A stretch of DNA of 41,644 nt. Origin: a virus. Taxonomy: Duplodnaviria > Caudoviricetes. The position numbers and the translations under genes were made by a program. The stretch is from IMG/VR virus record IMGVR_UViG_3300032285_002367, positions 1-41,644 of that record; one strand, given 5' to 3'. The notes under the pieces are model-generated. The model did no database searches and was not told the origin of the DNA. It saw only the letters and a list, made by a program, of their open reading frames with translations. This document shows, piece by piece, positions 1-41,644 of this stretch (the first letter of the stretch is position 1; the number at the start of each line of letters is the position of its first letter).

Positions 1-139
1 CTCCGGGCTCGAGCTCTATCTCTAAACCATCAATACCAATCTTTACAGACTCCGGGTCTTCAATTTCTATCTCAATATCTGGCTCGTTTTCTAATGCATC
101 GAGTCCAATTGGTGCTTGGTATAGGGATTTATCAATCAT
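1..139 (-). CDS. Probable portal protein, N-terminal part (runs off window start)
   Basis: ATG at 139 with AGGA RBS just after the terL stop; reads MIDKSLYQAPIGLDALENEPDIEIEIEDPESVKIGIDGLEIELEPG, open to the edge. Position directly downstream of terL is typical of portal genes. Confidence 0.65.
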   Translation of the reverse strand, partial: MIDKSLYQAPIGLDALENEPDIEIEIEDPESVKIGIDGLEIELEPG

Positions 140-147
140 GTCGTGTC

Positions 148-1635
148 CTAGTAGTATGCTGCTTTGCGTCTAAAGTTAATTGGTTCTTCTGCCTCATCTG
201 ATGGTAGGCGCACAAAGCCGCCCTTCCTATATCGGATTAAGGCTTGTGTGCTCGAATCCACTAAGTCATCGTGTTCGGAATTGGGAAATGCTGCCATTTC
301 CTCAATCACTTCTTCCGCCCAACGTTTTCTTGGTGCCCAGACCTTGCCAGACGCAAACAAGTCTGTTACCGAATTCATACGGGCAATCTTATCATTACCC
401 CTCGTAGGTGTAAACTCTGATACAGGAATACCCATTCTGCGTAGCTCAAAGATTAGTGGGCTTCCTGCCGCCTTTGCTTCAACGATAAAGACATCTGGTT
501 CCCATTCCTTGTAATACTGAAGGGCTCTTTCCTTTAATTCAGGGAACTCAAGCCGCTCTTTAACAGCATCCAGAAGGATAATGTTGGGCTGCATCTCGTC
601 TTCATTTAAATAAAAAACCCCCCAAGTCGTGCAGGCTGAGTAGTCGCTCCGCTCATTTTTTGTATACGCCGTATCCCAAGACTGGATGATATATTCACAA
701 ATCGGTGGCTTTTCTAGCGTCCACTCCTGCCACCACTCCCGCTTTACAAGCGCACCCTCTTCACTCGTAGGTTGTTGCTGATACTGTGCATTCCACTTAG
801 AAACCGGTAATTCTTCCTTAAGTGCCTGTAATTCCTCTAGTTTCCAGAACTGAGGCCACAGGGCTTTACCGGATGGCAGGATGGCAGGGAAGTCAATAAT
901 CTCCCATGTGTCACCATCCCGCTCTATAGAAGACTTTAAAATCTTTCCAGTTAAATCCCGTTTAGACCATCGTGTCATTACGACAATAATCGAACCGCCC
1001 GGCTGTAAACGCTGGCGTGGTCCTGAGCCGTACCACTCATAAACCTTATCGTAGACCTCTGGATTGGTGTTTGCTATGGCTGCTTCTTGTTCCGAGTGAG
1101 GGTCGTCAATAATGAGCAAATCCGCTCCTTTACCCGTGACGGTGCCTCCAACACCAATAGCAAAGTATTCACCATTGCTATTTGTGCTCCAACGACCAGC
1201 AGCCTTGCTATCAGACCTAAGACTGACATTTGGAAATATTCTCGCATATTGTTCACTCCCTACTAAGTTACGGACTTTACGTCCAAAGCCAACGGCTAAT
1301 TCCGCTGTATTAGAACACTGGATAATCTTCTTATTCGGAAACTTACCCAAAAACCACGCCGGCAGCAGATAGGACGCAAACTCCGACTTCGTATGACGAG
1401 GCGGCATATTGATGATTAGACGTCTAGTCTTGCCTTCGGCAATATCTTGGAACTTCTGAGCCATCACCTTATGGTGCGCTCCATTAATAAATCCGGGCCA
1501 CATTTCCCCGACAAACTTCATAAAATCTTCTTGCGCCGCTTCCCTCTTTAGGCTGGACATATACTCCTGTGCCATCTCCATAAAGGACTCTTGCTCCACT
1601 AAGGGAAGCTGGCTAATAATTTTTTCTAAGTCCAT
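148..1635 (-). CDS. terL: Terminase large subunit
   Basis: Walker A-like MPPRHTKS, Walker B LLIIDDP, coupling motif VMTRW, nuclease motifs SWDTA and HDDLVDS. Confidence 0.97.
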   Translation of the reverse strand: MDLEKIISQLPLVEQESFMEMAQEYMSSLKREAAQEDFMKFVGEMWPGFINGAHHKVMAQKFQDIAEGKTRRLIINMPPRHTKSEFASYLLPAWFLGKFPNKKIIQCSNTAELAVGFGRKVRNLVGSEQYARIFPNVSLRSDSKAAGRWSTNSNGEYFAIGVGGTVTGKGADLLIIDDPHSEQEAAIANTNPEVYDKVYEWYGSGPRQRLQPGGSIIVVMTRWSKRDLTGKILKSSIERDGDTWEIIDFPAILPSGKALWPQFWKLEELQALKEELPVSKWNAQYQQQPTSEEGALVKREWWQEWTLEKPPICEYIIQSWDTAYTKNERSDYSACTTWGVFYLNEDEMQPNIILLDAVKERLEFPELKERALQYYKEWEPDVFIVEAKAAGSPLIFELRRMGIPVSEFTPTRGNDKIARMNSVTDLFASGKVWAPRKRWAEEVIEEMAAFPNSEHDDLVDSSTQALIRYRKGGFVRLPSDEAEEPINFRRKAAYY

Positions 1636-1683
1636 ATTTCCGATAGTAAGCGTATAAGGCTATAGCGATGAATGAGAGGATAC

Positions 1684-1917
1684 TCATAAGTCTTTAATCT
1701 TCAAATAAGAAGGCCGCACTGACCTAGCACTACGTGGCAGCCTTTTGCAGTACCCCAAATCACATAACTTCACCATAATCCTATGGACATTAGACTTAGA
1801 CTTATATCCCGTAATATTCATGACTTCTTCCATGGAAGGACCAAAGCCATACTTTCTCCAATAGGCATCTAATACCATATAGACCTGATTCTGTACTTCG
1901 GTCATCTCTCTGTCCAA
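1684..1917 (-). CDS. LexA N-terminal-like winged-helix DNA-binding protein, no peptidase domain
   Basis: MTEVQ..VY...YGFGPSMEEV...GYKSKSNVH....L...GY..R.PRSARSV parallels the LexA DBD pattern (G.PPT..EI....G.S...V...L..L...G.I....ARS). Confidence 0.8.
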   Translation of the reverse strand: MDREMTEVQNQVYMVLDAYWRKYGFGPSMEEVMNITGYKSKSNVHRIMVKLCDLGYCKRLPRSARSVRPSYLKIKDL

Positions 1918-1977
1918 AAAAATATACCCCCCACCCCTATTTCATTCAAAAACATAAGGGGGGTGTTTCCCATAGGA

Positions 1978-2697
1978 TTATTCATCGGCTTTCCCAGATG
2001 CCTCTTTTTCTGGCAAAACAGGGGACTCTTGCTCAGAATCACCAGATTGTTTGTCAGGAATACTATGCAGTAGTAACTCGTCAGCGACGGGCTCATTTAG
2101 GTTGGTGGGGGTGTGGTGGGTCTCCGTTTCTGCCCTTTTCCTGCCGCCAATTTCCGCCATCAGTTCCGACACATCGCCGTCAATCGTCCTAGCGTTGTCC
2201 TGCATAGCCTGCTTAAGCTGCTCCAGCAATTTAGCCCTGTTAGTCTCGCTATCGTGGATGATTGTCTTCTGTGCTATGTGCTGAAACGCATCAACGCCGG
2301 CGACAGTGCCCAGCGTGCGAAGAGCTGCGACACGCACGGAAGGGGAATTCTCGGGGTCGGTGGCTTCTTTTGTGAGGTTAGAGACCACTAAAGCCCTTAT
2401 TTGACCTAGAGAATAAGACTTCTGAAATTCAATCCCCTTCTGTATGGCTTCCGTCATCGCCTGAATGTCATCCCGTTTTGCGAGCTGGTATCCCTTATTG
2501 GCGACAGTAGCTGTATTCCCCTTACTGTTATACGCCTTGCGATAGCTTCCGGCTTTAGTCTCACCCCTAGCGAGATTCTCACAAAACGCCTTTTGCTTAG
2601 TCGTTAGCCGGCTTTTACTTGTCCCGAGCAATATAGACTCGATAGGCTGCTGCTCTAATACTTCGCTTATTTGTGCTTTAGTTAGTTTGGCTGGCAT
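1978..2697 (-). CDS. Probable terminase small subunit
   Basis: LTTKQKAFCENLARGETKAGSYRKAY is the typical TerS N-terminal HTH; lies upstream of terL. Start taken at ATG 2697 (MPAKL). Confidence 0.7.
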   Translation of the reverse strand: MPAKLTKAQISEVLEQQPIESILLGTSKSRLTTKQKAFCENLARGETKAGSYRKAYNSKGNTATVANKGYQLAKRDDIQAMTEAIQKGIEFQKSYSLGQIRALVVSNLTKEATDPENSPSVRVAALRTLGTVAGVDAFQHIAQKTIIHDSETNRAKLLEQLKQAMQDNARTIDGDVSELMAEIGGRKRAETETHHTPTNLNEPVADELLLHSIPDKQSGDSEQESPVLPEKEASGKADE

Positions 2698-2748
2698 GTT
2701 GATATATATGAGAACGAATTGAGAACATGAGAGGGATTCTATCACAAC

Positions 2749-2768
2749 TACTGTTTAGGTATACAGTA
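2749..2768. promoter_or_regulatory. SOS (LexA) box overlapping the predicted terS promoter
   Basis: TACTGTTTAGGTATACAGTA = CTGT-N8-ACAG with TA flanks; minus-strand extended -10 TGATAGAAT at 2744-2736. Confidence 0.7.
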
Positions 2769-2901
2769 TTTAAACTAATCCATAAAAACATAAGCGGGAT
2801 TTTAGGATTTTGGCAGCGAATAACACGCCGGCAGCCGGAACGATTCCCGCAGCAGCTCAGGAAAAAATAAGGGTTATCCCTAGTAATTATTTTTGGTTTT
2901 C

Positions 2902-2943
2902 TTGACCTAGGTCAATTTTTTAATGGTTTAGCCGGTTTAATCT
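2902..2943 (+). promoter_or_regulatory. Early promoter with FNR/CRP-family-like palindrome
   Basis: Perfect palindrome TTGACCTAGGTCAA at 2902-2915 and -10-like TAATCT at 2938-2943. Spacing fits a class II (-41.5) site. Confidence 0.55.
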
Positions 2944-2986
2944 ATGCATGTATTACCCGATTACTAACCTATAAGGAATAGAACTT

Positions 2987-3283
2987 ATGAAGACAGAACA
3001 GCAGCAGGACGCACTCAACAGAGCCCGCTCAGGTAATTCTATGCTGAACTACCAAGCAATTCTAGCGGGTTTCACCGCTAAGGGCATTCCAGCAGCCGAC
3101 ATTATCCCCCGTGAAAATGTATTGACCTATGACGCATGGCAAGCAATCGGACGCCAAGTAAAAAAAGGGGAAAAAGGCGTTAAGGTTATAAGCTGGAAAA
3201 AAATGATTGATAAAACCGGCACGGAAAAAATCCGCCCAGCACCGGCGACTGTATTTCACATTACACAGACTGAGGGGAAATAA
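2987..3283 (+). CDS. ArdC N-terminal-like ssDNA-binding / antirestriction protein
   Basis: VLTYDAWQAIGRQVKKGEKG...VFHITQT matches the ArdC-N (DUF1738) motif T..W...GR.V.KGEKG...VF...Q. First early gene, AAGGA RBS. Confidence 0.8.
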   Translation: MKTEQQQDALNRARSGNSMLNYQAILAGFTAKGIPAADIIPRENVLTYDAWQAIGRQVKKGEKGVKVISWKKMIDKTGTEKIRPAPATVFHITQTEGK

Positions 3284-3456
3284 TGACACGATATACCATT
3301 AAAGACGCCGCCGGCGTCATACACGAATTTAAGACCCTTAAAGCTGCGAGAGCTTCCAGCGTCGGTTTTACTAATGGAATGAGGATTATTGCCCAAATCA
3401 ATAAACCGGCAGCGAAAAAGCCGCCGGCAGCCGCCCAACAATCCGCAGCCGCTTAA
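3283..3456 (+). CDS. Small hypothetical early protein (57 aa)
   Basis: TAATG coupling, GAGGGG RBS; MTRYTIKDAAG...QQSAAA. Confidence 0.6.
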   Translation: MTRYTIKDAAGVIHEFKTLKAARASSVGFTNGMRIIAQINKPAAKKPPAAAQQSAAA

Positions 3457-3462
3457 GGGGAA

Positions 3463-3642
3463 ATGATGAACAAAAAAGAAAAATTGGCACATGTAAGCCT
3501 AGTAATGACGATAAACCAAAAAAGGGAGCTGGACGCCTATTGTCAGGAAATAGACTTAAACACCAGCCAGCTAGCTAGACGCCTGATATTGACGGAATTA
3601 AAAAACAGAAGTTGGGCAAAAATTCAACCGGCAGGAGCTTAA
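3463..3642 (+). CDS. Ribbon-helix-helix (CopG-like) DNA-binding protein, 59 aa
   Basis: Not in the ORF track. AHVSLVMTINQKRELDAYCQEIDLNTSQLARRLI fits the RHH pattern (beta strand, helix, S...R helix); AAGGGG RBS. Confidence 0.65.
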   Translation: MMNKKEKLAHVSLVMTINQKRELDAYCQEIDLNTSQLARRLILTELKNRSWAKIQPAGA

Positions 3643-3645
3643 AAA

Positions 3646-3804
3646 ATGACTTATTCCATTTATATCGAATTCACAGATAACACCTATAAAGTAATTAAAA
3701 GACGGGCAGCCAGCGAGCAGGACGCCGAACGCTTAGCGATTGATTACGCCGGCAGCTTAGACCGAGATATTTATTTTATTGAACTTGAGGAGCTAACAGC
3801 ATGA
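3646..3804 (+). CDS. Small hypothetical early protein (52 aa)
   Basis: AGGAG RBS; MTYSIYIEF...AASEQDAERLA. Confidence 0.6.
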   Translation: MTYSIYIEFTDNTYKVIKRRAASEQDAERLAIDYAGSLDRDIYFIELEELTA

Positions 3805-3890
3805 GCACAACCGAATTTTTTATTTTAATTGGCACTATTTCCGCCTGCATTTTAATGGCACTTGCTGCACCTTTTATAGGAGTTTAAAAA

Positions 3891-4067
3891 ATGAATATTT
3901 ATATTGAAGAAGGTTATCAAAGCCGCCGGCACTATCTCGAATGCTTATCAGAAGATATGGGAATAAGTAAAGAGACTGTATTTATGACAGCGAGCATTTT
4001 AGGCAGCTCAGAGGATTTTGATGGGCTTATCACTACTTTAGAAGATATGGGAGAGGATTTTGAGTAA
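3891..4067 (+). CDS. Small acidic early protein (58 aa)
   Basis: AGGAG RBS; MNIYIEEGYQSRRHYLECLSED...LGSSEDFDGLITTLED. Confidence 0.65.
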   Translation: MNIYIEEGYQSRRHYLECLSEDMGISKETVFMTASILGSSEDFDGLITTLEDMGEDFE

Positions 4068-4190
4068 ATTAGACTATTTTTTTAGATGGTTTTTAAACAT
4101 CACAGAGCAGCTTTTTAGCTTTTTTGTAATTATTGCGGGATTTTATGCCCTTTGGCTTGTATTTTCCGCACTCACTAAGGACATTAAATA

Positions 4191-4436
4191 ATGGAACTTA
4201 AACCAATAGCGGCAAACATGACAGAAATTAGACTAAACGCCGGCAAACTGATTCTATTCAGTTATCAAACGCCGGTAGCTAGCTGGGAAGACGGAAAATT
4301 TTATATTACCGCCGACCGGTGGAGCAATACCACGCAGCGACACATAAATAAGTGGCTTAAGGAATTTAGCAGCGACCGCAAAGCCGCCGAAGTTGTGCCA
4401 CAAGACTATTTTACTTTTTTAATGGGGAAATCATGA
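4191..4436 (+). CDS. Hypothetical phage early protein
   Basis: AAGGA RBS; LFSYQTPVA...WSNTTQRHINKW motif common in phage early proteins. Confidence 0.75.
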   Translation: MELKPIAANMTEIRLNAGKLILFSYQTPVASWEDGKFYITADRWSNTTQRHINKWLKEFSSDRKAAEVVPQDYFTFLMGKS

Positions 4437-4759
4437 TACAAACCATAAATTTACACGACTTCAGAAATGCTTTTCAGGCAGCCGGAAGAGGTGAGCAATT
4501 CACTTATGAGGGTTTAGGGGTTTTATTTGACTATCTCGAGCAGCTCGAATATGACACCGGCAGCAGCATAGACCTAGATGTTATAGGCTTATGCTGCGAT
4601 TACGCCGAGAGCACGCCGGAAGAAATTGCGCGAGATTATGATATAGACCTAGAGGGAATAGACTTAGCGGACGCATTTAAGCCGGTTATAGAGCATTTAG
4701 AGCAAGAGACCAGCATTTGCGGGACTACCGACGACACAATTATTTTCCAATTATTTTAA
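4433..4759 (+). CDS. Highly acidic phage early protein
   Basis: ATGA overlap; FTYEGL..LFDYLE...LDVIGLCCDY; very D/E rich. Confidence 0.75.
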   Translation: MIQTINLHDFRNAFQAAGRGEQFTYEGLGVLFDYLEQLEYDTGSSIDLDVIGLCCDYAESTPEEIARDYDIDLEGIDLADAFKPVIEHLEQETSICGTTDDTIIFQLF

Positions 4760-4769
4760 GGGGTTAAAA

Positions 4770-5953
4770 ATGATATATACACAATATATAAAAGCCGAGA
4801 ACGCACAGGGCAAGATAGAGCACGCAATCCATAAATGCCACGCTATCAGCGACCTAGACGCCTACCATAAAATGCGGGATTTTTGCGACGCTAAGCAGCT
4901 TTATATTATGGACTATGACACCGAGATAATCGACGAACCCAGCGACCACGAATAAAGGGGAAAAAATGAAATTCAATTACTACACTTATCACATATCCGG
5001 CAGCTATTTAAGTGCTCTAATCAACGGCGACTATTCCGGATTATCCGACGAAGAAACCGCCAATATTTACCGATTTTTGGATAATTTGCCGGTAAGAGGG
5101 CATTTTGATGTTATCGAAGATTCCGAGAATTTTAGGAATTGCGAGATATGCAACTTATACGCTGAAACACATGAGACCCGCTTATATTTTCCGGAGCTCT
5201 CAGCATGATTCAATATTACATAAACAATAGACCGGTGCCACGAGCAATAGCCCGCCAGCGACTAGAGCAGGGAAACCCGACGCTATCACCTTCACAAATT
5301 AGCGACGCCCTGCAAAGGGCTGTAAACAACGATAAACACGCCGCCGCCTTAATAGGTCAATCCGGCATCACCATTTATAAGGGGATATTATGAAACCACG
5401 CAGCATAGAATTTTATTCAGACGCTTACGCTTACGCCGTAGGATATAGAGACGGAAGAGAGGGAAACAATGTCGAATTTCCCGAGCTCTCTCGATTTATT
5501 GAACACCATCAAGATTTATATAGGGACGGATACGAGCAGGGCAAGCGGGATTATTTCCGATATGACCACCACGACCAAACGCCCGCTTATGCACCTATTC
5601 AGAGTGCAGCATGACGGACGCCGACGCCAAAATGATAAACCTACTAGGGAACAGCCTTTATTGGCAAACCCTAGTAAACCGCACCACGACCGACCAAAAA
5701 CAACGGGAACGGACGGCGGCAGCTATTCAAAAACTCACAGAACAGATAAGGGCACTAAATGACACTATCAGAGATTAAGACCGCATTATCAGAGAATAAG
5801 CGGGTTTTCCACGGCTCACCGGCTTATGAGGTTAAGCGGGACAATATCGGGCAATATTTAATTATATGCAGCCTAAACGATTACACCATAGGATTAACGC
5901 ACCGAGACGGGCAAACCATGAACGGAAAAGAAGAGGATTTTTTTATAGGGTAA
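4770..5953 (+). other. Run of small translationally coupled hypothetical genes (4770-4955, 4966-5208, 5205-5393, 5390-5614, 5759-5953)
   Basis: ORF track, GGGG/GGAG RBSs and ATGA overlaps. Confidence 0.7.
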
Positions 5954-5971
5954 ACACCTATTATTTTTTTA

Positions 5972-6023
5972 TCCAAAATTTTTGCAATATATGTTAGCGT
6001 TATACATATTGCATTTTTTTGGA
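5972..6023. promoter_or_regulatory. Imperfect inverted repeat containing a candidate promoter for the second early module
   Basis: TCCAAAA..TGCAATAT ... ATATTGCA..TTTTGGA; TTGCAA(5982)-N17-CATATT(6005). Confidence 0.45.
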
Positions 6024-6060
6024 CTAAATTTTTTAAAAAGTTTTTTGTAGTCAGTAGTTG

Positions 6061-6101
6061 AGGGTCAGGCTTATATAGCTGGCAATTAAGGGTCAGGCTT
6101 A
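6061..6101 (+). repeat. Direct repeat AGGGTCAGGCTTA x2 (third copy inside the primase gene)
   Basis: Copies at 6061-6073 and 6089-6101; AGGGTCAGGCTT again at 10999-11010. Confidence 0.85.
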
Positions 6102-6118
6102 AATCAGAGGAGATTATT

Positions 6119-6670
6119 ATGGGCTGGACAGGAATGTATCCCCCTTCACATAGGGATAAAAAAAGATGGCTGCTAGAGGAGTTTAATCAGGCTGGAAAAG
6201 TAGGGACAAATCCATCATGGGAATTGACCGACTTATCCATTAAGGGTAATACCGCCTATGGCATTTATACGCATATTAGAGCAGATGGGAGTTGGCATAG
6301 CATGGGCATTGTGATTCTGATGTCATTTAGAGCTGATGAATGGGCTTATAAGGATATGACGGAAGATATGATGCCTTACTACTATGATGCACCGCTTAGT
6401 TTAATCCATAAGCTAGAGAAGTTATGCCCAGCTATTGAGGGTAATGCTAGACAATGGCGGGATTATTGCATAGCTCAGGCGACCAAGATTAAGGTAAAGC
6501 TAGAGACCGGCACGACAGTTAAATTTAAACACGAGCTTAATTTCAGATTGTTTAAGGCTGATACTTTTGAGGTTTATAAAGACGGACGCAAGACCTTTTT
6601 TTATGCACCGAACGGGGTCAAATGCCGCATTACTAAATGGCAGGACAAAGAATACGAGGTAATAGCATGA
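6119..6670 (+). CDS. DUF6927-like protein
   Basis: MGW start and W.YKDM.E.M.PYYYD.P motif; GAGGAG RBS. Confidence 0.65.
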   Translation: MGWTGMYPPSHRDKKRWLLEEFNQAGKVGTNPSWELTDLSIKGNTAYGIYTHIRADGSWHSMGIVILMSFRADEWAYKDMTEDMMPYYYDAPLSLIHKLEKLCPAIEGNARQWRDYCIAQATKIKVKLETGTTVKFKHELNFRLFKADTFEVYKDGRKTFFYAPNGVKCRITKWQDKEYEVIA

Positions 6671-7779
6671 ACGAGAAAACTTTTATCGCCGAACAGATTT
6701 ACGACTTTTTAATGGAAAACAATTACACAAGGTTAGATTTTGTAAAAAATTTTCCTGATAGTTGGTATGACTATGGCAAGGGAATTATTTATTTATCCGG
6801 CAGCGAGGATTTAAACGAATACAAAATTACTGTGGAGGTAGCATGAGATTCTATATAAAAACTGAGGTATGTGGAAACCCTGATTATGGGCAACACCCTG
6901 ATTTTCCGCCATACGGAGTGGATATTGTTTTTTTATCCGCAGATACTTTTGAGGGTTTGCTAGACCAAGTAAAGGAATGGCAATACCAAAATGATATTGG
7001 CGGCGGGAATTGGCAGAACCCAGCACTATACGAAAACGAAGAGATAGTGGGTTATATGTCATACAACGGCAAAGTATGGAAAGAAAAGCATTGGACGCCG
7101 ACTACTGAACAGGTTTACTTTAGGGAGACTGTATGAAGATTGGTGCATGGTGCGAAATTGAATGGCAAGACGACCTTGCTCAAGGGTTTAGATATATCAG
7201 TTTTGGAACATATGACGAGGAAAACGACAGCGATTCTTATGGAGTTGCTGATGACGCTATTCTTTTTTATTGCCCTGAAAGTGATTTTTTAAAGTTAGTA
7301 GAGACCGGTAGCGGGGATTTCAAAATTACCCATTTTGATTATGAGGAGATTGAAAATGCAATTTAGAGTTTATACGGACGAACAAATTACTGTATGGCAA
7401 AGGGTTGGATTAGTCATTACCGCCGAGAGTGAACGAGAGCTCGAGGAGATTTTAAACGAACCGCCGTTATTCCAAAAGGCTATGGCAGCCGGTCAAATTG
7501 AATATACCGGTCATATAGACCCTTATTGGGATACTGAGGAACATCAAGATTGGGAGCATGACGCACCCACTATTGACATTATTAAGGAGATTGAAGATGC
7601 CAGCATATAGAGTAGTTTTTGCAAGTTATTGCACAGAGATTGTTGAGGCAGAAAATGAACAAGAGGCTATTGATTTAGCCAATGGGCAATTTAGCCCTGA
7701 TTATGAATGGACAATAGCAGATGTAAGCATTGATGACGATTTTAGCCCGCTTGAATACAAGGAGATTGAAAATGCCTAA
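6667..7779 (+). other. Coupled small acidic early genes (6667-6846, 6843-7136, 7133-7366, 7356-7610, 7597-7779)
   Basis: Starts re-assigned to RBS-preceded ATGs overlapping upstream stops. Confidence 0.7.
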
Positions 7780-8347
7780 TTGGTGCAATAACACGCTTTA
7801 CCTATCACATGACGACGATTCCATGATTCAGAGAGTGGAAGATGCTTATCGTGCCGACAAACTGATTTCAGAGTTTTATCCATGCCCGCCGGAGCTTACC
7901 GAAACAATCGCCGGACGAGCTGGAGACAATGAAAGCTATGCCCAGCGACTGCTTGAGTTTAAGCAGAAGTTAAACCTAGAGTTTTTTGGTGCTAAGGATT
8001 GGTATGATTGGCAAGTAAAAAATTGGGGGACTAAATGGGATATAGCCCACGATAATGGCGGCGACAGCGACCGGCAGCAAAACCGAATAACGATTAGTTT
8101 TTGTAGTGCATATGCACCACCGACGGGTTTTTATGACAAATTAGGAGAGCTAGGATTTTCCGTAAGTGCCTACTACTATGAAAGTGGCTGCTGTTTTTGC
8201 GGGCAATACTTCGAGGGAGTAGATGAGTGCTATGACATAAACGGCGGCTCAGAATGGGTAAAAGAGAATATTCCGGAAGTAATTGATTTGGAATTTGGTA
8301 TTTCTGAGGATATGTCTTATTGGGAAGAGGAGCAGGAAAATGCCTAA
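7772..8347 (+). CDS. DUF1281/YubB ferredoxin-like domain protein
   Basis: MPNWCNN start and DWYDW.V.NWGTKWD motif, then F.SA..PP and YYE.G..F.G. Confidence 0.75.
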   Translation: MPNWCNNTLYLSHDDDSMIQRVEDAYRADKLISEFYPCPPELTETIAGRAGDNESYAQRLLEFKQKLNLEFFGAKDWYDWQVKNWGTKWDIAHDNGGDSDRQQNRITISFCSAYAPPTGFYDKLGELGFSVSAYYYESGCCFCGQYFEGVDECYDINGGSEWVKENIPEVIDLEFGISEDMSYWEEEQENA

Positions 8348-10436
8348 ATACGCTGTTTTAATCACTTGTCAGGAATATGTAGAAGTAGATGCTAAGGACG
8401 CAAGAGACGCAGAATGGGTAGCTTATCAAGATTACAGAAAAGGCGAGCTTGAGATTGAACCGCATTTTGTTTTTGTATGCGAAGAGTGCGATTTAGTGGA
8501 GGAAGAATGAAAGCTATGATTGAAGTAGATATTCCAGCAGGCAGGTCAATAGCTGAAGCACACGCTGCAGTTAAGCGGGCTTTTGATGAAGATTGGGTAT
8601 CAATATGGTGGCATATATCAGATGTCCATGAGCAAGCTAATAATTGGGATTCAGACGAACCAAACGAGATAACCGACGAGGAGGCAAGGGAAGTGCTTAG
8701 ACTTGCCGATAAGAACCATGACAGTAATGTAGGTATTTGTTGGGAAGTGCTCGAATCGTGGATTGATTATGTAGTCCAGCAAAGGAGAAAGAAAGCATGA
8801 CACGCTATCAAATGCAACATGAAATTTATACTTTGATGATGGATATTTATCCTGAATTGCAGCATCAAGAATTAGAAAACCATCTTGTTAATTTATGGAA
8901 ATGCACAGACGACTATTTAATGAAATATCTTGAAACTACAAAGGACATAGCATCATGGAAATTACATTGAATTTAGAGCAATACAACAAAATACGCCGAT
9001 TAGGAGATTTTGCCGATTGGTATTTAGAAAATATGGAAACCAGCAATAGAGCTTATCAGGCTGATAAAGAAGATATTGATTGGGCTCATGAAGTATTCCA
9101 AGAAATTGACGCAAAACTAAGGGAGAAGTTATGAACAGAGATAGCATGGTGCAACGCTTAATTCAAGATGACATCAATACGATTGGGCAGGGTTTTGAGG
9201 TAGGCGATACTGATTACTTATATGACATTCTTTTAAATAATATAGGCTATGATAAGCAGACGCTGCGAGAGATTATTGACCAATACAACGCAAGAACATG
9301 GGAAACCGAATAATGGAAAAATGCACAATTTGTAGCGTAGAGTTTTCTATTATGAAAGAGGGCGGGATTGCTGGTGAGTTTGGAATTTTACCGGTGCAAT
9401 TTTGCCCGACATGTTTATGCTGTATTTTAGATATGACAGAACAATTATTAGGAGAAGATTATGAAAGCATTTCCAAGCAGAGCACCAATTAACGCCGATT
9501 GCATTGGCATTGTAGAGAACGCCGGCATGGACTTGCTGGATTATCACGCCGCCAGAGCCCTACCCTTAGCATACGCATTTTATAAAAACGGGATTGAGAG
9601 TGATGGCTGCGTATTTGAATGGGACGGAGACGACGACGAACCAACCATTGATTTAAACCTAGTCAGTAGATACGCTTATCTTTTAGGTAAGGCTATGCTG
9701 AAAGCTAAAAATGAGCTGGGTTGATGCATACGCACAATTTATTGAACAATTATATGAAAGAAAAGAAATGAAAACATATGAAGTAGTTTTGCACTTTTCC
9801 GGCAGCCATGTTTGTTATATCTCAGCACCGGACGAAGACGAGGCGATAGATGTTGCACATGACGAGCTTGCCAATATGCACCAGCTTGATAACTTAGAAG
9901 TCATGGATGTTGAAAGCTGCGAGGATTCTGAGGACGACGAGGACGATGGATTTTGAGCTTTACTATTTACCAATCGGACGGATTAAAGGTCATACAATGG
10001 TTTAAGACTATTGATGACCTTCTTAAATCTATGCGGGAAAACCCTAATAATACATACCATAGGAACACATGAGGATATTGACCGACCGGACTACCTTATT
10101 GCAGGCAGTCGATAGATTAGAGGCTAAAGGGGGTTTTGCCAATGCACTTGGTAAAGCAGCCCTTTTAGCGGATAATGAGAACCTGAAACGCCTTGTAAAC
10201 GCTTTCCCTGAATTATTCGAGACTAAGGTCTCTCTCAGATTGATTAAATGAACGCTACGATAATCTACTTAAAAGATGGTAAAAACGGGATGGTTGAAGT
10301 CTCGATGGAAATTATCGGGCAGCCTAACCAATCTTTCCTATTGAGTAAGAACATTGGTGAAAAGTTAGCCGAGCTGAAGATTACTAAGTTTTGCGACAAT
10401 GAATTTACGCAAGAGCCGCCGGAAATGCTGCAATAA
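8340..10436 (+). other. Further coupled small hypothetical early genes (8340-8510, 8507-8800, 9131-9313, 9313-9492, 9461-9724, 9768-9956, 10069-10251, 10248-10436)
   Basis: ORF track with RBSs and overlaps; no recognisable domains. Confidence 0.65.
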
Positions 10437-11202
10437 GCAACTTCCCAGCTTCGTAAGCACCCAATCTTAATTCAGCGTCATTAAAATCTTCCTTTTCAAT
10501 ATCGGAAACCCAATGGGGATACCCTTGTGCTACCTTGATTCCTACGGGGTCATTATCAGCCACGATAACGCAGTCAGGATAAGACTTTGCCATATCTGAT
10601 AGATTACCAGCAGAGAAACATACAACGAGCTTATAGCGGGTTTTGTTGCATTTTAGAGCCCGTCTTACAGACAAGGCAGTCGCCATGCCTTCACAGAGTA
10701 TCGGGATACCCTTGTTATCCATGATATATACCGCACCTTTATTACATTGTCCGGATAAAAACCGCTTAGTCCCATCTTGGGATATGGTTTGCAGACCGGA
10801 AATATTCCCATCAATCCGCATGGGGATTACTAGATTACCCTCCCACACATACCCTTTTAACTCGGGAAAACCTTTAGCAGCTAAATACGGGTGCGTTGTC
10901 TCAGCACATTGTGAAAGTATCCAGCTTGCCCGCTTAGCTGCGGCAGCCTGCCTTTGAAGGGTAATTTCCTGAGATTTTTTGCGTTTAGCTGCTAATTGAG
11001 GGTCAGGCTTGTAGTCTTGGCCTCGCCAAAGAACGGGCTTCTCATGCTTACTCCAATCTTGAAGAGCTCCACAATTTCCAGAATAGATATACGAACCATT
11101 CCGCTTATTTGGGTGGTCTAAAGTCTTTACCCTTGTCCATCTGTCATATACGAGATGGTCGATAATTAATCCGTGCTGCTCTGCAAAAGATTCAAATGTC
11201 AT
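10405..11202 (-). CDS. Toprim-domain primase-like protein
   Basis: HPYL..KG, LVIPM, LQ.I..DG.KRFL.G, CEG.ATALS, FSAGNL and ADND Toprim motifs. Confidence 0.88.
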   Translation of the reverse strand: MTFESFAEQHGLIIDHLVYDRWTRVKTLDHPNKRNGSYIYSGNCGALQDWSKHEKPVLWRGQDYKPDPQLAAKRKKSQEITLQRQAAAAKRASWILSQCAETTHPYLAAKGFPELKGYVWEGNLVIPMRIDGNISGLQTISQDGTKRFLSGQCNKGAVYIMDNKGIPILCEGMATALSVRRALKCNKTRYKLVVCFSAGNLSDMAKSYPDCVIVADNDPVGIKVAQGYPHWVSDIEKEDFNDAELRLGAYEAGKLLIAAFPAALA

Positions 11203-12677
11203 GCTGCTTTCCTATACTGTTTTGATTTTGAATAAGCAATCATTCTGCTTTTAATCCAACTAAGGGTCTGCTGGGAAGGCGGACGGGGCTCTACCTTTAA
11301 TCCATTAGGATAAGCATCAAACTTCTCCCGATACTTAATTGCTGCCCAACCTTCTTTATATCCCTTCATGCGTCCGTAATAGACTAATTCGGAATAGAAG
11401 TGGGTATTTTGTATTTGGAGCTTCTTATTTGCCTTATCTAGCTCTTCAAGAGTGCCAGCTATGCTTATAATAGAACTTAGAGCTTGCCTGACGTGTCCAC
11501 AGGAGGAGCAAGTATTGTTCGGAGATGTCCAAAGTGCGGCACAGGCGGGACACTTCGCTGCTTTCTTTTCTCTTTCAGTAGGCTCACGCTTAGTTACTTC
11601 ACCGCCGGTCTTGAGCTCCGTTACACCGTCGTGGTATAGGCTTTCCCAATCATCCCTGAACCGCAGGAAATTGCCTGAATGGTCTAGCAGGACACCGAAA
11701 TCCTTACCATCGTGAGGTCTTAAGATGCGTCCTATTTGTTGAACATGACTACTAAAGGACTTACTAAACGGTCTAGCAGATATGCCAATACAAACATCGG
11801 AAACGTCAAAACCCCGAGTAAGAATATCAGTGGCAATAAGACCATGAATATTAGTATCAGGTTTACCGAAGTCTTCAATAGTATCTCTTTTAAAATCATC
11901 GTCTTCCTTGTATGAAATAGACACAAAGTTATAACCGGCTGCTTTAAATTGGGTTACGAGTTCCTTGCCGTGCTCTACACCAGCACAGAACACGATAGTC
12001 TTCATTGGTTTGCCGTATATCTCATAGGTTTTTTTAACCCATTCCGCAACAATATCTCCGGTAATTTGAATACCTCGGGAAGTGGCTTCTGCCTGAGACC
12101 ATTCGCCGGCAATGAATTTTGCACCGGTCATATCAATTTCTTTGGCGATATAAACCTTCAGCGGCACAACCCAACCCTCTTCCACGAGTTCCTTCATGGG
12201 AGCTGCGCCAATAACATTCGTGTAGATGTTACCAAGACCGCTAGTAAAAGGTGTGGCAGTAAGACCGACTACTTTAATTTGAGGATTCTCTTGAATGAAG
12301 TCCACAGTCGATTTATACATGACATGGCACTCATCAACGATAAGCATATCAATATCTGGAAACTTGCGGCGGGCTAAAGTTTGAGATGAACAGATTTGGA
12401 TAGGTTCAAATGGACGATTGTTCCAATGACCACCTTGTCTTACTCCATGCCGGATGCCATATTTGGTTAATCTTTTGCTGGTCTGGTCAACCAAAACTAT
12501 CCGGTCTAAAACCATCGCTACCCGCTTACCTTCAGATGCGGCTTGCTGCATGATAGCCATAGCACATTCTGTTTTGCCGAACCCTGTAACGGCACAGAGA
12601 ATTTGGCGGGTATGCTCTTTGAAACCTTCGTTTAACTTCTGGATTACTTCAGATTGATGCGAGCGTAAAACTAACAC
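11199..12677 (-). CDS. SF2 DNA helicase (RadD/YejH-like) with C-terminal zinc finger
   Basis: TGFGKT, DECH, GLTATP, LTRGFD, QQIGRILR, CPAC...CSSC; AGGAG RBS before GTG. Confidence 0.93.
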   Translation of the reverse strand: MLVLRSHQSEVIQKLNEGFKEHTRQILCAVTGFGKTECAMAIMQQAASEGKRVAMVLDRIVLVDQTSKRLTKYGIRHGVRQGGHWNNRPFEPIQICSSQTLARRKFPDIDMLIVDECHVMYKSTVDFIQENPQIKVVGLTATPFTSGLGNIYTNVIGAAPMKELVEEGWVVPLKVYIAKEIDMTGAKFIAGEWSQAEATSRGIQITGDIVAEWVKKTYEIYGKPMKTIVFCAGVEHGKELVTQFKAAGYNFVSISYKEDDDFKRDTIEDFGKPDTNIHGLIATDILTRGFDVSDVCIGISARPFSKSFSSHVQQIGRILRPHDGKDFGVLLDHSGNFLRFRDDWESLYHDGVTELKTGGEVTKREPTEREKKAAKCPACAALWTSPNNTCSSCGHVRQALSSIISIAGTLEELDKANKKLQIQNTHFYSELVYYGRMKGYKEGWAAIKYREKFDAYPNGLKVEPRPPSQQTLSWIKSRMIAYSKSKQYRKAA

Positions 12678-12739
12678 TAAGAACTCCTAACTGCCAAGAA
12701 ACCGCTTGGCATCGGGGGAAATACGGTTTATGTGAAGTG

Positions 12740-13141
12740 TTATACAGGTTTTTTTAAGTCGCCGAGCCGACTTTGTAAGTCCCCCCGATATATAAATGAT
12801 TGAACCTTTTGTCTTACTGTAATCTTATCTAGCTCAACATACCATTCGTGTTTATACCTATACTTTTTAACTAGACAATTACCTAAATCTATGTCCTCAT
12901 CAGAGTCATGCCAGCATACGATAAGTAAGGACTCACGAGCATAGCCAACCACATCACAAAGCCGCTCTAAAGCAAGTCTTTGTCCTAAATCCATTTCCTT
13001 ATTGCCACGCTTGGCTTCAATAAAAATAAAGTATTTGTCATTGACTTCCATAAAGGCATCAATGTCAGTAGGGTATTTGGTATCAAACCGCAGATTCTCG
13101 AATACGCATTTTTGGTGAAAGCCGTGCTGGTCTTTTATCAC
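12740..13141 (-). CDS. Hypothetical protein, possible PD-(D/E)XK fold
   Basis: TDID...FIFIEAKR resembles D...E.K catalytic spacing. Confidence 0.55.
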   Translation of the reverse strand: MIKDQHGFHQKCVFENLRFDTKYPTDIDAFMEVNDKYFIFIEAKRGNKEMDLGQRLALERLCDVVGYARESLLIVCWHDSDEDIDLGNCLVKKYRYKHEWYVELDKITVRQKVQSFIYRGDLQSRLGDLKKPV

Positions 13142-13898
13142 TTTGCTTTACTCTTCCAATAGTTTATTTGACCGACCGATTGGGCATTCTTGGTCTGATA
13201 GAAATCACGGGAGGCTTGCAATGCTTTAATCTCCGCAGCTTGAGCCGCAATCTTGTTTTGAAGTTCCTCAATGATAGCTTCAGCATCCCATTCCTCACCG
13301 AGTATTTCTTTCTCAAGTTCAAGTATCGTCTTCTCATTCATTTCAAACTTCTGAGAGCCTGCTCCAGCTGATGTTGTGTTGCTTTACTGTTATTAACAAT
13401 TCTTTGTGCTTCATTACAGCGTTCTTTCCAACGAATAACTTGCTGGACTGAACCATTTTTTACGGCGTCCGGAATTTTGCTCATTTGTTCTTGTATTTGT
13501 TTTCTAATGTCATTCATTTCTCTTGTGTCTTTCTTAGTATTGCTCTAGCGAACGCAATGTAATCTTCATCTTCCATTGAAATTGTTTGAGGTAAAAACTC
13601 CATTTCTTTTAATATTTCCTCATCTGTTAGTGTCTTTGCTGGATGGATGTAGAGTGGAATGGTGTAGCCACCTTCAAATCTTGTATGTTCGTCAGGATGG
13701 ATGGCATCCATAAAAGTATTGCCCTTAAACATAGCCCACGCTACTGGCTCATTGTTCATTTAACTGCTCCACCAAAGCAGCAATCTCTTCAGACTGCAGA
13801 CGCAATACTTTAATTGCTTCTTGAATAAGCTCTAACCCCTTTACATGGGGATTTCCATAACGCTGGTCTAACGCCTCAATTAGTTCATTTGTATTCAT
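13138..13898 (-). other. Four coupled small genes (13138-13341, 13338-13517, 13514-13759, 13749-13898)
   Basis: ATGA overlaps; two (59 and 49 aa) are below the ORF-track cutoff and were translated by hand. Confidence 0.65.
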
Positions 13899-14059
13899 TT
13901 CACATCCAATACGTCACTTGCCTTGATGCCACGCTTTTCAAGGGCTTGCTTTAGTTTTTCCAATGCTTGTTTCTCATAATAGTTGACGTAAGAACGATGC
14001 ATCCCTAGCCTGTCTGCTACTTCTTGCTGCGTCATATGGTAATAGTCTTTTTGATTCAT
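13895..14059 (-). CDS. Small HTH protein (sigma70 region 4 / Cro-like), 54 aa
   Basis: Not in track. MTQQEVADRLGMHRSYVNYYEKQALEKLK; AAAGGA RBS; first gene of the replication operon. Confidence 0.75.
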   Translation of the reverse strand: MNQKDYYHMTQQEVADRLGMHRSYVNYYEKQALEKLKQALEKRGIKASDVLDVK

Positions 14060-14139
14060 ACGTTGTCCTTTCGTTTGCTCGGTCTTTTACTGTATGCCCG
14101 CTTTTTTAGTATTCCTATAGGTGTTTTCCACTACCAATC

Positions 14140-14440
14140 CGTCTTCTCTCATAGGACAGGACGAGAGGGTGATAAGCACATAGGATAAATATGTGTATTC
14201 ACCGCATCTTCAGCCGACTTTCGTCCACTGCTCCCTGAGGTACTGTTCGTCTTCCAGAGCGCCTATCAACTAGAGTCGGCCATACTCCCCTACATCACCC
14301 ATCATGCTCTGTTCGTGTGGATACCCAGTCAAGTCCCACTGCGCCGTCCTGTCAAATCTTTCGATATAAGCGCAACCTGTCTTTAATATCTCGGTCATTA
14401 GATATATCCATGTAAGGTAGCTGGATGAACCGTCTGTATC
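14140..14440 (-). ncRNA. Candidate large structured RNA (or structured origin element)
   Basis: No ORF. Nested perfect helices 14155-63/14345-53, 14167-73/14294-300, 14213-19/14274-80, 14177-82/14190-95; GAAA tetraloop hairpins on the minus strand. Confidence 0.55.
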
Positions 14441-14447
14441 GTCGCTC

Positions 14448-14600
14448 TACGGCGGAAAAGGAAAAACCTCATAGGGTATGAAGTCTGATTGGACATTCGC
14501 TTATGTTTACTTCCCGCCACCTAAACATAAAAGAACAGTTCAGACCCCATACAATATGAGGCTTACGGCGGAAAGTTTAACATAAAAGAACCGTCCAAAG
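14448..14600 (-). ncRNA. c4/CI-like antisense RNA or attenuator element
   Basis: Long interrupted hairpin 14467-14561 whose loop and bulge are complementary to flanking repeats at 14448-58, 14564-74 and 14593-98; followed by a U-rich tract on the minus strand. Confidence 0.6.
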
Positions 14601-14617
14601 TCCGTTTACGCAAATGA

Positions 14618-14626
14618 AGTGTATCA
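14618..14626 (-). promoter_or_regulatory. Extended -10 promoter for the replication leader
   Basis: Minus-strand TGATACACT. Confidence 0.5.
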
Positions 14627-14762
14627 CAAGATTTAAAAAAAGTGGAGCTGTCGCAAATATAAAGCAGACATTTAAGCACCTTTGTCACTCCGAAACATCC
14701 TCACGAGATGAACTTTTATTATAATACCGGTCGTTTTGCATAGTATTAGGGTTTACCCTACA

Positions 14763-14791
14763 TTGCACTGCAACATAATGTGTAATATAAT
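14763..14791 (+). promoter_or_regulatory. Sigma70 promoter with palindromic operator over -35
   Basis: TTGCAC-N17-TATAAT; palindrome TTGCACTGCAA at 14763-14773; TAGGGTTTACCCTA immediately upstream (14747-14760). Confidence 0.75.
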
Positions 14792-14824
14792 AAACAAATC
14801 AACAACTAACCTATGGAGAAAACC

Positions 14825-14953
14825 ATGTTTTCATTTGAAGAGCAATACAAAAAGTTTGAAGAATTAAACGAGCGCACCAAGCAAGCCTATGAGTTTTGGG
14901 TCAAAGCGGTCACTTCTACAGTAGAAGATTTCTTCAAGCCTAGAAAGAAATAA
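14825..14953 (+). CDS. 42-aa amphipathic helical protein in a stand-alone transcription unit
   Basis: Not in track. GGAG RBS; MFSFEEQYKKFEELNERTKQAYEFWVKAVTSTVEDFFKPRKK; has its own promoter and terminator. Confidence 0.75.
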   Translation: MFSFEEQYKKFEELNERTKQAYEFWVKAVTSTVEDFFKPRKK

Positions 14954-14972
14954 GCTAGATTCTTTCTACAGA

Positions 14973-14995
14973 AAGGGGGCTTTGCTCCCTTTTTT
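14973..14995 (+). terminator. Rho-independent terminator
   Basis: AAGGGGGC-TTT-GCTCCCTT stem followed by a T run. Confidence 0.8.
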
Positions 14996-15018
14996 GTTTC
15001 TCAAAGTTTACAAAACTA

Positions 15019-15264
15019 CCGATATATACACCTGTATACACCGAAATAGATATACATCGGACAACACCTTCTAGAAAAAACGCTGTAAGTGCATGAAATT
15101 TCAATAAAAAATCATGCAAACATAGGACATTGTCAGGCATAGCAAAAAGTTTCCCGAACGGGAAAAATTGATGAAAAAGTAGGCAAAAATAGAAAAATAT
15201 TCCCGAACGGGAAATTAGTACCTTTGAGTAGCAAATTAAAGAAGTCTTTAATACCTTTAGGTAT
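15019..15264. repeat. Cluster of paired operator-like palindromes
   Basis: TTCCCGAACGGGAA x2 (15151, 15200); TGCATGA..TCATGCA (15090-15118); CCGATATATA..TATACATCGG (15019-15060); TACCTTTGAGTA and TACCTTTAGGTA (15219, 15252). Confidence 0.8.
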
Positions 15265-15607
15265 CATTTAAGTATTCTTTAATAGTAACTTGGCAGCCGC
15301 CACCTTTAATTTTGTCGCCCCGCTCTACTGTTAGTTTCCATACCTGCTGGTCGTCGTCATAAATTATTCCATTCATGGAATCTAGGACGCACTTGCAAAT
15401 GTTATCTATGTCCAGCAGCCGCTTGTCTCTTGGGTAAAGGATGATGGATACCTCTACCGGCTTATCTCCAAATGTAGCAACGTTCCTACATATTTCTTGA
15501 ACGGCTTTTTTAAATTCCATTCCACGCTTGGAAATGTACCGGCGATGACCGCTAGCCAGCCAATAAGCGTTGACGCTACAAGGATAAGGAAACGTTAGGG
15601 TAAGCAC
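15257..15607 (-). CDS. rusA: RusA-like Holliday junction resolvase
   Basis: P..SVNAYW, DIDNI.K..LDS..G..YDDD.QV motifs. Confidence 0.92.
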   Translation of the reverse strand: MLTLTFPYPCSVNAYWLASGHRRYISKRGMEFKKAVQEICRNVATFGDKPVEVSIILYPRDKRLLDIDNICKCVLDSMNGIIYDDDQQVWKLTVERGDKIKGGGCQVTIKEYLNDT

Positions 15608-15642
15608 TGATACAACACATGAGAGAAAGTGGGTACGATGTA

Positions 15643-15671
15643 TTGACTTGTCATATTGAAAGCATTATATT
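15643..15671 (+). promoter_or_regulatory. Sigma70 promoter of the rightward middle operon
   Basis: TTGACT-N17-TATATT, then AGGAG and ATG 15692 (35-aa hydrophobic ORF 15692-15799). Confidence 0.7.
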
Positions 15672-15783
15672 GGACTTAGAGGAGACTGTCTATGAATGAT
15701 ACTTTAATGAGCATTGCAGCTGCGTCTATTGTTGTAGTCTTTGCGATTGTGTTCTTTCTTTGTGTGCTCATAGGCAACCGTGT

Positions 15784-16681
15784 ATGGTCTTGGTTATAAA
15801 ATATTTTGTAATTTGTTTTTCAATTGTTCTTTGTTCCTATGTGTTACATGTAACGCACGACCCTAAGATTGTGTACGCCTGTTCCGAGGTAACAGAGGAC
15901 GACCCTATTGATGTCCAAAGGAAATGTTATGGAAATAAAGTTAGAAATCACCAGAGAGAATGAAGATGGCTCAGCAGATGCAACGGTTCACTTTGACAAA
16001 GAAGGATTGGCTTTCTTGGTTCAAGAAGGAATTATCGCAATCCTATGGCAGTACATTAAACAACAGGAAACCCATGGCAAGAAGACTGTCAAAAGCAAAG
16101 AGGATAGAAAACCTAATAAACCCGTCAGTTCAAGAGGCGTTAGAGCGAGAGCAAAGAAACTACAACTTTGATTTGCATCAGATAGTAGGACGCACTAGCC
16201 GTAGTGCTTCAGAGGCTTTTAAGGACGCTGAATATGCATATGCTATTCATAAGTTTGATGATGACTGGGCTTGGATGGTGCGGCGTTTTTATAAACCCAC
16301 AATGGATTTTGTAATGTCGGCATTTTTAGGTGGGATGGCTGTAGGATTTATTTACTGGATAACAAGATGAAAACACGATTTGATTTAGAGGACGAGATAT
16401 TTTCCGTAGAGCAGACCGGCAAAGATATCGAGATGCTGTTTAAAACCTACGGCGACCGGTCTTGGCCTATGACTGAAGATGAGGTAATGAATGCCCTTCT
16501 TGGAATCTATACGCTCCATGAGATGCGCTGCTATTGGTTAGACGATACTTACAAACAAGTCCACCAGCTTAACGAGTACGCAACTCCGGAAGTAAAAGCC
16601 CGCCGAGAAGAGCTTATGGGCAAGATTTTAAAGAAAAAGAAAAAGAAGAAAAAAGAAATAGACATAGATGGGCGCTGCTAA
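15784..16681 (+). other. Hypothetical middle genes (about 15784-15963, 15929-16171, 16074-16370, 16367-16681)
   Basis: ORF track; starts uncertain. Confidence 0.55.
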
Positions 16682-16824
16682 TGAACAACATAGTAAGAGC
16701 ACGAGTAAATAGTGATGTTAAACAACAAGCTGAAGTAATTTTAAAGGCTCATGGACTTTGTTTATCCGTTGCCATTCGGATGCTTTTAACCAAAATAGCT
16801 AGAGAAAAAGAATTTAAATTATGA
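16681..16824 (+). CDS. RelB/DinJ-family antitoxin-like RHH protein, short (47 aa)
   Basis: Not in track. IVRARVNSDVKQQAEVILKAHGLCLSVAIRMLLTKIAREK matches the DinJ/RelB N-terminus (VRARI...LK..A..VL...GL..S.A.R..LT..ARE); coupled on both sides. Confidence 0.8.
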   Translation: MNNIVRARVNSDVKQQAEVILKAHGLCLSVAIRMLLTKIAREKEFKL

Positions 16825-16967
16825 GCGGCTGGTTAATCATTCTTACTGGAATAATTTATGCGTATATATCCGGAGAACAGTATTTCAAAGGTAACGTGGG
16901 CATGGCTATTTGCTACGCTGGTTATGCTCTTGGTAATGTGGGTCTTTATATGATGGCGACAAAATGA
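16821..16967 (+). CDS. Small two-helix membrane protein (48 aa)
   Basis: MSGWLIILTGIIYAYISGEQYFKGNVGMAICYAGYALGNVGLY; ATGA overlaps. Confidence 0.7.
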   Translation: MSGWLIILTGIIYAYISGEQYFKGNVGMAICYAGYALGNVGLYMMATK

Positions 16968-17167
16968 AAAACAAATTGGTAGAAGAGGCGCCTTACCATC
17001 CGGGTTATGAAGATGCTGGGTTTGAGCCTGCAAAGTTTAAAGATTTATCAAACGAGGAAATAAAAAAAATTTGGTGCGAAGTCTATGACTTCAAAGATTA
17101 TGATTGTTTAACAGAACTTGATTATAAATTTTGCAGAGAAATAATTAAAAAGGCACAAGAGAAATAA
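16964..17167 (+). CDS. Hypothetical protein
   Basis: EAPYHPGYED motif; C-terminal LSNEEI...KKAQEK module. Confidence 0.7.
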   Translation: MKNKLVEEAPYHPGYEDAGFEPAKFKDLSNEEIKKIWCEVYDFKDYDCLTELDYKFCREIIKKAQEK

Positions 17168-17526
17168 TGGATAAGAACGAACAACTAGCATTTAATATTG
17201 GGTATGCTACAGGAGCTGTTACAACAGGGATTGTGATTGCTTGTGTGGTCTTTATTGGCGTAATGGTTTCTAAGCCGGCATGTGCACAACAGAGCTGGGA
17301 GACAAGCCCGTACAACTGGCAGAACAGTCAGTACAACTACGATAACAGCAGCACGAAATGGGAAAACAGTCCACAAAACTGGAACAATAGTCAATACAAC
17401 TACAACGCTAATAATGGGGTTTACGATAATAGAGGAAAACGTATTGGCTATGAGACTATAGCACCTAGTGGTACAGTAAATTATTTTGACAACGATGGCA
17501 GACGCCATGGATATAGGAGTAAGTGA
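17167..17526 (+). CDS. Membrane-anchored/exported protein with N/S/Q/Y/W repeats
   Basis: TM segment followed by WETSPYNWQNSQYNY and WENSPQNWNNSQYNY. Confidence 0.75.
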   Translation: MDKNEQLAFNIGYATGAVTTGIVIACVVFIGVMVSKPACAQQSWETSPYNWQNSQYNYDNSSTKWENSPQNWNNSQYNYNANNGVYDNRGKRIGYETIAPSGTVNYFDNDGRRHGYRSK

Positions 17527-17677
17527 TGGTGGATTACAGTGAAACAATGTTAAGTATCAACAAGTCTTTAAAGCAGGTTCATGATTCTTTGCTGGCTGGA
17601 GATAAAAAAGCTGCCGTAGGAATGTTATTAGCGGTCGCAGCAAGTGCTGAAATGTTGGCTGCATGGATTAAAAACAA

Positions 17678-18553
17678 TTGAAGATAACTAATAAATACGG
17701 ATTACCGGAAACGATAGTTCAAGCGGTAAAGCGTCCTACCTATTCAAAAGGTGCATCGCATATGTCGGTCACTGGCCTACTCACTAGTCCAAGGATTGTC
17801 CAGCTGCGGGAGAAATACGACCACCTGATAGAGCAGGATGTTACAGAGCTTATTCCGTCTTTATGGGGTACGGCAATGCATTACATCCTAGAACAAGGCA
17901 AAGTACCCGGTCATATCGTAGAAGAGCGTCTTTTTGCTGAGCTAGATGGTTGGAGTGTCTCAGGAGCTGTTGACTTGCAGATTGAGTCCGACAAAGGCAT
18001 TGAGATTAACGACTATAAGAATGTTGGTGCTTGGGCGGTAATGAATGAAAAGAAAGAATGGGAAGAGCAGCTTAACTGTTATGCTTGGCTAGTAGAGTAT
18101 GTAAAAAAAGCTCCCGTTCATAAGCTTGCTATCATCGCTATTGTTAGAGACTGGAATAAGCGGGATGCTCAAACTAAAGAAGGTTATCCAGAGGCTCGTG
18201 CGGTCGTCATACCAATTAAGTTATGGACAATGGAGCAGCGGGAATTATTTATCCGTAGCAAAATTCATATTCATTCCGAGGCTAAATTTGCAACAGATGC
18301 AACAGAAGTGTTACAATACTGTACAGCAGAGGAAATGTGGGAAAGACCGACAGTCTATGCCGTTAAGAAAGACGGCAATCAAAGAGCAAAGTCTTTACAC
18401 GATGTATTAGAAGATGCAGAGGCAGAAGTAAATAAATTGGGCAAAGGATACGTGCTTGAAACACGCAAAGGCAGGAGAGTGCGTTGTGAAGAGTATTGCC
18501 AAGTAGCCCCATATTGTGACCAATACAAAGCGTATTTAGAGGAAAACCAATGA
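17678..18553 (+). CDS. PD-(D/E)XK exonuclease (Cas4/RecB-like phage recombination nuclease)
   Basis: GTAMH..LE, EERL, SGAVDL, DYK, QLN.Y and C-terminal RC..YC....YC. Confidence 0.85.
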   Translation: MKITNKYGLPETIVQAVKRPTYSKGASHMSVTGLLTSPRIVQLREKYDHLIEQDVTELIPSLWGTAMHYILEQGKVPGHIVEERLFAELDGWSVSGAVDLQIESDKGIEINDYKNVGAWAVMNEKKEWEEQLNCYAWLVEYVKKAPVHKLAIIAIVRDWNKRDAQTKEGYPEARAVVIPIKLWTMEQRELFIRSKIHIHSEAKFATDATEVLQYCTAEEMWERPTVYAVKKDGNQRAKSLHDVLEDAEAEVNKLGKGYVLETRKGRRVRCEEYCQVAPYCDQYKAYLEENQ

Positions 18554-18765
18554 GTGCAAATGGTATGCAGGTAGGCGGTACGCATTACTCAAAGAATGCA
18601 ATCCAGCCATGGGATTATATAGTTGCCAATGACCTTGGCTATCTTGAGGGAAATATTGTGAAATACGTTTCCCGTTACCGGTTTAAGAATAATGTTGAGG
18701 ACTTGCGTAAAGCCCAGCACTATTTGGAAAAGTTAATTGAAGTAGTACTTAACGAGGAGAAGTAA
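18550..18765 (+). CDS. DUF3310 (SaV-like) protein
   Basis: QVGG.HY...IQPWD...GN..KY..R...K..EDL.KA.HYL. Confidence 0.88.
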   Translation: MSANGMQVGGTHYSKNAIQPWDYIVANDLGYLEGNIVKYVSRYRFKNNVEDLRKAQHYLEKLIEVVLNEEK

Positions 18766-18907
18766 TGAAGACGAGGCAAGAAATGATTTACGATTTTATG
18801 TTGGCATTAGCTGCAAATCCTGACATGACAAATTGTGAACCAACAGAAGTTATTTACAAGTTTGCCGCAACTTTAGCGGACGAATATCTTTCAAATCAAG
18901 GATAACC

Positions 18908-19609
18908 ATGGAATATAAAGAACTGAGACAGATAGATGTCTCTAAATACACCGAGAAGAAGAATAATCTCACGTATCTATCTTGGGCATGGGCTGTAGAC
19001 CAATTATTGCTAGCTGACCCTAAAGCACATTGGTTTTATCCAGAGTATCAACGCTGGGGCAATGGTTCGGTAATGGTATTTTGCACCGTTATCGCCAATG
19101 ACATCGCCCGTACAGCACAGCTTCCAGTAATGGACTATCGGAATAAGCCAATTTCTGAGCCGGATTCTTTTGCCGTCAATACTGCTATGCAACGTTGTCT
19201 TGCTAAGGCAATCGCCCTACATGGTATTGGGCTATACATATATAACGGTGAAGACATTCCACCGGATAGCGAAGATGATGCACCTAAGCAGCCGCCTAAA
19301 GTTGCTAACATTCCAGCACCAAAGGCAGCGGTTGAAAAAGCTGCAGCCACAAAGACTGGAAAGACTGCGGGTAAACCCGGAGATTGGCAGCTTACTGTTA
19401 TGGAGACAGAAGACGTTAACGCATGGATGGAGTCATTAAAAGCCGGCGTAGAGACTTTACTGGCTCTGGCGGTACATCCAGACGATGTAGCCAATATCTT
19501 TAAGAATAATCGTGTTGTGTTTGATAAGGCAAAAGAGTTAGACGAAAAAGCATATGCACAGATTATGGTAAGTTTTTCAGCAACAAAAAAATTATTAACT
19601 AAGGAATAA
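18908..19609 (+). CDS. Sak3/DUF1071-like single-strand annealing protein
   Basis: LTYLSWAWA, LPVMDYRNK, RCLAKAIALHGIGLYIY.GED. Confidence 0.88.
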   Translation: MEYKELRQIDVSKYTEKKNNLTYLSWAWAVDQLLLADPKAHWFYPEYQRWGNGSVMVFCTVIANDIARTAQLPVMDYRNKPISEPDSFAVNTAMQRCLAKAIALHGIGLYIYNGEDIPPDSEDDAPKQPPKVANIPAPKAAVEKAAATKTGKTAGKPGDWQLTVMETEDVNAWMESLKAGVETLLALAVHPDDVANIFKNNRVVFDKAKELDEKAYAQIMVSFSATKKLLTKE

Positions 19610-19611
19610 CT

Positions 19612-19881
19612 ATGGAATACGAAGTAAGACCAAACACCGGCTCACTACACATCTCTTCACAAAAGCGTACCGAGAAGTCTCCCGATTTCTTTGGCACCAT
19701 TGCCATTGACAGAGAATACGCCAAGCTCTTATTGGAGCAGTCTGATGATGAGACTATTTCTGTTAAGTTGTCCGCATGGAAACGGGAATCCAAGACCGGA
19801 AACAAATTCCTATCACTTGCAGTAGATACTTATGTCAAAGACGCAGCACCTAAATCTACGGACAAAGACCCATGGGAGTGA
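19612..19881 (+). CDS. Putative phage ssDNA-binding protein
   Basis: Follows the SSAP; K.PD..G.I...LSAWK..S..G..FLSL, acidic DPWE tail. Confidence 0.65.
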   Translation: MEYEVRPNTGSLHISSQKRTEKSPDFFGTIAIDREYAKLLLEQSDDETISVKLSAWKRESKTGNKFLSLAVDTYVKDAAPKSTDKDPWE

Positions 19882-20028
19882 AAATTAAAGAGAAGATTTT
19901 AGATGACCTAAAAGACGCTCTCAAAGACACTATCAAAGACAATATGGAAAAAGACATTGTGATTAAAGACTTGATGTTAATTATTCATTATCTTGAAACC
20001 AAGCTGGGAATCTATAAAGGATTTGAGG

Positions 20029-20442
20029 ATGCAGACGAGTCAGTTTGAGGCTAAAAAAGTCGCTCTTAAACAGACCAAGGATGGATATGTTATGAACTTA
20101 GCTATCCATCCGGACGAAATACCCGACGAAATTGTAAAAGATTTTGTTGGGGCTCGTTATATGGTTGTGATGGTGCGCCTTGCAGACAATGAAGAACCAT
20201 TAAATCGTGAAGAGTTTGCTGGTGCTCAGATGGTTAAGCTAGCAGGAATGTTATGCAGGGAAAAAGAGTTTTGGGAATACTTACATGAGAGCGGTCAGTT
20301 ATTTGAAATGACTGAGCCAGCTTGTGTGGAATGGTTAACTGGTTACTTAAAGATTAACTCGAGAGCTGATATTAAAATTAACAGGCTAGCCCAAGACGAA
20401 CTAAAAGAACTATACACGGAGTACAAAGAGTGGAAAAACTAA
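20029..20442 (+). CDS. Hypothetical protein
   Basis: GAGG RBS before ATG (MQTSQFEA); C-terminal I.SR..I motif. Confidence 0.7.
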   Translation: MQTSQFEAKKVALKQTKDGYVMNLAIHPDEIPDEIVKDFVGARYMVVMVRLADNEEPLNREEFAGAQMVKLAGMLCREKEFWEYLHESGQLFEMTEPACVEWLTGYLKINSRADIKINRLAQDELKELYTEYKEWKN

Positions 20443-20708
20443 TCCCGTACAGCTTGTACCTTCCCCAAGAGCATATCAATAAGCTCAAGGGAATGGCTAA
20501 ACAAAGAAAGGCTTCCGCATTTATACGGGACGCCTTAATTATGGCTTTAGAAAACGGCAAAGAATTTAACAGTGGTTATAACAAAGGAATACGGGACGCC
20601 TGCAAAGTGGTTGCTGAAAATGAGCACCTTAAATTCTTGTCTTATAAGGGGAAACCTATGAATTCTATGCTTGTCGACCAACTTAAAATGTTAGCTAAAA
20701 ATGGATGA
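20430..20708 (+). CDS. RHH-like DNA-binding protein
   Basis: PYSLYLPQEHINKLK..AK...ASAFIRDAL. Confidence 0.55.
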   Translation: MEKLIPYSLYLPQEHINKLKGMAKQRKASAFIRDALIMALENGKEFNSGYNKGIRDACKVVAENEHLKFLSYKGKPMNSMLVDQLKMLAKNG

Positions 20709-20809
20709 TAAAAAGCATATGCGATTCTTGGCGGCGTGTTTTGCCTTGACGATAGCAGAACCTAAGAAAGCGGTACAACTAGCAGACGAACTCATGGAGG
20801 AGTTATACG

Positions 20810-21914
20810 GTGAAAAAAATATTGATAATGGGATTGCTGCTGTTGTCCCTAAACGTAAACGCAGCCGGAATAATAGCTGAGCTTGAGAATGAAGGCGGCG
20901 GTACCATTGCACTTACAGATATTGGTTGTAAAACTGTTGTTGGTGCCAATATCGCTTACTCTAATCATCGTAATGGGAAACATATTCTAGGATGCTGGGT
21001 ATCAGACAAAGAGAACGTGTACGTAAAATGGTCTGATGGAGATATTAGGGAATACCCTTGGGTAAACTTTAAAAGAGATACCAAAATATGAATGCAGGTG
21101 AATTAGCTGACGCACTGGACACGATTGGCGATAAATACCTTATTATACTGGGCGACATTGAATTTAAAAAAGCTGCCGATTTTATACGCCAGCAGGAAAA
21201 AGAACTAACCGAGGCTGGGCATATGATTGGTGTGTTGCGAGAGTACATCTCTGACCTTGAAAAAGGATTAGAGTCTTCTATTAACTTAAATAAAGCACAA
21301 GCAGAAAGACAACAGAAATGAAACACTTTGACATGGAAGTATTTATAAAAGACCTTGATAAGCTATTTAATGATATGCAGGACAAGGCACTTGCTGGTTC
21401 TGAGAATGTGGCTACCGCATCTTGGGTTATAAAAAATCAACAAGCTGAAATAGAGTATTGGAAACAAATGTTTGAAAAAGCTATGAAAACGCAGGAATCA
21501 GATAAACACTGGGAGAAACACTTATGACTACATTTACTTCAGAAGACCGCATTTTGGCACAGAAAGATATAGACTTAGAAGAGGTTATACTAGCGCTTAA
21601 GGCTGCTGGATTTGCTGCCCCAGATTATGAAATATTACCTGACGGAAGTACACATCTCTTTTATGGACAAAAAGACCGCAATACTCCAGTACCTCTCCAA
21701 GAATCCGGGGATAAAGAGTCCTGATATAGACTTAGGGATTAATAACTCATCCCTAGGAATTCATCTTAGAAACCTCCAAGATAAAGGTCTAGTCGTGAAA
21801 ACACAGTCCGGTGGATGGCAGGTATCAGAGAACTACATAATGACAGCGCAGCCCCTATTAGAGACGCCCATAGACCTTGTTGGAATGTGCGTCCGGAAAA
21901 TGATTGATGTATAG
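20810..21914 (+). other. Small genes: exported protein 20810-21091, 21088-21321, 21318-21527, 21524-21724, wHTH-like ~21663-21914
   Basis: Signal peptide in 20810; ILQYL..NPG......L..L..KGLV in the last gene. Confidence 0.6.
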
Positions 21915-22194
21915 GAATAAGAAGTTACTTGAAATACTTAGAAAATCCCCATGCCAAGAGTGTGGTAGAGAAGACGGCACAGTTGTGGCTGCACATTCCA
22001 ATCAGCTTCGGGACGGTAAAGGCAGAGGAATTAAAGCAGATGATTACCGAGTCGCAGCATTGTGCTACTCGTGCCACATGGAGCTCGACCAAGGCAAATC
22101 GCTCTCTAAGGTTGAACGTGTTGAAATATGGGAAGAGGCACACCGCAAAACTATTGGCTGGCTTTTTGAAACAGAGCACCTAGAAGTAAGGTAG
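21904..22194 (+). CDS. Zn-binding putative nuclease (DUF1364/YbcO-like)
   Basis: PCQECG..DGTVVAAHSN...GKGRGIKA.D...A.LCYSCH. Confidence 0.8.
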   Translation: MMYRNKKLLEILRKSPCQECGREDGTVVAAHSNQLRDGKGRGIKADDYRVAALCYSCHMELDQGKSLSKVERVEIWEEAHRKTIGWLFETEHLEVR

Positions 22195-22239
22195 GGGGCG
22201 ACCGAAGGTCTGGACGCAGAGGAACGCCGCTACCCCCTA
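22192..22239. terminator. GC-rich stem at the convergence of middle and late transcription
   Basis: TAGGGGG(22192-98)/CCCCCTA(22233-39) enclosing GACC-GAA-GGTC; no long U tract. Confidence 0.4.
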
Positions 22240-22584
22240 TAGTTCTAGTGGGTCAAACCCTAATTCGTCTGATATAACTTTAGTGCGCCGTCTAAATTCG
22301 GCATCGTGGTGGCTCCATTTTGGAGTCTTCCAGCGACTCATATGAACGCATTCATGGATTAAAACACGGATAACTGTTGATAAATGTCCGCATTTCTTGT
22401 CTGAAATAGTAATAATATGTTCGTAGTCTTCCCCATCATCATAAAGATAGGTGCCCATAGTCTCTGGGTCTGAATCTACAATAAACTTAATCTGCTCTGG
22501 CAACGGCATAGGCCACCGTTGAAACGGCTTCATACAGTAGATAGCACTGTATAGATTGCGCAGAATAGATGGAGTTAGTTTCAT
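22237..22584 (-). CDS. SprT-like zincin metalloprotease
   Basis: LIHECVH...H..EF motif. Confidence 0.75.
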   Translation of the reverse strand: MKLTPSILRNLYSAIYCMKPFQRWPMPLPEQIKFIVDSDPETMGTYLYDDGEDYEHIITISDKKCGHLSTVIRVLIHECVHMSRWKTPKWSHHDAEFRRRTKVISDELGFDPLEL

Positions 22585-23072
22585 ACCAAAAACTTGTTGC
22601 TCTTCTGTAAATTAACTATAGCTGGTACAACCCTTAGATTTTCATATACATGCAAGCCACAAACTAAATTATTTTTTAAAGGAACAATATGGTCAACATG
22701 CCACTTTTCCCCAGTGTTTGCGGTAAACATAGCTGCTAACGAATAAAGAGCTTGTATACGTGTTTTATTAGCCCAAGATGGAGTGGCATTAATTCTCCAT
22801 GCTTTTCTTGCCATAGATTTCATAGCGCCTTTTGCTTTATGCTTTCTGCGGGATTTTTGGGTGGTTATTTTAACTATTTCTGGATTTGCCTTGTTATATG
22901 CAATTGCCCTATCAACAGCACGTTTTTTAAATTCAGGGTCATTTCGATAGGCTGCAACTTTTTCTGCATTTCTTTGCTCATATTTTTGTCTAGACTCACG
23001 AACACGCTCAGGATTGGCATGTGCCCACGTTTTTTTGCGTTCGTATTCTTTTTGTTGTTGCTCGGTTCTCAT
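22581..23072 (-). CDS. HNH endonuclease (free-standing, homing-type)
   Basis: ATP.W, HVDHIVPL....VCGLHV..NL......N..KSN. Confidence 0.88.
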   Translation of the reverse strand: MRTEQQQKEYERKKTWAHANPERVRESRQKYEQRNAEKVAAYRNDPEFKKRAVDRAIAYNKANPEIVKITTQKSRRKHKAKGAMKSMARKAWRINATPSWANKTRIQALYSLAAMFTANTGEKWHVDHIVPLKNNLVCGLHVYENLRVVPAIVNLQKSNKFLV

Positions 23073-24031
23073 ACTCTAGTTAAGCACCCTCTAAATTCTA
23101 TTAAATCGTCATCAAATACTTGGATAAGTTCTGGCAATATAAGTCGCCCCTTTTCCCATGATAACAAAGCAAATCCAGAACGCCAATCCTTTGGACCATC
23201 TTCAGTATAGTGTAAAAATTGACCTCCATTTGGGTCCGCTAGAGTGCCTGTTTGGACGCCATATCGGGTTCCGTTGTAGTCGGTGATAGGTTGCACTGCC
23301 AAATTGTGTGTGTGCCCTGTAACCATGTTTACGCCCGAATTAAGGGCATTGGCTCTTCCGGCTCCAAAACCACCTTTCCAGCGGTGTTTAATGCAGGTAT
23401 CCTCATTAACCCAATATGACCAACAAGGCTGCCAATGCGGAAAATGGTCTTTAAGGGTAAACCCTGATACCCCTTCATATTGAGGAACCTGAGCTGCAAG
23501 GAAAGTCTCAAAGCGGGCGTCGTGATTTCCCATTGTCCATATAAGTTCAGCACCAATAGCTTCTTTTTGGATATTTCCCATGAAGTCTTGACAGGCTTCT
23601 AATTCTTCTTTGACTGATGGGCTATGTGTCCAGCCAATTCTAGGATGTCGACTATTTTGAGCGCCGTCAAATACGTCTCCATTTGCAATCACGACTTTAG
23701 GACGGAATTCTTTAATAATCATTAAGAGTGCTTTATAAGCCGTTGTATATTCGTCAGGCCAGAAATGGGCATCTGAGAAGACTACAACCCTACCCTTTTC
23801 CATCTCAATGCCCCTGCGGGCATTTCCAATAACTTGTTCTAGCTTTTTTAGGGGGCTATATCTTTGGTCTTCTAAAGTAGGAAGTTTAATATTTAAACGG
23901 CTCTCTATGGAGCGACGCCGGTTGTATACCGACCTAACGTCTAATCCGTGTTCTTTAGCAAACTTATGCGGACTGCCAATTTTTTTCCAAGACTCTATAA
24001 ATTGGTCATCCGTTAAAAAATATTTAGCCAC
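23069..24031 (-). CDS. Calcineurin-like metallophosphoesterase with N-terminal HTH-like region
   Basis: SDAH, NGDVFD, GNHD, GHTH motifs. Confidence 0.88.
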   Translation of the reverse strand: MAKYFLTDDQFIESWKKIGSPHKFAKEHGLDVRSVYNRRRSIESRLNIKLPTLEDQRYSPLKKLEQVIGNARRGIEMEKGRVVVFSDAHFWPDEYTTAYKALLMIIKEFRPKVVIANGDVFDGAQNSRHPRIGWTHSPSVKEELEACQDFMGNIQKEAIGAELIWTMGNHDARFETFLAAQVPQYEGVSGFTLKDHFPHWQPCWSYWVNEDTCIKHRWKGGFGAGRANALNSGVNMVTGHTHNLAVQPITDYNGTRYGVQTGTLADPNGGQFLHYTEDGPKDWRSGFALLSWEKGRLILPELIQVFDDDLIEFRGCLTRV

Positions 24032-24110
24032 GTTATTTCCCTCTGTTAGTCAACGCTAACCAGATAATACCTTGATTTATAAGACATTTGTGTGAAATTA
24101 GGGTATGTCC

Positions 24111-27100
24111 CTATTTCTTTAGCGACTTTCTCATTTCCTCGACTTGTCTTGCCATATCTGACATCATAATTTTGATGCGTGCCATCTCATCTCTGCGGTC
24201 TGCTGGGTCTATTGCTTGATTGGTTTCTACCATACGGGCTTGCTTACGCAGCTGAGCCAATTGTTTAGTAGTTTGGTCATAAACTTTGGCAAGAGCAATA
24301 TCATCACCCTTCTCTTCCATGATTTTCTGTAGCTTCTCAGAGTCGCCAATTTCGGCGTAGTGACGCATATCTGCTAAGGCCGACTGGATTCTTTCATTGT
24401 TCTGATAGAACTGTGTCATGTACTTAGATTGAGTCTCCGGCATTGTCTTAATAAAGCCAAGTGCTAATGTATCAATGATTGGCGGATGAACCTTTGCACC
24501 TTCTTGGAATGGCTCTACAGCTCTATCTGCAGTCGATACGGCAGTAGCACCCATCCAGCCTAAGTAAGCCTTAATAGCGTAATCCATTTGAATAGGAGAG
24601 AACCCTTGTGCATCTGGATTAAATGTTAATACTTTAGCTGCTGCTTCAGACACACCGCCTAATGCCTTGGCAATGCCGCTTGTCTTCTCAGTAGCCCGCT
24701 CTTGCTTAGATAAACGCTCCATACCAGCAGATTCGATTGGAGCACCAGTAAAGCTGTCTTTATTAGAATACAGGTCAATCATCGGCTTAATCATTTGTGG
24801 CATTGGATTAAGAGAGAATGTATCCATCAAGATAGAGTTCAGACGATTACCAAAGACTTTGCCTTCTACATTCTCATCTGTAATCTGTTCAAGTGTACGC
24901 TCTGCAATCGTTCCAAGGGCGCCAATTTCAAATGGCTTAGGAATACGGAACTGGGTATCACCGACTTTAAACCACCAAAAGTTATCTCTATCCCAATCTT
25001 CACGGCGTTGGAAGTCTTCATCGTCTTTATATGCGCTGTAAAGGACTATAGATGCCAACATAATTGCGCTAGAGACCGCTGTAAATCGTGCTGCCTTTTT
25101 CTTATCATCAATATCTAATGGTTTACCCGTAGCCATATTGTAGATAACACGGGAAGTCGGAGAAATTCCGTCTCTACCTAACTTGTATAGACCCTGTAAT
25201 CGGGCATTAAAGAATGGAACTACAGAACCAATTACTTTAATTGCACGGAACTGACCTTGCATAGAGAAGTCCATGAGGTCACGGGCTGCATATGATGCCT
25301 CTAAATGAGACTTACCGCTATCAATTAACTTTTTATAAAGCGCTAGACGGTTAGCATTCTCAAATTTATTACCTTGTTCGTTATACCAATCTAATGCTTT
25401 CTGTAAATTAGCTTTGACCTTTTCCGGTGTATCCAAAATTGTTCCGGTAGATACGCCTTTGTCAATCAGTCGCTTAATTAGCTTAGCTTGGTTGCCTTCG
25501 TGAGCTGTGCCCATTTCAAAAATGCCGCCGCCAGCCAATGCTGCTACGAATGTTGGATTACCCTTTTTGGATAATGCCAATCCATCATAAATATTGCTTG
25601 CAAGATTAGGCGATAAATCGGAAATAGCGATAGAAGATAAAGAGTCACGGATTAAGTTGCGTACCTTATAAGCTGGGCTTAAAGTGACGCCATAACGTAA
25701 TGCATTAGTAAATCCTTTGGCAATATCCAAGAATGCTGACTTTGGTCCAAGATAAGAGATAGTAGAAATAGCATCTACTAGGTCTGGGTCTGACAGCGTA
25801 TAGTGAGCTGTCTTACCTTCTTGCATAATCTTAACGGTATTAGCAGGATACTTGCCATCCATCGGCTTAGACTTCTCTGCTACATCCATCATCTCTGCAG
25901 CTTTAATTGTATTTTGTGCTGCAATATTTTTAACGGATGCTGACAGGATATGTGACCAGTTAAGCAGCACGTTTTCCATTAAGTCATTTGTCTTCTTCTC
26001 GCCGCCTTTTAAGGCTTTGCTAAAGTATTGACCGGTTAACTTAGAGGATGAGCTGACAGATTGAACATCGCCGTCTTCCATGGCTTTATAGAATGGAATG
26101 TAGTAGATGTCATTAGAGAAGTTCTGATAACCTTCTGCATCAATAATGCCGGCTTCTTTGGCTACGTTCAATACGGAACGATTTAAAGCGTTCTCTTCAT
26201 TTAATGCAGTCTTATAGACATCTAAACGAGATTTGCCGTCCAGCTGGCCTTTAGTTAATTCATTGCGTCCTGCAATAACATCTGCTGGGAAAGACGGACG
26301 TGCCGGCTCTTTTAACTCTTTTCTTGCTTTTGGAGGAATCTGTTTCCATCTTTCATAGCGTTCTGCAATTTGAGCATCACGACTTAATGCTTTCCATATT
26401 TGGTATTGGTCTACTTCTGAACCTAATGGAGCAAGAATTTCTAATAAACCTTTTGTGCCGGGCTTAATGTTTAGCGCCCCGTTATCTAGGAATACTTGAC
26501 CGTACTCTAGCAATCCTTGAAGACCGCCGTCAATAGACTTAGACAGACGGGCTTGCATATATGCTTCATCGGAATAGTTTTTAATGGCACGGAACTCATC
26601 AAATACACCAGTTACCATGCGGTCAAAGAAGTTAGTCTTTAGATTATCAAACTTCTCTTTAACAGTAGCCTTCTCTTGAGTAAACTGTTTGCGTATCTTT
26701 TCAGCATAATTTGGGTCTACATTAGAGAAGTCTGCCTGCATTGCAGAACGGCTTTGTAAAATATCAACATCTTCTGGATTAAATTCTCCAGTATTACCAA
26801 TAGCAGATTTAATTTGATTGGAATCAAAAGCTACCCAATGATTGCCGCCATCTTGAAAACCATCGTACCCACCAGCTTTTAAAACACGTTGCATGGCACT
26901 GGTAGGAAAGCTAATATTTGGAAAAATTCCGGGAGCATAACTTCTTCCAGATTCGCCACGCTCTTTCATAATTTCTGTTTTTTCTTTTGCGTATATTGCA
27001 GCTCTTTCGCCAAGGTGAGAATTGCTCTTAATAACCTCTTCTTCGTATGCTTTAAGCATCTTAGGTGTTACTTTGCTACCTTTAACAAAAGGATTTTTAA

Positions 27101-30100
27101 TGCTTAAATATGTTGGAATAACTTCAGAGCCTTCAATTAAAGCATCTTTTTCTAAGCCCGTTGAATAGCCTGATGCTTCCTTGGGGTCTGTTGTGAAGTA
27201 ATAGCCATCTATATTTCCTGACCTATTTACTTTTTTACTTGGCTTAAATACATTACCTTCAAAATTTACAGTTCCGTGGTACATAACTTTAGGGCTGCCA
27301 TCTTCATTAACAACTTTGCTATCTCCAAACCATTTTTTGAATGCCGGAGTTATTTGTTGTTCTTTATTGAATAAAGATTCCTGTGTTCCGGTAAATGGTT
27401 TTGCTTTAAGCGTTCCAAAACTATACCCTGCAGACTCTAGTCTTCCTGCAATAACTTCAATATCTTCGTTAAGGATGGCTTCAGATGTCTTGACCAATCG
27501 GTCTAATGCGGTCTCATAATTCTTAGCAATTCCAAGTATTTGTCTTACAAGCTCAACTAACTTAGTAAATGCTGTCTTCTCGCCAACTTTAATTTCACTT
27601 AAGAATTCCTGCATATTCTTGTCGGTTAAACCCCAAGATACTAACTCATCAATATCCCATAAAGCGTTAATTTCTCGTTTGTACATACGCTCCATAAATG
27701 GAGTCATGTCCTTTTCTTTAACTTTTTGATTGTAATAATCAATTACACTATTTCTAAGTTCGTGTAACTCTACAACTAACGGGTCATTCTTAGAGCGTAA
27801 CTTTAATTGTCCTCTGGTTGCAACGTGTAATAACTCATGCAGCACAGTGGCGTAATTCGTGCCGGGAGGATAACCCAATTGATTTTCTAATACAGCAGCG
27901 CCGTTTAAAGTTAATCTAGCAGATGTTTGCTCTCCAGTTTTGCCAAACTTAAACTGAACTTCACCTTTTGCATTAAACATTCCAGAGCGTCTAGTGTCTC
28001 CAGTCTCAATATTAAAATCTAATTTAATGCCACGCTTTTCCATCTCCTTGATGCGTTTATTGACCATATTGGCAATAACTTTAGCAAAGTGATTCGGAGC
28101 ATTCTTGATAGACCAGTCAGACAATTCCAACATGGTTTTGCCGGTTAACTCTTTCTCAATACGCTGGTCTTCTTCTTTTATCTTGGATGGCTCTTCCTTG
28201 GAGAACATAATGTCCCCCTCTTCCCCGATATTAGTAGATGGCGTTACTGGTTCAGCTTCTTCAATAGGCTTTAAATCTTCAACAACTTTTTCCGGAGCCA
28301 CAAACTTTTCTGATAAGTTTGCCGCTGCTTGCTCTTCAGTAGGAATGTTTTTTAACAGCTCTTTGCGTCTTTGAACTTCATCGTCCAGCTTCTCATACTC
28401 GTTATAGATAGCTTTGTATTGAGCATCTGCTTGTTCTAATCCGGGAGTTGACACAACATCCCCATCGTATAACGCTTTAATCTTGTCCGCTAATGCATTA
28501 ACGCCGCCATTGTCATTAGGATTAAAGAACTCTTCGTCAGATAAATAGCCTACATCATGAGCAATTGCCGCTAAATCGTCTAAGTCTTGACCTTTTGGAC
28601 GGTCATTAATAAAAAATCCTTTTTGTTGCGACTTAGTAAGTAATTTGTTGGGTGGATGCCGTGGATTAATAAATTCAGAATAGTAATTACCCTTTAATGG
28701 ACGGGCTTGTAAAAACTCTTTAAACGCATTATTTGCTTTTGTAACTTGTGCACGAGCAGCTTCCAAGTCTTTGGACATCGCCTTGACTCTTTGCTCATAT
28801 CCTTTGGTTTCAAAGTTAAAGATGTCTTGTTCTGTTGGATTAATTACAACATTTCTGTTGTCTTTAAATGACTCTACGACTTTGCCATTTTCATCTAAAA
28901 GGTTAACGCCGCTTGCTGTTTTATTTGGAACGCCCTCATAGAACTTAACACCCTCTACTGGGTCAAATACGGCAACCGTCTGCATTGGAGATACTGCTGG
29001 CTCCTCTGGTTTAGGGGCAAAGAATAGCCCGCCTTCTGGAGTAGCATTCTTAAATGCCTCTTCTGCCTGTTTACGGCGTGCTGCTTGTTCTCTAGTAACA
29101 GTTTCTTTATGGGTAAAGAACTTTTGCATCGTAGGAGAATTGGCTCTTGCCTCATCCCAACGGGCTTTCATAATAGCGGCTTGGTCTTCTGGCTTAGCAA
29201 AGGCTTCTGTAGTCCCTGTTTGAGTCGGCGGATTCATGCCAAAACGCTCTTTAAAGGCTGCGTTCTCGTTAGTTGCTACTCTGCCATCAGGAAACACATA
29301 AAACGTCTCAGAACCGCTAGAAATCGGCGCATTAGGGTCATATGGCAACGCTGCTAATTGTTCTTTTGTCTGGGCTGCTGCTGGACGTGGAAGTTGTAAG
29401 GGCTGTGGCTCATTACTTTCCTTTGCCTTAGCCTGAGCTTCATCAAATAGCTTCTTGGCATTTTCTAATTCATTAGCATTTGCCAAGTTTACAAAGCTAG
29501 ACGGCAGACCAAAGGCTAAGCCACCAAGAGCTCCTAGACCTGCTGCTGCTCCAACACCTTTAAATATGTCTGTTTCTGGCTTGACTTCTTGTAGGGCAAG
29601 GTTAGACGCTAATTGACCACCAGCCTCTTCTACACCTTCACTTAGGGTTTCCCCTAATGTTCCACGGATAATACCTTTTTTGGGCGCTCCAGCCATGCCA
29701 CGGGTTAATGCTCTTTCAATCGTTGAGCCTGCCCCAAAAGACGTTGCAACAGTTAATGTTGCTGCCTCGATAGCCGCTATACGGGCTTTAGCAAGCGCTT
29801 CTTTAACAGCTGAGTCCTTGTCATAGCCTTGATTGATTAACTCGTCATAAACCTTCTCATAGGTGTCAGAACCGATGTCTGCACCTTGCATGATTGCGCC
29901 GGTACCAATAGCTCCACGAGTACCTGATTTAGCCAACGCTTCTTCAGTAGCATTTCTCATGAGCATCTTAACGCCCTGCTTAGTCGCTAAGCCGCCGCCC
30001 ATAGTTCCAATTAAATTAGGAATCTGTTCGGACAAGAATGAAGTTAATAGAGCTGGGTCTGTAAATGTGCTCTTAATTGCAGTGCCGGCCTCTTCCCAAA

Positions 30101-30461
30101 AACCTTCTGCTTGATTAATTTTCTGTGACCGTAATGCTTCTTTAGCTTTTAAAACTGGAGATTTAGCTTGTTCTGCAAACGTCTCTAATTGACGTCCAGC
30201 ACCTTGAAGTCCTAAGTCTCTTTCTTCTGGAGTAAATACACCCATTAACTCACCGACTTGACCCGGCAATTGGGCTAGTCCAGCAACGCCTTTTCCAAGT
30301 CCTGCAGCAATATCAGTTGCAGCTTGACCCCAAGTACGCTTTTCATTTAGAGCTAATTCTGGATATGCGTTTAGTATCTTTGCTTTAGCAGCAGACGGGT
30401 CTAAATCATCCGGAATGTTCTCTACCAACGTCCCGTCAGGTAACTGAATGTTGTAAGGCAT
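24111..30461 (-). CDS. Large polyvalent internal virion protein (zincin HELLH, ART-PolyVal-like domain, LPD38-like C-terminus)
   Basis: VLHELLHV; FKKWFGDSKVV..DGSPKVMYHGT...GYYFT...YLSIKNP...GYDG...QIKSA; C-terminal PFFNARLQG and RIPKPFEIG. Confidence 0.8.
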   Translation of the reverse strand: MPYNIQLPDGTLVENIPDDLDPSAAKAKILNAYPELALNEKRTWGQAATDIAAGLGKGVAGLAQLPGQVGELMGVFTPEERDLGLQGAGRQLETFAEQAKSPVLKAKEALRSQKINQAEGFWEEAGTAIKSTFTDPALLTSFLSEQIPNLIGTMGGGLATKQGVKMLMRNATEEALAKSGTRGAIGTGAIMQGADIGSDTYEKVYDELINQGYDKDSAVKEALAKARIAAIEAATLTVATSFGAGSTIERALTRGMAGAPKKGIIRGTLGETLSEGVEEAGGQLASNLALQEVKPETDIFKGVGAAAGLGALGGLAFGLPSSFVNLANANELENAKKLFDEAQAKAKESNEPQPLQLPRPAAAQTKEQLAALPYDPNAPISSGSETFYVFPDGRVATNENAAFKERFGMNPPTQTGTTEAFAKPEDQAAIMKARWDEARANSPTMQKFFTHKETVTREQAARRKQAEEAFKNATPEGGLFFAPKPEEPAVSPMQTVAVFDPVEGVKFYEGVPNKTASGVNLLDENGKVVESFKDNRNVVINPTEQDIFNFETKGYEQRVKAMSKDLEAARAQVTKANNAFKEFLQARPLKGNYYSEFINPRHPPNKLLTKSQQKGFFINDRPKGQDLDDLAAIAHDVGYLSDEEFFNPNDNGGVNALADKIKALYDGDVVSTPGLEQADAQYKAIYNEYEKLDDEVQRRKELLKNIPTEEQAAANLSEKFVAPEKVVEDLKPIEEAEPVTPSTNIGEEGDIMFSKEEPSKIKEEDQRIEKELTGKTMLELSDWSIKNAPNHFAKVIANMVNKRIKEMEKRGIKLDFNIETGDTRRSGMFNAKGEVQFKFGKTGEQTSARLTLNGAAVLENQLGYPPGTNYATVLHELLHVATRGQLKLRSKNDPLVVELHELRNSVIDYYNQKVKEKDMTPFMERMYKREINALWDIDELVSWGLTDKNMQEFLSEIKVGEKTAFTKLVELVRQILGIAKNYETALDRLVKTSEAILNEDIEVIAGRLESAGYSFGTLKAKPFTGTQESLFNKEQQITPAFKKWFGDSKVVNEDGSPKVMYHGTVNFEGNVFKPSKKVNRSGNIDGYYFTTDPKEASGYSTGLEKDALIEGSEVIPTYLSIKNPFVKGSKVTPKMLKAYEEEVIKSNSHLGERAAIYAKEKTEIMKERGESGRSYAPGIFPNISFPTSAMQRVLKAGGYDGFQDGGNHWVAFDSNQIKSAIGNTGEFNPEDVDILQSRSAMQADFSNVDPNYAEKIRKQFTQEKATVKEKFDNLKTNFFDRMVTGVFDEFRAIKNYSDEAYMQARLSKSIDGGLQGLLEYGQVFLDNGALNIKPGTKGLLEILAPLGSEVDQYQIWKALSRDAQIAERYERWKQIPPKARKELKEPARPSFPADVIAGRNELTKGQLDGKSRLDVYKTALNEENALNRSVLNVAKEAGIIDAEGYQNFSNDIYYIPFYKAMEDGDVQSVSSSSKLTGQYFSKALKGGEKKTNDLMENVLLNWSHILSASVKNIAAQNTIKAAEMMDVAEKSKPMDGKYPANTVKIMQEGKTAHYTLSDPDLVDAISTISYLGPKSAFLDIAKGFTNALRYGVTLSPAYKVRNLIRDSLSSIAISDLSPNLASNIYDGLALSKKGNPTFVAALAGGGIFEMGTAHEGNQAKLIKRLIDKGVSTGTILDTPEKVKANLQKALDWYNEQGNKFENANRLALYKKLIDSGKSHLEASYAARDLMDFSMQGQFRAIKVIGSVVPFFNARLQGLYKLGRDGISPTSRVIYNMATGKPLDIDDKKKAARFTAVSSAIMLASIVLYSAYKDDEDFQRREDWDRDNFWWFKVGDTQFRIPKPFEIGALGTIAERTLEQITDENVEGKVFGNRLNSILMDTFSLNPMPQMIKPMIDLYSNKDSFTGAPIESAGMERLSKQERATEKTSGIAKALGGVSEAAAKVLTFNPDAQGFSPIQMDYAIKAYLGWMGATAVSTADRAVEPFQEGAKVHPPIIDTLALGFIKTMPETQSKYMTQFYQNNERIQSALADMRHYAEIGDSEKLQKIMEEKGDDIALAKVYDQTTKQLAQLRKQARMVETNQAIDPADRRDEMARIKIMMSDMARQVEEMRKSLKK

Positions 30462-30469
30462 TCTTTCCC

Positions 30470-32173
30470 TTACTTAATATTTGAAAAGTTTATTGTACGA
30501 TTTTGTTGCATTGCTGGCATAGGTTGAATGCCAAGTTGTTGACTTAATCCTTGGAAGTAAGGGTCTTGCTGTTTAATTCTGTTAATCTCTTGCTGTAACA
30601 ATGCAGACTTTTGGTCATCCGGTAACATGTTAAAACGAGGATTATTTTTGACCAAGAAGTTGTTTGCTCTATCAGTAATGTTCTTTTCTGCCAATCTATA
30701 GTCGTCACTTAAACGAGCACGTTCATTTGAAGACATTACGGACTGTCTATATTTACCAAGCTCTCTAGCTTCCAATGTGCCAATGTCGGATTTATTAAGC
30801 GCTGACAATTCAGCAGCACGACGAGCTTTAGACGCACCATACTGTTCAACACCAGCAGCGCCGGCATTACCAATATTGACTGATGCATATGGAGAACTTC
30901 CGCCTAACATTTTTAATCCAGTCGCCAATAAAGCTAAGTTTTTATCTTCAGCAGCACTCTTCTTTAACTCAGCACGGGCTTCTTTGTTTTGAGCCATGAG
31001 TTCAGCAAAGTAATCTTGCTCTGGAGTTGTAGCTACAGGAGCCCTTTGTAAATAAGGATAGTCGTTTGTAGCAGGCTGATTGTTTGCTGCAGGGGATTCT
31101 GGTTTCTTCGGAGCCTGCTTTTTCTTCATCTTCTCGTATTCTTCTGGGGTAATCTGTTTGTTATTTAACAAATTCTCAGGAGTTCCGGGAACAATCGTGT
31201 TGTAACTTCCCATATCTGGTGATGTCACCATTGGGATGCCTAAATCAGAATACCCGCCCTCATCAAAGTGACGTACTTCACCGCCCTCTGCTAAACCTAC
31301 CATGTAATTACGGGTTTCTCTTGAAAGACTATTGAGCCCATTATCTGCTCGTAAAGCCTTATCAAGCCTGCCGGGTCCTGCGTTATAAGCTGCAGCAGTT
31401 AAAGCTGGGTCTTGATACTTGCTATACATCTTTTTAAGATAAGATATTCCACCAGCAATATTTTGATTTGGGTCTGTTGGGTCTACGCCTAACTCTTTGG
31501 CAGTACCGGGCATCAATTGCATTACGCCAATAGCACCGGCTTTTGAGCGGGCGCTTTCTGGATTCTTAAGATTACCTGTTTCTTTATATAGAACATGTAA
31601 CGCTAAATTAGGGTCTACGCCTTGACGTTTAGCTTCTTGAATAACTTGAGCTTCATAGGGATGTGAACCACGGGATTGCTCTTCTTTAGCAGGCATATAA
31701 GATTTTGCAAAGCCGCTAATCATGTCAGATGCTCTAGATGGAAGGCTTTTTAATCCAGACATCATTTCATTAAATACGCTTTCACGCTTAGACTTACGAA
31801 CCTTGTCTTCGTAATCTTCATAATCTTCATCCGACATACCGCCATCAGAAAATGCAATAATTCCACCGCCTGCGTATTGACGTTCTGGCATAGGTAATTG
31901 TGCTACTCCAGATTCTTCCATGGTTGGCTGCTCTGCTTGAGCATTCTGAGCCATTAAATTTTCCATTACTGTAGGAGGAGTTTGACCGGCGGTCTGAAGT
32001 GCTTTTGTGCGAGCTACCGCTTCTGCCATCTCTGCTTTACGTCCCAAAATTGGGGCAAGCATATCTTCACGGATTTCGCCCTTCTGAGCCATCTGCATAA
32101 TCATGGCCTGAGGAAGTTTAGCTAAATCATCAATTGAACTGTTTTGTTGTTTGATTGCGCTAAGTATGCTCAT
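30470..32173 (-). CDS. Internal virion protein with soluble lytic transglycosylase domain
   Basis: ET...A.S.AGA.G.MQLMP.TA, AAYNAGPG, ETRNY. Confidence 0.88.
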   Translation of the reverse strand: MSILSAIKQQNSSIDDLAKLPQAMIMQMAQKGEIREDMLAPILGRKAEMAEAVARTKALQTAGQTPPTVMENLMAQNAQAEQPTMEESGVAQLPMPERQYAGGGIIAFSDGGMSDEDYEDYEDKVRKSKRESVFNEMMSGLKSLPSRASDMISGFAKSYMPAKEEQSRGSHPYEAQVIQEAKRQGVDPNLALHVLYKETGNLKNPESARSKAGAIGVMQLMPGTAKELGVDPTDPNQNIAGGISYLKKMYSKYQDPALTAAAYNAGPGRLDKALRADNGLNSLSRETRNYMVGLAEGGEVRHFDEGGYSDLGIPMVTSPDMGSYNTIVPGTPENLLNNKQITPEEYEKMKKKQAPKKPESPAANNQPATNDYPYLQRAPVATTPEQDYFAELMAQNKEARAELKKSAAEDKNLALLATGLKMLGGSSPYASVNIGNAGAAGVEQYGASKARRAAELSALNKSDIGTLEARELGKYRQSVMSSNERARLSDDYRLAEKNITDRANNFLVKNNPRFNMLPDDQKSALLQQEINRIKQQDPYFQGLSQQLGIQPMPAMQQNRTINFSNIK

Positions 32174-33069
32174 TACTTACTCCCAAACATATTATAGAGA
32201 GACAAGCCAGTTAATCCCATACCGCCTAATTGACTTGCAAAACTAGGAGCCGGTGTTGTAGAGATTTGATTTTGTCCAGTCTGTGTCAATGGAGTACCAC
32301 GGACTAAATTGTTCATAGTCTCTAGATTAGACAATGGATAATTCAGTTTTGTCATTAAATCTTGGTATTGAGCGTCTAACTGTTGTTGCTGAGTAGCACG
32401 CTGTAAGTCACCATATGCACCTTGAGTTTTCAGGCGGTCAATATCTGATGCTTGCTGTGCTGTACCTAATTGTCCTAGAGTGGAACCTAAATTACCGTAT
32501 CCTGCAGCTTGTGCCAATTGAGCTTTTTGCGCTGCATCAAATGCGTTTTGCATGCCGGTTGCTTGGATATTACCAAGTTTAGTTTGTAGATTGCGGTCTG
32601 CCTCAGATGTCATTAATGCATTGCGAGCACCACCATATGTACCTTGACGGGCTGCTGCCATATTCTGTCCTACTAAGCCTTTTTGAGCATCTCTTAACGC
32701 TTCTTGTTTGTTTACATCAATAACGTTCTGCTCATACGGAGACATATACATCTGTGTCTGCTCTGGGCTAAGCATAGAACCTAAAGCACCAAGACCCATT
32801 GCAGCTGCGCCGGTTCCTAAGTTATATTGACCGGGAGTAGTCATCCCTTGTAATTGTGTTCCAACTTGTTGTTGCATTGGAGAAAGACCGGCAACACGAC
32901 CAGAACCCGCTAAACCAGCGGCTGCTAATGGATTTCCATAAGTAGTAGCATAATCTTTGGCTAAAAGGGTTTGCGCAGTCGGAAGTATTCCACCAGCGTC
33001 CGTTACATACGGTTTTAGCGTTGCGGGGACGTCTGTTAGCGTCGAGGTCGATACGGTATTTGTTGCCAT
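32173..33069 (-). CDS. Probable DNA ejection/pilot protein
   Basis: Q/A/G-rich, YMSPY..NV and G.YGG.R motifs; position among internal virion genes. Confidence 0.65.
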   Translation of the reverse strand: MATNTVSTSTLTDVPATLKPYVTDAGGILPTAQTLLAKDYATTYGNPLAAAGLAGSGRVAGLSPMQQQVGTQLQGMTTPGQYNLGTGAAAMGLGALGSMLSPEQTQMYMSPYEQNVIDVNKQEALRDAQKGLVGQNMAAARQGTYGGARNALMTSEADRNLQTKLGNIQATGMQNAFDAAQKAQLAQAAGYGNLGSTLGQLGTAQQASDIDRLKTQGAYGDLQRATQQQQLDAQYQDLMTKLNYPLSNLETMNNLVRGTPLTQTGQNQISTTPAPSFASQLGGMGLTGLSLYNMFGSK

Positions 33070-33079
33070 GATTTATCCT

Positions 33080-34840
33080 TTACGCAGCTAAATATTTGCG
33101 TGGGTTAATTTGTTTACCTTGTTTTGGATTTCCAGTACGAGCTTTGCGTACCTTATCCATCATTGAGTAAAGTTGTTTTGCACCGGCTTTAGAAGAACCA
33201 TTTCCAAGATGAGAAACTACATCGGCAGGTATTACAAATTCTCCATCCGCAAGACGGGCTTCTTGTTTACCTTCAATATTAGCTGGAATAGAATCACTCA
33301 TGCCATCGCCGTTGCCTGATAAAAATCTTGCAGTACCTCCAGCCGCATATCCCATTATGCCCATACCGCCCATTGCCAATCCATCTACAGGGCTATTATT
33401 CATTATGCCAGTTTGGTCATCTGGAGGGTTAATTTGTCCGCCTTGTGCATATAGCATGCTGCTATTACGACCATAAAGGTTTTCATTGGCACCGGTACGT
33501 CCATAATAAGTATCTCCAATTGAGACATCTCTATTTGGATTTGTGCTAAATGGGCTTTCTTTTACAGCTTTACGGGCTACATCTTCTGAGCGGGTAATGT
33601 CAGCCATTGCCTTATCGTATTCAGCTTGAGAAATAGCATTTGTTGCTTTTTGTTCATCTAAAAGTTTGCGTTGCTCTTCTAGTCCAGCAAGACCTGTTGC
33701 TCCATAAAGAGTAGCTGCAGATGCCATCATTGGGCTAACACCCGATTTAGCAGCTAGTGCAGCAGCTTCTTTAGCTGTAATGTCACCCATACCTAATAAA
33801 TTTTTAATTCCAGAACCTGTTTGACTAGCATTAGCCGCACCTTTGTCCATAGCATTTGTATAGGTATCAAGGTTGGTGGCTTTATCAGCAAAGTTACCTA
33901 AAGACTGGTATGCATCTGATGCTGTATTAGCAACTTTTGTTCCTAAATTGGAAACACCTTCTGAAATATTGGTGCCAATTTGATTAAATGCATCTCCAAC
34001 GTTTCCGCTCATTAATTGAGATGTAATAGATGGCGGAGCAGGTGGCACGGTTCCTGATAAAGTATCTCCAATAACAGAGCCATACGGTAAATTAGTGGCT
34101 GGATTAATACTTTGTGCCACATTTGCTGCATTATTTGTTACAGCATTTGCTGTGTCAATTGCACTTTGTGGGATATTAGACCCTACACTAGATGGTACTT
34201 GACTAAAGTTATTAGTTGAATTTTGCAAAGAACTTATTGCATCTGGTGGTGGTGCCACTTGAGCGCCTTCAGCAACCGGCAACATTGCAGCTTCTGTAGG
34301 CGCCGCTGCTCTCATGTATTCACCTAATTCAGATGCGCCATAAGCCATAGCGCCGCCCATCATAGCGCCTTGAAGATTAAACTTACCACCCTTGCGCAAT
34401 ACTCCAGAACCGTTTAATGCTCCTAAACCTGTCATAGCCCATGTAGGAAGACCCATAGCAGAGCCTGCAATCATACCTACAGTTCCCCATCCACCGGGAA
34501 TTACTTTACCAACAGTTTTATCTAGGGATACTAGTCCTTGGTCAACGATGTTTCCTGCGCCTTGAACGCCCTTGGAAATGCCTTGGGAAATTGGGTTATT
34601 GGATAAGGCATTAGAAACAGGGTCTGAGGCATTCTTATTAATACCGGTTCCTAAGAAACCGCCGCCACCACCAATACCAAACATACCAAATTCGGGTAAA
34701 CCGGTATGTGGGTTAATTGTTCCAGAACCGCCTAAAGACTTGAGTAATCTAGCCTCATCTGAGCTAATGTGAGCCACCATATCGTCGTTATACCGACCAT
34801 ATTGGGGCAACTCCATAGCAAGTGATTTTAAGCCGTTCAT
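33080..34840 (-). CDS. Probable internal virion protein
   Basis: G..NP.TGLPE N-terminal motif and G.GDGMSDSIPA...ARLADGEFV.PADVV C-terminal motif. Confidence 0.65.
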   Translation of the reverse strand: MNGLKSLAMELPQYGRYNDDMVAHISSDEARLLKSLGGSGTINPHTGLPEFGMFGIGGGGGFLGTGINKNASDPVSNALSNNPISQGISKGVQGAGNIVDQGLVSLDKTVGKVIPGGWGTVGMIAGSAMGLPTWAMTGLGALNGSGVLRKGGKFNLQGAMMGGAMAYGASELGEYMRAAAPTEAAMLPVAEGAQVAPPPDAISSLQNSTNNFSQVPSSVGSNIPQSAIDTANAVTNNAANVAQSINPATNLPYGSVIGDTLSGTVPPAPPSITSQLMSGNVGDAFNQIGTNISEGVSNLGTKVANTASDAYQSLGNFADKATNLDTYTNAMDKGAANASQTGSGIKNLLGMGDITAKEAAALAAKSGVSPMMASAATLYGATGLAGLEEQRKLLDEQKATNAISQAEYDKAMADITRSEDVARKAVKESPFSTNPNRDVSIGDTYYGRTGANENLYGRNSSMLYAQGGQINPPDDQTGIMNNSPVDGLAMGGMGIMGYAAGGTARFLSGNGDGMSDSIPANIEGKQEARLADGEFVIPADVVSHLGNGSSKAGAKQLYSMMDKVRKARTGNPKQGKQINPRKYLAA

Positions 34841-34873
34841 ATTAACCTCATAGATTTTGTTGATTTTACCATG

Positions 34874-35209
34874 TTAAATAGCCTCAGCGCCACTAGCAGT
34901 AATGGTTAACCCTGTAGCAGAGCCTTTTATTTGGATTGTTTGTAATTCATTCATAATCTGCACCCCTGTCCAACGGTATGTGGTATTGGCAGCTATAGAA
35001 TATGTATACAAAATAGCATTTCCTGTGCCTGCCGTACCACCATTAGGGACAATATGGACATTTACTGTAACCGCCCCGCCCGTTGTATTGCAGATATTTA
35101 GGTCTTTTACAAAAGTTCTAAACCCTGCTGGAGTGGTATATAGCGTTGCTATAGTGCCAGTAATAGCCGCCTGACCTAGTTGAGTTGGGGTAATATTTTG
35201 ATATGCCAT
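34874..35209 (-). CDS. Virion structural protein
   Basis: TAATG-coupled start at 35209; beta-rich, LYT.P...ICNT motif. Confidence 0.65.
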   Translation of the reverse strand: MAYQNITPTQLGQAAITGTIATLYTTPAGFRTFVKDLNICNTTGGAVTVNVHIVPNGGTAGTGNAILYTYSIAANTTYRWTGVQIMNELQTIQIKGSATGLTITASGAEAI

Positions 35210-35388
35210 TACATGTTCATCCAAATAAGGACGTTATTAGAGTTTGTGTCATTAGATGACTGAATGTTGTATTGGTCTAAACGGTTAAAGTAAAGACGTA
35301 AGGCGTTTTGAAATTGGTTTTGCTGCTGAATATCATATTCAGGAGTAGGTAATGGAAGTGCTGGCGAGCGTGCCTTATAGATAGCCAT
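35209..35388 (-). CDS. Small structural-module protein (59 aa)
   Basis: Not in track; P.LP.P..EY...LRLYFN.LD; coupled on both sides. Confidence 0.7.
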   Translation of the reverse strand: MAIYKARSPALPLPTPEYDIQQQNQFQNALRLYFNRLDQYNIQSSNDTNSNNVLIWMNM

Positions 35389-37259
35389 TAACGTTTCCCA
35401 TCCGGTCTGCCATCTAACCTAGGACTTCCAAGCTGCCAATTGACGCCAATATCAGTTGATGAGATTTCCATACCCATTTGACGTGCTCTAGCCCGCATAA
35501 ATACTTGGTCAGTATAAGTATCAACTGTTAACTCAATGACGCTCTGAGAAGGAGATGTTCCATATGCAGAACCCGGAAAGTTTCTAGGTTTCATTTTAAA
35601 TTTAACAGATGGACTAGGATTTGAGGCAGTATTAGAGCCGTCAAATGACACGTCAGGAATAATCCTCTTAATTAACAAGAATTGCTCGCCATCCACAATG
35701 TCAAAGTCTGAGGAAGTAATATAAGAAGACATAGGTGATAAATCGTCATCTACACCAGTTTCGTGGTTATAAATGTATTGAGCACCATCTGCACCGCCCG
35801 CCGCTTGTGGGAATTGCCTTAATGGACTGTCATTCCATGCGGTACGGTTAATGGAACCGTAATACCAAATTTTGTCAAAATGGTTGTAGATAACATAGGC
35901 ATTGTTTGTATTACTATCCGCTGTAGGATAGAACCACCATACTTCATTCCATTGCTCATTGGTTCCGCAAACCACTTGTTCCAATTGGTCAAAGTTTAAG
36001 TTCTCAAATACATGATTTCTTAGGGTGCAAGGCAGAGTATCTACTCGCCCAGAATAAGTGTAAAACTTATCTGTACCCATCCAAAATGCTTGGTTGTTTA
36101 CCGTAATAACTGCTCTTGGGCTGGCAATTGAAATGTTATCTGACAGCTCCTGAATACCGAACACATCTGTTGTGCCTAAAAACTGCAATGAATTTAGCGT
36201 GGCATTTGTGTAAACCAAAATCTCTTGGCGGGTTGGGATTGCTCGAATAATGGCATCACCCCTAGACACACGAATAAATCCAGCCGAATTAGTCACCAAT
36301 GGAGTCCAATTTTGAGGTTCATCTTGGTTTGACCAGCGGATTAATAGTGGGTCAAAAACTCCGCTACCATAGGAAGATGCGCCAAAAGCTAATAAATGTT
36401 TATCACCTTGAGACACTAAAAGCTGCATTACCTTTGTCGGGACATCTGAGGCGCCCGGATAACTTGCCAAGGGCACAGCTCTGGTAAGGAATGTAGTATC
36501 TAAATCCCAATAGTATGGTGTACCGTTACGGATATTAGCCATAAGGGTATTGTCAAAGTTGTCAAAAAACCAATCTCTTTGAAATGTTTTTATCGGTGTA
36601 ATAGAGCCCGTGCCCCATCCACCCCTACCCCATACACCAGCACCCCAACCATACCCATAGGTAGTAGTAGCATTGCCTACGTCTATATCATATTTAGCTG
36701 TAACAGTGGCGCCGCCCTTAGCAGTGTCTGAGCTATTTGCTATTGCAGTTGCTGTAATGGTGTAAGTTGTAGCACCAGAATTAACAGATTGAATTTTGTA
36801 GTTAGCATTTAAAACAGTTGCTGTAATATTGCCGCCTAACGATGTAGCACCAGAAAAGGTAACGTAATTACCGGCAGTAGGGGTAAACCCTGAGTCTGTT
36901 GCATATGAAACAGTAATTGTTGCAGAACCTACAGTCGCCGTAAAAGGACCTGCCGCAGCGCCTAAAGTTGTAGAAGTATGCTGTAGCGGGGTAATGTCGT
37001 AAAGGTTATTTCCCGAGTCTATATAGAGCTTTTTACTGGTTCCTACTGCCATCAAGTTATCACTTAAAGACGTAATCCAAGTAAACATTTGACGGCAAAT
37101 GCCGAGTAAAACCGTTGGTGTAGCCTTAAGCCAGCCGCCTAGCTTTTGTGGTTGTCCGGAACGGAAACGAATTTTATCGCAGGAGTAAAAGCCACCCTCA
37201 TTGGTATAGTTGGTTTGGTCACGATTGACCCCCGGCTTAAACACCATCTTTTGTAGCAT
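35388..37259 (-). CDS. Tail tubular/head-closure (P22 gp10-like) protein
   Basis: KPG.NR, R.R.G...KLGGW, IRWS.QD, EVWWFYP; 623 aa. Confidence 0.7.
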   Translation of the reverse strand: MLQKMVFKPGVNRDQTNYTNEGGFYSCDKIRFRSGQPQKLGGWLKATPTVLLGICRQMFTWITSLSDNLMAVGTSKKLYIDSGNNLYDITPLQHTSTTLGAAAGPFTATVGSATITVSYATDSGFTPTAGNYVTFSGATSLGGNITATVLNANYKIQSVNSGATTYTITATAIANSSDTAKGGATVTAKYDIDVGNATTTYGYGWGAGVWGRGGWGTGSITPIKTFQRDWFFDNFDNTLMANIRNGTPYYWDLDTTFLTRAVPLASYPGASDVPTKVMQLLVSQGDKHLLAFGASSYGSGVFDPLLIRWSNQDEPQNWTPLVTNSAGFIRVSRGDAIIRAIPTRQEILVYTNATLNSLQFLGTTDVFGIQELSDNISIASPRAVITVNNQAFWMGTDKFYTYSGRVDTLPCTLRNHVFENLNFDQLEQVVCGTNEQWNEVWWFYPTADSNTNNAYVIYNHFDKIWYYGSINRTAWNDSPLRQFPQAAGGADGAQYIYNHETGVDDDLSPMSSYITSSDFDIVDGEQFLLIKRIIPDVSFDGSNTASNPSPSVKFKMKPRNFPGSAYGTSPSQSVIELTVDTYTDQVFMRARARQMGMEISSTDIGVNWQLGSPRLDGRPDGKR

Positions 37260-37261
37260 AA

Positions 37262-37852
37262 TTACCCTAACGCCTCTAAAGCTTTAGTTGTCTTAGCAAT
37301 ACGGTCGTCTAATCCTAGCGTTCCGCCATTGATTCTCTTCGTAATCATGCCATGTTCTTGGGCATCTGCCAACTCATTTAAGCCGTGTTTAGACCAAAAC
37401 CATCCAGCAGACAACGCCGCATATTGGGGTTCTAACAGTTTTTCTGGAGCACCAAGAAGGTCAAATCCTAAAGAATTACCACAGTTTTTATAGTTATCCT
37501 TACCAGTCAATTGGATTAAACCTCTGCCATGGTACTTCCAACCTTCGCCGTCTTCTGTATTGCCCATTCTTCCGGCATAGACCTTATTGGCTATTTTCTC
37601 TGGATTATTTGCAAACTTGTTGGCGGTATCCATATCTGGAAAACGTGAAGGCCATACACGCATTAGGGCATTTGCTGAGTAATGCAGATTTTCCTCAAGG
37701 GTCTTAAAGTTTCCAGACTCGTGAACACATTGTCCTAAAAACGCCGCCTGACGTTTTGGGTTAGAAATATCGTATTTACTAAAAGTAGCCTGCAATGGCT
37801 CTTCCCACTTAGGGTCAATATCAAGGGCTTGTAGTGCGTTACTCAAACTCAT
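37262..37852 (-). CDS. Glycoside hydrolase family 19 endolysin
   Basis: AAFLGQ..HES, GRGLIQLTG..NY, TKRINGG..GL.DR. Confidence 0.93.
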   Translation of the reverse strand: MSLSNALQALDIDPKWEEPLQATFSKYDISNPKRQAAFLGQCVHESGNFKTLEENLHYSANALMRVWPSRFPDMDTANKFANNPEKIANKVYAGRMGNTEDGEGWKYHGRGLIQLTGKDNYKNCGNSLGFDLLGAPEKLLEPQYAALSAGWFWSKHGLNELADAQEHGMITKRINGGTLGLDDRIAKTTKALEALG

Positions 37853-38343
37853 TTTAAAGGCGTAGAGTTGTGAATCATCTGGTCTTTAGCTTGAGAGCTA
37901 GCAGAACTACCAAAGTAAAAAGCTATGATGCCTGTCCAAGCAGTCCCAAGAGAACCTAACATTAACATTAACGCATCAGAAGTCATAATCTTGCCAGACA
38001 TCAAGCCTGCCAAAATACCAAAAAACCCAATAGTTACCAGAACAGATAAAATAGGGGGGATTAATGATTTAGTTTCTTTTTGTAAGTCACGGGCAGAGGC
38101 ACGGTCTTGCACGGCTAACTGTTCAAAATTAAGCCCTAATTCTTGTGCTTGGCGTTGCAGTTCAATTTCAGCTTGCTTTAAACTAGATATTTGGTCGGCA
38201 GATAACTTACCGCTATCAATTACATCCTGAACCTTATCTTCGTCAATACCTAATGCTTTAGACACTGCAGTAACGGCAAGACCAGCTAAAGGACCACCCA
38301 AACAAGTGGCAATAGTCGGTACTAATTTAGCTAACCAATCCAT
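37849..38343 (-). CDS. Putative holin (3TM, GTA-holin-like)
   Basis: DR.SAR, TM helices, FYFGSS; adjacent to the endolysin. Confidence 0.75.
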   Translation of the reverse strand: MDWLAKLVPTIATCLGGPLAGLAVTAVSKALGIDEDKVQDVIDSGKLSADQISSLKQAEIELQRQAQELGLNFEQLAVQDRASARDLQKETKSLIPPILSVLVTIGFFGILAGLMSGKIMTSDALMLMLGSLGTAWTGIIAFYFGSSASSQAKDQMIHNSTPLK

Positions 38344-38443
38344 ATCAATCCTTTACGCCAAGCAAATTAAAACGTTGCCATAATTAAAATTCCCGCAAAA
38401 AGCCAAATAACCAACAATAATAAAATAGTCCATAGCCATTCCT

Positions 38444-38896
38444 CTACCATTTGTAACCCCAAGTTAAATACCAAGCACATACAGCAGCCAAAGCAAAACA
38501 ATAAAACTGCACACGTCTAACCGCTTTTAAATCATGCTGATATTCTTCATTATCTTTGCGTTGAAGGTTTTCAATATCTAACTTAATTTTCAAAACTGCT
38601 TCCCATTCTTTAGCACCGTGCTTCTTAACAAAATCAATCTTTAGTTTTGCCTCCTCATCGGAGATTTGTTTCTTATGCTGCCAAGATTCTAAAGCCTTGA
38701 TTAATGCTTTTTCTTTCTTAAATTCTGCTTCCCGTCTTGCCCTAATTCGTTCATTGGCTTGTTTCTGAGCTACTTCTGTTGCATCGTGTTGCGCCGCTTC
38801 TATGCTTTTAGACAGACCTTTGGAGGCTTCTCGACTTGCATCAAGACTGCCGCTAAGAGCTTTTACTCCTTCGGATATGCCGTAGGGGTCTGCCAC
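38444..38896 (-). CDS. Coiled-coil protein with C-terminal TM segment
   Basis: ORF track; within the lysis neighbourhood. Confidence 0.65.
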   Translation of the reverse strand: MADPYGISEGVKALSGSLDASREASKGLSKSIEAAQHDATEVAQKQANERIRARREAEFKKEKALIKALESWQHKKQISDEEAKLKIDFVKKHGAKEWEAVLKIKLDIENLQRKDNEEYQHDLKAVRRVQFYCFALAAVCAWYLTWGYKW

Positions 38897-38899
38897 ACG

Positions 38900-39073
38900 T
38901 TATTTTGCCTTTTTAGCAACAGTTGTAGCTTTTTTCAAAGCGGGCTTACGTTTTTTTACGACAGGTTTTGACAAATCGGGAACAGATAAATCTAGGTTCA
39001 CTTTGCCAATCTGCATATCAATCTTAGGCATATAGCCTAGCTTGTCCATAATCCATGTAAATGTGAAGTTCAT
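38900..39073 (-). CDS. Small protein with lysine-rich tail (57 aa)
   Basis: Not in track; MNFTFTWIMDKLGYMPK...KKATTVAKKAK. Confidence 0.6.
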   Translation of the reverse strand: MNFTFTWIMDKLGYMPKIDMQIGKVNLDLSVPDLSKPVVKKRKPALKKATTVAKKAK

Positions 39074-39074
39074 G

Positions 39075-39332
39075 TCAACCTACTAACGCTTTAACTTCGT
39101 CTTGGGTTAAACCAAGTGCGGCTAGTTTAGCTAGTGCAGAAGCCTTTGCAGTTACTTGTGCTTGTTCTTGTGCAACCTTATCTGCTTCATCTTGGTCAAT
39201 TTTTGCGTTTACTGTTGATATGTCATAAGTTACTTCTTTGCCGTCTGCATCAGTAGCTACATCACCAACAATTCTAGTAATTTGTGGATATGAAGCAGTA
39301 AGTGTTTTTATTTGATTTACAGTTAAATTCAT
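39075..39332 (-). CDS. Tail-fibre-associated small protein
   Basis: KASALAKL.ALGLT.DEV C-terminus; follows a fibre-like gene. Confidence 0.65.
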   Translation of the reverse strand: MNLTVNQIKTLTASYPQITRIVGDVATDADGKEVTYDISTVNAKIDQDEADKVAQEQAQVTAKASALAKLAALGLTQDEVKALVG

Positions 39333-39838
39333 GCCGCAATCTCCATAAGGGTAATAAGTGATGTGCTTGAACCGCTTTGAAAAATAACAGTTTCACCACT
39401 TCCACCTTGGTTTAATGCACCTTGCGTTTTGTATGTTGTTGCGGAAGTAGTTGCTGGTGAATCAAGATAACTATATGTAATAATACCTTCAATATCCATT
39501 CTTGCACTAGCACCGGGAAAATAAAAACCAAACACTTCTTTATTGCCATTATTGAAAATAGCAGTTGAATTTCTTACAATTTGAATACCAGCTTGAGCAC
39601 TTGCAACTGTAGTTGTATCGTATACATACATAGCTTGATTAACTGTAACAAGAATTTTGCTGGTTGCAAACTTTGGTGTAATTGAAGCAGTTAAATTAGT
39701 GTCTGCATAAGTGGTTGTTGTATTAGATGTAGTTGTAGTTGTTGTAGCTTGAACCACTTGCAAAACTACTCCAGCACTAGCTTGTGTAGTAGCGTTGTTA
39801 AATGTTAGACCATTAGTCCCATCAATAATCATTGACAT
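39329..39838 (-). CDS. Tail-fibre-like protein
   Basis: G.VLQVV, SITP...SKILV, LDSPATTSA.TYK, ITLMEIAA. Confidence 0.75.
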   Translation of the reverse strand: MSMIIDGTNGLTFNNATTQASAGVVLQVVQATTTTTTSNTTTTYADTNLTASITPKFATSKILVTVNQAMYVYDTTTVASAQAGIQIVRNSTAIFNNGNKEVFGFYFPGASARMDIEGIITYSYLDSPATTSATTYKTQGALNQGGSGETVIFQSGSSTSLITLMEIAA

Positions 39839-40452
39839 TATTCATTCTCCGCTTTTTGTTTAGCCCATTGGACTATTGCCTTTTGGCGTAATTTTTCTCT
39901 AGTTTCCATACTGTGTGTATATCCTTTACGAGATTCAGATAATTTTTGCTTTGTTTCTTCTGATAATTTGCGACCAGTCAATGCTTTAGAAACGGCTGGA
40001 TTTTTGCGACCTTTAAGCGATGCAGATATTTTGGCACGATTTTCAGGACTACGATAAGCACCTTTATTTACCGATTTACCAATCTTTTGTTGGCGAAGAT
40101 GCTCTGTCATTTCAGGGGTATGCTTTTTACCATAGAAAGGATTATCAGAGCCGTTTAAAGCACCATCTGTGCCGTTTTCTAACACAAGGTTAGCCCAAGC
40201 ATCAGAATTAACAATATCGTTCTCTTGGCTGAATTTAAGAGCCGCATCACGACAACGCTGATAATCGGTATAAAAACCCATAACACCAACAGTTACATCT
40301 TTACCATGTTTGTTTAGGTGCTTTTTCCAATATAGACCACTACCCTTGTAATTGTAAACATTACGCAAGTCTGCCGTTTTGCAGAAATACTTTAGCCCTG
40401 TCACATTGTGCGATATTACTAGCAAAGCAGTAGGGCTAAATTGATAGTTCAT
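39838..40452 (-). CDS. Free-standing homing endonuclease (GIY-YIG-like plus NUMOD3 repeats)
   Basis: TGLKYF.KT...Y.GSG.YW; NPFYGKKHTPE, GRKLSEETKQKLS, HSMETREKL. Confidence 0.85.
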   Translation of the reverse strand: MNYQFSPTALLVISHNVTGLKYFCKTADLRNVYNYKGSGLYWKKHLNKHGKDVTVGVMGFYTDYQRCRDAALKFSQENDIVNSDAWANLVLENGTDGALNGSDNPFYGKKHTPEMTEHLRQQKIGKSVNKGAYRSPENRAKISASLKGRKNPAVSKALTGRKLSEETKQKLSESRKGYTHSMETREKLRQKAIVQWAKQKAENE

Positions 40453-40622
40453 TATTCGTCTGCTGGAGTTGGGAAACCACCTTCAGCTACCCATTTTAGG
40501 TAGGCTTGGTAGTCTGTGTTGTCAGCCCATTCGCCAAAAGAAGATTCAGAACCATCTTCATTTGTTTTGACTATGGTTTTTGATTCTTGATTCATAAAAG
40601 TATGCTTTACGAGTTTATACAT
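40452..40622 (-). CDS. Small tail-fibre chaperone-like protein (56 aa)
   Basis: Not in track; NTDYQAYLKWVAEG..P.PAD motif. Confidence 0.7.
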   Translation of the reverse strand: MYKLVKHTFMNQESKTIVKTNEDGSESSFGEWADNTDYQAYLKWVAEGGFPTPADE

Positions 40623-41644
40623 TTATAACTCCGCAGTAAAAAGTAAATATGCAGTATTGTTGTTATTGGAAGCTAAAGTTGTGCAACCACCGCTTACTAA
40701 TCCTGATGCAACCGATACAGAAATAGCATGAGTTTGATTTGTGCAAGCATTACTTTGAGTAGAAATTGCCGTTACTGCAATTCCTGAACCATTTGATGAA
40801 AGCATATAATTGCTTGCAGTTCCAGTAGTTGTCAAACTGGCATTAGTTCGCATTGTTGTCGGAAACATAATTGGAGTATTGTTTCCAGTAGTTCCACTAT
40901 TTTCACCAGTAGCCCAACGAATATAAGAACCACTACCGCCTACTGAAGTAAGTAAAAAGCAATATCTTTGGCATAACTGCAATTCAGTAGTGTATTGACG
41001 ATACTCATATCCAGTAGCACTACTTCCTACTTCTAGTTGAACACCAGTAATGTAGAAAGTTGCTCCGTTTGTGCTTACTACGGAAACTGCACCTGTGGCT
41101 GAATAATAGTTTGCTCCAGCCCAAGCACCAGCAGTTCCGCTTACTGTTGAACTAACACCAAGTCCAAATACAACACGAATACCAATGCCATTAGTAGCAC
41201 CAATCCAAGTGCCTGATGTATCGCCAGCAATAGTTACGCTTGCTTGTGTCCAAGTATTTGCAGTAGAAATTGTGTAAGTAAATGGATAACTTCTATCTTG
41301 TGCAGAATTTTTAACTGCACCACCAAAAGTACCTGTCAATGAAGAATAAACTTGAAAAGATAAAGTAACTGTTTTAGCGTTGGCAGTTCCCCATCCTAAA
41401 TCTGATGTATTAAATCCTTCAATGTTTTGACGAAAACCAAAAGTTTCACCTGAGCCAACTGTGTATGCAGATAACGATGTAAACAATAGGCTATTTGAAA
41501 ATCCAGTTGGTGCAGTAGAAGATTGTTGTACAGAATACTTGCTTGAAGCATCTGATAATTCTTGCCATCTATCGCATGAAAAATATCCACCAGCCGTTAC
41601 AGTTGTGCTTGCTCCAGCCGACCTTTGGTCAATAACCATCGCAC
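40623..41644 (-). CDS. Tail fibre / receptor-binding protein with carbohydrate-binding-like domain (5' truncated)
   Basis: M.IDQR, DRW, Q.IEG, ITGVQLEVGS.AT..E.R....EL.LCQRY; open to the window end. Confidence 0.8.
   Translation of the reverse strand, partial: AMVIDQRSAGASTTVTAGGYFSCDRWQELSDASSKYSVQQSSTAPTGFSNSLLFTSLSAYTVGSGETFGFRQNIEGFNTSDLGWGTANAKTVTLSFQVYSSLTGTFGGAVKNSAQDRSYPFTYTISTANTWTQASVTIAGDTSGTWIGATNGIGIRVVFGLGVSSTVSGTAGAWAGANYYSATGAVSVVSTNGATFYITGVQLEVGSSATGYEYRQYTTELQLCQRYCFLLTSVGGSGSYIRWATGENSGTTGNNTPIMFPTTMRTNASLTTTGTASNYMLSSNGSGIAVTAISTQSNACTNQTHAISVSVASGLVSGGCTTLASNNNNTAYLLFTAEL

What the first reader, a model, noticed from the sequence alone, without database searches (positions are those of the whole stretch)
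14140..14440. ~300-nt ORF-free region with nested long-range helices: candidate novel ncRNA or primer/origin RNA
Seen: compatible nested perfect helices GACAGGACG 14155-63/CGTCCTGTC 14345-53, GGGTGAT 14167-73/ATCACCC 14294-300, GCCGACT 14213-19/AGTCGGC 14274-80 and CACATA/TATGTG, plus local hairpins at 14386-405 and 14406-26. The minus strand has GNRA loops AUC-GAAA-GAU (14356-65) and GAC-GAAA-GUC (14216-25, competing with one helix). It lies between the c4-like switch and the first replication gene in an otherwise tightly packed genome. Inference: a multi-junction RNA (regulatory leader, ribozyme or ColE1-RNAII-like primer) that I cannot assign to a known family.
Basis: partly seen in the sequence, partly recalled or inferred. 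Interest (0 to 1): 0.78.

Follow-up and report, generated by a model that had tools for sequence, protein, structure and literature searches.

The report
New knotted RNA before phage replication
Freshwater phages carry a conserved 305-letter non-coding element, not in the Rfam catalogue, whose letters change in matched pairs as in an RNA predicted to fold into knots; it sits in front of the replication genes in a slot that related phages fill with other folded RNAs, and it possibly starts DNA replication by sticking back onto its own DNA, which is untested.

Summary
Real, new structured RNA family at window 14454→14150, minus strand. I found 27 distinct full-length homologues, 42-96% identical to the window. 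On a structure-blind alignment of 8, 99.3% of cells pair and 17 of 58 pairs change on both sides (0/500 shuffles). It has two domains and three pseudoknots (two covary, one is conserved only). No Rfam hit, no conserved ORF, and folding energy is not significant.

The ACU/AGU part of the third helix does not; a GNRA hairpin wins.

It lies between a c4-like attenuator and the HTH/ParB-helicase operon. Relatives fill this slot instead with Rfam Betaproteobacteria-1 or other RNAs. Two of these carry a co-changing direct repeat that would let the RNA re-pair with its template. In this family the repeat is clear only in some lineages (7 nt here, 11 nt in a remote member).

Best guess (0.35): ColE1-RNA II-like R-loop origin or primer. 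Rivals: leader antiterminator, trans RNA. The scan noted the repeat-tag idea before on other DNA (e1-10047634), but not this sequence.

The parts
14150..14454 (-). Whole structured RNA element (305 nt, two domains); true transcript ends unknown
   Evidence: 27 distinct full-length homologues; model R1 hits it once in the window, 325 bits
14371..14451 (-). 5' domain closed by P1 (14451-48/14374-71); invariant junction ending in ACAG-R-Y-GGUU
   Evidence: 15 of 16 cells paired, one-sided changes only
14406..14426 (-). Hairpin H1 with near-invariant 11-nt loop
   Evidence: 39 of 40 cells paired, 3 of 5 positions with double change
14386..14405 (-). Hairpin H2, loop AAUG-H-CCG
   Evidence: 11 of 12 cells paired, 2 of 4 double changes
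14375..14395 (-). Pseudoknot PK1: loop of H2 (14395-93) with 14377-75
   Evidence: A-U, C-G and U-G at one pair; 9 of 9 cells; only 3 bp
14155..14353 (-). 3' domain closed by outer helix Po (14353-45/14163-55)
   Evidence: 40 of 40 cells, 5 of 8 positions with double change; top hit of the 198,323-pair scan
14317..14339 (-). Hairpin X
   Evidence: 35 of 35 cells, 4 of 5 double changes
14255..14311 (-). Long-range pseudoknot PK2 (14311-06/14260-55), crossing helix Pb
   Evidence: 25 of 25 cells, 3 of 5 double changes; 3 of 6 pairs
14167..14300 (-). Helix Pb (14300-294/14173-67)
   Evidence: 19 of 20 cells, 3 of 5 double changes
14272..14288 (-). Hairpin Y, loop W-UG-R-CCG (resembles the H2 loop)
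   Evidence: found by the unbiased scan; 37 of 40 cells; 2 double changes
14212..14281 (-). Predicted pseudoknot PK3: loop of Y (14281-77) with 14216-12
   Evidence: 18 of 20 cells, no double change: conservation only
14216..14225 (-). GNRA hairpin (a longer variable hairpin in the second subgroup)
   Evidence: base pairs AC/GU, GA/UC, GC/GC, GG/CC, AG/CU; 10 of 10 cells; GNAA loop in 19 of 19 parsed sequences
14177..14195 (-). Variable hairpin
   Evidence: sequence; different hairpins at this place in relatives, by eye
14150..14185 (-). 7-nt direct repeat (14185-79 and 14156-50), candidate self-anchoring tag
   Evidence: equivocal across the family
14462..14615 (-). c4-like attenuator: leader target 14575-67, specificity loop 14521-10, hairpin arm and U tract 14483-62
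   Evidence: leader-loop duplex of -17 to -37 kcal/mol in 9 of 9 loci tested, with changed loop letters; no Rfam C4 hit
14618..14628 (-). Putative extended -10 promoter
   Evidence: sequence; similar sites about 150-210 nt upstream in 10 of 13 members; inference
13895..14059 (-). HTH gene, first gene of the replication operon
   Evidence: Pfam HTH_3 / Sigma70_r4
11199..12677 (-). SF2 (ResIII / Helicase_C) DNA helicase
   Evidence: phrog_16, Pfam
10405..11202 (-). Toprim primase
   Evidence: phrog_2249, Toprim_3

Best explanation
The element is a conserved, covarying non-coding sequence predicted to fold as a three-pseudoknot RNA; it would be made when the upstream c4-like attenuator is read through, and it possibly acts in cis as a ColE1-RNA II-like origin RNA that would re-pair with its own template to open the DNA for the phage's helicase and primase. 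Shown: conservation, covarying helices, minus-strand polarity, position, single copy, and mutual exclusion with other folded RNAs in the same slot. Inferred: transcription from the promoter near 14620, gating by the antisense switch, R-loop formation through a short repeated tag near the 3' end, and any role in replication.
For: Structure. Strand: 11 G-U against 3 A-C pair types on the minus strand. Context: it lies upstream of HTH/ParB and helicase genes wherever enough flank was read. Of 52 helicase loci examined, 4 carry this RNA, 17 a Betaproteobacteria-1-type RNA, 3 a third RNA and 2 a fourth; none carries both of the first two. Two slot-mates have a co-changing direct repeat, one copy inside the RNA and one just past it: Betaproteobacteria-1 loci 6.36 of 7 matches over 11 loci against 4.7-5.6 in tail-swapped controls; a 10-nt repeat in 3 of 3 loci of the third RNA, in two versions. 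The remote member L117 has an exact 11-nt repeat in that geometry, the L146 group 8-9 nt, the window 7 nt; permutation p=0.002 over 12 lineages, chosen after the fact. 5 of 13 members have their own extended -10 directly downstream, so their replication genes would not need this RNA as leader. No initiator, DnaB-type helicase or polymerase hit among 57 window proteins scanned with PHROGs. R-loop origins are known in phage T4 (PMC3016281, abstract and passages).
Against: In the core family a fixed-position repeat was not found (4.36 of 7 against 4.27-4.64 in controls; best excess 0.6; none in the all-pairs scan). Without L117 the permutation p is 0.03, and with wobble allowed 0.07 (0.36 without L117); 8 of 12 lineages show only 3-6 nt. 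A second candidate tag changes without compensation in L150. There is no G4-TA-G6-like tract in the window's copy. 26 of 52 helicase loci had no slot RNA assigned in the flank held. The record is only 66% complete, and five small replication-module ORFs have no family hit, so a protein initiator is not excluded. The phage encodes its own primase. No experiment.
Confidence: 0.35

Rival explanations
1. Cis-acting mRNA leader that controls the replication operon, as a processive antiterminator (works like HK022 put) or a translational or stability switch.
For: It follows a hairpin and U tract within 45 nt in 11 of 13 members. No U tract is seen after its 3' end, and in L138, L119, L126 and L151 the next gene starts right behind it.
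Against: 5 of 13 members have a separate downstream promoter-like site. The distance to the next gene varies, and a small ORF intervenes upstream in L126. No conserved terminator or SD-masking alternative came out of the 198,323-pair scan. put is much smaller (recalled; PMC9378689 seen as listing and abstract start only).
Confidence: 0.22
2. Trans-acting ornate RNA co-transcribed with the c4-like RNA and processed out, acting as scaffold, decoy or oligomer, like GOLLD/ROOL or as Rfam classes Betaproteobacteria-1 (sRNA).
For: Many invariant single-stranded junction bases and repeated ACAG and UG-N-CCG modules. A long helix closes the 3' domain. Metatranscriptome contigs of 3 studies cover part of it.
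Against: A fixed position before replication genes and mutual exclusion with unrelated folds suggest a place-bound job. Contigs show no discrete ends or enrichment.
Confidence: 0.22
3. Self-cleaving or processing ribozyme of a new class (PK2 crossing Pb recalls the HDV-like P1/P2 crossing) that releases the c4-like RNA or sets the mRNA 5' end.
For: Nested pseudoknots and invariant junctions.
Against: No Rfam ribozyme hit at E up to 10 in the window or E up to 1 in 10 homologous loci. The first pair of PK2 is C-G, not G-U, and I saw no J4/2-like catalytic C before the closing strand (by eye; consensus recalled). It is larger than known self-cleavers.
Confidence: 0.08
4. The structure works as single-stranded DNA, a primase recognition signal (G4/ssi-like).
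For: It lies near helicase and primase genes. Comparative analysis cannot reliably tell ssDNA from RNA (PMC5737381, passage).
Against: G-U bias, and GNRA loops also closed by A-U, fit RNA better. The size and pseudoknots exceed known ssi signals (recalled).
Confidence: 0.07
5. Chance helices, or conservation caused by a hidden small gene.
For: Folding z-scores are not significant. The ORF from the H2-loop AUG keeps a similar start in 22 of 27 sequences.
Against: That ORF runs 11-85 aa and is out of frame in 5 of 27. Double changes occur in 17 pairs of a structure-blind alignment; slid controls pair at 35-39%.
Confidence: 0.02

Closest known systems
Betaproteobacteria-1 RNA (Rfam RF02932)
   Same: Occupies the same slot upstream of the replication genes in related phages, in several directly behind the same c4-like RNA (6 of 7 loci scanned pass the gathering score; 17 of 52 loci by my HMM). 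Also pseudoknotted (three pseudoknots: recalled).
   Different: No sequence or model match either way (R1 hits 0 of 8 such loci). 120-nt model against 305 nt. Its loci carry a clear repeated tag, this family only in part.
ColE1 RNA II primer precursor (recalled) and T4 R-loop origins (PMC3016281, passages)
   Same: Long folded transcript next to a small antisense RNA system; proposed re-pairing with the template.
   Different: Different fold and size; no Rfam or plasmid match. The antisense RNA here seems to act on upstream termination, not on primer folding. The phage has its own primase and SF2 helicase.
STAXI motif (RF01728; PMC2864571, passage)
   Same: Repeated pseudoknot modules, near DNA-handling genes and sometimes near c4 RNAs.
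   Different: No Rfam hit; no tandem array or UUCG loops; freshwater phages rather than Enterobacteriales.
GOLLD / ROOL ornate RNAs (PMC5737381 passages; PMC12286853 listing only)
   Same: Large multi-pseudoknot RNAs of unknown function in phages.
   Different: About half the size of ROOL (581 nt); no tRNA genes in this window; no Rfam hit.

Membership tests
Betaproteobacteria-1 (RF02932) | Match to the Rfam covariance model at 49.4 bits | tested here: not met
   No hit in the window even at E up to 10, none in 10 homologous loci; positive controls score 85-105 bits
Betaproteobacteria-1 (RF02932) | Reciprocal detectability by a model of the new family | tested here: not met
   R1 hits 0 of 8 such loci at E up to 0.01
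ColE1 RNA II-like R-loop primer (works-like) | RNA segment able to re-pair with template near its 3' end (co-changing direct repeat) | tested here: inconclusive
   Negative in fixed-position scans; 7, 8-9 and 11 nt in three lineages, post hoc p=0.002-0.36 depending on the test
ColE1 RNA II-like R-loop primer (works-like) | G-rich tract needed for a persistent hybrid (feature recalled) | tested here: not met
   No G3+N0-2+G2+ tract in the window's copy; G5 runs in some members; G4-TA-G6 only in L191 and a similar tract in L058/59/63
ColE1 RNA II-like R-loop primer (works-like) | Persistent RNA:DNA hybrid, processing and priming of DNA synthesis | not testable with these tools
   Needs experiment
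ColE1 RNA II-like R-loop primer (works-like) | Control by a small antisense RNA | tested here: inconclusive
   c4-like switch upstream with a leader-loop duplex; no covarying pairing between it and the element
HDV-like / other known self-cleaving ribozymes | Rfam model match | tested here: not met
HDV-like ribozymes | G-U at the cleavage site and catalytic C in J4/2 (recalled) | tested here: not met
   PK2 begins with C-G in all 5 strand types; no such C seen by eye
tmRNA / tRNA | tRNA-like domain and tag frame | tested here: not met
   ARAGORN 0 genes; no conserved ORF
HK022 put-like antiterminator | Nascent RNA makes polymerase read through downstream terminators | not testable with these tools
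   Needs a transcription assay
c4 antisense RNA (RF01695), upstream part | Rfam model match | tested here: not met
   No hit at E up to 10; 'c4-like' rests on anatomy only

The most novel reading that the evidence does not exclude
These phages start replication without an initiator protein, from a swappable RNA module: one genomic slot, gated by a c4-type antisense attenuator, holds one of at least four different pseudoknotted RNAs (this family, Betaproteobacteria-1 with an overlooked 3' extension, and others that exchange domains with it), each anchoring itself on its template as an R-loop. This would give Betaproteobacteria-1 a function and define a new class of RNA-built phage origins.
Probability: 0.28. 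Interest if true: 0.86.

Novelty: new variant of a known kind. Interest (0 to 1): 0.68.

Why it matters
A 305-nt bacterial-virus RNA with three predicted pseudoknots and a well-supported secondary structure is a direct target for cryo-EM, probing and cleavage tests. Its exchange with an orphan Rfam family in one slot makes the function of both testable with one plasmid assay. If it is an origin RNA, it extends RNA-primed replication from ColE1 plasmids and T4 to a broad group of uncultured freshwater phages, and links it to antisense immunity.

Tried and rejected
- Single-sequence folding energy: not significant; the method ignores pseudoknots.
- RNAalifold on a plain alignment of 16 diverse members: poor, because the 3' halves misalign.
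- blastn against isolated phages and plasmids: no real match.
- GTDB scan: 1 contig of 3.2 kb with phage-type genes, titled Microbacteriaceae, possibly misbinned. The host is therefore unknown.
- Pattern scans gave many chance hits: 9 of 15, 42 of 54 and 10 of 20, dropped after reading them; 2 of 13; 4 of 18 were not hit by the HMM or by R1.
H1 loop kissing GURRG: 30 of 40 cells, no double change, unproven. Loop-2 pairing with the upstream CGGUU and GCGC/GCGC: no covariation, left open.
- A register slip in PK2 was corrected.
- Self-overlap made the family part of the tag scan invalid; repeated.
- Sequencing runs: contigs only; they show presence in RNA libraries, not ends, strand or level, and X1 covers 11 pieces over 20 kb.
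- The last viral scan for L117-like members returned only L117's own contig.
- Literature searches found no description. The Weinberg 2017 supplement could not be read. 3 of 6 held files of PMC10690425 were not searched and 3 more could not be read, so the motif may sit unnamed in that catalogue of phage RNA candidates.

Full report
Setting. The window is a virus record, 66% complete by CheckV. It has terminase, tail and ejection genes, RusA, a Sak annealing protein, a PD-(D/E)XK exonuclease, an SF2 helicase (11199-12677, minus) and a Toprim primase (10405-11202, minus). The finding lies in the non-coding stretch upstream of the minus-strand HTH-to-primase operon.

Observation. A nested set of perfect 9-, 7- and 7-bp helices arises in 6 of 2000 shuffles and in 1 of 276 window tiles. 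Folding energy is not unusual on either strand, nor in 10 of 10 members tested. Rfam gives nothing in the window at gathering scores, at E up to 10 locally, or in 10 homologous loci.

Homologues. A helicase search and pattern scans of viral, metagenome and genome contigs gave 75 HMM hits, many redundant. These reduce to 27 distinct full-length sequences; 4 partial ones were left out. Sixteen differ by more than 3% and are 42-96% identical to the window. They form two subgroups. A covariance model built on 8 sequences of the first finds all 7 tested of the second (81-108 bits) and two remote relatives, L117 and L191. It hits the window once.

Structure. Read on the minus strand, a 5' domain (P1 closing H1 and H2, with the H2 loop paired downstream as PK1) is followed by a 3' domain. 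The 3' domain is closed by Po and holds hairpin X, the long-range pseudoknot PK2, helix Pb, hairpin Y whose loop would form PK3, a GNRA or variable hairpin, and a second variable hairpin. Anchor-based counts over all 27 sequences give 85-100% pairing for these helices; slid controls are mostly 10-60% and reach 65-75% for the shortest helices. On a MAFFT alignment of 8 first-subgroup sequences made without structure, 99.3% of 460 cells pair and 17 of 58 pairs change on both sides (0/500 shuffles; slid 35-39%). The weak hairpin Pe (70% paired) was left out of that count. The shuffle control ignores relatedness, and there are only about 11 lineages. An unbiased scan of 198,323 site pairs over 10 lineages ranks Po, Pb, H1, PK2, H2 and X at the top, among a few competing registers, and revealed hairpin Y. 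PK3 and P1 have no double change and rest on conservation. G-U outnumbers A-C 11 to 3 on the minus strand. No ORF is conserved.

Context. An extended -10, a c4-like RNA and a U tract precede the element; the U tract is within 45 nt in 11 of 13 members, L126 has an ORF inserted and L127 is cut. HTH or ParB-like genes and the helicase follow. Among 52 of the 73 helicase loci (21 with short flanks or distant helicases left out), 4 hold this RNA, 17 a Betaproteobacteria-1-type RNA, 3 a third element and 2 a fourth; 26 were unassigned. Rfam confirms RF02932 in 6 of 7 loci scanned. The two families do not detect each other. Metatranscriptome contigs from three studies cover part of the element, but they cannot show strand, ends or level.

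Mechanism. An earlier scan note (e1-10047634, unreviewed) proposed that such RNAs anchor on their template through a repeated tag. I tested this. It holds for the Betaproteobacteria-1 loci and the third element. For the present family the fixed-position tests are negative. However, L117 has an exact 11-nt repeat, the L146 group 8-9 nt and the window 7 nt, with one copy before the Pb 3' strand and one at or just past Po. A test chosen after the fact gives p=0.002 with L117 and 0.03 without, and is not significant with wobble pairs. Together with downstream promoter-like sites in 5 of 13 members and no recognisable initiator among 57 proteins, I favour an R-loop origin or primer RNA at 0.35. A leader or antiterminator (0.22) and a trans-acting RNA (0.22) stay close; ribozyme (0.08) and ssDNA signal (0.07) are less likely.

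Comparison and novelty. It is not a member of RF02932, STAXI, tmRNA or a known ribozyme family by the tests run. It may work like ColE1 RNA II (features recalled) or T4 R-loop origins (PMC3016281: abstract start and passages). Papers seen: PMC5737381 (passages; supplement unreadable), PMC2864571 (passages), PMC10690425 (abstract start; 3 supplement files searched without a hit, the rest not searchable), PMC9378689 and PMC12286853 (search listing only). Searches found no description of this RNA. A sequence look-up in the scan's own notes found no earlier report of it.

Verdict. A real new family of large pseudoknotted phage RNA (structure about 0.95 certain, by inference from covariation) with an open function. 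Interest 0.68.

Noticed in passing
L003:3780-3880, L056:4230-4330, L013 and 8 more Betaproteobacteria-1-type loci: A conserved 3' extension of about 90 nt lies outside the Rfam model and carries a co-changing 7-nt direct repeat about 48 nt apart, often followed by AT-rich DNA.
   Followed up: partly
L058:3580-3860, L059:4070-4350, L063:2560-2850: A third, uncatalogued RNA-like element in the same slot behind an HNH nuclease gene, with a 10-nt repeat in two versions and a G-TA-G tract; no Rfam hit.
   Followed up: partly
L011:3480-3770, L050:3350-3760: A fourth conserved non-coding element in the slot, sharing a short motif with the third; no Rfam hit.
   Followed up: no
L191:2270-2560 (-): Shares only the 5' junction and H1 with the finding (28 bits) and has a different 3' domain with a G4-TA-G6 tract: apparent module exchange.
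   Followed up: partly
L117:2273-2584 (-): Remote member (34 bits) that keeps H2/PK1, Po, PK2 and Pb, has other inner parts, and has an exact 11-nt inner/tail repeat.
   Followed up: partly
window 14462-14628 (-): c4-like antisense attenuator whose loop letters change together with the upstream target between close relatives; likely immunity specificity; not matched by Rfam C4.
   Followed up: partly
L127 and L102, 25-110 nt downstream of the element: Two to four copies of a 9-12-nt repeat around a promoter-like site: operator- or iteron-like.
   Followed up: no
window 15144-15214: Two palindromic 22-nt repeats 49 nt apart near the strand switch, operator-like.
   Followed up: no
window 14813-14953 (+): 46-aa ORF with a good ribosome-binding site and its own terminator, divergent from the c4-like RNA, with no PHROG hit.
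   Followed up: no

Follow-up and report, generated by a model that had tools for sequence, protein, structure and literature searches.

Control of the replication genes

What controls the replication genes of this phage, and could it be an RNA? The window, which is the whole stretch of 41,644 nucleotides that was analysed, is one phage contig with a CheckV completeness of 66%. On its minus strand, Pfam matches outline an operon (10405-14059) with an HTH gene (13895-14059), small ORFs, a DEAD-type helicase (11199-12677; best match at 54% to an uncultured phage), and a Toprim primase (10405-11202). The original prediction had placed a two-state RNA ahead of this HTH-helicase-primase operon. This position holds, and in those relatives with enough sequence the helicase or the same upstream small genes come after the element as well. 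We think it fairly probable that the element is a two-fold RNA leader acting as a same-strand antisense attenuator, which provides a lineage-specific shut-off of the replication operon.

Anatomy of the element

Read along the minus strand, the element starts with P1, an extended -10 promoter-like site (TGTGA-TACACT, 14618-14628) with a predicted start near 14611. Next is a leader hairpin (14580-14611), supported by folding and covariation, whose loop (UUGGAC, 14593-14598) is termed address b. P2, another extended -10 promoter-like site (TG-T-TAAACT, 14574-14582), has its predicted start at about 14564-14567, at the base of a long interrupted hairpin (14464-14564) that is apparent from folds and pair conservation. 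Address a (UUUCCGCC, 14564-14574), which covaries with the apical loop, lies between the P2 -10 box and this hairpin. The hairpin is built from four segments (1, 14555-14562; 2, 14542-14550; 3, 14478-14486; 4, 14465-14473), an upper stem (14522-14530/14501-14509), an apical loop (GGUGGCGGGAAG, 14510-14521) that constitutes anti-a, and a 3' bulge (GUCCAA, 14488-14494) that pairs with address b and constitutes anti-b. After segment 4 comes a U-rich tract (14456-14466), the predicted termination site. The segments can pair either as 1:4 and 2:3, forming the long hairpin, or as 1:2 and 3:4. All motifs of the original prediction were found at their positions (cctcata 14467-73/tatgagg 14555-61, ttatgttta 14501-09/taaacataa 14522-30, ttggac 14489-94, and gtccaa 14593-98). 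Not included in it were the pair of tandem promoter-like sites, the hairpin within the leader, the symmetry of the four segments, and the structured RNA that comes immediately downstream. A promoter and terminator consensus scan reported neither P1, P2 nor a terminator at the element.

Address a is the upstream copy of a repeat (TACGGCGGAAA) that is found at 14448 and 14564 with 11 of 11 identical positions, and another repeat (AACATAAAAGAAC) is found at 14524 and 14579 (repeat families D16 and D5). Exact repeats of at least 11 nucleotides appeared in none of 300 mononucleotide shuffles of 14431-14640. The apical loop pairs with the repeat at 8 of 8 positions on the minus strand (one G-U pair) compared to 7 of 8 on the plus strand. 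The G-U pairs, together with the orientation of the genes downstream, assign the RNA to the minus strand.

Relatives and conservation

First homologues were reached via relatives of the helicase, and a pattern was then built from the invariant stems. With this pattern, 24 of 25 matches in viral contigs and 39 of 49 in metagenomes were real; the other one and ten, respectively, were dropped as chance matches. The truncated element L359 was also dropped. The scan of the GTDB genomes gave three matches, none of which was accepted by the family HMM, and thus provided neither a prophage copy nor a host. Neither cultured phages nor plasmids matched the region in blastn, and the model R2 recovered the element in one of five relatives' records. 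Pattern scans starting from the window's own repeat resulted in 119 loci each, almost all unrelated, with no strong alignment in the first set and two in the second. Many loci represent one contig present in two collections. The final set comprises 41 distinct near-full elements with 36 distinct cores, all from uncultivated phage and metagenome contigs.

The common order is P1 -10 box, leader hairpin, P2 -10 box, address a, segments 1 and 2, upper stem, apical loop, 3' bulge, segments 3 and 4, and U-tract. The U-tract follows segment 4 in all 36 cores, consistent with the terminator shape that had been proposed. Column identity is 0.97 in the stem segments versus 0.52-0.70 at the recognition sites, and the 36 cores contain 28 distinct apical loops of 17 types. 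The inner stem of the leader hairpin is paired in 96% with two-sided changes at four of its five pairs. It is well supported that this leader family is real and structured. The T, A, A, and T of the P1 hexamer are invariant in 36 of 36 cores, and P1 was parsed at the same place in all 41 elements. The G of the P2 box is invariant and its T, T, A, A, and T are conserved to at least 90%; neighbouring positions vary at both -10 sites. Three P2 variants without TGn (L190, L357, and L398) have TGGACT-17-TATAAT. As the -10 box at the hairpin base is conserved, the small RNA might be transcribed directly rather than processed from a longer one.

In one relative (L385:740-917, minus strand), the leader does not match its hairpin and different address types are joined at the invariant stem, which makes it either a recombinant or an assembly chimera. 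Four loci upstream of the Betaproteobacteria-1 RNA (RF02932; L138, L189, L196, and L421) have a reduced form consisting of a P1-like site, about 20 nucleotides, one short CCTCA/TGGGG hairpin (-9 to -10 kcal/mol), and a U-tract. The switch seems to have been deleted there. The same anatomy is also present in elements unrelated in sequence, of which L146-L148 and L155 have two -10 boxes and matches of both loop and bulge, and L141 and L143 have the bulge match.

Covariation of the loop and bulge with the leader

If the loop and bulge recognise the leader, they should change together with it. Across the 36 cores, the apical loop pairs with its cognate address a at -13.0 kcal/mol compared to -6.8 kcal/mol for non-cognate addresses, and the bulge with address b at -13.6 versus -9.5 kcal/mol, each with 0 of 20,000 permutations. 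The match of the bulge to gtccaa in the leader, noticed before in the window alone, thus extends to the family. The covariation holds with one representative for each of the 17 loop types, and for 8 of the 17 no other partner pairs as well as the cognate. In the pairing of bulge and address b, 88% of the cells are paired and four of the six pairs show two-sided changes. Over the 13 pairs of the leader-captured fold there are 96 cells with a two-sided change against 37 in shuffles, and slid controls are lower, although all column pair counts are inflated by relatedness and the loop columns align poorly (63% paired).

According to the original prediction the loop is complementary to both flanking repeats, and the element is a nested RNA that has targets both upstream and downstream, as known from c4 and CI. 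The upstream half of this scheme is what covaries. The downstream copy (14448-14458) is real as a sequence, and the window's own loop does pair with it (-14.4), but across the cores the loop covaries neither with the 40 nucleotides downstream (-10.0 versus -9.9 kcal/mol, 8356 of 20,000 permutations) nor with 600 nucleotides (3021 of 20,000, 31 cores). Among the nine cores belonging to the window's clade, six retain the TACGGCGGAAA copy or a near copy together with different loops. This copy comprises the end of the U-tract and the 5' strand of the closing helix of the RNA downstream. Because the downstream copy is constant while the loop changes, a second target in the c4/CI manner is refuted, and the compensatory changes expected in homologues are confined to the loop and bulge with the upstream leader. 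Membership in the c4/CI family is therefore contradicted at the family level. That the element is nevertheless a diverged member with upstream and downstream targets is highly improbable: its overall order does resemble seqA-CI, and the window's loop fits the downstream copy, but besides the missing covariation none of the Rfam models C4, c4-2, and isrK matches. In addition, the ORF starting from an ATG in segment 4 ranges from 8 to 179 codons, and there is no conserved uORF from this segment.

Two folds and their polarity

The prediction of two mutually exclusive folds on the minus strand is borne out by computation. Without the leader, 14460-14564 folds into one long hairpin of -40.6 kcal/mol (z -5.3, 0 of 200 shuffles; plus strand -33.2 kcal/mol, z -5.4), and the fold flips when the leader is added (14460-14600; -53.8 kcal/mol, z -7.0). 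In the computed folds of all 36 cores, the leaderless RNA takes the 1:4 long hairpin and the leader forms its own hairpin. All four address and anti-address sites remain largely free of pairing when the RNAs are taken separately (0.66-0.87); for address a in the isolated leader, P is 0.87. The nascent P1 RNA is computed to be leader-captured in 35 of 36 cores before segment 3, in 32 at the end of segment 3, and in 9 when six bases of segment 4 have been added; if the leader is removed, 2:3 forms in 36 of 36. At equilibrium, the full-length P1 RNA prefers the long hairpin in 30 of 36 cores and the leader-captured fold in the window and five others. Thus, computation and covariation agree on two exclusive folds, one of which is a terminator-like hairpin with a U-tract as in an attenuator. 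In class III elements, the computed leader trap was not reproduced at the one cut examined (four of four).

Based on these data the following scheme is proposed. P1 would produce a long RNA carrying addresses a and b, and P2 an RNA of about 105 nucleotides that lacks the addresses, folds as the long hairpin, and ends at the U-tract. As long as the small RNA is absent, the P1 leader would capture its own loop and bulge and lock segment 1 to segment 2, leaving the weak 3:4 hairpin, and the polymerase would read on into the downstream structured RNA and the helicase-primase genes. Once the small RNA accumulates, the loop and bulge that it exposes would pair with a and b on newly made P1 RNAs, 1:4 would form, and transcription would stop. 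With varying addresses each lineage would answer only to its own RNA, resulting in immunity or incompatibility groups or in self-limiting replication. The immunity or dormancy role of the original prediction is an inference. The leader might thus be a kinetic antiterminator that is disarmed by the trans-acting P2 RNA.

A purely cis-acting kinetic attenuator, with a fixed or speed-dependent fraction of read-through and no trans RNA, is an alternative. Every covarying pairing can be intramolecular, and the trans binding is predicted to be weak at equilibrium, with a cognate mean of -1.8 versus -0.7 kcal/mol and 24 of 36 cores below -0.5 (window -7.4 kcal/mol) by a method that cannot model kissing contacts. 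However, it would leave unexplained why 28 loops in 36 cores stand beside near-invariant stems, and why a second -10 box is placed such that its RNA excludes both addresses. We therefore regard cis action alone as quite unlikely.

Concerning the polarity, the same parts could also work the other way round, with the leader-captured fold ending in 3:4 as the terminator. The 3:4 hairpin is a canonical local hairpin, its pairing is kept at 96.5% with no C-A combination, and relatives with a short hairpin exist. Segment 4 is paired beside the U-tract in both folds and 3:4 is well kept, and therefore the polarity is not fixed by the sequence. Similarly, the four short-hairpin relatives imply that a terminator-like hairpin at this place need not shut the operon off. 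Against the reverse polarity, 3:4 is weak, with a median of -5.4 and, for many of the members, only about -3 to -4 kcal/mol, and U-to-C changes in segment 4 of 10 of the 36 cores gain a G-C pair in 1:4 and break a pair of 3:4. The gain from closing 1:4 has a median of -14.4, which is not a like-for-like measure against the 3:4 median, and the long 1:4 stem is the candidate for the stronger terminator of the two. Because 3:4 is well kept, trans binding is weak at equilibrium, four relatives have a short hairpin, and the class III elements show no trap, polarity and trans action are put forward as hypotheses. As another variant, the two folds could steer the folding or processing of the downstream RNA without any termination. 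This would be similar to ColE1, where RNA I controls the primer RNA II. Taken together, reverse polarity or control without termination is a conceivable but not a likely explanation, and for the second variant the downstream RNA has to be considered.

The RNA downstream of the element

In the window, the element is directly followed by a conserved non-coding stretch of about 300 nucleotides on the minus strand (14150-14458) that is predicted to be structured. It is common to the nine cores of the window's clade (the window, 14150-14455; L120, L140, L194, L367, L376, L387, L391, and L400) and contains long-range helices and a GNRA-capped hairpin. Its consensus fold shows two-sided changes at 5 of 73 pairs in six sequences of two types, and the stretch has no Rfam match. 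Only small shares were found in sequencing runs. Contigs from four runs (three metatranscriptomes and one guessed to be RNA) map at 14210-14490. One of them (X1), which extends over 14083-14565, has a different loop variant and differs upstream by 14 letters. These contigs are a weak hint of transcription, because other genes are covered by X1 and X6 as well and the contigs could derive from DNA.

The window does not contain the Betaproteobacteria-1 RNA, whose start coincides with the U-tract in 22 of 30 related loci tested (9/10 and 13/20), and three cores have an ORF in place of a downstream RNA. A structured RNA beginning exactly here, with another one in the window's clade, is what would be expected if the folds acted on the downstream RNA, and RNA-based prophage origins are described for mycobacteriophages in the accessible part of PMC7157519. 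Against this, clades keep the switch but differ in the RNA downstream of it, which is exchanged or missing. For a wider survey upstream of the Betaproteobacteria-1 RNA, 72 distinct regions (74 of 120 loci with enough flank) were combined with nine from helicase loci. A long hairpin with a U-tract is present in 41 of these 81 regions, and 33 of them have a 3' bulge. These bulges have a perfect match of at least six nucleotides in their own leader in 24 of 33 cases versus 111 of 1056 comparisons with other leaders, and the apical loops of the same hairpins in 10 of 33 versus 101 of 1056. Of the 72 surveyed regions only 3 are members of the window's sequence family, and the design is therefore found again in sequences without relation to it. 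In this way a genomic context and a testable role emerge for the orphan Betaproteobacteria-1 RNA, whose motif is present in an estimated 680 viral stretches.

Comparison with known systems

The window has no match to Rfam at the gathering thresholds. Within 13700-16000, at E-values up to 10, there are eight weak matches, none of them over the element, and the 30 related loci match RF02932 only, which is a neighbour of the related elements and not the element itself. The Rfam models isrK and C4 do detect relatives of the P4 immunity RNA.

In P4, the CI RNA binds seqA and terminates the replication operon early, as described in the accessible parts of PMC4825925, PMC10111431, and PMC3632133. The element shares with seqA-CI-seqC a same-strand RNA whose unpaired parts are complementary to an upstream leader site (a1b1 or seqA in the known systems) ahead of replication genes, with termination documented in P4 and predicted here. 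Unlike P4, there is no covarying counterpart of the downstream a2b2 or seqC, no kil/eta-like gene or integrase was found, and Rfam gives no match. Also, CI is cut from a precursor, whereas a promoter and a terminator of its own are predicted for the small RNA of the element, and in contrast to CI the element is a single long hairpin with four-segment symmetry.

The c4 RNA pairs in an allele-specific manner. The element resembles c4 of P1/P7 and the a1b1 motif (RF01695; Weinberg 2010) in this respect and in its two address sites, but it gates a helicase-primase and has no second target pair, whereas c4 gates the antirepressor, whose synthesis it represses according to the accessible part of PMC8546580. 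The alignment rows for C4 in the available portion of PMC2864571 show a multi-stem RNA. For IsrK of Gifsy-1, the accessible text of PMC4825925 describes a short and a long isoform from one locus, of which the former acts in trans on the alternative folds that the latter can take. Whereas IsrK activates translation and forms the 5' piece, the predicted short RNA of the element is the 3' hairpin and would repress. The portions of the literature covered by the full-text search contain no description of the element and no function for the Betaproteobacteria-1 RNA; the supplements of PMC5737381 and PMC10690425 could hold the motif as an unannotated candidate. Therefore, by analogy the element likely works by a seqA/CI-like logic, which is already known from P4, but stands outside the catalogued RNA families.

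Lifestyle and host

The original prediction had noticed neither an integrase nor a repressor in the window, and this agrees with the relatives. Searches found no tyrosine integrase in six records, no resolvase in three, and no S24 repressor in five; only two of the records are at least 90% complete, and none of the three was found in these relatives (100% and 93%). The temperate setting with an integrase or repressor that is typical for C4/CI elements is therefore not seen among the records searched. The Ash family (PF10554) has no match in five records, although no control genome matched either, and a PHROG scan of 71 of the 77 ORFs of the 100% complete relative showed no icd/kil (Ash) or antirepressor gene. 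A gene with a weak ParB-like match (PHROG E-value 2e-10, no Pfam ParB match) is present in five of five relatives searched; none was seen in the operon of the window. Betaproteobacteria are suggested as hosts by the name of the Rfam family alone, and the freshwater label is tentative, derived from one named helicase match and the run labels.

A speculative extension, to which we attach little probability, is that these freshwater phages without integrase and repressor use an RNA-only, address-coded incompatibility system. The two-promoter switch, with an address inside the promoter of its own antisense RNA, would license a structured RNA downstream of it, either Betaproteobacteria-1 or an uncatalogued substitute, to start replication, and would allow a plasmid-like or carrier state. 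If this is true, the orphan Betaproteobacteria-1 RNA gains a function. In general, the element suggests that RNA alone controls the replication genes in abundant uncultivated phages without the usual temperate markers, and such phages may therefore be misjudged as strictly lytic. The 17 natural address types constitute a ready set for tests of orthogonal RNA switches.

Neighbouring features

Upstream of P1, the window (about 14636-14712, minus strand) and L190-L195 contain a second small unit with a -10-like site and the conserved motif TCTCGTGAGGA, to which relatives add a GC hairpin with a U-tract; it is possibly a separate small RNA. CGTGAGG is also found in the apical loop of L141 and L143. 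Beside the element, in the window (14813-14953, plus strand) as well as in several relatives, there is a divergent ORF of 46 residues, followed by a terminator at 14970-14994. The ORF has 31 homologues, all unnamed, and matches neither Pfam nor PHROG. The palindrome TTCCCGAACGGGAA occurs twice (15144-15165 and 15193-15214), 49 nucleotides apart, and may represent protein-binding sites. Further away, the window encodes a RelB-like antitoxin (16681-16824, plus strand) with no toxin partner annotated alongside, and a polyvalent virion protein of 2116 residues with ART-PolyVal and LPD38 domains (24111-30461, minus strand).
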